Assembly (NCBI GenBank): GCA_964016885.1
Contig: OZ024742.1
Span: 298,220,001-298,284,000 of the forward strand
DNA from: Eledone cirrhosa
Lineage: Eukaryota
Reading direction: 5' to 3'
DNA length: 64,000 nt
In this document: positions 1-64,000 of the stretch, one piece after another
How the letters are laid out: each line of letters starts with the position of its first letter
How positions within the stretch are numbered: position 1 is the stretch's first letter
Made by a program: the position numbers and the translations under genes
Notes under the pieces: generated by a model
Database searches by the model: none
What the model saw: the letters and a program-made list of their open reading frames with translations, nothing else
What the model was told of the DNA's origin: nothing

Positions 1-313
1 CAGTAAGTTTAAACTTTAAAGTGACAACTTAGATTACAAAACAACTAAACCAAAGTAAATAATTTATGGAAACTGTCTTAATTATTTTAATAAATTAATG
101 AAATGATTCTTTGCCTCAGATGGTCCAATACCTTGTGAGTAAAATTTGGTACATGGAAACTATGTGGAAGCTTATATGTTTATGTGCGAGTGTGTGCATG
201 AATTTTCTATATCTAAAGATATACAGTATGTTTAATAAATAAACATTTTAAAAGCCCAGTTATGAATAGAAGGGTGACAGCCAGTGCCATCTAGCAGATT
301 CCAGCAGTGGATG

Positions 314-356
314 ATTTCCTATGTATTTCGAACTTAATGGTTTTCATCAGGACAAT
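314..356 (-). ncRNA. Minimal type I hammerhead ribozyme candidate
   Basis: Minus strand reads attgtc-CTGATGA-aaac cattaa gttc-GAAA-taca-TA-ggaaat. The core is complete; stems I and II each have one mismatch. Confidence 0.6.
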
Positions 357-840
357 ACCCAGCCAGAAATCATTAGGAGACCTTACTAAGCCAGACATGC
401 CTTTACACAACTCCTGGCCTGTAAGTTACCAGGTGGTTTATAAGGCAAATCAAAAGATATAACAACAATGTAATGGACCATAACTGGGAGTTTCTAATAT
501 GTTCATTAACACATTTCTCTTTATACACTCATTATCTATTACATTAATATTGAACATTTTCATTGATTTAGAAAAATAATTAAAATTTAATTCCTAGAAG
601 ATTTCTAAAATAGGCATAAGATAGGTATTAAAGGAAGGGAATATGAATTTGTAAGGAAGGATGATTTGGTATCATATGCCATACATTCACTAATGGCTTT
701 AGGTGCCAATGTAGTCCCTCAAAGACAGAGAGGCTCTTTCGACTCCCACCTTGCTCACTCTTGACATAGCCAAACATCACTGATGTGATAGCTGGAGTGA
801 GAAAAAACTATTTCTCTCTCCCTCTCACACACATACACAT

Positions 841-1130
841 TGTAGCGACCCCGAGGGTAAAAAAAGAGAATTAATTAGAGTTACTTCCCGTAGGCATTAT
901 AAATAGATGAGACTTGTGTTTCTCACTCTCTTATTCGCTGCCGGCCTCGTTCTGACGAGCAGCTCTCTATACTCTTGCGGCTACTTCGGAACTGAACACT
1001 ATATGTACAGAGCATATCACTTCTATCTTGCATGCCCGGTATCTATAACTTCTTTCTTATTGAATTAGTGATTGGTTATCAGCGGTATCTTCCGGAGAAG
1101 ATTAAACCAATAAACCAATACACTAAAACA
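841..1130 (+). mobile_element. Possible solo LTR
   Basis: About 290 bp, GC-richer than the flanks, bounded by TG...CA, with TATAAATA (~898) and AATAAA (~1109). TSD is imperfect (acat/tcat). Confidence 0.45.
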
Positions 1131-2093
1131 TCATCATCATCATCATCTTCATATACATCAAACATTTCCAACATGTGTTTAAAGTAGGCATTAAACAAAC
1201 AAAAGATAAATTTATATGTCACATGAGCTATTTCCCTAATTTCTGTTTACTTTGAAATAGAAATATTGATTTCCAATATGAATACTTTTTTTTATCAACC
1301 ATGGAAGGGGAAAAGTGAAATTGATTATGATAGGTTCGAACTCAAGATATAAAGGGCTAAAATTAAATACTCAAAGGCATTCTTTTTTCTAGAGTGATAA
1401 GAGAAATCAGATGCAGTGTGAAAGAGAAAGAAGATTGGATGATCATCATGGGGTGAAAAAGTGCCAGGAATTCTAAGTGGACGAAAGCTGCTGAAGAGGA
1501 AGACCAAGGAAAACTTGTGTAGATACTAATCTGTGAATAGCTGATCACAAAATGCAGAAACTGACAGAGGAGACGACAAAGGAATGCAATAAGTATAGGA
1601 AAGCTGTGCTAAAGAAAAATTGTCCAGACCAAGCAAGTATAAAAATATGGACATATAAATGATGATGAGGATAAGAATGTTGATGATTTTCTTAAACCTA
1701 AATTCTTAAAACCATAGCTGAAAAGCCACAAATATTTTAGTGTAATGTTTAAGAAATGTCATAGTAACATTTTATGACCATCTGGGAAATTAAGAAATGT
1801 GATAACATGTGACCAACAGTAATCATTTAGCAAAAGATATGCCAGAATTTTAACTCTAAGAAAACAGAAGTAATATTATCATTAGACTAAAAGGCTCACC
1901 AATAACAAATTGTATGTGTGTGTAACACATTCACATATAAATAAACTTTTTAAAAATAAACACTATGGCTGTTATGTGTAATTAAGGAAGATTGGTTGCA
2001 TGTACTATGATTTTGGTAATGGCTTTACATGTGTATGTATAAGGGAGTAAACATAGAATTCTTTGACTTAACATTTATGTATGTATATATATA

Positions 2094-2150
<57 letters not shown>

Positions 2151-3479
2151 TGTAAATGTGGTCAGTGCTATGAAGGGCATCCAGCTGTAAAATCCCCACC
2201 CAAATTTATAGTTCCATCAGACCAAGGTACAAAGTGAACAATTTTGGCCCAAACTTGTCTCCTGATGTAAACAATATGTCTAACCCATGCAAGCATGGGA
2301 AAATGGATGCTAAGCAGTGATGATGATGATATATATATATATATATATATTAACATCATTTCATTTTACGTCCGCTTTTCCCTGCTTGCAAGGGTGGGAC
2401 GGGAACTGATTCGCATATATACTGATTCACATATATACATTTAGTCAACTTCTAATAATCTCCTTACTGCTGGTGCCATGAAAAATGCACCCAGTAGATT
2501 CACTAAGGTAGTTGATAATAGGAAGAGTATCCATCTATAGAAACCATGCCAAAAGAAATGTTGTAAGGACTCTTTAGTTGTGTCAAGAGCATAACAATCT
2601 CACAAGTGCTGGTGATATGATAAATACACTCAGTATCCTTTACAGGTGGATGACCTTCCTGTTATCAACCACGATAGTGGGTCTACTGGGTTATAGGAAG
2701 GGCATCCAGCCATAGAAAACTTGAAAAACAAAGAGCCACGAAGACTCTTCACTGGTGTTGAAGACAAGAAAACCTCTTTGGTACTGGTACTACAATAAAA
2801 TGTGCCTGGCGAACTCAAAAGTACAGGAACATATGTAAGCCAGATGATATCCCTGACCCATCTGAGAGGTTCGTAGAGCCAATTAGGTTCTGACTTTGCC
2901 TGTGACAACCCATCTAACTTTTGTTAGCAGAGAGAACAGATGTTAAATGATGATGATAGTAATGAAGATGATATATTTCAAAATACATGAGAATTGCACT
3001 GTAAAGCAGATTAGAGTAAAGCAGTTTAGAGTGATATAAATTAATATTTGTCAAATAATTGGATAAAAAAACAGTTTAAGCATACATATTAAACTAAACA
3101 TATTTTATACTGTGACATAATGGTGCTCCTGGGAACTAGCTCTATTGTTAATGACACAAAAAGAAAAAACTATTGGCTGCCATTAGGAAGGGCATCTAGT
3201 TGTAGAAATCATGTACCAAAAATGGAAATTATGAGCAAGGTGTGGTCTTCCTTTCCTTATCCAGGTTCAGATCTTGACAGTTTATCCATTCCGTACCAGA
3301 ACAGAAAATGAACATAAAGTGATAATGTTGATGATGATAAATGTAAACACACACACTCACAGACAGACAGTCATACACACACATACACACACACACATCA
3401 CATACACACATACATACATACATACATACATACATACATACATACATACATACATACATACATACATACATACATAGAT

Positions 3480-5170
3480 ATATAGGAATGGAGTTTGGTC
3501 AAGATAAATGCTCATACATGACTGTAAAGCGGGGAAAAACAACAATCCAATCTAGCAACTGTTTCACCGATTTCTGATGAGGACTGCTACAGATACCTGG
3601 GGATAGATGAGAACATATCCTATAATGGTATCTGTAATAAAGAAAGCATACCAAGGAATACTACACCCAATTAAGAAAGATCTGGTCATCGGAACTCTCT
3701 GCGCAAAACAAAACAGTGGCTCACAATGTGCTTGCTGTGCCTGTCCTCACACCAACGTTTTGAATACTCAATTGGACGATAGACGTAATCCGAGCAGTTG
3801 ATGTTGGAACTCGAAAAATACTGAACAACATCGGAAACTTCCACAACAACAGTGGCATCTACCGCCTTTACTTGAAATGTAAGCAGGGAGGCAGAGGCCT
3901 AACATCAGTCCAGACAACATTTGAATGTCGCATCTTATCTCTCCGACAACATCTGTGAACCTCGAAGTGTAGGAGCCCGTTTCTCGAGCAAGTCTATCTG
4001 CATGAAACAGATGAGACCATGAGAGTTGGGAAGGAACTCCTTGAGTGATATTCCCTGTGTGATAATCAAAAACTCACACCCAGGGATGTTGCTCAGCAGT
4101 ATCGCAGTGAATCCATGGATGAAAAACTGCATGCCTATCAGCAAAAAGTCATGCATGGATATGTTGCCAAGAAGCTCCAGAGTGAGAGTAACATAGATAA
4201 GGAAAGTAGTCTATCTTGGACCAACAACCGCTATATTGGCTCCCACTTTGAAGGATACGCTTTTGCAATCCAGGAACAGGAGATTAGCATGAAATACCTG
4301 ATTCACAAAAGAGATAGGGATGCAGGCAAAACACCTAGATGTGATAACAAGTGCAGACTATGCAGAACTAACATCGAGGATATCACCCATATCATCAGCA
4401 GCTGTCCAAAGATGGCATCGCGGTACTATCTACCTATGAGGCATGATGTAGTGGCCAAAACACTGTACAATGCAGTTCGTAAAAAAGATAGCCCCGATAA
4501 TAAACACATTAAAAGCTACAGCAATGTGGAAGACATCCATGTACATAATATGAAAGAGTACTGGTTGAATGTTCCAGTAAAAACCCCAATAAAATGCAGG
4601 CATAACAGACCAGATATTATGATATGGGACAGGGAGAAGAAAGCATGCACAGTAGTGGAAATTAGCTGCCCAGCAGATGCCAATATAATATAAAAGATTA
4701 GTGAAAAGGAGAACATTTATGCAGAACTGATGAGAAATCTGCAGATACTCCACCCTGATTACATCTTCAGATTTATGCCTGTGATTATTGGGGCACTGGG
4801 ATATGTTAGTAACTGCCTCAATACAAATCTTGAGAAGCTAGGCTTTACAGGAACAGACAGAATACAACTAGTTAGGAAATTACAAGTACAATCCATTAAT
4901 GGAACAGTAAAAATATGTAAGACTTTCCAAATATTTTGCATCTAATAACTGCATATACACATATACAGATGCAAAGCATATACACATGCACACATACAAC
5001 TCAAAACATACACATCCACACATACAATAACATCCATATCTACACATGCATGCATACATACATACCTACCTAGTTGATGTTGTGTAAATTCCAATGAGAG
5101 AGTCTTGTGTCTATGTTAGAAACCGACTCTCTATTGGTAAAACTTTGTGAAATTATAAAACCAGAAGAAC
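3480..5170 (+). mobile_element. 5'-truncated non-LTR retrotransposon with restriction-like endonuclease (R4/NeSL/Hero-type), pseudogenised
   Basis: ORF 4115-4693 has a CCHC knuckle (CRLC..EDITHIISSC), RHD, and PD..E motifs (NRPDIMIWD..VEISCP). The frame continues past the stop as KISEKENIY..PVIIGALG to 4945. Upstream YRYLG RT remnant ~3587. Flanked by TA/TACA repeats. Confidence 0.85.
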
Positions 5171-5189
5171 ATACATATATATATATCAA

Positions 5190-5376
5190 AGGGCGGTGGA
5201 CTGGCAGTATCGGTAGAGGGTCGGACGCCATGCTTTCCAGCATAGTTACGTCCCTTTACGATCTGAGTTCAAATCCCGCCGAGGTTGACTTTGCCTTTCA
5301 TTCTTACGGGGTCGATAAAATAAAGTACCAGTAATGCACTGGATAATTGCTGGCCTTGTGCCTAACGTAGAAACAA
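5190..5376 (+). mobile_element. tRNA-derived SINE, family 1
   Basis: A-box-like tggcagtatcgg and B-box gagttcaaatcc. Near-identical copies at 24295-24480(-), 27337-27520(-), 27676-27890(-), 37313-37497(-) and 63200-63325(+). Confidence 0.85.
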
Positions 5377-5463
5377 TATATATATCAAAGGTATATATTG
5401 AGTTAGAAACTCAAAATAGTCTCTTATAATTAAATAGCTCAAGGAAAGAGATTTTTCCGAGTC

Positions 5464-5839
5464 ATATAGTATAATTGAATATAAAAGAGAGATAAACACA
5501 GATATATACATATACATGTTCAGATTGTAAGGGACCAGATTCGCTAGGGTGAAAAGACTATGAACAATAGGGTTTGCCAGACTCAATTTAAGAATAAATC
5601 AAGAAAATAAATACAAACCGATATTGTGGTAACTACCAGGCACCTTGACAGCATTTGTTGATGCTGTTTCGCAATTTAATTGTGAAGAGAATTACCAATT
5701 CTTTTGCTCATCAGTGGGTGTAAAATTAGTAAACACTTCACTTCTTAGTATCTTTTTCACCCTAGCGAATCTGGTCCCTTACGATTTGAACACATATGTA
5801 TATATGTGTTTATCTCTTTTATATTCAATTATACTATAT
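5464..5839. repeat. Inverted-repeat element (arms 5464-5557 / 5751-5839) enclosing a hammerhead
   Basis: tatagtataattgaatataaaagaga...gggaccagattcgctagggtgaaaa is reverse-complemented at 5751-5839. Confidence 0.9.
5641..5720 (-). ncRNA. Type I hammerhead ribozyme candidate (GUC site)
   Basis: Minus: caccca-CTGATGA-gcaa...ttgc-GAAA-cagcat caacaa atgctg-TC-aaggtg. Stems II and III are perfect; two mismatches at the base of stem I. Confidence 0.75.
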
Positions 5840-5859
5840 ATATATAAAGAAGTATCATA

Positions 5860-8460
5860 CAAGCTTTCAGGGTAGGAAATTATGATGCCTTATGTGAAGC
5901 AAACAGTCTACTTGCTAAGAAATGGGACAGATAAGGTAAGTTAGTGTGACAGGATGATCAAGCTCAGAATGATCTTAGGAAATAAAATAACAACCATTAT
6001 CTCTATACACCACAGGCAGGACTGAGTAAAGAACAAATGGACTGTTTCTATGAGGAACCTTTACATGTAAACTCAGTTACTGATAACAGAAACTTTATCA
6101 TCCTAGTACGTGACTTCAGTGGACATGTTGAGCAGTACCAGAATGGATGTATTGAAGTACACTGTATATATGGTTATGGCTTGAGAAATGAAGAGGGATT
6201 CATGCAAATGAACTAATCATCTGCAATACAAAGTTCAGAAAACTTGCCAGTCACCTGATCACCTACAAACCAGGTGAACACACAAAATAGATTGATTTCT
6301 TACTTGTCAGAAAATGAGATAGACAGTTGCTCATAAAGACCTTCTCTAGATGAGAATGTACTTTCCAACCTAAATTGGTTATTAGTAACATTAGAAAAAG
6401 CTCAATACAGAACAAGATATGGATGGAAATCTGGAGGTGGAGAATTGTTAAATATAGGTTAAAGAAAGGTGTGAGGGAAAGCAAGTTAGAAACATGACAT
6501 AGAGGACAATTGGAATTTCTTATGTAACAACCTACTATAGATTACTGACGAGACACATACTTGGAGCAAAGCACCAGCCTGACAGAGGGTGACCCACTGT
6601 TAGAACAGCACAGCGGATAGAGCCCTTAAGACCAAGAGACAGGCATGGAACAACTGTAAGAATGGGGGCAGCAGAAACGAATACTAGGTAGCTAAGAGAG
6701 AAACTAGGCTATTTGTGTACATAGCATGGAAAGGGGCTGAAAGAAGGAGATTTGTTAATGTCTCGCCATCTGAGGATCAGAGAAGTGAGGTGTTCTGCAT
6801 TGAAAGGCGGTGTATCAATCTGAATCAAGATATGGCAGAAAAGTGTGTTTGAAATGACATTCATGCATTTAGCATTACTGGTGCTCAAAAGAATGATGTC
6901 TGGCAATGCTTCTATGAAAAGCTGATGAATGTGCAGATGTATGTTGATGATCTAGATCTCATAGCTGAAATTGTGGAAGATCTGGAATGTAAATTTCAAC
7001 TGTAAAAACAGAATCAAAAGGGCTGAGAGTAAACTTGGTGAAAACTAAAGTTTTAGTAAGTAGGAAAAAAGACAGAGTACTGATCTTATCAAAGAAGTGG
7101 CCCTGTTAAACATGTACAAAAAGATTAGGCAGAAACGCAATAGGATGTACACAATGCAAATCTTGGGTACTCTAGGGGTATAGTGAGATAGCACGCACAC
7201 TAACAGGAAAGACTATTATGTAATAGCTGTACAAGAATAATTTGTAGTAAGAGGGTCATAGATATAAACTTTTTCCAATCTCAGGAAGGATCCATAGAAG
7301 TGGATGATAGTTTCTGCTATCTTGGTGATCTAATCAACATTGGAGGAAGGTGCTCTGAGAGCATAGTAGCCAGAATAGGGACAAGATGGAAGAACTTTAG
7401 GGAGCTACTCTTGCTGCTGACAACAAAAGGTTTCTCCCTACACATGAAAGGCCCTAATTTAGTATGCTTGTCTGGGAAGTGCAATGTTGCATGGTAGTGA
7501 TACATGGGCAGTGAATGAAGAGAATATGCATATGTATGCATGTATATGTACGCATACACACTGGGACCCACACATACATACATTTCATCAATTTGTGTAT
7601 GATATTCCATACTGGTATAGATTGGATGGGTCTGTATTCTTATGGTCACGAAAAATAAATAAGTGTAAATGAATTGTTTACAACATCTGTGTAAGCCATG
7701 TACAAAGATGCTGTCAGTAGTTTGAGAGTATTTAGCAATATGATTAGTGAGGAACTTAATGTGCAGTTGTGTTTCCATCAGGACTTGCTTCTCAACATCA
7801 GTTTGCTTACTAAAGTTCTCCAAGACATAAGAAGAGTATAAGTTCAGCTATTCATGAAAACTCCTGTATGTTGATGGGCTTGTTATTATAGATGTTATTA
7901 TAGCTTGTTATTATTTAGAAAAGAAATTCTAAATGTGGAGGCAGTGCATAGAATTGACATGTCTCAATGCAAAACAAGACAGATGGGAAATGAGAATTCA
8001 TAATATTCAAAGACAAATTGGGTAGAATTCCATATGGTGCAAACAATATATACTATGGAAGAATAAGTGTTGTAGTGGGATTAGAGGCAGGTCATCAGTG
8101 GTTGTTAACAGTAAGAATAACCAGGAAATAAATTCTTTCCCATGAAGAAGTTTATAGATTTTGCTGTCATGTGACCTGATCCCAGATGAAGTTGGTGTTC
8201 TGAAAACAGAGTATCCTTATCCAGAATTCAGGGAATTTTTACTTCAGCTGGCAACAAAGAGATTTTCTTTCTCTGAGTGTGGGGTGGATAAAATGATGCC
8301 CAAGTGCAAAGTTTGATATCACATTGTAGTGAAATATGGGCATAAAAGGTTGAGAGGAATTAGATGCAGAGCGCATAAAAGACAGCACTGATACAGACAT
8401 TTGATGTGTGTGGAGGATGATAGCTGAGTTAAGAAATGCTAAGCAATGAAAGTGGAGGGC
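5860..8460 (+). pseudogene. Old decayed RTE LINE relics (endonuclease and RT pieces)
   Basis: Fragments are similar to the 51.5-54.7 kb ORF (DDSFCYLGD, MLHGSDTWAV, ICNTKFRK..HLITY) with many stops, frameshifts and internal deletions. Confidence 0.8.
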
Positions 8461-8538
8461 ACACACATGTACATATGTGTAAGCGCTTGTGTGTATGTAT
8501 GTGTGTGTATATATATATATATAAATATACAAATACAC

Positions 8539-8570
<32 letters not shown>

Positions 8571-9383
8571 AAATATATATGTATATATATAAATATACAA
8601 ATACACATATATATGTGTGTGTGTGTGTGTGTATATATATGTATATATATAAATATACAAATACACATATATACGTGTGTGTGTGTATGTATATATATAT
8701 ATGAATATACAAATACACACACATATGAGTGTATGTGTGTATGTATATATATATATATGTATGTGTGTGTATATATATATATTTATATATGCATACAATG
8801 TATGTATAACATGATTTGTTTTTATATTTTGTCAGTGTGTCAAACACAGTTAGCCGTTATTACATTACTATGCATAATAATCAGACGTACGAATATTTGC
8901 CATCGCTCCAAGTTCTTTGCTAAAGTTAATAAACTAACACAATATATAATAACTTAATTTCACTTATTGATTTTTCAAAACAGATTGTCGATAGATCTTT
9001 TTTCTTATTCTATTTGAACTGTAACTTAAGTATTCCAAATGGTCATTTTGTTTGTAGCAACATTGCATCTTTATGTTCTTTTCTATGTGTGAAATCAAAG
9101 TGTCTCTGCACATATGTGTTTTGAATCACTATTTTTGACTGAGCGGCTTAATAGATGGGTCCACACACCTGTATGTTCTCTTATTCTTTAACTGGTTTCA
9201 GTCATTAGTTGCCCTACAGGGGCGCCATGTTAACTATTAGATATGTGTTTTCTACAACATTGTTAGTGATATGTTATGTAATGTATTGCAGGAAAGCGTA
9301 TGACTTTGTGGATTGGTGTTCAGCTCAAGATCATAAGATCCTGAGTTCAATTCCTGGCAATGTGCTGTGTTCTTGAGCAAGAT

Positions 9384-9552
9384 CAGTGCCAGATTTAACA
9401 TTGTGCTTAGGTATGCTTAAACACAGGGCCCTCTTGGCTAGGGAGAGGGCCCATCTCACTCCCAAAACAAATGTTTACCTCCTTCAGGGCCCAAGTAAGG
9501 AGCTTCATAACTTAACTAGCACAGGGCCTCATTTGTTCTAAATCTGGCACTG
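9384..9552. mobile_element. hAT-like MITE nested in a SINE
   Basis: 14-bp TIRs cagtgccagattta/taaatctggcactg. Degenerate 8-bp TSD agcaagat/aacaagct. Interrupts a SINE running ~9300-9790. Confidence 0.75.
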
Positions 9553-10059
9553 AACAAGCTACTTTATTTAATGTTGTTTCAGCCCACTCAGCTGGCTAAA
9601 GTGAGTTGTACTTGTAATTTGAAGGGCCAGCGATGTTATATTCTCTGTCATGCTGAATCTCCCTGAGAACTACACCATGGGTAGGCATGTTTGTGGAATT
9701 TTAAGCCACTTGCACGTTAATTCCACAAGCAGGCTGTTCTGTTGATTGTATCAACTGGAACACTCATCATCATAACCAGCGGAGTGCTGCTACCATGTAA
9801 CATATTAGTGATACATTATATAAATTTAAGGAATATCCAAACATGAATTTTGAATTCTATAGTCCAGAATTCATTATTCATGTGTGGAAATTACTCTATT
9901 CCCATTATATATACAGTATCATCATCCTCATAATCATTTTTATGTTAGTTTTTCCACATTTGCATAAAAACGGAACTTAGAATCAAAAGAGCTTGTATAA
10001 ACTTGAAAAAAACAACATTAGTAGGTAGGAAAGAAGACAGGATCCTCAAACACTTAGGA

Positions 10060-10850
10060 AGTGACTTGATTGATAAGTAGAAAAGGAGTAGTTAGAAACT
10101 TTATACAATCTACACAATGCAAATCTTGACTACATATGATGTGTAATGAGATAGCAGGCAGATGTACAGAAAAGTTAGACCTTGTATGTGGCAAATGCAC
10201 AGGGATAGTTGATTGTAAGAGTATCAATGAAATGAATTATCTTAGGAAGTGGTTGATAACTTTTGATACCTAGGTGATATAATCAGAAATAGAAGAAGTT
10301 GGTCTTAGAGCATAATAGATAGAATAAGATGGAACAGGATGGAAATCTTTCAAGGAGCTACTAACTTTGTGAACAGCAAAAGGCCTATACAATTGTTGGC
10401 TCTATAATGTTTGTGAGTAATGTGCAATGATGCATACTAGCAAGACATGGAGAGTAAATGCAGAAGATATGTGAAGACTGGAAAGAAATGAAGCAAGCAT
10501 GCTCTGATGAATGTGCAGAAGCAAAAAAGCATGGATGAGCTGATTGAAAAGTTGGGTACAAAAAGATTCAAATGTATGTAAGAGAAAAGACTGCTCTAAT
10601 ATGTGCATGTGATTTGTATCGTTAGGTGAAGTAGTGCCAAGAAATCCTAGTGAAAAGAAATGCAGTAAAGAGAATCCAAGGAAGAATGGGTAGAGATTGT
10701 GAGAAATAAATTCAAATCGCTGAAGCTCACAGAGTAAATGAAGGACACCAAGTGGATGGGTGCTGTACTGGGAAAGACTTGTTCAATCCAAGAAATCATG
10801 GAAAAGGGATGTAAAATGATGTCAATGAAGATGGTGATTAAGATGATGCT
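10060..10850 (+). pseudogene. Decayed RTE LINE 3' fragment
   Basis: Remnants of ..YLGDII.. and RLERNEASML, then 3'UTR and (gat)n-like tail. Confidence 0.7.
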
Positions 10851-10999
10851 GATATAGACAGTTGAAATGCTGTAGTCATAGTATAGGCTGTGAAAATACA
10901 GGAATATCAATCCCTGTAGAAAACTTGATTCACTAATACCACATTCATGCAAGAATAAAAAAAAAAATACATGTTCATTATAACACATACACTACCAAA

Positions 11000-12700
11000 T
11001 ATTGACTGAAAAACATCTAATCTAAGCCACACATGCAAAATGCTATGGAAACACACACACATCGAGTAAACACATTTCAAAACCATTAAACCCTAAAATA
11101 TAAAACAATAAAATGCATGACCAATTAACTAAAAAAAGGAAAAAGGCAGACTTCATGTACAAAGACAATATTTGATTAGTAAAATTGTAAGTTTCAAATA
11201 TTCATACCAACCGAAATCACCAGACCACGATGAACAAAAATAAAGAATATGACCAATGAGTTGTAGCAAACAAGCCTTTCTGCACAAAGTCAGTATTCCA
11301 TTCATAGCATAATTACTTTCAAGAAAATACATTCCTGCCCATCCGAACCACCTGACCATAAAAAAACAGCCTTTCTGTACACTGTCAGTATTTGACTAGC
11401 AACATAAACCTTTTTTATAAAAATAAATGGAAATATGCAACCCACTAAAACAACAGAAGCATAGATATAACAAACCAGTAGAATATTAGAAACCTGGGAT
11501 ATGAACTCTTCCTCTGTATTAAACAAAAGAGAAATTGACTAACAAAACAAACTCAAATAAATAAAAGTCCCACATATGTGTGAATAGTACTGAACTGTTG
11601 TCTTGAGTTTTGATGAAAGCTATTTTAAGGATGTCATGTGAGGATAATGAAACAAGTGTAGATTTCTGGTAGATTTGACCCTACAAAAACCATTGCACTG
11701 GAAGTCATTAACAAGAAAGATTCAAGGTGATGAAGAAAGGATGGTGACACAACTGCAACTCAAAATCAAGTATTTTAGGCACATCCAACACTTTAATAAA
11801 AGCAACAGAGCAAAAGGAACAACAGGTCAACCAATAGAATAAAAGAATAAGTAAAAAATAACAGACACTTCATATGTTTATACCAACAATAAATAAATGC
11901 ATACAAAGACAAGGAATGTCCACAGATACATGTCAGAGGTAAAATCTTTACTTAAAAGAGCATTTAAATTTTCTACAAACAAAGCACTAGACAAAGAAAT
12001 TCATAGAATTCAATAAGTAGTAAGCAAGCAGCAGATATTCTAACAAACTAATAGAGCAAGTTATGTAAGCAAAGATATAACAAAACAAATGCATTGGACA
12101 CCAAACCTATTAAATTTTACAAACCTCACATAAATTCTATTATATTAATCCAATGCATACTAATCACACAATAAATAAACAAACCAAAAACCTGAAATAG
12201 AACACAAAATGCATTACACAAAATCCTTAAATTAATTCTAAGAATATACTACATTGACATAAACCTTATTAGTAAAAAGCTACAAGCAAGTAAACCAAGA
12301 AACAAATATTAATAATTGTTTCTACTTTGAATGTGAATTATAAATCCATTTGCAAACATAAAAGTTACAAGCTTCAGGATGTCAACTTTTATATTGTCCA
12401 TACACATATGACACTCTCTTGCCAGCACTTGTAACATAGAGTAACTACATTGCATTACAACACAGAATGGAAAACAAAACTAAAAGGAAAAACATTCTTT
12501 GACAACACATGTGTACTCAACAGAATTACAAACGGAAATAAATGGGTAACAACTGAAATGATGCTCTTAATGCAACAAGATGCTAAAATAAAACACAGAT
12601 AATCAACATTAATCACAAACTAAAACCAGATTAATGATGGTGAAAAATTCAAGATGTAGTGACAATCCTATTGTGTCTATCTACGACAAATTGTACTGAC
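11000..12700 (+). pseudogene. Highly decayed Penelope-like element (RT thumb remnant)
   Basis: 11939-12010 translates to VKSLLKRAFKFSTNKALDKEIHRI, resembling the PLE RT thumb motif (L..RA....S....L..E...I). A-rich sense strand. Boundaries approximate. Confidence 0.5.
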
Positions 12701-12945
12701 AATACCAGTAATTTTAACTAAATCAAAGAAATTGGATCAAAACCAGCATTTAATCTAGATGACACAAAGAAAGTAGGAAAAAGGGTTGATGCTGAATTTT
12801 GGGGTATGACTGTTAGAAACATACTGCAAGTGACTCAAAAGAAAATATGCAAAACCTTGATAATGTAGAGAAAACTTAGATCCCTTTGATGTATACAATA
12901 ATTATATATATATACATACACACACACATATATAAATATAATATA

Positions 12946-13570
12946 CTAGCCGAATTACCCACGGCTTGCTGGGTTTCACACATTTTTTTTGTAAGGAAAT
13001 GATGATTGATTTTAAATCAGTGATATAATTTATGGAGAAAAACTCTGCATTTCAATATTACTCAATGTAAAATGTAATGCATAAAAAATTGGAAAACATT
13101 ATTTTTTGTAATATATCAATCTTTGTTTCTTTTACTAGCGGTCATTAGTTTGACAGATAACTCTACTTTGCACCGGTAATTACGTCCCTTAGAGCACAAG
13201 GACTTTTCCTCCATTTTTCTATACGGAGTAATGCATTCTGATGTTAAAATATGTCTCTACCCATACAGGGTACCTTATTAAATACTTTTCTTGTATTATT
13301 GCCTCAAAAGAGCCCCATTGGGCGAAACATGTAAATGTTTTTATAAATGTGATTTAACGGCTTGCCTCTCTTTCATTAATATTTTCGCTTATAATTGCTC
13401 TGCTTATCTTCATACACTAAATATTAACTCCTCTAATATTTAACCCTGATTATACAAGCATTGAACACCTATGCACCTGCTTTTGGCAAATAAAACTCTG
13501 TATCGCATCTCTTTATACCTCCTCTTTCTATCCTCATTTATGATACTGTAACTTTTTATTATATATATAT
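12946..13570 (-). mobile_element. Non-autonomous Helitron-like element
   Basis: Minus-strand 3' end acccagcaagccgtgggtaattcggCTAGt (hairpin plus CTAG). The 5' end merges with a TA tract. Confidence 0.6.
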
Positions 13571-13589
13571 ATAATAAGGTAGATGAAGC

Positions 13590-15650
13590 AGGAACAATAA
13601 GGTAGATGAAGCAGTCAAGGCCAAGAGACAGGCATGGAAAGAATGGAAGAACGGGGGGAGCAGGGTACATTACATAGAGACCAAGAGGGAAGCTAGGCGA
13701 CAAGTATACTTAGCTAGGAGGGAAGCAGAGGATAGAAAATTCAAGCATGTTTTACAACGTGAGGACCAGAAACAGGAGGTATTCAAGATTGCGAGGCAGT
13801 GTGTCAGAGATAGTTGTGATGTCATTGGAGAGAAGTGTATCCGGAATGATAAAGGTGAGCTTGCCCTCACAAGTGCTGAGAAGAAAGATGCATGGAAGAG
13901 TCATTATGATAGATTACTAAATGAGGAGAATGCATGGGAAGAAGAGACCCTACCCCACGTAGACCCTATAGAGGGACCAGCAGTACAAGTCAGCGGCAGC
14001 GTAGTAAGTAAGGCAATCAGAGATATGAAGATAGGGAAGGCAACCGGTCCATCGGGTATAGCTGCCGAGATGCTGAAGGCATCTGGGTCTGTAGGTCACA
14101 CTATAACCACACGTATCGTTAACCAGGTAATACTAGAGGGGGCCATACCAAAAGATTGGTGCAGTAGCATCATTGTCAACTGCTACAAAGGTAAAGGCGA
14201 TGCACTAGATAGAGGAAACTATAGAGGTATAAAGTTGATGGACCAGGTCATGAAAGTAACAGAAAGAGTTATAGCACAGCTGATTAGGGACCGGGTGAAT
14301 ATAGACGAGATGCAATTTGGGTTTGTACCAGGGAAAGGCACCACTGATGCGCTCTTCCTTGTGAGGCAATTACAGGAAAAGTACCTAGCTAAAAGTAAGC
14401 CACTCTACTTGGCATTTGTCGACCTTGAGAAAGCCTTTGACAGAGTTCCACGTGCAGTAATCTGGTGGGCTCTTAGAAAACTAGGAGTAGATGAATGGCT
14501 TGTGAAAGCGGTACAAGCCATGTATAGGGGAGCAGTCAGCAAAGTTAGGATTGGCAATGAGTATAGCGAGGAATTTAGCGTACAGGTTGGGGTCCACCAG
14601 GGCTCTGTTCTTAGCCCTCTCCTGTTCATCATAGTCCTGCAGGCAATAACGGAGGAGTTTAAGACCGGATGCCCATGGGAACTCCTGTATGCTGATGACC
14701 TCGCACTCATAGCTGAATCTATGGTAGAACTAGAGAATAAATTCCAAACCTGGAAGCAGGGACTAGAGAGAAAGGGCCTCAAAGTCAACATGACAAAGAC
14801 TAAGGTCCTTATAAGTAGACGAGAAAACAGAACCCAGATCCCCTCAGGGAAATGGCCTTGCTCAGTATGTAGGAAAGGTGTAGGTAGGAACTCCATTCTT
14901 TGCCCCAAATGCAAACAATGGGTACACAAGAGATGTAGCGGGATCTCAGGAAGCTTAATTAAGAATGTAGGATTCACATGCAGCAGCTGTGCTGAAACAG
15001 CAAGCAAACAGCCACAGGAAACAAGTACCACCAATCTCTGGGAGGGCCCTGTAGAAACAGTAGACAGCTTCTGCTACCTAGGTGACCGAATTAGCAACGG
15101 AGGTGGGTGCTCAGAAAGTACAATAACTAGGGTAAGAACGGGATGGAAGAAGTTTAGGGAACTACTACCACTGCTAGCTGCAAAAGGCTTCTCCCTCAGA
15201 ATGAAAGGCAGACTGTATGATGCGTGTATCCGAACAGCGATGTTGCATGGTAGTGAGACCTGGGCGCTGAAGGTGGAAGACTTACGTAGATTAGAGAGAA
15301 ACGAAGCCTGCATGCTCCGATGGATGTGTAACAGTAATATACGTGAACGACAAAGCATAAATGAATTGAGAGAGAGACTGAGCATAAGAGGAATCAAATG
15401 CTGCGTGCAGGAGAGGCGGTTACGCTGGTATGGACATGTGATGCGTATGAAGGATGACAGCTGCATAAAAAGGTGCAGAGCACTAGAAGTTGATGGAAAC
15501 CGCGGAGTGGGGAGACCCAAGATGACTTGGGATGAGGTGATAAAAGCCGACCTTACCCAACTACACCTCTCAAAGTCAATGACACACGACCGTGACTTCT
15601 GGCGTCACGCAGTAATACAGGGTACCCGACCTCCCATGGGTACATGCTGA
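13590..15650 (+). CDS. RTE reverse transcriptase (N-truncated) with internal PHD-like finger
   Basis: Motifs [37 protein letters not shown]. The frame is open upstream of the 14025 ATG. Confidence 0.93.
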   Translation, partial: RNNKVDEAVKAKRQAWKEWKNGGSRVHYIETKREARRQVYLARREAEDRKFKHVLQREDQKQEVFKIARQCVRDSCDVIGEKCIRNDKGELALTSAEKKDAWKSHYDRLLNEENAWEEETLPHVDPIEGPAVQVSGSVVSKAIRDMKIGKATGPSGIAAEMLKASGSVGHTITTRIVNQVILEGAIPKDWCSSIIVNCYKGKGDALDRGNYRGIKLMDQVMKVTERVIAQLIRDRVNIDEMQFGFVPGKGTTDALFLVRQLQEKYLAKSKPLYLAFVDLEKAFDRVPRAVIWWALRKLGVDEWLVKAVQAMYRGAVSKVRIGNEYSEEFSVQVGVHQGSVLSPLLFIIVLQAITEEFKTGCPWELLYADDLALIAESMVELENKFQTWKQGLERKGLKVNMTKTKVLISRRENRTQIPSGKWPCSVCRKGVGRNSILCPKCKQWVHKRCSGISGSLIKNVGFTCSSCAETASKQPQETSTTNLWEGPVETVDSFCYLGDRISNGGGCSESTITRVRTGWKKFRELLPLLAAKGFSLRMKGRLYDACIRTAMLHGSETWALKVEDLRRLERNEACMLRWMCNSNIRERQSINELRERLSIRGIKCCVQERRLRWYGHVMRMKDDSCIKRCRALEVDGNRGVGRPKMTWDEVIKADLTQLHLSKSMTHDRDFWRHAVIQGTRPPMGTC

Positions 15651-15956
15651 AGCATATAAACAATATGCCCCCCCCCCCCCACCGCAAGGTGGTCGTGGAG
15701 GTGCCACGGCAAAAAAGCACCCAGCCCACACTGTAAAGTGGACGTGTAGGCGGCGCCACGAAAAAGCACCCAGCACTCACTGTAAATGAGGTTGGTGTTA
15801 GGAAGGGCATCCAGCTGTAGAAATCAAGCCAGATCAGTTCCTGTATGAGCAAGGCATGGTCAGCCGACCAGACACTGCCCACAACAGGACAACCCGTCTA
15901 ACCCATGCTAGCGTGGAAGAACGGACGTAAAACGGTGATGATGATGATGATGATGA
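13590..15956 (+). mobile_element. RTE-clade LINE subfamily B, 5'-truncated
   Basis: Open frame 13590-15650, repeat-containing 3'UTR and (GAT)n tail. Confidence 0.95.
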
Positions 15957-16083
15957 CATATATATATATATATATAATGAAAAATTGAACAGGAACAAAA
16001 CAGAGAGGCAGTACAACAAATGTTTATTAATTTCACGCTCTTGAGAGTGGGGTGGTGATATATATATATATATATATACACGG

Positions 16084-16429
16084 TACGCAGTAATACAGAA
16101 GACCCAAGTTCCCACGGGTACAAGCCAAAGCTGAAGCATATAGACAATATCCTCCCACACCCCTTCCACTGTAAAGTGGTCATGTAGGTGTCACAACAAA
16201 AAGCACCCAGTCCAGACTGTAATGTGGTTGTGAAGGCACCATGGTAAAAAAGCACCCAGTACTCACTTTAAATGTGGTTGGTGTTAGGAAGGACATCCAG
16301 CTGTAGAAACCAAGCCAAAATCAGTCCTGTATGAGCAAGACATGGTCACCTGACCTGGCATTGCCCACAACAGGACAACCTGTCTAACCCATGCTAGCAT
16401 GGAAACATTGACGTAAAACAGTGATGATG
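16084..16429 (+). mobile_element. RTE 3'UTR fragment
   Basis: Homologous to 15608-15950, ending in a short gatgat tail. Confidence 0.85.
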
Positions 16430-16471
16430 TATATATTTATGTATGTGTATAGATATGTGTGTGTGTGTGTG

Positions 16472-16548
<77 letters not shown>

Positions 16549-16557
<9 letters not shown>

Positions 16558-17999
16558 CTGTACAAGCCAGGGGAGCAGTCAGCAAAGTTAGGGTTAGCAA
16601 TGACTGTAGAGAAGAATTTAGCATACAGGTTGGTGTCCACCAGGGCTCTATTCTAAGCCCTCCCCTGTTCATTATAGTATTGCAGGCAATAACGGAGGAG
16701 TTTAAGAGCGGATGCCCATGGGAACTCCTATATGCGGATGATCTCACACTTATAGCTGAATCTATGGTGGAAGAATAAATTCCAAACATGGAAGCAGGGA
16801 CTAGAAAGAAAGGGTCTCAAAGTCAACCTGACAAAGACTAAGGTTCTTGTATGTGGACGAGAAAACAGAACCCAGATCCCCTCAGGGAAATGGCCTTGCT
16901 CAGTATGTAGGAAAGGGATAGGTAGCAATTCCATCCTCTGCCACAAATGCAAACAATGATGCACAAGAGATGTAGTGGGATCTCAGGAAGCTTAGCTAAG
17001 CATGTAGGCTTCACATGTAGCAGCTGCACTGGGACAGCAAGCAGCAAACGGCCACAGGAAACAAGCACCACCAAACTCTGGGAGGGCTCTGTAGAAACAA
17101 TAGACAGCTTCTGCTACCTAGGTGATTGAATTAGCAGCGCGGAGGTGGGTGTTTGGAAAGTACTGTAACTAGGGTAACAACGGGATGGAAGAAGTTCAAG
17201 GAGCAACTGCCACTGCTAGCTTCAAAAGGCTTTTCCCTTAAAATAAAAGGCAGACTGTATGATGCGTGTATCCGAACAGCAATGTTACATGGTAGTGAGA
17301 CCTGGGCATTGTCTGTAGAAGACTTGCGTAGATTAGAAAGAAACAAAGCTTGCATACTCCGATGGATGTGTAATAGTAATATACATGAACAGCAAAGCAT
17401 AAACGAATTGAGAGAGAGACTGAGCATAAGAGGAATCAAATGCTGTGTGCGGGAGAGGCGGTTTCGTTGGTATGGTCATGTGATGCGTATGAAGGATGAC
17501 AGCTGCATAAAAAGGTGCAGAGCACTAGAAGTTGATGGAAGCCGCGGAGTGGGGAGACCCAAGAAGACCTGGGATGAGGTGATAACAGCCGACCTTACCC
17601 AATTACACCTCTCAAAGGCGATGACGCAGGATCATGACCTCTGACGTCATGCAGTAATACAGAAGACCCAACTCCCCAAGGGTACAAGCCAAAGCTGAAG
17701 CATATAGACAATATTCCCCCACCCCCTCTAACTGCAAAGTGGTCATGGAGGCAAAAAAGCACCCAGCCCACACTGTAAAGTGGACTTGTAGGTGCCATGG
17801 AAAAAAAGCACCCAGCCCTCACTGTAAATGAGGTTGGTGTTAGGAAGGGCATCCAGCTGTAGAAATCAAGCCAGAATCAGTTCCTGTATGAGCAAGGCAT
17901 CGTCAGCCGACTGGCACTGCCCACAACAGGACAACCTGTCTAACCCATGCTAGCATGGAAGAACGGACGTAAAATGGTGGTGATGATGAAGATGATGAT
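16549..17999 (+). pseudogene. RTE subfamily B copy, 5'-truncated and disrupted
   Basis: Colinear with 14501-15956, with stops and frameshifts (e.g. 16776, 17127). Starts in a (TG)n tract. Confidence 0.92.
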
Positions 18000-18650
18000 A
18001 TATATATATGTAAATAATATATATATATATATATATATTCATATATATATATGTGTGTGTATTATATATATAAAATGACATGGCATATATATGCATACAT
18101 GCACAAACACACCTGTACTTAGGTCATTGTGTCACTTTTGTTGCAATCACTGCTTGGAATGTGTTAGACAATTAATAGAAAATGCATGAAAATTTCCTGC
18201 ATTAAATTACCTGTTGATTACATCAACCTACTTGTGCATTGCATTCTGGTTTTTTAGGAGGTTTTGACATCATCAGAACATTTTGCAAATGCTTACTTTT
18301 ATATCATATTCTTAGCTACAGAAGTGTGTGGGTTTGATATAACTAAAGTTGCATATGGGAAAGATATTACAAGAAGTGATGACTCAAATAAAGATCCCTG
18401 TGGTATATATTTCTCAGATAAGTTTGTAGTTCACCAATCTCACAGTAGCTCAGCTATTATCATGTCTAACATACATAAGTGTCACATTTCTTTTCAATGT
18501 AAAAGACTTGCATTAATGCCAAGAATATAAATAAATGTAATATAGGTACAATGTTCAAATACACTCGGTGGGTGTTTTTGTTTGCTGTATAAAGCTCATA
18601 CTTATGACATATAACTTACATTAAAATCTGTCTCTTTGTTTATAAATTAT

Positions 18651-18710
<60 letters not shown>

Positions 18711-18822
18711 ATGCTCATATACATTTATATGTGTATAAAGATATATACATATATACACACATATATATATACACATACATATATATACACATGTATATAT
18801 ATACACATACATATATATATAT

Positions 18823-18853
<31 letters not shown>

Positions 18854-18862
18854 TCCACATAC

Positions 18863-18912
<50 letters not shown>

Positions 18913-18916
<4 letters not shown>

Positions 18917-19082
18917 TGTAAATGTGGTTGGTGTTAGGAAGGGCATCCAGCTGTAGAAAACACGCCAGACAGTCCTATGCGAGCTAGACAACCACTCTTG
19001 CCTCAAGTAGGAAAACTCCCATCCAAACCCATGCAAGCGTGGAACATGGACGTTAAACGATGATGATGATGATGATGATGAT
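18913..19082 (+). mobile_element. RTE subfamily A 3' end fragment
   Basis: Matches 54967-55150. A minus-strand equivalent lies at 30986-31201. Confidence 0.85.
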
Positions 19083-21123
19083 ACACATACATATATATAT
19101 ATATATACACACACACATATATACATACACACACATATACATATATATACACATACATATATATATATACATATACATATACATGTACATGATGGCTGCC
19201 CCCTCGTTATCGAGTATGGCCATTGCACGATATACCATTATTAATAATTATCAATTAATGCTATCGTGCAATGCCTGTGCATGAAGATATTTTTTAAAGT
19301 GAGGAAAGACTGTGCACTGAGTCAATCCCACTCTCTGAGCGACAGTAGCTATAACCCGAAAAGAAGAAAAGATCAACATCAACGGTAACTACTGAGCCGC
19401 AGGTTTTATATCGGAGTTATCCCAGTTTCCTGAGTTGCCTTCTCCTAGAAGACTGCCCTGACAAAAGCTAAGGGTCCTTCACTCCCAGTGGTTTAACTGC
19501 GCGATCGGGTGTCCAGCACGACTATTTCTATGTCCCTACGCATATACATACACATGCACCCATGTATATACAGATATACATATACATACATATGTACATG
19601 TGTATATATACATATTTACACACTTTTGAATGGCCTTTGACTCTTATGAGTTCTTCTGCCCTTTGTCAGATTCTGTTTTTTGTCCTGCAGGGTGTCTAAA
19701 ATCACCCTCCTCACCAAGTAAACTAGGTGGGGTTGCCGGTTTAGTCGCTGACTACCCGACCATGTGACAGGTTGTACTGGGTTACATGTTACCAGTAGCA
19801 CTCAAGACTGACCCGACATGAACATATATATACATATATACATACATTCATATATATATATAAATATATACATACGTAGTTGCTAATTACTGTGTTGTTT
19901 ATCCGTAAGAGGTGTGTTGTGATGTCTCGATGATAAACAGGTAAAAGCACTCTACGTCAGTCATACCTATTGAGCATACATTTAGCGATCAAAGACGGCA
20001 GAGCTTCATATATGAAATAAATGTTAAAACAGATATTACATAATTGTTTTTACTAGATTATACATATTTTAGTGACACCAGTTTACAGCCGTTATGCAAC
20101 CATTACAACAGCGACCAACACCAGTGTGATATCATCAGATGTTAACACAAATATGTGAGAGGTTGAGATCACACAACCAAATGTATTATTGGTGGACATA
20201 CATTTAATAGCTAAGTGTTGAGTCCTGTAACTCTGGATTTTCACCTCTATTCCCCCAAAGAGTTTGATGATCTTGTGAATGCACAGATGTAACTCCATAG
20301 TAACAAGGCTCACCACTTAGCCATTAAATGAATACATATACATGTATGTTTGTGTGGGTGTGTGTATATATATGTATGTGAATATATACACATGTATGTA
20401 TTTAGTCCATTTCACCACATCTCTTGCCTATTAATACTAGTTCCAGGGTGATCAATTTCTATTCATTTAATTAATTTCTTTATTCCTATCTCAGTTACGT
20501 ACCCACATTTGTATGTTTCTTTTGATTGTAGCAATGTTACTGTCCCATACTTGTATGTAGATATTTTGTCTTTTTTTTTTGTTCAATGTCCATTGATATT
20601 ATCATTTTAATTCCAACAGACTAATTTTGAAATACAAACTATTATATATATATATATATAATATATTTTCAACCATATATATTTTTATATATTTTTATAT
20701 TTGTATATCTGTTTGACCCGAATTGGGCGGTCGATTTTTCGCTGTGCGGATGATTAGTTTAAACACCATCTCAGTGTGTTTGGCCTTTAACGTAAGTCGT
20801 AAGCTCTAATTCATATGAATTATCAAGCGCTTGCCACACAACTCGGAAGTGTTTTTCGTTAATTCCTAAGGTGAAATTCGATTCTCGCTAATTTTACTTG
20901 TATATAAATATATATATATATCATCAACATCATCATCACCATTTAATGTCCATTTTCCATGCTTGCATGGGTTAGACGGGTCGTCCGCGTCATCAGACAA
21001 GTCTGGCGAGATTGGCCACGTCGTACCTTGCACAGATGGAACAGCAAATTTGGCTGTGATTTTTACATCTGAATACCCTCCTTCCTAACACCAACCACAT
21101 TTACAGTGTGGAATATGTATATA

Positions 21124-21894
21124 CTAGCTGGCCCGTCGGCTGGCGCCGGCTAGGTATACCTTCCCCCACCACTCCACTGCAAAGATATCACACATCCTCC
21201 CGTGAATCACATTGTCCTTCCGACTCTCTCTCTCTCTTTCAGAATAACTAACACTTTAACTGTATCTCTCTCTGTCTACGGCCTATCTCTCTCTTTTTCC
21301 CCTCCCTATGTTTTTCTGTCTCTCTCTGTAGAAGTGTGTGTGTAGTTTTCCTAATCTCTCTCTCTCTCTCTCTGTGTGTGTATATATTGAAGGGAGATAT
21401 GGAAACTAAAACAGTGTTGTCATATAGAGAGTGAAGAGTGATAGAGAGAGTAAAGCAGTTAAATTATAGAGAGGGGAATGATCTTACATACATAAAAAGT
21501 ATAAATATGTGTGTGCGTGTGTATGTGTATGCGCATGTGTGTATGTGCATGTGTGTGTCTGTGTGTTTTGTTTTGATGTTATCCGGCAATTGGCGAAATC
21601 AGGTGTGAAAGTATGTGTAGTTGTGTGTGTGTGTGTATGTGTGTGTATGTGTGTGTGTGTCTCTGTGTGTGTGTGTGTGTGTGTCTGTGTGTGTGTGTTA
21701 CTTATGCGAGCGATGACAGAAAAAGTGTGTGGGATACATACATTATTATATTTGTCTGTATTTTCGTTCTGCAACCATTATATTATGATATTTGTACCCA
21801 AATGATTTTAGATGTACGTATTACCTTCTTGCCCGTCCCTCTGTTTCTCTTTCCCTGTCTCTCTCTCACTCTCTCTCTCTCTCCTCTTTCCCTG

Positions 21895-21928
<34 letters not shown>

Positions 21929-22383
21929 TAAGATGTGTGTGTGTAGTTTTCCTAATCTGTCTCTTTCACTCTCTGTCTCTCTAAGATGATGTATGTATTA
22001 CCTACTTGTGTGTTGACCGAATTTGAAGGAGGTTATCTTTTTGAAATAAACATTCATATGACACTCATCTCTATGTTGATATATTGAAGGTAGATACGGA
22101 AATTAAAAGAGTGTTGTCATATAGAGAGTGAAGAGAGACAGAGTAAAGCAGTTAAATTATAGAGAGGGTGAAAGAGGGAGAGAGAGAGACGACGCTCAGC
22201 TTTATAATATTTGAGAGTGAAGAGCGACAGAGAGAGTAAAGCAGTTAAATTATAGAAAGGGGAATGATCTATTATAGAGAGAGGGAAGAGCAACGGAGAG
22301 AGTAAAGCTAAGAAACTATAGGGATGTGTGTAGGATACATACATAATACATACACACGGCACTCAGCTTTATAATATTATAGA
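21124..22383 (-). mobile_element. Non-autonomous Helitron with internal microsatellites
   Basis: Minus strand starts a|TCtataatattataaagctgag and ends cctagccggcgccagccgacgggccagCTAG|t (A/T insertion site, GC hairpin). Internal direct repeats of gagagtaaagcagttaaattataga. Confidence 0.8.
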
Positions 22384-22390
22384 TATATAT

Positions 22391-22467
<77 letters not shown>

Positions 22468-22899
22468 AGGGCATGTGGTGCAGTGGTTAGAATCTTGAGG
22501 TTATGAGTTCGATTCTCGGACTGGTGATGTGTCATGTCACAAAGAATGTTTGTCTTACAATGTTGAGAACAAATTCAACAATAAATTTGAAACTGAGGCC
22601 ATTGCAAATTTATCCTCTTGATACTATATGAACAATGAAGAACATCCCCAAATCTACTCTACCTGCCTTTAAACAGTGCTATTCTTCCTTATACAAATCT
22701 CAATTTACACTAAATATTATTTTCATTTCACCGAAAAACACGTCACTATTACAACCTCTGTACCAGAGAATTGTTTCTGTTATCCAGGCATATCAATGAC
22801 AAATATTGATGAACATCTGTCTAACAAAGAATTCTGGAAAATTATAACGTTATACAAGCAATAAAACGTATCAAAAGATACTTGAAAGGAAGTTAAACA

Positions 22900-24120
22900 T
22901 ATATGCCTCTTTGGGGTTTACAATGAATTTTTGGATCAAAGCTCTCTCCACTGTGCATAGATGATATCAATTGTTTTTTTTTTTTAATAATGTCTTGATA
23001 TTTCAACGATCTTCCTGTTGATATTATCCCTTGAGGAATTTCTTTCAATGACTAGATATAATCAATTTTGATACATCCTGCTTTGTGATGTGTTTGAATG
23101 AATAAATATGATTGTAAAATCTCTTTTTGAATTTTCTGATATTTTTTATTAGTATCAAAGTTTCGATTTGATGGGTTATCTTCTGCTTCATATATGATGG
23201 ATTCTGTAATATAGCAGTTATGAGCTGTTTTTCTAGGTGAACAACTATCCATGGAGGATATAAATGATTTATGTGGTATAACATTCTGCACATTAGCAAG
23301 AGGCTATAACTTAATTCAATGTCCTGTCTGTTGAATAGTTTTCTATGGCTATAGCTAGAAGAGAAGGGTTTATCTATGATATTTCAGAAGGTTGGATTTA
23401 ATGTAGTCATTATAGACCAAATAATATTTCAACCCCTTTCTTAAAACATTGAATAGACATATGGAATGACTTTGATCAATGTTCGTTGGGTGTGAGCTAA
23501 GATAGGATTAAATAGCAACAATACCAGTTTGTAAACATTCATGCTGATGATGAAACTTTATTTTCCTAAGTTTATATCTGTAAGGTGAACCACCCATATT
23601 TAACACATTTAGATCTATATTTCAAGAAATATTGCACACAAATTTGATTAAAGTATTAACTTACTAATCAGAATATTGTTGGTTCTAAATATTTTTGTTT
23701 CTTTCTATATGTAACAATTATTATAGCTAACACTTTAAATTTGTCTCAGTAAATTAACAAAATCATAAAAAAGCCTAACTTAAAGGTGAATTCTCTCAAG
23801 ACTATAATATAAGTTTAAAATATTACTTTTTTATTTTTGATAAAATTAAAATCAAGATCAGATTTATCCAAAATATTACTTGCCATCTCTAATTTTAGGA
23901 AAATGTGTCAATAAAGTTAGATTGAGCTAGATCTTTCCACCTATATCGTCAATATTTTTAAGAAATATTTTTAATTCATTTGGGGTTGGGTTTGAAAAAA
24001 TAGGGGGACAAAATCATTGAAATAGATATATGTCACTAATAATTATCTCTTTTTAGTTCATTCAAAAACCTCTTTTCTCTCCTACATATATTTCAAACAT
24101 TCAAGATTTCTTTGAAATAT
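22900..24120 (-). pseudogene. Decayed Penelope-like element (RT thumb and GIY-YIG endonuclease remnants)
   Basis: Minus-strand frames give YLSSHPTNI / IKVIPY (~23460-23505), then NCYITESIIYEAE and FKKRFYNHIYSFKH (23090-23225), in the PLE thumb-linker-GIY-YIG order. Confidence 0.7.
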
Positions 24121-24819
24121 CTCTTTTCACATATATTGACAATATATTGAATTCTACCATAGGCACACAATCTTGAAGTTGATGGAGCTGTATAATCTAT
24201 ATACTGACTCCAGTATTTGAATTGTACTTTAATTTGTCAAACATAAAAGAAAAAGAGTTGTTTCTCAGTGAGATATGAACACAGAACAGAGAATAATTGT
24301 TTCTACTATTGGCACAAGGCCAGAAATTACCCAGTACATTACTGGTACTTTATTTTATCGACCCCGCAAGGATGAAAGGCAAAGTTAACCTCGGCGGGAT
24401 TTGAACTCAGAATGGCAAGGGCCGTAACTCTATGCGTCAAAGCATGGCGTCCGACCCTCTACCGATACTGCCAATCCACAGAGAATAATAACAAAATACT
24501 GCAATGACTTTTGTCCAATGTTCTATTGCTTCTGCCAAAGTTAAAAAATATTTTCTTTAAAACATTACTATATTTTTCACAGTATATTGCTAGAAGAATT
24601 CCTTTCCAATGGAACTTGAGCATTTCTTGATATATTGGTATTTTCTATGAACTTCAGTTAAAAATCAAAACATAAATTCACTCTCACCCATTTAGTCGAT
24701 AGATGATCACTTTAAACCAATGGCAGGTACAATTTATGTACAACCAAAGATTGTTGGATTCACATTGGTCATCATAACAGTCACTCCTCCTTATCATTGC
24801 CACTTTCAAAATGTCTCAG

Positions 24820-24972
24820 AATTACACATTTTCTGATGAATTGTTGACACTAAAATGTCTACTGTAGTGCAGTAATGATCGGTAATGATCAGAAATACCA
24901 ATAATTCCTAAAAGAAAAACCTGTAGACAGTGACATAAGTCAAAATTGAAACATGTGTAAAAATGTATAATT
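24820..24972 (+). ncRNA. Type I hammerhead candidate with ~108-nt stem II insertion
   Basis: aattacacatttt-CTGATGA-attgttgac...gtcaaaatt-GAAA-catgtg-TA-aaaatgtataatt. Stem I pairs 12 of 13 bp. A short tail then runs into (TA)n. Confidence 0.72.
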
Positions 24973-25011
24973 AAATAATTTTTTCTAATCCTGCTTTGTA
25001 TGTTTTTCCTA

Positions 25012-25053
<42 letters not shown>

Positions 25054-26979
25054 GAAAAGTATAGAAATTGTTGTAGTGAGAAGCTAACATTATTCCATAA
25101 TATATATATATATATATTATATATTAAAATTTCATACATTAAACATGTATGCACAAACTTAGCTTTCAGGGTCCAGTTATGGCCACCAATGTATGGTGGA
25201 GAAGCTGTTCTAAGACTTGTTGCTCACATCAACACAAGGTCAAAATTTAAAGAAAAACTGTTAGTTCAAGAAATATAATTCTCCTAAAGAACAAGAGGGT
25301 AACCCTCAAAATAAAACCAAAATTATAATGCTACAGCATTACATGCTTTGAAATGAACGTATGTATAATATATGCATGACCTAAATTATATGGTAATCAA
25401 TGTGTGTGTGTGTGTAATATGTGTGAGACTTAAGTTGTAAGGTGTTTTAAAAAAAAAAACCTTAAAGGAGCTCGCTACAATACAGAAAAGATTGTGCATT
25501 GTAGACTGTTTGCCTTTAAAAAAGCCAAGGGAGGTAAAGTTAAATAATGTTCTAGGAAGCTCAGAATCTGGCTCACTTGTGGCTATTACAACATGTATAA
25601 TTTATTTTATGTTTGATATAAAGTTATACTAGTGACTTGAAGGCCAGAAGTTTCATGTTTAATGAATACACTTATCTAAATTAGTGCATGAAGCACGAAA
25701 CTACTTCCCATCAAATCACTAGAATAGCTTCACATCAAACAAAATACATTACACATCACTCTACCCATTTATTGAGCTTTGTTTTTCTTGTTTGCAAAAC
25801 CAAACCCATTACATGTAGCTATCTGTATTAAAAACACAAACAGTTTTGTATATTTTAAGATAAGCATATTTTCAATCATTATTGATAATATGGGAACAAT
25901 GTTGATTTACTGGTTAGGACGTTGGACTTGTGATTATAATGTTTTGGGTTTGATTCCTGGGCTGGCTACTGTCTTGTGTTTTGCAGCTGAAAATGAGTAC
26001 TAGAAGTAGCTAAGGGTTAACATTGCAATGGACTGGTATCCTGTTCATGGGTAAGACTTGTATTTACAGTTGTTTAATAGTGATGAAACTTGAATAAGCT
26101 CTAGCCTGGTGAATGTCCAGGGCTTGGATACACTTTGACACACACATATATATATATATCCTTAAATTTTCAAATACAAAATAAAGAATGGATACATTAT
26201 TTGGTTGCCAATAACAGTTTTACAAGCCATAAAATTAATATTAAAAATGGAATGTTCTCAATTTTACACATTTAATAATTGACCTAATTTAATGGAGGAA
26301 AAATGGTCTCAGAAGGATAAATACTTGTTCATGAATATTATTTTTGTAAATTAAAATTATACTTTTCAGAATCTAGAACATTTCATTAATTGGTTGTTAT
26401 AATTGTTCATGATGAAATTAATGTTATTGAAATAAGAAAAAATATTCAAAAGAGAAGTAAAACAAAAATGCTCACTTCAACAAGGAATGAATGAATACTG
26501 TCACTTATGGTACAAGATAAGATGATGTAAATTTTAACTTTACAATAAACAAGAGATTGTGCAGTTATCTAAGCAATAAACTGTTCATCATTTATAATAA
26601 ATATCAAATTTTAACTGGAAAGGAAAATTAAATATGACAGAAATAGAAATTAAAATACATAATAATTTATTTCAATTACTGTTAAAGAAATATGTTTTTC
26701 TCCTGTTTGTTATTCACATATAATTGCTTTTCTACTTATCAGAAAATTCAAGATACCAATTCTATGAGGAAGATGATTACAGTTTTCTCGTGTTTGGTTG
26801 AAAAAATAATTTTTAAGTATCATATTTCAGCATATTACATCTCTTCAAGTATATCATTGTATTATTTGTAGTATTTTAAATACCTTATTTCAAGTTTTTG
26901 ACATTTTGTATAGGGTAAAATTAACAACTTAAAAATCAACTAAACTAAATTGTTTTCTAATCTACATAATTAATGGTAA

Positions 26980-29900
26980 TGTAACCCTTTTGGCACCACA
27001 TTAGCCAAAACTGCTCCTGGTTCTAAGATACAAAACTGTTAATACTAAAGCTTTTATTTTTATTTAAAAGCTTCCATCATAATTTCATGTAAGAATATTC
27101 AAGTTATGCTTTTAACACTAGTTCAATAATGAGTAAATTAATAAAATGACTAAATCTTCTTATATTCTTCAAATTGAATTGAAACACACAGGCTGTGTTT
27201 CAATTTAGTTTGAAGAAAGTAATAGGATTTAGTAATTTAGAAATATGGTAGCAAAAAATGTTTTTTTAAATAACTTGAATGTTAACTATGCTAAATTTTC
27301 CTTACTCTACAGGCTTAATTATCACTTAATCATAAATAATTGTTTCTACTTTAGGCACAAGGCCAGCAATTACCCAGTACATTACTGGTACTTTATTTTA
27401 TCGACCCCGTAAGGATGAAAGACAGAGTTAACCTCGGCGGGATTTGAACTCAGACTGTAAAGGGACGTAACTATGCTAAAAAGCATGGCGTCTAACCCTC
27501 TACCGATACTGCCAATTCACCTTAATCATAAATAATGCATGTTGAAGTGGCTTCTCTGTTGGTTTGTGAATCAGTAAATGAAGTACGGGAAACTTAGAGG
27601 AACAAAAATAGTCAATATTAGCCTCTGACTGGAAACTTTAACATAAATGTGTTTAATAAAACCTGAAGTGTATAATAATTGTTTCTACTTTAGGTACAAG
27701 GCCAGAAATGTTAAGGGGGGTGGAAAGTTGATTAAATCAACCGTAATATTTACTGGTGCTTTATTTTATTGACCCTGTAAGGATGAAAGGCAAAGCTAAC
27801 CTCAGTGGGATTTGAACTCAGAATTTAAAGGGGAATAACTCTCTGCCACAAAACATGGTGTCCATTACTCTACCGATACTGCCAATCCACAGTAGTAATA
27901 ACAGTAGTAATGTTAACATGCAAGAAGTTACAGAAATATTTTAATCCACTGAGGCATGACAGAAGACTTGGTTCTATGGAGGGAGTTAAAGATATGGTTG
28001 ACAATCATAGTTTCTTTTCCAAAGCCATTTATCAAATATGGCATATATGAGGCATAGTGGTTCCAGTTCAGTCCAATCCAACCCAACATAATATACCTTT
28101 ACTTCATTTATGAGGCTCACACAACACCAATTATTTTGAATGAGAAATTATTTCCAGAATTTATTAAGATTATTAGATGGATTGTTTTAAAGGATAGAAA
28201 AAAATATAGTATTTCTTTCACATGAGATCAAATTTAATTTTGCCATTATTTTGTTACCTGAAAATACTAATAAAAGGTGACATCTTATGGAACTGTTGGT
28301 TTCAACAATGATTATTGCAATTGTTCAGTCAACTGAACTACTTGGTCCTCGAATTAGTAAGTAGCTGAGTATTTCACAGACATGAACACTGAATGTACAG
28401 TTAACAGGTAGAATCAGTGTGACAGTGTGGCAATGTTGTACGTTGAATTACAAATAGTGTTCATCCAAAGTGCTTCCACACAGTTTTCATCTAACTTATT
28501 TAATTCACAAAGCTTGGGTTGATTGAGACTATAGTAAAAGATAATTGCTCAATATGCCATGCTGGGTAAATGGCCTAAAAATAGACACTTGAAATGATGG
28601 AATAATAGACTGTTAAAAATGCTGTGTACATATAAACAGTCAAAGCCTAAAGGTTGTGGGTTAAATTTCCCAACTGAGTGTTACATCATGTCCTTGAGTA
28701 ACACTCAGTTACAAATGAGTACCAGCAACAGTCTCGGTTTTAACCCTTTGATTGACTGGTGTCTCATTAAGGTTGTACTTTCAATCATTTAAAACAAAAT
28801 AATACTAGAATAAGCTCTAGCTTATGTGTAATGTAAGCTTGGAAAAATTAACATAAAAATGATGAAATACTTATGGATATGTTAACCATTTCATTACTAT
28901 ATTTCTAATGAAAAATAACCAAGTATTTTGAGGAATTTACTAAAATAACCTTCTCACTATTGAGCTGCTGTTTGGACCATAATATAATAAAGGGTCTTAC
29001 ATAAAACTATGATGAAAAGTTTAAATTTGAATATAAACACATTAAAATAAACAGTTTAGTATCATAGAGCCTGGGATAGTTTTACACTGTTTGGTGTCAA
29101 AGGAGCTAATATTCCACTAAAACTTCATATATTTTTGGACAGACTTTCTTTTGTGTAATGTTTCAACAGTAGTCTAAAATAATTGAAAAGCTGTTAATAA
29201 TAAAACCTAACAAATTATTCTATATTAACAGAGTAACATTTACAAATGTACATATATTACCAACAAGCTTTAGGTAATGTAAACTTATTTGAAATCTAAA
29301 AATGGAAACAAACAAGGTTAGTTAGAACATTTAACAATTTTGTAATCATATGTTTAATAAGGGATCTACTAAAATTATTAATGATTTCATTATTAAGATT
29401 GTATTTGTAACTTAAATAAACAAAAGGTTCTTTATGAGAATATTTAAGATGGGTGCTTTGTGCCATAGAAACAGAGATGGTTTTGGCTGGGTTGGTATCA
29501 AAAGGGTTAAATTATTTTATTTGTTGTGAAACAGAAAATATAAATAAGAATAAATGTTCTTAAGCTTCTTAATCATCTTCAATCCTCAATGAATTCAAGC
29601 TTTAAGAGAATGTGTGTCTTAATTTTAACATTGTAGTCTTGTGATGTTATAGGAAGAGTGTTTGAAGATATCATCAAATAACCTGTTGAATAATTTCAAA
29701 ATAATTTTTAAAATAATCAAGAATCAGGAGAGATTTAGTAATATGAGTAATTTTCTCATCATGAAGCTGGGGTTTGGAGCATAACTTAACAAAGGTTCTT
29801 ACATAAAATTATGATAGAATGTTTAACATTTTAAAATATGCAGTTTTGTATCATAGAAATAAGGATAGTTTCAGGTGGTTTGGCATCAAAAGGGTTAAGG

Positions 29901-30706
29901 GTTATAGAATCCAAGTGAAGTTTTGTCTCAAAAAGGTTAAAAATTATTTCTTCTCTTTTATTAAATATATGAACAATTTCTTTTAAATGACATTTTTCTT
30001 GTGTCAAAATATTGAACATCAAACAATTTTATTACTGTTGAAATGTTGAGGGTTTTAAATGAACAAAAAACTTAGAACAAAAAACTTAGTATTATAGAGC
30101 CAGGGTGGTTTCAGGCAATTTGGTATCAGAAAGGTTAAGGTAAATAACTCAACTAATTTTAATGGTATTTCTAAATATATCTACTGAATATAGGAATGAT
30201 ACTAATTTGGTAGGTATATTCTACTGAAGCAGGGGAAATATGGATAACATATTTTCAGAGGAAGGGAAAAAGCTTAATACTAAAAGTTGTCAGGGGGTTA
30301 ATTTTAAGGCATTTTTAACAGGATAGGTAACTAATTTACCTTCAAAATATAATGACTCGATGAGTGATGATGTGTTATCATCTTGGTCCACTGCAAACAA
30401 AATAAAAGTATATTAATTTATTTTTATTAATATATCTGAAGCTGTAATTCTTTTAACCCCTTCATTAACATATTTCTAATGAAATATATGGCTTACAATT
30501 TCCAAATAATTTTGAAAATAATAATGAATTTGGATGGATTTAATAATATAACTTTCTTAATTATTAAGCTGGTGTTTGGGATATAACATAATGGCTATTA
30601 CATAAAATTATGATTAAAAGGTTTTAGATGAACATAAACACTTTTAAATAAATGGTTGTCAATGAAACAGGTGTCAGCTTAGGCAGTTTGGGATAAAATG
30701 GGTTAA
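26980..30706. mobile_element. Cluster of ~220-280 bp TTAA-ended MITE-like repeats
   Basis: Right ends gg(t/c)atcaaaagggttaa or variants at ~29110, 29510, 29899, 30138, 30706. Left ends ttaacc..ttcatta..atatttct at 28882 and 30453. Inverted copy ~26982-27260. Confidence 0.6.
30340..30390 (-). CDS. Candidate 51-nt host exon (xDQDDNTSSLIESLYFE)
   Basis: Acceptor ttttattttgtttgcAG, donor GTaaatt, stop-free symmetric phase-1 exon. No product recognised. Confidence 0.4.
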
Positions 30707-31207
30707 CTTAAAATTCGTGTGGAAAATGTATTTATTTTAATCTTTTAAATATCTGTTTGAAATAAAATTAAATCTTCTTCATCCATATTTTCTGTCCTTT
30801 ACTAGTTCCAATCACTGGACTGTGGCCATGTTACGCCACTACCTTCAACGAATTTAGTCACTTACATCATCCCCAGTATTTATTATTTCAGTCTGATACT
30901 GATTATATCAATCTTTTTTTTTAATTGCTAAGGTATGGGATGAATATGCATGTGTATGAGTGTGTGTGTATATATGTGTGTGAATATCATCATCAGCATC
31001 ATCATTGTTTAACGTCTATCTTCCATGCTAGCATGGGTTTAGACGGGAATTGTCCCACTTGAGGCAAGATTGGTCGTCTTGCTCGTATGGGACTGTCTGG
31101 CAGGTTTTCTATGGCTGGATGCCCTTCCTAACACCAACCACGTTTACAGTGTGGACTGGGAGGTTTTTACCATGTTACCTACACAGCCACATTACAGTGT
31201 GAAATAT

Positions 31208-31238
<31 letters not shown>

Positions 31239-31281
31239 CATATAATATATAAGATCAAAAGATGGTTAAATGAGTTCCATA

Positions 31282-31352
31282 TATTTTATTATGCGCATTT
31301 CAAAAACAAATATCATCATGCAATAACATTTGTGTTTTCATCAGATAAAATA
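31282..31352 (-). ncRNA. Type I hammerhead ribozyme (P1 left arm)
   Basis: Exact reverse complement of the 31424-31494 motif. Confidence 0.85.
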
Positions 31353-31423
31353 GGACATGATATAAAGATTAAAAAACACTGCACTATCCACAAGTGTTTT
31401 TTAACCTTCATATCATGTCCTCC

Positions 31424-31494
31424 TATTTTATCTGATGAAAACACAAATGTTATTGCATGATGATATTTGTTTTTGAAATGCGCATAATAAAATA
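31424..31494 (+). ncRNA. Type I hammerhead ribozyme (P1 right arm)
   Basis: tattttat-CTGATGA-aaacacaaatgttatt gcat gatgatatttgttttt-GAAA-tgcgca-TA-ataaaata. 8-bp stem I, long stem II, palindromic stem III (ATGCGCAT). Predicted cut after 31486. Confidence 0.88.
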
Positions 31495-31739
31495 TATGGA
31501 ACTCATTTAACCATCTTTTGATCTTATATATTATGTATACTCCAGTCCTACAAACTGTAGAGTGCTTCTTATCCGATATCTGCATTGCTTTATTGTACTA
31601 CAATAAAACTCACCTCCTACATATATATACATATATATATATAAAATATATATATATACACATGCATGAGTGCATATATATATGTGTGTGTGTGTGTATG
31701 CATGTGAGTATATATATATATATACATATATACATAAAT

Positions 31740-31957
31740 CAGGATGGAGACAGTTTGAAACTGGTTAGACCATTACTCAACAGAGCACTTAATACTTGGG
31801 ATAGTAGAGTATGGCTATATTATAAAGAATCAGGACCTGATGGCTGAGCTCATACTGTTTCAACAGCTAATTCCACACTGATTGAACATGGCATTCTGGA
31901 ACTAGCTGTTGAAATGGCAAGAGCTCAGCCGTCTGGCCCTGACTCTTTAATAATATA
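31740..31957 (-). mobile_element. Fold-back element family P3 (diverged copy) with hammerhead 3' half
   Basis: IR 31816-31957 contains GAAA-tggc aagagctca gccg-TC. The tail 31755-31814 is the reverse complement of 45790-45846. Confidence 0.75.
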
Positions 31958-32779
31958 TATATATTTATTTACATTCATTTGCATGTGTGTCTGTGTTCAC
32001 AATTATTGCATATTTATATACCATAACTTAATGATTCAACAAATAATAGTTGATATAATACGTACCATGTATCTATATGTAGAGTTTCTTCACAGTTTCA
32101 GTCAAACAAATGGTTGCAAAGATAACTCTTTACTGAGCCAAACACTTATGCCTGTACCTTTTACTTAAATCTCTCATGGGGAAATTTATTTATTTCAATC
32201 TATTTAATTATTTCTATTTGCAATAAAATTAAATCTCAATATTTATTAATGGATATTGCTTTTTAATTAAAATAAAGTATTTTTTTCAACATAGGCTATT
32301 TTGAAAGATTCACATGAAGCTGGTATAAAAATCTATATTATGTTGATCAGCTTGTTAAATTCTGAGATAAAGTGTTTATTTCTTTCTCAGATTTTAATGA
32401 ATTCTATTCAATTTTCCATGTTTGAATTATTTATGCTATTTAATGTGAATGACATAAATGTCATAAAATAGTCTTAATCAAAATTATATATAATTATACA
32501 GATTTGAAAAGTAAATTGAGTCAAATTAATTTTTCAAATATATTTGGAGGTAATTTTTAATGAAAAGATCTGAACAACTTCATTCCTATATTTATTCAGA
32601 AGAAGTTTTATTAATGTCTTTCTTCTTTTTCTTCTTTTTATTTACAAAGCACCCATGACCTTTATCTAGATCCCTCTATGCATACAAACTATTAACATAA
32701 GCTTTCTTTGCTCATATAAAAAAGATGACAACATCAATAATGATGATAATGATCATCATGGTTTGTACATTTATTTTTC

Positions 32780-33310
32780 GATGACTACATGGGTAGGAAG
32801 AGTCTTCTACAGCACAGCTTGCTAACATTTGTCACATTCCTTTATCAGCTCCTTTGTGAAAATCAGTGTCCTGAGATCAGCTCTCACAACTGCTTCCTAA
32901 GTTGTTCTCAGTCTTTAATCTTCTGCAGCTTCCTTTCACTTAGAATGCCTGGCCATTCACGCAATGGCCACCGTCCATATGCATCCCATGTTCATACCAG
33001 TGCAATCTGTTCTCTTGCATACTGCATCCAGTTTTTCTTAAATCTCCCTTTTCTGTAGTTCATAGTTCATGCACACTAACACACACATCCAGTGGAGTAA
33101 GCTAACACTTCTTTCTAACCTTCATACATTTTCTGCATTCATTTTATGCCCATGTCACACTAATATGCAACATTACACTTTGTACACATGCATCACATAA
33201 TCTACTCATTACTTACAAAGAGAAATCATTTGTTCCCAGCAGAGATAGTAGCTCCCTGAATTTTAGCATCCAGTTCTTGTTCTGGCTATTATGCTTTCTT
33301 CATTTTTCCA
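32780..33310 (-). pseudogene. Decayed RTE 3' fragment
   Basis: Reverse complement shows remnants of ..FRELLSLL.. and RLHWYEH. Similar relics at 1400-1690(+), 58230-58620(-) and 58960-59220(+). Confidence 0.6.
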
Positions 33311-34527
33311 CAACACCCATTCCAATAGGACTCCTTATTTGTCCCCTATGTTTATATTTTGTCATTTTGTCCACAGATAAAATAAAAAGCTTATATCTGC
33401 TATTACCTACATCAGTTCATAAATGAAAATCATTATAAACATCAATGAAGCTTCTGTAATATGAAAAAAAAAATGCAAGAATAAATTTTAATTGGAAAAA
33501 TAATAGAATTATCCCACTATTTACAAAATATCTTCCATTTTCCATAGTGGAGGCATTGTTTTTGCATTGCCATTTCCATGCTGGTAAGGATTAGATGAGA
33601 CTTTCTTTAGGCAGTATTCTATGGCTAGGTACTGTTCCTGATGTCAACCTTTATTTCTGAGTGAGCCACCTTTCCCACTAATCTCTAAACATGAAAACAC
33701 TAAGCTGTGAGACATATTGTTTATGCAGGACATTCTCTTTAGTTTTGCTGGGGTGATGTAATCTACCTGATGCTAGTAAATGAACTGAGAATTTAGGTTA
33801 GAGGGGACTCTTTTGACTTGATGGGAACAAGACAACTTCTCAATTGCTGGTGCCACCCAGTGTATTAGAAGAACTCAATAGACAAAATACAAACATTACC
33901 CAATATAATGTTAGTGGTAATCACTATCAGAGAACTCTTATTAATGATATTTGTTTAGGGCAGTGGGGTGGTAGTATCAGCAAAGCTTCAGACAACATAT
34001 TTTGTGGCATAAAAAGTACCAGTTCAGAGGTGTGAGATTGGCAGAAGTGTTAAAGAGTTGGATGGGATGCTTTGCTGTATCTGCTACAAGACTGCCCGCT
34101 GGACAAAACATCAATCCATTGCATTGCTAACCAATACCTACTGTTGGCACTCATTTTCAGCTGAATGAACTGAAGGAATGGGAAATGGAATATTTTGCTC
34201 AAGAACACAACATGCCACCCAGTTTTGGGAATTGAACCCATAACATTACGTTCATAAATCCAACACCCTAACCACTAGGCCCACACTATCAAAAATGAAT
34301 CTATGGCCACTTTTGTTCCATTGTTGAGTGTTTAGTTGTTGTTGATGCACTGAACTATAAAAACATTTCCTTCAACAATTCACATGCTAAATTCAAAATT
34401 TGCACAACTGTCCCACCTATGATACTAGACATTGCAAATAAAAAAACTGACAAAAAATAATTATTTGGTTAATGCCTGTGGTATCAAGTGAATATAAATG
34501 CTTTAAAATAAACATGTGGATACACAT

Positions 34528-34581
<54 letters not shown>

Positions 34582-35003
34582 TTTACGTACATAATACATG
34601 CACAAAATACATAACTACATACATAAGATGCATGTATACAAACATAGATACATAATTAGATATATAAATAACTTCACACATACATACATAGATAAATACA
34701 TGTACACACTTATACACTCTTACATACATATCTACACATGCACAAATATACACTCTTTTATAATGATACACTATTAACTTGATTAAATATGCAGCCTGAG
34801 TAACTCATCTCTTTTTATCAGATTGAATTGTCATACTGATTCAAATTTTGATTGGTTCCAGGATGACAGCACATATTCCACTAAATATCAACTTGCAAAT
34901 TCATGGTTTATTTCCAGCGAATCTGATTTTGAAATAAGGATATTAGTAGCTAATATTTTTACTATTTTTACAGATCTTCTATAATTACAATAGATTTTAT
35001 GTT

Positions 35004-35050
<47 letters not shown>

Positions 35051-35403
35051 ATGTTAAACGATGATGATGATGATGATGATGATGATTTTATACATGTTAT
35101 GTATTTTATAGGTAATATATCTTTAATATATATATTAAGGATTTTATATGTATTATTTATATTAACTAACAAAAATTCCCAGTTTTTAGAATCTTTCATA
35201 ATTTAGTCATTTAATGAGAAGGAGAATTTCCCTTTTATAGCTAGCATATTTTATTTATCTTTTCTTTTAAACTATCTTGCATATATACAAATGTGTACGT
35301 GTCTTTTATATTGTATTGTTATTCATTCCTTTAAACACAATCCCAAATATACTGTTGTTATGCTTTTATTATACTGATGTTTATCTTTATTGATATATGT
35401 ATG

Positions 35404-35448
<45 letters not shown>

Positions 35449-35452
<4 letters not shown>

Positions 35453-36255
35453 TTAATATGGAAGAGCTGCTACAGGACTAGAACTGTTTTATTCATGAGA
35501 AATCATCAGGAAGCTGACTGTCCAAGTAAAATGGTAGTATTTATATCTTTCCTTATCTGGTGGTAGGAGAGGGTGGGGATTGGGATGGGTGGAGGTCATT
35601 GGTTGAAGGAATTAAAGAAAAGGGAGTTCATTAAAAGCTAATTCTTTAAAGCTATAAAATTAACAAAGGCAGAAAGAATACAGTAAGCAAGTTCAAAATT
35701 GGAATACCAATCCTTGTTTATCACTTAGACTAACAATGCCTGTAAGACAGGTGTCTACAGGATGGGTGGGGTTCAATGGTTTAAAGAAAAGGGAAATTCT
35801 TTAGAAGCTAATTCTTTAGAAGCTAATTATATCAACAGATCTGTTGATGGAACCCTTTCTGCCTTTGTTACCCTTATTTCAGCCTTAAAGAATTAGCTTC
35901 TAAAGAATTTCCCTTTTCTTTAAACCACTGAACCCCACCCATCCTGTAGAGACCTGTCTTACAGGCATTGTTAGTCTAAGTGATAAACAAGGATTGGTAT
36001 TCCAATTCTGAACTCCCTTTTCTTTAATTCCTTCAACCAATGACCTACACCCATCCAAATCCCCACCCTCTCCTACCACCAGATAAGGAAAGATATAAAT
36101 ACTACCATTTTACTTGGACAGCCAACTTCCTGATAATTTCTCACGAATGAAACAGTTCTAGTCCTGTAGCTCTTCTATATTAAAACTTTTATACTCTGCA
36201 ATGTATTAAGTACTTTACTTACTGTGGTTACCTCCGATTCAACCCGGAATAACTT
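35449..36255 (+). mobile_element. Fold-back element family P2 (~350-bp arms plus tail) with two degenerate hammerheads
   Basis: 35449-35830 is inverted at 35850-36187. HHR motifs at 35465-35515(-, GAAA>AAAA) and 36124-36172(+, CTGATGA>CTGATAA). Embedded in (TA)n. Confidence 0.88.
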
Positions 36256-36298
36256 ATATATATATATATATATATATGTATATGCCTATATATATGCC

Positions 36299-36336
<38 letters not shown>

Positions 36337-37536
36337 TACATATATGCCTTTATATATATACATATATATATATAAGAGGTTAACGGGACTAGCATAAGGG
36401 TTCCTTGCTAGTAATGGCTGCATCTCAGTTTAGTCAATAGATAAGTTTATGTATAAATCCCAGAGTAGACACAAAGTTATTTGCCTTGATACAGCACACG
36501 TAAATGGGTACCGGAAATTTATACCCATACTTGAGTTTCTGCCACACTTAATGCAGTAAGAGAGCATATAACATCCATTGTCTACATTTATTATGAAATA
36601 ACGCACAACCAGTGCATGTGGCTTCATAATATAAATATATGCATCTTATATATACATATATACGGAAAACATAGAAAAGACAAGTACGTGGGAAACACCT
36701 ACTCATCAGTTGTCTTTCTTGGGATCATTATAGTTTTGGATGCTTCATAAGAACAGACTATTTACCCCCATTGCATCAATGGAAACCATGGAATTATCCA
36801 TGAATAGCTATTCGAGATGAAAACACAACAGACGGACAAAACAAGAAGAAATAACTACATACTAATATGAGACAGGAAAATTGCTACAATTGAAATCAAC
36901 ACAAATAAGGGTTGGGTAATCTTAGTAGAAATGAAGGCATGGAATAAATTCATACTAGTTTGAGCAATAGCCTTAGAACTAATATTAGTAGGAGGGACAT
37001 GGTGAAGATGACAGGACAGGTCTTTGTCAAATCACAAAAGGTTGAGACAAAAGTTTTGAAGGGTAGGGCAGTATTAAGGACTGAGGGAGAGGGAGAAAAA
37101 GACAGATAGATGGCTATAGAGGGAGATATAGATAGATAGACAGGCAGAGAGAGAGAGGGAGAGAGAGAAGGGAGAGAGAGAGAGTGTGTGTGTGTCACAG
37201 CAGTAGTACAAGTTAGTTATACACATATATATATATACATATAGCTTAATGATGATACTCTGGCACCTCATTCCTACTTATTTTAATGATATATATATAT
37301 ATATGTATATTAATAATTGTTTCTACTTTAGGCACAAGGCCAGCAATCACCCAGTGCATTACTGGTACTTTATTTTATCGACCCCGTAAGGATGAAAGGC
37401 AAAGTCAACCTCGGCGGGATTTGAACTCAGATCGTAAAGGGACGTAACTATGCTGGAAAGCATGGCGTCCGACCCTCTACCGATTCTGCCAATCCACAAT
37501 ACTAATAAATGGAAAATATTTTTATAAAACCATATT

Positions 37537-37597
37537 TATTTTATTATACATATTTCAAGGGTACTAATATTTAAGTACGCTTTCGTCAGATAAAATA
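37537..37597 (-). ncRNA. Type I hammerhead ribozyme
   Basis: Minus: tattttat-CTGACGA-aagcgtact taaatatt agtaccctt-GAAA-tatgta-TA-ataaaata. Intact core, 8-bp stem I, stem II 8 of 9 bp. Confidence 0.85.
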
Positions 37598-38160
37598 TAA
37601 TAATTGGTGTTAAGATAGTGACATGTCTTCATGTGAACTTAATGGTATAAGTCCAGTGAAGATAGTGAATAGAAAGGTTCAACACTCAAGGGACATATGC
37701 TAATGAGGATAATGTTAAAACTGAAAAAAAACGTAAAGTTTAGACGCTAGAAAGATTTTAAATACTTATTTAAATTTTTTTAAGGGTTTGCTATTATAAG
37801 TTGAAAAATTATTGTAGAGGTATTTTAAAGTTAGTTATAGAAATGATACTCCAAATAAAACTGTTGAGTGCTTCTAATCTGTTGTAAAATTAAGTTTGTT
37901 GAATAATCAACAAACCATATAACTCATTGTTTATATATATGTATATATATATATATATTGTACACGAGTGTTGTTTATCTTAGTAGTTACGTAGTAACTT
38001 CCTGATGATAAGCAGGTCCTAGTATCCAAAGCACTACACATCAGTAGTTTATTCGAGGTAGGTAATATTGAGTGACTGAGTATTCATTTATCAAATAATG
38101 GCAGTTAAGACGGGGTTAAATCACCATAATTATTTATTGCATTATATATATTTCTGTTAC

Positions 38161-38336
38161 ATGGTTATTCATGCAATCATTGGTGCAGTTATGCAATCAT
38201 TGTCATATGCCAGTGGCCATGCACATCCATCCACTTCACTACTGCATGGATGTGCATAGCCACCGGCATATCACAATGATTGCATAACTGCACCAATGAT
38301 TGCGTAAGCATCTGATGAAGTCACATGAATAACCAT
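38161..38336. repeat. Fold-back repeat (58-bp arms 38173-38230 / 38246-38303)
   Basis: gcaatcattggtgcagttatgcaatcattgt... is inverted. Outer arms atggttattcatg/catgaataaccat. CTGATGA at 38312. Confidence 0.88.
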
Positions 38337-38463
38337 ACAATGATTATTTGAGATATATATATATATATATATATAGTAAAAATAATAAATTTGAAGACTA
38401 AAATCCAAAGAGGGCTCGATAAGGATAAATATATATCAAATATATAAGAACCGTAGAGCAAAA

Positions 38464-38590
38464 ATTTATTAAAATAACAGATTAAAGTTTAAGCAAAGAA
38501 TCGCTGCTTTCACCCTTAACGGGATCTTCAGAAGATCCCGTTAAGGGTGAAAGCAGCAATTCTTTGATTAAACTTTAATCTGTTATTTTA

Positions 38591-38596
<6 letters not shown>
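38464..38596. repeat. Near-perfect palindrome (family P4) centred on 38530 with HHR-like core
   Basis: 66-bp arms with a 1-nt loop. The minus strand reads CTGAAGA-tccc gttaa gggt-GAAA-gcagc across the axis. Confidence 0.88.
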
Positions 38597-38626
<30 letters not shown>

Positions 38627-38672
38627 AGTGACGAAACATAAGTCAATTGCATGAACTCATCATCCTTTATTT

Positions 38673-38728
38673 ACTGCTATATATATTTCGATGATAGCCA
38701 TTGAATGGCTATGACCTCATCAGGCAGT
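38673..38728 (-). ncRNA. Type I hammerhead ribozyme
   Basis: Minus: actgc-CTGATGA-ggtcatagccat tca atggctatcatc-GAAA-tatata-TA-gcagt. Intact core, perfect 5-bp stem I, palindromic stem III. Confidence 0.87.
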
Positions 38729-38799
38729 TAGTCAGTTCTTAGATATGCCAGCTCTGTGTTTATGGTGTTGATGGTATCAGAGCCTTGGCACATATATAT

Positions 38800-41700
38800 A
38801 TATATATATAAAACAGAAGATGTCTGTCTGTTTGTGTAACCGCATGCATTTCTACATTTTACAACCGATTTGCACCAAATTTCATACATAGGTTTCTGAA
38901 GTCATACATAGGTTTCTGCGCCGTAGGCTATTTTATTTTTCCGTACATCGATTGTGGGGCCTCTCCGGGGGCAGATAACCCCCTTATGCCTCTTGCTTGG
39001 AGTCAGCAGTACTACTCCATAAAGGCCCCATAATTCCTGCAGTTTGCCTCCCATCTTCAGCAAAATTAATCTTTCGTTTGCTTATGGCCTACAAATAAAT
39101 TGCACAGAAATTCAGGTAGGGGACCCTTTGGGGGGCAGTAAACCGACTTGATGAATGTTGAAGTTGATATCATCAATGCAACAAAACGTCATAACTGCTC
39201 GAGTTGTGTTGGTTTTCACGAAGCGAGACGTATTGGTTACCCTTGAACTTATCAAGTAAAAGTTCATGTGTTCGGAGGGGGGGGGGGGGGGGGCAGGAGC
39301 GCCTTCGACTTATCTATTGAAGTTCACATTAACACTGTATTAGTACCTGATAACTTTTGAAGTTTACATTCGATTTTAACTTTACCGGACACATTGGTTA
39401 CCCATTGCCTAAAGATGATGTTGAAGACACTGTCTATACCCGGGACAAGCAAGGGAGCCCCAGGGGGCAGCAAGCCCCGGTGGGTCATTTATTGAATTTG
39501 GCTATTGTAATGCAGCAAAACGTCATAGCTTCGATAATTGGTAGTCCAATAAAACGAATTTCGACTTAGTTGTTATTCATGTACTACAGATGAAGATACA
39601 CTGAGGCACATTTACTTTCATTTCAATTCAGCAAAAGGACCCCTCGTGGACAATGAGCCCAATCCATTAACCTATAAAATTTCAAACTGCCACAATAAAA
39701 AAGCACCATAACCTCAGGAGTTTATACTTGATTCTTACAAAAACTAAACAAAATGGTTATTGCCGGCCATAAGATAAAGCACCACACATTCGTTATCACT
39801 TGAATTTTGCAAGGGAACCTCCTGGGGAGAGCAGTGAGCCCCTTTGGACCACTTTTAAAGTTCTTATTATGGTTGCAGCAAAGCATTTCCACTTCTGGAA
39901 ATAAAAGTCAATTTAAACGAAAGTTGACGCATCGGTTACTCATGTCCTACAAATGGAGTAGCGAATTTTAAAATCCCCCTGACTTAACTTTAGTTTGTTT
40001 AGTTAACTTTAGGATGATTGAATTTAATTTTTCACCCAGTTGTCTCCCCGTGTAATTGCACCACAATTAAGTGCGGAATAGGGAGTTAAATTTTTTACCT
40101 TGAACTTTGGCGTCATTTCACACTCCTAACCAAGAAAGCGCGATTTAACCCAGGTGTAAATGTTAATGCCTACTGTATGTAGATTGTCCTATTTCACACT
40201 CATGCCTAAACTGTGCGAATGATTGATTAGTTTTTGCACCCGGTTGTCTCCCCTGTTTAATTGCACCTCAATTAAGTGCGAAATGGCGACCTCTGGCTAA
40301 CCACACATCAGTGAGTTGTGTTCAGTAGATTTCATCACATTTATTTGTATTATCTAACCAATCAGACAACTCAAGTGGTGTTCATTGAGCGAAATCACTC
40401 CTATTTATATCGGTCAAGTCCAACCTAGGATCACACTTCTTTTTTGGCTTTTGACAAGTGGTAGGTTTTTTTACATGCGTACTCTCATAAGCTACCCCAT
40501 GTTTCTGAAACGCATGCTTCTTCAACATTTGTCACCTTAAAGGAGGTTTAGTTAATGTGTTTATGGTCATAAGGTTCCAGTTTATCATGCTGTGATTTTT
40601 CGGCCATTTTTGCCTGTATCCTTTCAATGGTTAGTACTTACTTATTGCTATGTTCAAACTGAACAAACATACTGACACTTATATACCTACCACTGTAGCC
40701 ACACTATTTAATTTCCTTTATTATAGGTAGTCCATACGCTGCATTGCCCCTAACTTAAAACCTGAAATTTGACTGGTATACAAAATCTTGCAAAACATAC
40801 CCACTTTCTCAGACCACATAGTTTTATCACATTTTTTCACAATTTATATCCGTGTTTAAATTTGTTTACTTAAACGTTATTTGTCCACTATTTATTGCTC
40901 TCCTTGGTTAATTTTCTAAAAGCAATGCCCCCCAAGAAAAGAACTTTCATTGGTCAATTATCTAATGATGCAAGTAGATCTAAGCGAAGGCGTCTCACTG
41001 GAGATGTAAATGCGACTGCGATCAGGCTGTCACAGAATGGAGGAGGATGACAGTCGGCATGAACTTTGACAGAACAAAGGTGCTGCCGCGACTGCTGCTG
41101 CTCGCGATCGAGAGGATGAAGGTCGACGTGCCATTTGATGAAGCAAGGATGCCACTGCAACAGCCACTGCTTGCACTCGAGGGGATGAAGGACGACGCGC
41201 CGTTCGATGAAGCAGGGACGCCACTGCCACTGCTGCTGCATGAAATACTGAAACCATAGAGCAATGACGTGGCCGACTTCTGCAAAGTGAACAGCGGCAA
41301 TGATCGTTACGTAGCATTTCTAGGACTTGCAATTCACGATGGTTGTTGAAGGCCTTTAACTACGACCCCGCCTCCGACTACGCTGTGCTTGCCTGGAAAC
41401 CTGTACGTCTACAAGTCCCTTGACTCTATGGCTGATCTGGACGAAGTTGTTAATTACCCCACAGAATTTCTTAACTCCCTAGACCCTCCCGGATTGCCAT
41501 CACACTTACTGCGACTTAAGAAAGGTGCCCCTGTCATGCTCCTCAGGAATTTGGAACCCCGAATGCTTTCCAACTGCACGCGTCAGGTCGTCCAAAAGGC
41601 GGTGCCTCATGTTATTGAGGCAACAATACTTACAGGATGTGGTAAGGGGGATACTGTCTTCATACCAAGGATACCTCTCATTCCATCCAGTAAAGACATT

Positions 41701-42774
41701 CCTTTCACATTCAGAAGGCTGCAATTTCCTCTCAGTTTCGCCATATCGATTAACAAATCACAGGGTCAGACGCTGATGGTCGTAGGGCTTAATTTAGAAG
41801 AACCGTGCTTCTCCCATAGTCAACTATATGTTGGCTGCTCTCGAGTGGGGAGCCGACATAACCTATTTGCTTTTGCAACTCTCGAGAAAACCCAAAATAT
41901 AGTCTATAAGGAAGTTTTTTAGGCACCCCATCCGCCAACAAGTAATCGCTGTTTTGTTTTTTTGTATAAGTGCTTGCATTTGCTGTATCCATGTGCTATT
42001 TTTGTCCTTTTGATAATACCACGTACGCCTCTGAGGTTGCTTTTGCTATATGTTATAAATGTTCAATGTCTCCGTTTTACGTATTTATATGTTGCTATTA
42101 TGCTTTGCTATCGATGTTCCGTAGTTTTAACCTAATTAATCTACTTTTCCATCCATCTTATTTACACATTTTTTTGACATTCCAGCATAATCTTGCCAAG
42201 GCCGTTTTTGTGGCCACTGACTGTTACATGCTTTTCTGGGTTACAATCTCAAGTAACAAGCAAAGCAAATACGACACACCAAAGTGGTGTGAAGGACTTC
42301 TTAAAGGCCACAACCTCTAATCAGAGTCGTCTTTGCTGACAGCTCTGCCACTGGGACTTTTACGAGTGAACGATCCAAGGCCCTCTTCAGGGCCACCAAG
42401 TTTAAATTGTTACCATCAGATTCATCTTTGCTGGCAGCACTGCCGCTGAGATATTTCAAAGTGAACGTTAAAAGGTCCTCTTCAGGGCCACCAACTTTAA
42501 ATTGTAATCGCTGGCAGCACCGCCGCTAAGACTTTTAAGATTGAACGATCCATGGCTCTCTTTAGGGCCACCAACTTTAAATTATTATCGCTGGATTCGT
42601 TTTTGCTGGCAGCACCGCCGCAGATATATTTCAAAGTGAACGTTCAAAGGCCTTCTTTAGAGCCAACACCTATAAATTGTTACTTCTATAGTCGTGTTTC
42701 ACGAAAGTCTTTCATTTCATTTGAACGACTACTCCATTGAGAGTTATACCGGGCAACGCCGGGTACCTCTGCTA

Positions 42775-42775
<1 letters not shown>
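38800..42775 (+). mobile_element. Internally deleted Helitron
   Basis: 5' end tatataaaacagaagatgtctgtctg matches the 57276 element. 3' end ccgggcaacgccgggtacctctgCTAG|t. Contains a Pif1-type helicase tail and subterminal ~100-bp tandem repeats (42300-42680). Confidence 0.9.
41389..41922 (+). pseudogene. Helitron RepHel C-terminal Pif1/SF1 helicase fragment
   Basis: YPTEFLNSL..PGLP.H.L.LK.G.PVMLLRNL, FIPRIPL, RLQFPL..FAISINKSQGQTL, FSHSQLYV.CSRV. Confidence 0.93.
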
Positions 42776-43422
<647 letters not shown>

Positions 43423-43452
43423 AGAACAAAAGATGGTTAAAAGAGTTCCATG

Positions 43453-43523
43453 TATTTTATTATGCACATTTCAAAAACAAATATCATCATGCAATAATAT
43501 TTGTGTTTTCATCAGATAAAACA
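43453..43523 (-). ncRNA. Type I hammerhead ribozyme (P1 left arm)
   Basis: Reverse complement of the 43647-43717 motif; core intact. Confidence 0.83.
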
Positions 43524-43646
43524 GGAAGACATGATATGAAAGTTAAAAAACACTTGTGGATAGTTCAGTTTTAAATCAACATATCATATGTTGATTTAAA
43601 ACTGAACTATCCACAAGTGTTTTTTAACCTTCATATCATGTCTTCC

Positions 43647-43717
43647 TGTTTTATCTGATGAAAACACAAATATTAGTGCATGATGATATTTGTTTTTGAA
43701 ATGTGCATAATAAAATA
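43647..43717 (+). ncRNA. Type I hammerhead ribozyme (P1 right arm)
   Basis: tgttttat-CTGATGA-aaacacaaatattagtgcatgatgatatttgttttt-GAAA-tgtgca-TA-ataaaata. Predicted cut after 43709. Confidence 0.83.
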
Positions 43718-43800
43718 CATGGAACTCTTTTAACCATCTTTTGTTCTTATATATTATATATATATATATATATGTATATATATGTATATATATATGTATC

Positions 43801-43831
<31 letters not shown>

Positions 43832-43966
43832 GAGCTTCTACAGGACTAGAACTGCTTCATTCGTGAGAAATCATCAAGAAGCTCTTCTATATTAAAACAG
43901 TTATACTCTGCTATGTATTGAGTACCTTACTTATTGTGGTTACCTCTGATTCAACACGGAATAACT
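43832..43966 (+). mobile_element. Short P2-family element: inverted degenerate hammerhead (43832-43884, minus) plus tail
   Basis: Minus: gagcttc-tTGATGA-tttctcacgaat-GAAg-cag ttctagtc ctg-TA-gaagctc. The tail matches 36169-36255 and ends at the same ggaataact|(TA)n point. Confidence 0.85.
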
Positions 43967-43989
43967 TATATATATATATGTATATGTAT

Positions 43990-44275
43990 CAGTGGCGAAG
44001 GGTAACCTGGAAAGCAGGGCATGAAGTCCAATCGCCATGGCGGAAAGTGGGGCTCTGCAGCCTTACCCCCCCCCCCCCAATTCCCTCTAAATGACACTCC
44101 CAGTCAAAGCCGCATGTAGTGTTATCTAGTGTGTGTGTGTGTGTGTTATCTTTTTATGTGTCTACGATTTAGCAAGCAGCCAAAATTCTGCTTGCTTCAA
44201 CCGATGCAATTGATCAACTCAAGATTCTATAACACATGCACTGCATGCGTTGCATGCACGCACCCTTCGCCCCTA
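43990..44275. mobile_element. hAT-like MITE
   Basis: Imperfect 14-bp TIRs cagtggcgaagggt/acccttcgccccta with a perfect 8-bp TSD atatgtat on both sides. Confidence 0.8.
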
Positions 44276-44966
44276 ATATGTATATATATATATATATACA
44301 TACATACAGATTGGCATTGTGTTTTCTTTATATATATACATATATATATAAGTAGCGTAGCAGTAAGGGTGGTTGGTGATGGGAGGGGCACCCCACTGTA
44401 GAAACCATGCCTAAAAGGGTTGAGCGGATCCTCCAGTTGAGCCAAGGACATGGCAACCTACCTATTGTTAGTGATCTACTCAATAAATATACCTAGTACA
44501 CATTGTAAAGTGGTTGATGATAGGAAGGGCATCCAGTTGTAGAAGGCGTGCCAAACAAAGGGTTGCCATGACAACCTCCCTAGTACTGGTGATCTACATG
44601 ATAAAAGCACCTAGTACACACTTTAAAGTGGTTAGTACTAGAAAGGACATCCAGGCATAGAAAGCTTGCCAAACAAGGGGTGGTGAGGACCCTTCAGCTT
44701 TTGTCAAAATATACAACTCTCCTCTGCACTTGATAGAACATATGACCATATGTAAGCCAGCTGCTGACCCCTCAGCCAATCTGAGAGATCAGTAGCCCTG
44801 CTTCAGTACTGACTTGGTCTATGTAGACCTGTCCAACCCTTGCAAGCAGGGAAAGTGGATGTAACGATGATGATATATAAATATATATATTGATGTATAG
44901 ATAAATAGAGAAATAGCTAGCTAGATAGATAAAGAGATAGCTAGAAATATATATATATATATATAT

Positions 44967-45661
44967 CATCATCATAATCATCATCGTTTAACGTCTATCT
45001 TCCATGCTAGCATGGGTTTAGACGGGAATTGTTCTACGTGAGGCAAGATTGGTTGTCTTGCTCGTATAGGACTGTCTGGCAGATTTTCTACAGCTGGATG
45101 CCCTTCCTAACACCAACCACGTTTACAGTGTGGACTGGGAGGTTTTTACCGTGTTACCTACACAGCCACATTACAGCGTGGACTGTGTGTTTTTTTGTTG
45201 TGACACCTACATGACCTCATTTATTTGGACTGGATCTTGTGGTACCAACATAACTTTACAGAGAAAGGGTGTGGTGTAGATGGGGGTGGGGTAGGTGTAG
45301 CGGGATAGGGTGTATTTTTGGTTAAGAGGTGCCTACTGACTGTAGGTTTCGCTTTGTACTTAGGCAAGGCGAGTCTTCTGTATTACTGTGTAATGCGAAA
45401 GATCTCAGTCCAGTGACATTGTCTTGGTGAGGTGTAAGTGTGTAAGGTCAGAATTTATCAAATCGTCCCAGGTTTTTCTGGGCCTGCCTACTCCGTAGCT
45501 TCCATCTATTTTGATGGCCCTGCACTTTTTTATACAGCTGTCGTCTTTCATGCGCATCATGTGACCATACCAATGTAGTCTTCTCTCGAGTAAACAGCAT
45601 CTGATCCCTCTTATTCCTAATTTCTCACTTAGTTCATTTATTCTTTGCCGTTCACGTATAT
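44967..45661 (-). mobile_element. RTE subfamily A 3' fragment
   Basis: Reverse complement of ~54436-55150, including the RT C-terminus, 3'UTR and tail. Confidence 0.9.
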
Positions 45662-45671
45662 ATATATATAT

Positions 45672-45866
45672 ATAGGAAAATGTATGACCCTGACGGCAGA
45701 GCTCAAGCTGTTTCGACAGCTATTTCTGGACTGAGATAGCAGTCGAAACGGCTTGAGCTCTGCCGTCAACGTCATACATTTTCCTATTACCCACTCTACT
45801 ACCCTAAGTATTGAGTACTCTGGTGCGTTATGGTCTATCTGGTTCCTTACCACAACTCCTTCGTTA
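45672..45866 (+). mobile_element. Fold-back element family P3 with hammerhead 3' half
   Basis: IR 45672-45787. The right arm reads gactg agatag cagtc-GAAA-cggc ttgagctct gccg-TC, but CTGATGA is reduced to ctg at the fold junction. The tail runs into (TA)n. Confidence 0.82.
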
Positions 45867-48800
45867 TATATATATTTATATATATATAGATAGATAGATG
45901 GAGGCACATGGCTTAGTGGTTAGAGCATTGGCCTTGCAATCGAAAGGTTGTGAGTTCAATTCTCAGACCAGCTGATGTGTTGTTTCCTTGAGCAAGACAC
46001 TTTATTTCACATTGCTCCAGTTTACTCAGCTGTAGAAATGAGATGATAGGGACTGGGGTCCCTATCATTCCACTGCAAAAAAGCACCCAGCACTCACTGT
46101 AACTGAGGTTGGTGTTAGGAAGGGCATCCAGCTGTAGAAATCAAGCCAAAATCAGTTCCTGTCCCACCCTTGCAAGCATGGAAAAAGAAATGATAGATAG
46201 ATAGATACAAATGCACCAATTTCAGTTAATTTGTTTACAGTTAACTAAACGTTTTCTACAGAAGAATAGAACAATAGAATAGCTGTTGTATTTTTCTTCT
46301 CACAAGTAAAATCTACAAATAGCAAACACCAAGGTATTTTAATACTGCAGAAATCTGAAACAATAATTACTTTTAACAAAAGCTTATTATATATATATTT
46401 ATCTCTACTTAATACTTAAACTGTGTAATCTTATCATGAATTCAGAGCTAAATATAATGGCATTGATCAAATCAGTGAACCAAGTTGATTTTATGTGTTT
46501 TTCTTGAATATATAAAGGAAAACAACTGATCATCCAATCAGACCAAGGAGTTTTCCATTAATATTCCTAAAGTCGTCATGTAGGTGTCACAGCAAAAAGT
46601 ACCCTGTCCACACTGTAAATGAGGTTCATGCAAGGAAGGGCATCCATCTGTTGAAACCAATCCCAAATCGGTTCTGTATGAGCAAGACATGGTCACCTGA
46701 CCTGGCATTGCTCACAACAGAATAACTTATCTAACCCATGCCAGGGTGGAAAAATGGATGTTAAATGGAAATGAGGATTCACATTGCTGATATTATCTGG
46801 CAGTCACAACTCTTGGTAGAAGGAGGCAAGTTTTGAACTCACACTGCACTGAACTGGATCAAACACTGCTAAGTATCCTGCCTGATTATTTAACAATCCA
46901 CCACCCCTAGACTGGTTCTTTAATGATCAATCCCCAAAAGATAATCTTAGTGAGATTTGAACCCTGAGTACAGAGAGCCAAAACAAACACCAAGGCATTT
47001 AACTTGACACTCTAACAACACTGTCAATTCACTCCCTATTTATAAATCCAAAGAATTATATAGCATTCTTTCTAACATAAAACATATAAATCAGAGGAGT
47101 TAGTGTTTAACAGCAACTACTTTGGGGCTTAATTCTTTTGGTATCATTGAGTTAGATTTCCCTAAAATGTTTAGCATAAATATATTTAATAGCATTTAAA
47201 TATATGAAGATAAGGAATTCAGAAGACGTGAAAATTTGTTCCAAATTCAACAAGATATAATTATGCTAATGAGACAGAATCCCAGAGAAAATGTTTCATG
47301 AATATACAGAAGCAACTTTGGTATTCAAATCAAGCAAAATAGTTAATTCAAATACAGCAAGAAAACAAGGGAAAAGTTACTATGCATGTCATTCAATGTT
47401 TGAATGTGGGAAAAGATAATTGTCTAATATGGAATGTATGAGCAAGATGAGAATGCTCTGATCCATTTGATCTTGGATCACAACAACCTATCCAATCTAT
47501 GTCAGTATAAAATGATGATGACTCAACATCTTCAAATCATGAAATATTGTCCATGACTCAACATTTCCACAGTAATAAAATTGTTTGATTTTCAATATTT
47601 TGCACAAGAACACTGCTGAATTGACTGGGAGTATCAATTTCATGTATATCTATGTGTGGGAATAAAAATGTAGTAAGGAAAGTTAGTTGGATCATAATTC
47701 ACACCAAATTTATCTCAACTGAATAAAGTTAGAGGAAATTACTTTAAAGACTTCTTTCAAAATGCTACTATTCAAATATAATTTTTTTTCTTCAAATTTT
47801 CATCTTTTCATAAAATACAATGCCAATCCACTTTTATAGCTTCTTTTCAGAGGAGATGAACATAAAAAGTTGTGACGTTTGTAAATTTTGCAAAAATTAA
47901 AAGTGCCTCAGCCAACAATTAAAATGATATCAAAGGCTAAATTTGCCAAGAGCTTTCATACAACTCTATATTTCCTATATTGCCATTTGTCATATATATG
48001 CTACATTATAGCAATAGTGAATATAGCATGTCTGAATGGTTAAAGAGTTTGTTTTACAATCACATAGTCCAGGTTTGATCTCACATTGTGGCAACTTGCA
48101 CAAAATTAATTTACCAGAGGCTCATGTTGACCTAAGCCTTGTAAATAAAACTGAGTAGATGGAAATTGTTTTAAAGTTTGTTGGATGAACTGTAAATGGA
48201 TTTCAAAAGGCTAGCCTTGTCAAACACTGTGTCACTGTTGAATCTGTCAAAAATTGGGCTTCCTACATTGTTTGTTTACATACAGATATATTTCTTCCTG
48301 TCTGCTGACATCTGGTTGTCCAGTTATCTAAGTAAAACGATGGTAAATATGTTGTCACGGCTCCTTAGCTTAATGTTTAAAGCATCTAGCCAGTATCTGG
48401 GAGATATGGGGTTCAATTCTTCAGTCGCTGATGGCCATCTTCACCCTATTTTAGAAGTTATCTTTATAGCATTTCTGTGTTTGAGCACCTTCTTTATTTT
48501 ATATATATATATATACACACACATACATACCCATGTTAGCGTGGAAAATAGACATTAAATGATGATGATGATGAAATGTATGTATATGCATGTGTGTGTT
48601 TGACAAAAACGTAATTGATAAAATAAGTACTAGAATTGAAGAAATAATTACTGAAGACAATATGATCATCTAAATCAAATGGTGCCCCACTGTAGTCACA
48701 CTAGAATGCTCAGTCACCTGCCTGCTAATTTCACGAGTAAACTGCTCTGATGTTCGAACAGCTGGAATAGTCATCACTGAAATTGATGAAGGTCCACTCT

Positions 48801-51560
48801 GATATGAATGAATAATTTCTCATTCACAGTAATATTATTGTTGTCTTATACAAACGTTTGTTTTTTTTTTATCAAACATACTGTATTTGATTTATATAAC
48901 TAAATTAAGTGAAAACTGGAAGAGAAATTGCCACTTGATGTAAGATTACAAAATTATAAATGAATCAATAAACATTTTGAAAGAATAATATTTTCAAATA
49001 ATTATCTCTAAAAATTATTTCTCAAAGAAAAATGTTTTTTAAAGTATCTGCATCAAGATAAATTATATAAAAAATTACTTTAAATTTCCCAAGAAATTAT
49101 ATTATTTTTTTTAATTGAACATTATACAAAAATAGATTATTTTTTTGAAAAAGTAGGTGAGGCAAAAAAAAAAGACAGAATGAGCAGAAACTATGAATAA
49201 CAATCTCTAAGACAAAACCAGAAATTTGAGGGATGGAACTAGGTAAAAATATCGACCCCAAAATATGACTGAGACATTTTCTTATTATTTATTTTCATTA
49301 CATCATCTAGAGGAGTGGTATAAAGAGAATTTCCAAGAATGGTATAAAGAAGGGAAGGATGAGAGAATCCTTGTTGCACCTGAAGACATGGCTTGAATGC
49401 TTTCAACAGAATAGACTTCACGAAAAGTACCTAAGAGTCAGGTGATGGTGTTAATTAGAATGGTGGATTAAGTCTACCAGACAAGTAGGCCACAAAGAGA
49501 CAAAGAGACAAAGAGACAAAACAAATTTCATAAGTTTGAGGCCCTAGAGATACCACCAGTTCACTGTTCTAGACAGATACCATATTTAACAATTTCAGAG
49601 GGTGGGATAAAGTTGAGATATGCTGTCCAACTATGGATGTGGAATGTGCTTGTTTTCTTTTTCCTCATTTTTATATTATTTTGTTTTGTTTTGTTTTTGC
49701 TGTATATATATAAAGGAATATAAAATTTAATCATTTCAAAATGCAAAAGTGATTTATTTTAAGTATATTTTATGTGGACATGGCCTAATTTAAACAATCT
49801 TATTATTCTTGCAGTTACATTGTATGCATTGCTGATGCTATCTTCTAAAAGGCATTAAGCATTCTAGTTCTACTGTAGACATGCTGTAATGTTCTATATT
49901 TGTATTATTTGCACTCAAAACCTCAATAGTATATCTTCAGCTTAAACTGTATTTAGAAGAAAGTTGTTTGCTTGCATGACAGATGTTAATTCAGTTTTCA
50001 GCAACATAGCTGTGCAGTATTTTTACTTTTTATGTATTTCCATTCCATCCTCTAAATATTTTGTGACAAACATAGCCTCTACATTGAGTCATTAGGATTT
50101 GGAATAGTGCATATTTTTATAGGGGTTGTTAGCCCAATGTTTAACTGTACTTTGGTTAAACAATAATACTTTTTCTCACAAGAAAAAAGTTCACTATCTT
50201 GACCATAGATAAAAGGCAGTGCCAGTAAAGAAATAAGAGTCACAGAACACTTTCATGCATTTCAGCTAAACACTAATTCTTTATCTTTAAAGTTGTTCAT
50301 TAACTACTTCAATATCATTAATCTTTCAAACCAGAAAGATTTGAAGTTTCATTTAACATTATATGTAACACATCTAACTTTCAGAGGCAATAAAACAACC
50401 TAAAATTTATAAACAAACATATGTTAAATGGAGAAAGTGCTGTAATTACAAATAACACGTTATCTTACATTTTGTTTTACATATCAATTAGTTAGGGAAA
50501 AACAGAATTTAATTATTATATTTCACATCTTTGGCAGCTTGACAAAATACTAATATTTACAAACAGGCCAGACCAAAAGAGACAGATGCATGTGAAGCGA
50601 TTAGTATGGGGCTACTTGCCTTAAAGTTCTAGTTCTTATATTTTGTCCAGTTACTTATGTACATGTATATATCTGTAGCATATACATAAAACATGTATCA
50701 AGCAGTGAAATGGGACCCTACATTTTGCATTTAGCTGGGGCTATTACCAGAATTTCAGAGCTACATTTTACAATTGGCCTAGGACTATTAATGGATTTGC
50801 AAGGATTTGCTTAATACACACACATATGCACACACACACAGGGCATTCAACTGTAAAAGAAAACAGCCAAAATACAGTTTCATTTGAGCAAGGTACGGGG
50901 CAGCCAACTATCCAGACTTTTCTCATAACATGGACGATCTGTCTAACCCATGCAAGCATGAACAAATAAGGCATTAAATGGTGATGATGATGATGATGAT
51001 GATTCATATATATATATATATATATGCAAACATATCTATATCTATATATATATATATGCAAACATATATATATTTCGCCAAATTTCATTGCATTGCTGTC
51101 TACTCCACGATATTCATGTAACGTAATGTACATATTTTTCTTCATCTCTACCTCCACACTCCATATTTCGTATCAAGTCCAAATAGCCAATCTATTGCTA
51201 AAACAATCTACATTTTTTGTATTCATTAATTGTTAGATACGAAAGTTTTTGTCGTATTGAACAGAACAAATTTTGTATTTTTGTTAATCGCTTGTTAAAT
51301 GCAAGGACCCCATTCAATCATTACCTTCTATCTAGCTACCCAACACCCCTCCCTCCCCCACGCACCACCATTGCTATTACGTGGACCAATCATAAGCCAG
51401 AGCCCCCACGCATCACCAGTATTATTATTACGCGGACCAATCATAAGCCAGAGGCCTATACTATCGCTTGCCTGGTTGCCTTTCGATATATGATGGATGG
51501 ATGGACTGCGGAATCCTGGAGAGTGGAGGAGAAAGAGAAAAATCTGGACGCTCAGCGACA

Positions 51561-52685
51561 ATGCCAAAGATAAGGATAAAGACAAATTCACCTCGTGGAC
51601 GAGAATGCGAGCACTCCTCATTGTTTCGACCGCGGACGGCTAACATAACCCCATCGCCCCCCGCCCCCCACCGCCCCCAACCCCCAAACGCAATCCAAAA
51701 CTTCAGAGTTGGTACCATAAATGTAGGCACCCTAAAGGGTCGCGCTAACGAGGTTGTAGAAATGCTTGAACGTAAGGAGGTCGATGTTTGTTGTATTCAA
51801 GAGACCAGGTGGAGGGGTGGGTCTGCTAGATTCATTGAGGGTAAAAAACGATGTTATAAGCTTTTCTGGGTGGGAAACGACGATGGGCTGGGTGGAGTAG
51901 GAATCATGGTAGCAGAAAAGTGGGCAGATAAGATAATAGACGTAAATAGAGTGAACGACAGAATAATTAAAATAAGACTTGTCCTCAATAGAACTACGGT
52001 GACAGTAATATCTGCGTACGCACCCCAATCCGGACTGCCCGGCACTATAAAAGACAGATTCTATGAGACACTGATGCTAACTACCTCCCAAATATCCGAC
52101 AGTGACTATATAATTATTGCAGGCGACCTAAATGGTCACGTTGGACAACATTGTGACGGCTACGACGAAATCCATGGAGGCTATGGGTTTGGTACTAGAA
52201 ATGAGGAAGGCTCCAGAATCCTGGAATTCTGTGACGCAAATAACCTAACTATCTGTAACACTAACTTCAAAAAACGTGACAATCACCTGATCACCTATAG
52301 ATCGGGGGAACACACAAGCCAGGTAGATTATATCCTTACCAGAAGACGTGACAGAGTGTCTGTTGTAAACACTAAATCCCTCCCCCATGAAGAATGCACC
52401 TCCCAACATAGACTGATAATTAGCGACCTCATAGTCAAGACGAGACGTACTCGACAGCAGAAGAGGACTATCCTCAGGAGAAAAATATGGAAGCTAAAGG
52501 ACCCCACAGCCAGGAATAAATTTCAAAGCATATTACTTGATGCTTTCGACAGTAAGGAAGAACATTTAGAGTCGGACAATATAGAGGGAGAGTGGGAATT
52601 TCTGAAAGCAAACCTGCTGTTGGCGACAGACGAAGTCTGTGGCTGGAGCAGGCCTGTAGGCAGGAGGAGAGTAACATGGTGGTAG
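51561..52685 (+). CDS. RTE apurinic/apyrimidinic-like endonuclease (N-terminal part of ORF)
   Basis: GTINVGTL, CCIQETRW, SAYAPQ, AGDLNGHVG, SQVDYIL, SQHRLI. Confidence 0.93.
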   Translation: MPKIRIKTNSPRGRECEHSSLFRPRTANITPSPPAPHRPQPPNAIQNFRVGTINVGTLKGRANEVVEMLERKEVDVCCIQETRWRGGSARFIEGKKRCYKLFWVGNDDGLGGVGIMVAEKWADKIIDVNRVNDRIIKIRLVLNRTTVTVISAYAPQSGLPGTIKDRFYETLMLTTSQISDSDYIIIAGDLNGHVGQHCDGYDEIHGGYGFGTRNEEGSRILEFCDANNLTICNTNFKKRDNHLITYRSGEHTSQVDYILTRRRDRVSVVNTKSLPHEECTSQHRLIISDLIVKTRRTRQQKRTILRRKIWKLKDPTARNKFQSILLDAFDSKEEHLESDNIEGEWEFLKANLLLATDEVCGWSRPVGRRRVTWW

Positions 52686-54737
52686 AACAGTAAGGTGGAG
52701 GGGTCAATTAAGGCCAAAAAGCAGGCTTGGAAAGTATGGCGGGATGGGGGAAGTAGAGAAGACTATCAAGTGGCCAGGAGGGAAGCTAGGAGAGAAGTGT
52801 ACTTAGCAAGAAGGGAAGCTGAGGAAAGAAAGTTCAAGCATGTTCTACAACGCGATGACCAAAAACGTGAGGTGTTCAGGATTGCTAGGCAATGCGTCAA
52901 GGAAAACCGTGATATTGTCGGGGAGAAGTGTGTACTAAACGACGATGGCACACTTGCCATCACCGACGCTGATAAGAAGGTAGCTTGGAAGTGTCACTAT
53001 GAAAGGCTACTAAATGAGGAGAATAAATGGGAGAAAGACAGTCTCCCCCATATCGACCCAATAGAGGGACCAGCAGTGTTAGTCGAGGGGAGTATAATAA
53101 GTAAGGCAATCAAGGATATGAAGACAGGTAAGGCGGCTGGGCCTTCGGAAATAGTTGCTGAGATGCTGAAGGCATCTGGCACGGTGGGACACACCATGGT
53201 CACCCGCATAGTTAACCAAGTCGTACAGAATGGGGTTGTTCCGAAGGACTGGCATAGCAGCATCATCGTTAACTGTTATAAGGGTAAAGGAGACGCCCTA
53301 GATAGGAGTAACTATAGAGGCATTAAATTAATCGACCAGGTCATGAAGGTCACGGAAAAAGTAATAGCACAACTAATCAGAGAGAGAATTGACCTAGATG
53401 AAATGCAGTTCGGGTTTGTGTCAGGCAAAAGTACCACAGACGCTCTTTTCATTGTACGACAACTACAGGAGAAGTACCTAGCTAAAGGTAAACCCCTCTA
53501 CTTAGCTTTTGTCGACTTGGAGAAAGCCTTCGACAGAGTCCCCCGCTCCATTATCTGGTGGGCTCTTAGAAAACTAGGCGTTGACGAATGGCTTGTGAGA
53601 GCTATACAAGCCATGTATAAAGAAACAGTCAGCAAGGTTAGAATTAACAACGAATATAGTGAAGAGTTTAGCGTAAAAGTTGGCGTCCATCAGGGCTCTG
53701 TTCTCAGCCCCCTACTATTTATTATTGCCCTTCAGGCTATAACAGAGGAGTTCAAGACCGGCTGCCCATGGGAACTGCTATACGCAGACGACCTGACACT
53801 CATAGCGGAATCAATGGCCGAGCTAGAGAAGAAATTCCAAACATGGAAGCACGGCCTAGAATCAAAAGGCCTTAAAATTAACCTGGATAAAACTAAAGTT
53901 CTAGTTTGTAGGAAAGAAAATAAGGCGGCGGTCCCTTCTGGGAAATGGTCGTGCTCGGTGTGTAGGAAAGGCGTAGGTAGAAACTCCATTTTATGTCCTA
54001 AATGCAAAGTATGGGTGCATAAAAGATGTAGTGGGATCACAGGTAAGCTAACTAAGAACATAGATTTTACATGTGGCCGGTGCTCTGGTGCAATAAGTAG
54101 CAGCAAGTGCCCACAAAATACTAGCTCTTTCAATTGCGCAGAGGGTTCTATAGAAATAGTGGACAGCTTCCGTTACCTGGGTGATAAAATCAGCAGTGGG
54201 GGAGGGTGCACTGAAAGTACAGTAGCTAGAGTCAGAACTGGTTGGAAAAAGTTCAGAGAGCTTATACCACTATTAGCTGCTAAAGGGTTCTCCCTAAAAA
54301 TGAAAGGCAGGTTGTACGATGCCTGCATACGAACAGCAATGTTGCATGGCAGTGAGACCTGGGCATTGTGTGCAGAGGATATACGCAGACTAGAGAGGAA
54401 CGAAGCTTGCATGCTCCGCTGGATGTGTAACAGTAATATACGTGAACGGCAAAGCATAAACGAACTAAGGAAAAAATTAGAAATAAGAGGGATCAGATGT
54501 TGTTTATTCGAGAGAAGGCTACGTTGGTATGGACACGTGATGCGCATGAAAGTCGATAGCTGTATAACAAAGTGCAGGGCAATAAAGATAGACGGTAGCC
54601 ACGGAATAGGCAGACCTAGAAAAACCTGGGACGAGCTGATAAACTCCGACCTCACACACTTACACCTCTCCAAGACAATGTCACTGGACCGAGACCTTTG
54701 GCGGTACTCAGTAACAGAGAAGACCCGCCTTACCTAA
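52686..54737 (+). CDS. RTE reverse transcriptase (same frame after the stop codon)
   Basis: All RT motifs including [10 protein letters not shown] and YADD, plus a C4HC3 insertion before YLG. Confidence 0.93.
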   Translation, partial: NSKVEGSIKAKKQAWKVWRDGGSREDYQVARREARREVYLARREAEERKFKHVLQRDDQKREVFRIARQCVKENRDIVGEKCVLNDDGTLAITDADKKVAWKCHYERLLNEENKWEKDSLPHIDPIEGPAVLVEGSIISKAIKDMKTGKAAGPSEIVAEMLKASGTVGHTMVTRIVNQVVQNGVVPKDWHSSIIVNCYKGKGDALDRSNYRGIKLIDQVMKVTEKVIAQLIRERIDLDEMQFGFVSGKSTTDALFIVRQLQEKYLAKGKPLYLAFVDLEKAFDRVPRSIIWWALRKLGVDEWLVRAIQAMYKETVSKVRINNEYSEEFSVKVGVHQGSVLSPLLFIIALQAITEEFKTGCPWELLYADDLTLIAESMAELEKKFQTWKHGLESKGLKINLDKTKVLVCRKENKAAVPSGKWSCSVCRKGVGRNSILCPKCKVWVHKRCSGITGKLTKNIDFTCGRCSGAISSSKCPQNTSSFNCAEGSIEIVDSFRYLGDKISSGGGCTESTVARVRTGWKKFRELIPLLAAKGFSLKMKGRLYDACIRTAMLHGSETWALCAEDIRRLERNEACMLRWMCNSNIRERQSINELRKKLEIRGIRCCLFERRLRWYGHVMRMKVDSCITKCRAIKIDGSHGIGRPRKTWDELINSDLTHLHLSKTMSLDRDLWRYSVTEKTRLT

Positions 54738-55114
54738 ATACATAGTAAAACCTACTACAGCCAGTAGGCATCTCTAACAAAATACCCCCCCCCCCCGTCC
54801 CACCACCCCCACCCCATCAACGCCACCCCGTTCTATGTAAAGTTGTGTTGGTGCCACACCATCCAGGCCGAAACAAATGAGATCGTGTAGGTGTCACGAC
54901 AAAAAAACACACAGTCCACGCTGTAATGTGGCCGTGTAGGCAACATGGTAAAAACCTCCCAGACCCACACTGTAAATGTGGTTGGTGTTAGGAAGGGCAT
55001 CCAACTGTAGAAAACCTGCCAGACAGTCCTATGCGAGCAAGACAATCACTCTTGCCTCAAGTTGGACTACCCCCGTCCAAACCCATGCAAGCGTGGAACA
55101 CGGACGTTAAACGT

Positions 55115-55151
<37 letters not shown>

Positions 55152-55278
55152 ATGCAAACATATATATATATATATATATATACAAACATATATATATGCA
55201 AACATATATATATATATATAAATATAAATGAATATATATAAATATATATATATGCAAACATATATATATATATATATA

Positions 55279-56812
55279 TATACAAGCCATGTATAAAGAA
55301 ACAGTCAGCAAGGTTAGAATTAACAACGAATATAGTGAAGAGTTTAGCGTAAAAGTTGGCGTCCATCAGGGCTCTGTTCTCAGTCCACTACTATTTATTA
55401 TTGCCCTTCAGGCTATAACAGAGGAGTTCAAGACAGGCTGCCCATGGGAACTCCTATACGCAGACGACCTGACACTCATAGCGGAATCAATAGCCGAGCT
55501 AGAGAAGAAATTCCAAACATGGAAGCACGGCCTAGAGTCAAAAGGACTTAAAATTAACCTGGCTAAGACCAAAGTACTAGTTTGTAGGAAAGAAAACAAG
55601 GCGGCGGTCCCTTCTGGGAAATGGTCGTGCTCGGTGTGTAGGAAAGGCGTAGGTAGAAACTCCATTTTATGTCCTAAATGCAAAGTATGGGTGCATAAAA
55701 GATGTAGTGGGATCACAGGTAAGCTAACTAAGAACATAGATTTTACATGTGGCCGGTGCTCTGGTGCAATAAGTAGCAGCAAGTGCCCACAAACTACTAG
55801 CTCTTTCAATTGCGCAGAGGGTTCTATAGAAATAGTGGACAGCTTCCGTTACCTGGGCGATAAAATCAGCAGTGGGGGAGGGTGCTCTGAAAGTACTGTA
55901 GCTAGAGTCAGAACTGGTTGGAAAAAGTTCAGAGAGCTTATACCACTATTAGCTGCTAAAGGGTTCTCACTAAAAATGAAAGGCAGGTTGTACGATGCCT
56001 GCATACGAACAGCAATGCTGCATGGCAGTGAGACCTGGGCATTGTGTGCAGAGGATATACGCAGACTAGAGAGGAACGAAGCTTGCATGCTCCGCTGGAT
56101 GTGTAACAGTAATATACGTGAACGGCAAAGCATAAACGAACTAAGGAAAAAATTAGAGATAAGAGGGATCAGATGTTGTTTACTCGAGAGAAGGCTACGT
56201 TGGTATGGACACGTGATGCGCATGAAAGTCGATAGCTGTATAACAAAGTGCAGGGCAATAAAGATAGACGGTAGTCACGGAATAGGCAGACCTAGAAAAA
56301 CCTGGGACGAGCTGATAAACTCCGACATCACACACTTACACCTCTCCAAGACAATGTCACTGGACCGAGACCTTTGGCGGTACTCAGTAACAGAGAAGAC
56401 CCGCCTTACCTAAATATATAGTAAAACCTACTCCAGCCAGTAGGCATCTCTAACAAAATACACCCCGTCCCACCACCACCACCCCCACCCGATCCACACC
56501 ACCCCGTTCTATGTAAAGTTATGTTGGTGCCGCGCCATCGAGGCCGAAACAAATGAGATCGTGTAGGTGTCACGACAAAAAAACACACAGTCCACGCTGT
56601 AATGTGGCCGTGTAGGCAACACGGTAAAAACCTCCCAGACCCACACTGTAAATGTGGTTGGTGTTAGGAAGGGCATCCAACTGTAGAAAACCTGCCAGAC
56701 AGTCCTATGCGAGCAAGACAATCACTCTTGCCTCAAGTGGGACTACCCCCGTCCAAACCCATGCAAGCGTGGAACACGGACGTTAAACGTTGATGATGAT
56801 GATGATGATGAT
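55279..56812 (+). mobile_element. RTE subfamily A, 5'-truncated tandem copy
   Basis: Colinear with 53603-55151; ORF 55289-56413 is open. Confidence 0.95.
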
Positions 56813-56831
56813 ATATATATATATATATGCA

Positions 56832-56869
<38 letters not shown>

Positions 56870-57275
56870 AACATATATATATATATATATATATATGCAA
56901 ACATATCTATATATATATATAATCAGTTCTCATATGAGCAAGACATGGTCACCCGACCTGGCATTCCCCACAACAGGAGAACCTGTCTAACCCATGCTAG
57001 CATGGAAGAATGGACGTAAAATGATGATGATGATGATGATGATATATATGTGCAAATATACATATATTTATGTATGCAGCTTAGTGATTCAATGAATGTC
57101 AGCAGCATATTATATAATATATTTAAAAATAAAATGAGAAACATCTTATGCAACCCATGTTAGCATGGAAAAGTGAATGTAAAAACAATAACGAGACTTT
57201 TAGCACTAAATAAATAAATAAATATCACTGTCTTGAGTAAATACATATTATAAGGGATACTACACGATGATATCA

Positions 57276-58159
57276 TCTATATATCTAAAACAGAGAATTT
57301 CTGTCTGTCTGTCTGACTCCCTAAAACTCGAGAACCACTCAACGGATTTTTTTCAAACTTTATACATGTAATACTTATGGTCCTGTGAGTGTTTTGAGCA
57401 AATAATATTTCAAATGTTCAATGCCCTAGGGACCGCATTAGGTGCCCGTTAGCGATCTCTCTATCTTCCTTAGTCTGTCTTTTTAGATAGATACATAGCT
57501 ATAACGTCACGCCCTTATAATATCTGTCTGTATGTCTGGCTGTCTGTATTACGACATTATGATACTATCTGTGTGTGTGTGTATATATATATATATAGTG
57601 TGTAACGTTTTTCCAAATATTTATTTCTGCGTTCACAGATTGATTTTTTTAGTTTCAGAAGATCCGTTAAGGGTGAAAGCAGCGATTCTTCGCTTAAACT
57701 TTAATCTGTTATTTTAATATATATATATATATAATTATATATTCGTGCATACACAGTAACAAAATATGAACAAACGTATTTATTTCACGAGGCTCGATAA
57801 GGATAAATATATCAAATATATAAGAACCCTAGAGCAAATATTGTTCTCATTGCTGACGAGGCAGAAGGGGATATACACGATTTGCTGAAGAAGGACGAGA
57901 CAGTGTTAGTAATACGACCAACGGCTGCTATCACACCAACATCAGCAAAAACAACAACAACAAAAAAAGAGGGAACGCAATTACATGCTTTTGAAAAATC
58001 TTAATGGAAAATTATTTGCGTATTCACCCAAGGTAACTTCACTTTTTATTAGGACATCTGCATCAATTGGTGAACATATGACGAACCTGTTTCAGAAAGG
58101 AGGGATAAACATGCCAATCTATGTTTAGAATCCCGAGCAACGCCGGGCCACTCTGCTAG
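57276..58159 (+). mobile_element. Non-autonomous Helitron
   Basis: a|TCtatatatctaaaacagag...cccgagcaacgccgggccactctgCTAG|t. Termini resemble the 38800-42775 element. Confidence 0.85.
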
Positions 58160-59666
58160 TTACAAACTATTTAGCTGTATTATTTGTCTTATCAAATAAA
58201 TATCAACATTGTTTCTCTTTGAAGTACAAACGTCATCATCATCATCATTATAGTTTTTATGTACATTTTCCATACCTGCATGGGTTAGATAAGTGCACCA
58301 GCCAGTACACCATCTCTTCAGTTGTTTCTTTCCATTGTCATATCTTTTTTTGAGATGTAGTTTCTTAAGATCAGCTTCCACTACTTCGGCCAATGACCCT
58401 CTTGGTCTTCCTTTTCGAAGGTTTCCTTCAACTTGGAACTTCTGACACTTCTTCATCTACCTGTCATCATGCATATGCATTGTATATCTTTAGCAATGCA
58501 ATCTGCTCTCCTGCACATATCTGGTTCTTTTGACACTCAGTTATTTTTTCAGCTCATCTACGCACACTAACATTTTACATCTAAAAGAGCATGTTCAAAT
58601 CAATTTTCTCCAGTCTTCACTTAATTTTTTATGTATCTTCTGGTTATTCCATAATGTAAATAAATCAAGAAAACTCGAAGTAAATCTATAAATTTTAAGT
58701 AGATATGATTTGAGATGTTTCATAGGAAGAGATGTACATTATTTGTAGAACATTAACATCTTTCTTTGTCTATTTTGCATTTTAGAACAAGCTGGATAAT
58801 TTATTACAGTCTGTGCCTTGACGGCTAGGGGAACTATAGCTTGCAAATATGAGTCGAAAATAGAATATATGAACAAGATATGGTTTTTAATATATCATGT
58901 GATTATTATATAATTCAAGCAAAATAAAACCCTTGAGAGAAATCTATATATTTTTTAAGAAGGAGATTGCATATGGACACTTGTTGAGTATGGATGATGA
59001 TCATTGGGTAAAGAAATGCCAAGTGATGCCAGTGGAAAGAAACTGCAGAAAATACGAAGAAAAAACTGGGCAGAAGCAGTATGAGCTGATCTTAAAATGC
59101 TGAATCACTCAGAAGAGATGACAAAGGAATACAGCAAGAGAGTGGATGGGCAAATGTGCTGGAAAAAGACAGTTCAACCAATGTAAGTATGGAAAAACAT
59201 AAAATGATGAAGATGAGGTTTTTAATATATCATAGCAAAAAAAATGTACTTTACAGAATGACAAGCTAAATTGTTATATGACACCAATCTTCACAAGAAT
59301 TATATTATGGCCAATTTCATTATCATGATAAATAATAATACTGTGAATAAAAATTATTCCAGTTTGCATTTATATCTGAAAATGAACGGAGAAATATTTG
59401 AGGTCTATTTCCTATTGATTATGGTTGGAAATAATTTATTAATCATCTATTTTGAAATGTCAATTGCAGAGAAAATAAAATGGTTTATGTTGAATCATTA
59501 GAAAGTCAGGATACAAAAGAGATGTTGCATATCATTAAGGGATATACATTATGATTTGGAATAGAATGATGTATATAAATCTATAGTAGGAAAAACAACA
59601 AAAAGCAACCAAGTGTCCAATGCAATTTCTATTTTAATAGCGAGCAACAGTAAAGCAATAATAATA

Positions 59667-60210
59667 ATCATCATCATCATCATCGTTTTACGTCCGTTCT
59701 AACATGCTAGCATGGGTTAGACAGGTTGTCCTGTTGTGGGCAGTGTCCAGTCAGCTAACCTTGTCTTGCTCATATAGGAACTGATTCTGGCTTGATTTCT
59801 ACAACTGGATGCCCTTCCTAACTCCAACCTCATTTACAGTGAGTGCTGGGTGCTTTTTTCCGTGATGCCTACAAGTCCACTTTACAGTGTGGGCTGGGTG
59901 CTTTTTTGCCGTGGCACCTCCAGCTTCAGATTGTTCCTGTGGGGGGGGGGTCTTCTGTATTACTGTGTGACACCAGAGGTCATGGTCATGTGTCATCACC
60001 TTTGAGAGGTGCAATTGGGTAAGGTCGGCCTTCATCACCTCCTCCCAGGTCTTCTTGGGTCTCCCCACTCCGCGGCTTCCATCGACTTCTGGTGCTCTGC
60101 ACCTTTTTATGCAGCTGTCATCCTTCATACGCATCACATGTCCATACCAACATAACCTCCTCTCCTGCACACAGGAGATTCCTCTGATGCTCAGTCTCTC
60201 TCTCAATTCA
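59667..60210 (-). mobile_element. RTE subfamily B 3' fragment
   Basis: Minus ORF ..[18 protein letters not shown].. plus 3'UTR and tail. Confidence 0.9.
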
Positions 60211-60216
60211 AAGCAA

Positions 60217-60266
<50 letters not shown>

Positions 60267-60508
60267 CATACATATTTATATATTCATATACCTATATATA
60301 TATATATACCTATATACATACATATACTTATATACATACATATACATATATACCTATACATATACATATATATATATATACATATATATATACATACATA
60401 TATACATACGTATACATATATACATACGTATACATATATACATACGTATACATATATACATACATATAAATATATACATACGTATACATATATACATACA
60501 TATATATC

Positions 60509-61028
60509 TGATGCGTATGAAGGATGATAGCTGCATAAAAAGGTGCAGAGCACTAGAAGTTGATGGAAACCGCGGAGTGGGGAGACCCAAGATGACCTGG
60601 GATGAGGTGATAAAAGCCGACCTTACCCAATTACACCTCTCAAAGACAATGATACACGACCGTGACTTCTGGCGTCACGCAGTAATACAGAGTACCCGAC
60701 CTCCCATGGGTACATGCTGAAGCATATAGACAATATGCCCCCACGCCCCCCACCGCAAGGTGGTCGTGGAGGTGCCACGGAAAAAAAGCAGCCAGCCCAC
60801 ACTGTAAAGTGGACGTGTAGGTGCCACGGAAAAAAAGTACCCAGCACTCACTGTAAATGAGGTTGGTGTTAGGAAGGGCATCCAGCTGTAGAAACCAAGC
60901 CAAATCAGTTCCTGTATGAGCAAGGCATGGTCAGCCGACCAGACACTGCCCACAACAGGACAACCCATCTAACCCATGCTAGCGTGGAAGAACGGACGTA
61001 AAACGGTGATAATGATGATGATGATGAT
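60509..61028 (+). mobile_element. RTE subfamily B 3' fragment
   Basis: Nearly identical to 15439-15956. Further 3'UTR fragments at 61047-61310(-) and 61440-61700(-). Confidence 0.92.
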
Positions 61029-62933
61029 ACACATATACATATATATCATCATCATCATCATCATTATCGTCCTTTAACATCCATTTTCCACACTAACATG
61101 AATAGGACCTTTGTGAGAGATCAGGTCGGAGGACAGTGTTTTGCTCACACAGAACTAATTTTGGCTTAGTTTCTATGACTGGATGCCCTTCCTAATGCCA
61201 ACCACATTTGCAATATGTGCTAGGTGCTTTTTGTCATGCCACCTACATGACCACAATACAGAGTGGGCTGGGCATTTTTTTATTTGTGTTGCCAACATGA
61301 CCACTTTATAATATATATGAAACATTTCTAGCCATGTAAAAGTAATTTTTATATAAAGATGCCTATAATCTACCTACAGATTGAGTACGTTATTTAACAG
61401 TGGTTACCCACCGACACCACTCAGGAACCTACATATATTTCATCATCACCGTTTAACGTCCATTTTTCCATGCATGCATGCATGGGTTAGACGAGTTGTC
61501 TGGTTGTGAGAAATGCCAGCTCAGGTGACCATGTCATGCTCATGCAGAACTGATTTTGGCTTGGTTTCTACAGCTGGATGCTCTTCCTAACACCAATCAC
61601 ATTAACAGTGAGTACTGGGTGCTTTTTGTTGAGACAACTACACAAACACTTTACAGCGTGGGCTGGGTGCTTTTGTTGTGATACCTACACAACCTCTTTA
61701 AGAAACAATTACATCATATATATATATGATGTGATTGTTTCTTAAGAAAGACTTAACATTTAATTGGTTATCATAAGTCTGCATTTAGATCTTAATTAAA
61801 CTATTCAGCTAAACAATGATATTGTAGAAATATAATGCAACACTGCAGAATAATAATCCTTGTCGTCATTGTTATGTATAACGTTTTAGAAATATCATGC
61901 CAATAAGAGTTAAGAGGATCCTTCAATTCTGACACAACCTCTCTAGTGCTCGCACCATGAAAAGTACATGATAGGAAGGGCAACCAACTGTAGAAACCAA
62001 GCCAAAAAGGGTCATAGAAACCTAGCCAAACAAAGAGCTGAGAGGACTCTTGAGTTGTGTCAAGGGCACATAAATGCATCTATGGCTGGTGACATGATAA
62101 AATGCACTCGATGCATCTTGTTGAGTATGAGAACATATGTGAGTTGCAGCCCCTGATCTATCTGAAAGGCAGTGATTCTCATTAAGTACTGACTTGGCCT
62201 ATGATGATACATCTTACTCTTGCTAGCAGGAAAAATATAAGTATGATGATGATAGATGGTTAAGATCAAAAGGGGAAAAACAGTAAATCATTGTTTAACA
62301 TCCATTTTACCAACTAGCAAGAACGTGGATCTACAATATAACATTTCTATGCCAAGCAAAACTGGTGAGAGGCTCAGATCAGATGTGAAATGTTAGCCTG
62401 CAAATCAAGTAATAGGTTTTCAAATCTGGCAAAAATCCTTCAAAGCCAGATGTGAAATATAAGCCTCATTTCAAACTGTTCATTAAGTATAATAGTGATA
62501 CAGTGCAGATTACATATAATTTATCCTAAGGTCATGAGTTTTATTCCAATCCGTACATTATGTCCTTCAACAAGACACTTTATTTCATATTGCTCCAACC
62601 CACTCAGTTGTCGACATTGAGTTGTACCTATGATTCAAAGGATCAACCTTGTCACAAAGAGTAATGCTGAATTTCCCAGAGATCTTTGATAAGCGTATAT
62701 GTGCATGTTGTCTGCTCAGTCACTTGCATTGATTCCATCAACTGGGATACGCATTGTCAAAACTGACAGAAGACCAACACAGGTATATACATGTAGTGTT
62801 CATCATGTACTCACAAAAAACAAAATTGAACATAAGTAATAAGCCCATGTCAACTGACCTACTGACTTTGCCTCTTTTCTAACCTCAATCCTATATTTCT
62901 TATCTATGAGATTCAATACTTTTAGTTACTTTA

Positions 62934-63146
62934 TCTATATATTAATTTGAACAACGTCAGTATTCCGTGTGTCATAATTCTCGATTATCATTGGTTCATA
63001 GGTTTCAAACGACTCCGCCCACCTCAACGACGCCAAACTAAAATTAATATGCATAATGCCAATGAGGGAATGAGAGGGGAGAGTGTGAACACTATATGTG
63101 TCTGTTATCATCTGTTTACCCGGGCGAAGCTGGGTACGTCAGCTAG
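62934..63146 (+). mobile_element. 213-bp mini-Helitron
   Basis: a|TCtatatattaat...acccgggcgaagctgggtacgtcagCTAG|t. Confidence 0.75.
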
Positions 63147-64000
63147 TAATAAGGTAAACTTTCAAAATTTATCTTCCATTTTATGTGTATCTTTCAACAA
63201 CGGCCCTTGCCATTCTGAGTTCAAATCCCATCGAGGTTAACTTTGCCTTTCATCCTTACGGGGTCGATAAAATAAAGTACCAGTAATGCACTGGGTAATT
63301 GCTGTGCCAAAAGTAGAAACAATTATTTCTTCACAGCATATTTCTGTTCACATTAGACATCATACCAGTATTTATATTACCCAATGTTTTAATGTCACTT
63401 CACTTTCTCAACTCATTTATGTTCAGATCTTATCACATGTTAAAATTGCATTTCAAGCAATATATCTTTTTCCCAATAATTGCTGATTCCCTGCATTCAC
63501 TATTCAAATTTTATTGTCCACTTTTCATGCAGACTGATACAACCTACCTGCATGGAGAGATAATCTCTTTGATGTAAATGGAAAGAACAGTTTGTAGAAA
63601 AATCATAGCAACTATGATATGGTTCACTCGTTTCCATTGCTGGTTATATCATATATCATATAGATAACATAATTTATCTACTAATTCTTTGGCCCATATA
63701 AGCATCCCATGGTTTTCAGTAGATGGCTACTCCTGCTGTTAACTACGCCAATGTATCTGGCATTACTAAATATTTGTTTTCCAGTCTCTCAAATATCCTG
63801 GGGTATCTCTGTGGTAACTATTATAATTTTTCTAGTGGTTATAATGTGTTAGCAAATTAAGATTTATCAATCATTTTTGATTATTAAATTTACAATATTT
63901 CTATGTATAGCAGTGTTGTAATAACATTAGGAACATTTATTCCTTGTGTATAGGATCAGCAACTGTTCAGAGCTGAAGTAGTTCCTGACCTTATAATAAA

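Follow-up and report, generated by a model that had tools for sequence, protein, structure and literature searches.

A short Penelope-like element insertion in Eledone cirrhosa with a hammerhead motif on each strand and a likely origin in two reverse transcription starts

Palindrome P1 and its surroundings

The window, the whole 64,000-nt stretch of Eledone cirrhosa DNA that was analyzed, contains a palindrome, P1, embedded in (TA)n repeats (Table 1). Self-BLAST showed an inverted self-match of 300 nt with 92.7% identity at 31240–31534. The palindrome measures about 295 nt, with a stem of about 140 bp and a loop of 12 nt, and together with its tail spans 31240–31622. The first-pass annotation had described a hairpin of ~300 bp with a complete 71-nt hammerhead in each arm. 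This was confirmed for the motif, with the difference that the 300 refers to total nucleotides and not to base pairs. Two substitutions separate the arms of P1, along with two gaps, one of 3 nt immediately beyond stem I and one of 2 nt in the TA end. The axis lies 12–30 nt short of the CATATG sequence that is the axis hot spot of the family. P1 is near the short end of the range of arm lengths in the family; one other locus (L031) has the same layout with arms of 1.8 kb.

The tail is preceded by an 8-nt TA-rich junction and is present on one arm only, the other arm stopping at the TA-rich unit junction. It had been taken for a unique, one-sided tail of about 85 bp. It is indeed one-sided, with a length of 83 nt, but not unique, since it maps to positions 1–83 of the repeat unit, where the next tandem unit begins.

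Table 1. Positions of P1, its parts and other features in the window
Feature	Positions	Strand	Remarks
LINE RT ORFs, several copies	13587–15650, 51447–54737, 55232–56413		plus fragments
(TA)n target repeat, left flank of P1	31201–31244		
Inverted untailed arm	31245–31380	-	3' end of 5'-truncated element, unit ~3386–3521, terminates in (TA)n
Type I hammerhead motif, 71 nt	31282–31352	-	predicted cut between 31290 and 31289 (H17 at 31290)
Arm junction	31375–31383		3-nt shared microhomology ACT
Direct tailed arm	31375–31539	+	3' end of 3' UTR/pLTR, unit ~3368–3521, plus TA-rich unit junction
Type I hammerhead motif, 71 nt	31424–31494	+	predicted cut after 31486 (H17)
Stem I of + motif	31424–31431/31487–31494	+	
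Core of + motif	31432–31438	+	
Stem II of + motif	31439–31474	+	
GAAA of + motif	31475–31478	+	
Stem III of + motif	31478–31485	+	
PLE tail	31540–31622	+	first 83 nt of next tandem unit (5' UTR, ~80 nt before ORF start)
(TA)n target repeat, right flank of P1	31623–31660		
FANCI_S1 match	33817–34032	+	weak, chance or stray piece
Decayed hammerhead-like motif	36128–36250	+	GUC triplet
Type I hammerhead-like motif, other family	37545–37589	-	beside (TA)n
Near-perfect short palindrome	~38470–38595		flanked by (TA)n
Type I hammerhead-like motif, other family	38678–38723	-	beside (TA)n
Pif1 helicase 2B domain piece	41350–41922	+	E 6.8e-15
Second palindromic insertion, same family (copy 2)	43416–43754		axis near CATATG hot spot
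Related piece abutting copy 2	~43828–43970		mistakable for the tail of copy 2
AP-endonuclease-like frame of LINE	51447–52685		

The 71-nt motif is identical in both arms of P1. It consists of an 8-bp stem I, CUGAUGA, a 36-nt stem-loop II, GAAA, stem III ATGCGCAT and an AUA triplet; the base of stem II is formed by A-U pairs and a C-U mismatch. A motif scan placed the predicted cuts of both strands at the same positions as the first-pass annotation, and its description of the hammerheads as intact holds for the motif as read from the letters of both arms. Stem III ATGCGCAT is palindromic. As a dimer it is predicted to form an 8-bp duplex (-10.5 kcal/mol), compared with just 3 bp closing a 2-nt loop in the monomer, in agreement with the earlier reading of a dimer-type stem III of Penelope-like elements (PLEs). 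The predicted fold of a single arm is weak (z -1.14). Rfam returned 0 matches for the whole window at the gathering score, and a local Rfam search at E<=10 gave 67 chance matches of hairpin or miRNA type, none of them a hammerhead.

Conservation was assessed over 120 arms in the half of the motif left free by the search pattern, with sites counted as variable at >=5%. None of the six core sites varied, while N7 and eight stem sites did, and pairing was kept in 8/8 of the latter (p~0.006, one-sided changes only). The constancy of the core and the paired changes in the stems suggest that the ribozyme is under selection in the source elements, where it probably works on tandem transcripts as a dimer or with protein help. 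As in P1, the minimal PLE hammerheads described in the sections cited of Cervera and De la Pena (2014, PMC4209133) are of type I and have a weak palindromic helix III that was read as dimer-dependent. P1 differs from them in a longer helix I (8 bp) and in a helix III of 3 bp with a 2-nt loop, and is therefore not the minimal form without helix III.

The first-pass annotation had proposed a count of genomic copies and axis positions. In the 3.0 Gb of genome searched, a 33-mer of the ribozyme has 11,086 exact copies and its reversed control 0; axis positions differ between loci. A 78-nt short-read contig with a depth of 70 matches 31326–31403 without a difference and spans the arm junction of P1, with about 24 letters on its short side, under the 31-letter bar of the tool; it possibly derives from the same sample. 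Given the copy number relative to the control, 40 palindromes with different axes and this contig, P1 is neither a chance structure nor a one-off assembly fold-back. Palindromes in AT-rich repeats are prone to mis-assembly, and the whole P1 stretch is spanned by no contig among those of the four sequencing runs compared. An artefact of assembly or library fold-back is nevertheless extremely improbable: real substitutions and gaps separate the arms, the tail is on one side only, 40 such pairs obey one rule and the axis is crossed unchanged at single-locus depth.

Copy 2 carries the stem III variant ATGTGCAT on both arms and the tail on neither. The two type I hammerhead-like motifs of other families each have an AT-rich stem III that is palindromic or nearly so. 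The near-perfect short palindrome lies beside the second of these motifs and is probably the inverted stub of a second PLE family.

In a search for host genes over 85 frames between 19.5 and 45 kb, no host exon tied to P1 was found. The FANCI_S1 match of this search is weak genome-wide (E 0.1) and a better FANCI match lies on another contig (C5), so that an intronic position of P1 is not supported by this search. The Pif1 piece is likely a Helitron remnant, and the LINE copies belong to an element that we take to be RTE-like.

The parent element and its clade

The arms and tail of P1 are parts of a unit of about 3.5 kb, in which the tail occupies positions 1–83, the ORF starts at 163, the hammerhead lies near 3422–3484 and the end is at ~3529. 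Longer copies run 5' through a 3' UTR of ~960 nt into the ORF. The unit occurs both as head-to-tail partial tandems (pLTR) and as inverted 5'-truncated copies. A 31-mer of the tail has 9,850 genomic copies; only 179 copies continue from the tail into the 5' UTR. Long unbroken ORFs were found in two loci (L065:1185–3596 and L069:1212–3596). The second is complete, with an unbroken frame of 794 codons directly behind a pLTR that is 97.6% identical to the arm plus tail of P1. These frames suggest recent activity. The ORF and the domains described below are those of linked full copies; P1 itself has no ORF and this copy is most likely inert.

The predicted fold of the reverse transcriptase (RT) is nearest to telomerases, with TERT at rank 1 in Foldseek (E 7.7e-7) and a VIA comparison with telomerase RT giving Z 15.1 and rmsd 4.6 over 288 aligned residues. 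The YRDD motif is invariant in 31 aligned sequences. The C-terminal domain is predicted to be nearest to the GIY-YIG domain of I-TevI (Z 8.8, rmsd 2.3, 89 aligned), and the top five rows of the fold comparison include I-TevI, T4 EndoII, UvrC and Hpy188I. In Foldseek, GIY-YIG nucleases head the list for this domain, with no match at E<=0.001. Its Y, Y-x-G, R and H are invariant. Since Pfam gave no RT or GIY-YIG match for the ORF, both calls rest on motifs and predicted folds; for six homologs, Pfam gave one sub-threshold GIY-YIG match. In total, 34 homologs of the ORF product were found, and a PDB sequence search with the ORF returned nothing meaningful.

The N-terminus of the RT contains RRLRWIA, which is RWK-like with the K not kept, and SDKTNN (DKT). 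The linker between the RT and the endonuclease is Asn-rich and predicted to be disordered. The CxCX5C linker motif (CNCPAKNKC) is present, as are CNLC (CxxC) and CLH (CxH), with CCHH absent; the cysteines and His of these motifs are invariant in 14 aligned sequences. On these motifs and the (TA)n preference, compared by eye, the element is classed as a Hydra-clade PLE. The earlier reading of P1 as a PLE was right, and its arms and tail are now tied to an element with RT and GIY-YIG domains.

Hydra-clade PLEs such as Hydra-1_Obim and Penelope-13_HM (Craig et al. 2021, PMC8557442) share with the Eledone family, in the sections cited, the C-terminal GIY-YIG domain, RW-x, DKT, CxCX5C, CxxC and CxH, as well as (TA)n targets and a 3' type I hammerhead. 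The protein resembles that of Hydra-1_Obim by eye. Nevertheless, this is a separate family with a different hammerhead, in which the 36-nt stem-loop II, its A-U base and the perfectly palindromic stem III ATGCGCAT are unlike the features given there for Hydra-1_oBim. Compared with the Hydra-clade PLEs of that description, which are mostly <3 kb, the Eledone unit is longer at ~3.5 kb, and the family is set apart by the Asn-rich linker, the long 3' UTR and about 10^4 copies (PMC8557442).

Sequences with 95–100% identity to the element are present in contigs of two other organisms, which may reflect close relatives or transfer. Upstream of the tail at one locus (L228), there are four repeats of a 16-nt sequence that begins at the ribozyme cut site.

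Arms, tails and the origin of the palindrome

The anatomy of the family was sampled from the first 100 of the 11,086 ribozyme places (contig C1, 0–50 Mb), which gave 73 loci. Among these, 120 arms carry the ribozyme, and 38 loci contain a total of 40 back-to-back pairs. Two of the 40 pairs (L121) look like one duplicated locus. The tail was found on exactly one arm in 35/40 pairs, on both in three and on neither in two, compared with about 50% one-tailed pairs expected if the arms were independent (p=1.4e-6). Counting against the rule are the five exceptions and the tailless copy 2. Among the exceptions, one is a read-through of a tandem, one is probably a double insertion and one has an interrupted tail; several are nested or tandem. 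With 35 of the 40 pairs one-tailed and the tail mapping to unit 1–83, the inverted-head-plus-tail geometry of PLEs that had been recognized in P1 holds. Outer ends abut (TA)n in 107 of 117 cases.

Arm lengths in the family range from tens of bases to kilobases, and the variable axis often cuts into the ribozyme. In 38 of the 40 pairs an arm is closer to its own partner than to the median other copy. The untailed arm is longer in 18 pairs and the tailed arm in nine, with eight equal within 10 nt (n=35); 18 versus 9 is by itself no significant bias. Of all arms, 26/120 end in a 7-nt bin at the palindrome CATATG, corresponding to 26/67 of those ending in unit 3290–3470. Apparent clusters of ends at more 5' positions reflect breaks of the alignment at internal repeats and were left out. 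In 6 of 61 tails the start is no more than ~20 nt away from the unit junction, and some of these are tail-only partners facing long untailed arms.

These arm lengths favor two separate RT starts over fold-back of a single cDNA. The GIY-YIG nuclease of the element would nick both (TA)n strands. On an uncut RNA that spans the junction, one RT would then start at the TA-rich unit junction and the other 83–91 nt further 3', at the tail end. The same region of RNA from one source would be copied by both, each stopping early, and short self-complementary sequences, with CATATG the most frequent, would serve to join the 3' ends of the cDNAs. Joining two identical cDNAs requires a self-complementary stretch, which would account for the hot spot. 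The model is based on genomic footprints, and one-sided deletions at palindrome centers could likewise yield unequal arms.

Self-priming, as proposed for such junctions in PMC3846280, would make the palindrome from the same element in another way: a single cDNA would turn back on itself at a short palindrome and serve as its own template, with arm lengths becoming unequal through subsequent deletions. The axis hot spot at CATATG fits this account, as do the rare variants common to both arms of a pair. A rare T (33 exact copies genome-wide) is present on both arms of P1 and on both arms in most two-armed loci fetched for the variant, with three discordant loci; a second variant has 205 copies, and six doubles were found among the first 100 places. 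Shared variants would, however, be expected equally from one source RNA. Moreover, simple fold-back of a tailed cDNA would never leave the tailed arm shorter than its partner unless deletion followed. In 18/27 unequal pairs the tailed arm is nevertheless shorter, by up to 2.3 kb, and in three loci (L120, L122, L143) a tail-only partner stands opposite a long untailed arm. Fold-back is thus unlikely, and it is kept at that level because central deletions may have followed insertion. Gene conversion from arm to arm was rejected as unneeded for the shared rare T, which marks sub-lineages and is mostly found on both arms.

Two RT starts and extension of both strands were reported in vitro for the Poseidon PLE of Anolis (PAc; Frangieh et al. 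2024, PMC11167929), whose hammerhead is protein-assisted and dispensable and which is predicted to form a dimer. According to the sections cited, PAc resembles the two-start model for Eledone in having the tail between the two starts, both target strands cut and extended, an AT-rich target and a mainly uncut RNA template. PAc belongs to a different clade, and its tail consists of 30–40 nt within the ORF start, as opposed to 83 nt of 5' UTR in the Eledone family; the former was studied in vitro and the latter is known here from genomic footprints alone (PMC11167929). The Penelope element of Adineta vaga (Arkhipova et al. 2013, PMC3846280) shares head-to-head inverted pLTRs, palindromes at the junction and a tail on one pLTR. 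Self-priming was favored in the sections cited of that paper, whereas the arm lengths in Eledone favor two starts.

The state of the template was assessed in 30 ORF-linked copies at the cut site. Of these, 23 read straight through, two begin ~5 nt or less 3' of the cut, one shows repeated jumps there, three start at the junction and one inside the tail. RNA templates appear to have been mostly uncut. If the hammerhead cuts part of the template pool in vivo, so that a minor fraction of copies owe their 5' ends to cleaved RNA, this would add to the two-start model rather than replace it. Besides the two copies starting next to the cut and the one with repeated jumps, genome-wide searches with mismatches gave 194 matches at the cut and 113 at a control 2 nt upstream. 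On inspection, about 10/30 and 7/30, respectively, were true truncations (a script had flagged 12/30 and 8/30), with estimates of about 65 arms starting at the cut versus about 26 at the control. This ~2.5-fold excess comes from 30 loci each and one control only, the cut site is AT-rich and self-complementary, and most copies cross it. Partial cutting of the template is therefore possible but rather doubtful.

The predicted hairpin and other hammerhead RNAs

The rod fold of the full 381 nt is predicted at -210.8 (+) and -221.9 (-) kcal/mol, compared with -115.1 (+) and -126.0 (-) kcal/mol when the ribozyme core is held open. On both strands the predicted advantage of the rod amounts to ~96–99 kcal/mol. 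The antisense arm is transcribed first and each polarity contains one ribozyme, an arm order consistent with the earlier view that a transcript of either strand holds one ribozyme preceded by its antisense. With a rod advantage of this size and the antisense arm made first, read-through RNA of the whole palindrome is predicted to be silenced, not switched. Of the first-pass proposal of a rod that competes with the ribozyme fold, self-silencing is retained as a prediction for a transcript of the whole palindrome; a switchable RNA is not, given the energy gap.

Hammerhead viroids carry hammerheads in both polarities within a rod. What defines a viroid-like RNA is a unit of fixed extent whose two polarities each carry a hammerhead that can release monomers from multimers. 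P1 has one hammerhead motif per strand, and the likeness to such RNAs suggested at first pass extends to this feature. It is superficial only, since both ribozymes are copies of one and the same sequence and the axis and arm length vary freely. A selected RNA that alternates between rod and ribozyme folds, in the manner of viroid-like RNAs whose two polarities both carry hammerheads, would also be in line with a motif that looks conserved between subfamilies. Contigs from runs of other organisms, which contain sequences related to the element and a junction with the CATATG axis, would fit as well; the junction was seen at a loose contig end in a run from another organism and study. Such an RNA is highly improbable nonetheless, as the rod is favored by ~96–99 kcal/mol, axis positions and arm lengths (tens of bases to kilobases) differ between loci and often cut into the ribozyme, and re-insertion of the palindrome as a fixed unit was never seen in the 73 loci.

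With only one ribozyme per polarity, no unit-length RNA can be cut out of P1. A hammerhead viroid or viroid-like RNA was rejected on the variable axis and arms in place of a fixed both-polarity unit, the single ribozyme per polarity and the stable rod. A non-LTR retrozyme was rejected likewise, since P1 has inverted arms that are continuous with a unit bearing an ORF, not short units arranged head to tail. Retrozymes, as described in the sections cited of PMC7229834 and bioRxiv 10.64898/2026.07.22.740005, are short, non-coding and carry a type I hammerhead, as does P1; they are tandem, whereas P1 is inverted with no array of short head-to-tail units. One ribozyme per polarity and a variable axis distinguish P1 from retrozymes and hammerhead viroids alike.

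In all, P1 is very probably a short insertion of a Hydra-clade PLE in (TA)n, made of two back-to-back hammerhead-bearing 3' ends that likely stem from two RT starts, with a read-through RNA whose hairpin is predicted to lock the ribozymes off. It is likely an ordinary by-product of insertion, since it is a short, back-to-back duplicated PLE end and its ribozyme motif occurs more than 11,000 times in the genome. The layout is ordinary as well. In the sections cited of PMC8557442, PLEs typically have inverted 5'-truncated copies with a one-sided tail, and Penelope-13_HM of the Hydra clade is given as a 5'-truncated inverted copy with a hammerhead on each strand. Pairs of opposite-strand hammerheads 100–700 bp apart were described in Schistosoma (PMC4209133).

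A broader reading, which we consider evenly balanced between right and wrong, is that this family of ~10^4 copies reads out PLE integration. A protein dimer would prime both nicked (TA)n strands at two fixed sites on one uncut RNA, insertions would be born as one-tailed head-to-head palindromes, and the tail-primed RT would often stall at the start of the other. If this is true, the genome contains, as a by-product, thousands of near-perfect hairpins that bury ribozymes. Such hairpins could supply dsRNA pathways, such as small RNAs and A-to-I editing, and in this way silence the family.

No earlier paper with a counted test of the one-tail rule and arm asymmetry was found in the open-access literature. 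Beyond the works cited, a search with coverage of few subscription journals gave no twin-priming account of PLE inversions and no paper on octopus PLE hammerheads. What gives the family some value is its size and youth as a Hydra-clade expansion, in which at least one 794-codon frame is unbroken, together with the counts obtained for the one-tail rule and for arm asymmetry. Thousands of loci are available for counting arm lengths, the one-tail rule and the axis hot spot, and the family makes two points testable from sequence, namely two priming events versus fold-back and template cutting by the hammerhead in vivo. In three loci (L020, L021, L181), family copies are clustered and inserted into one another's (TA)n flanks.
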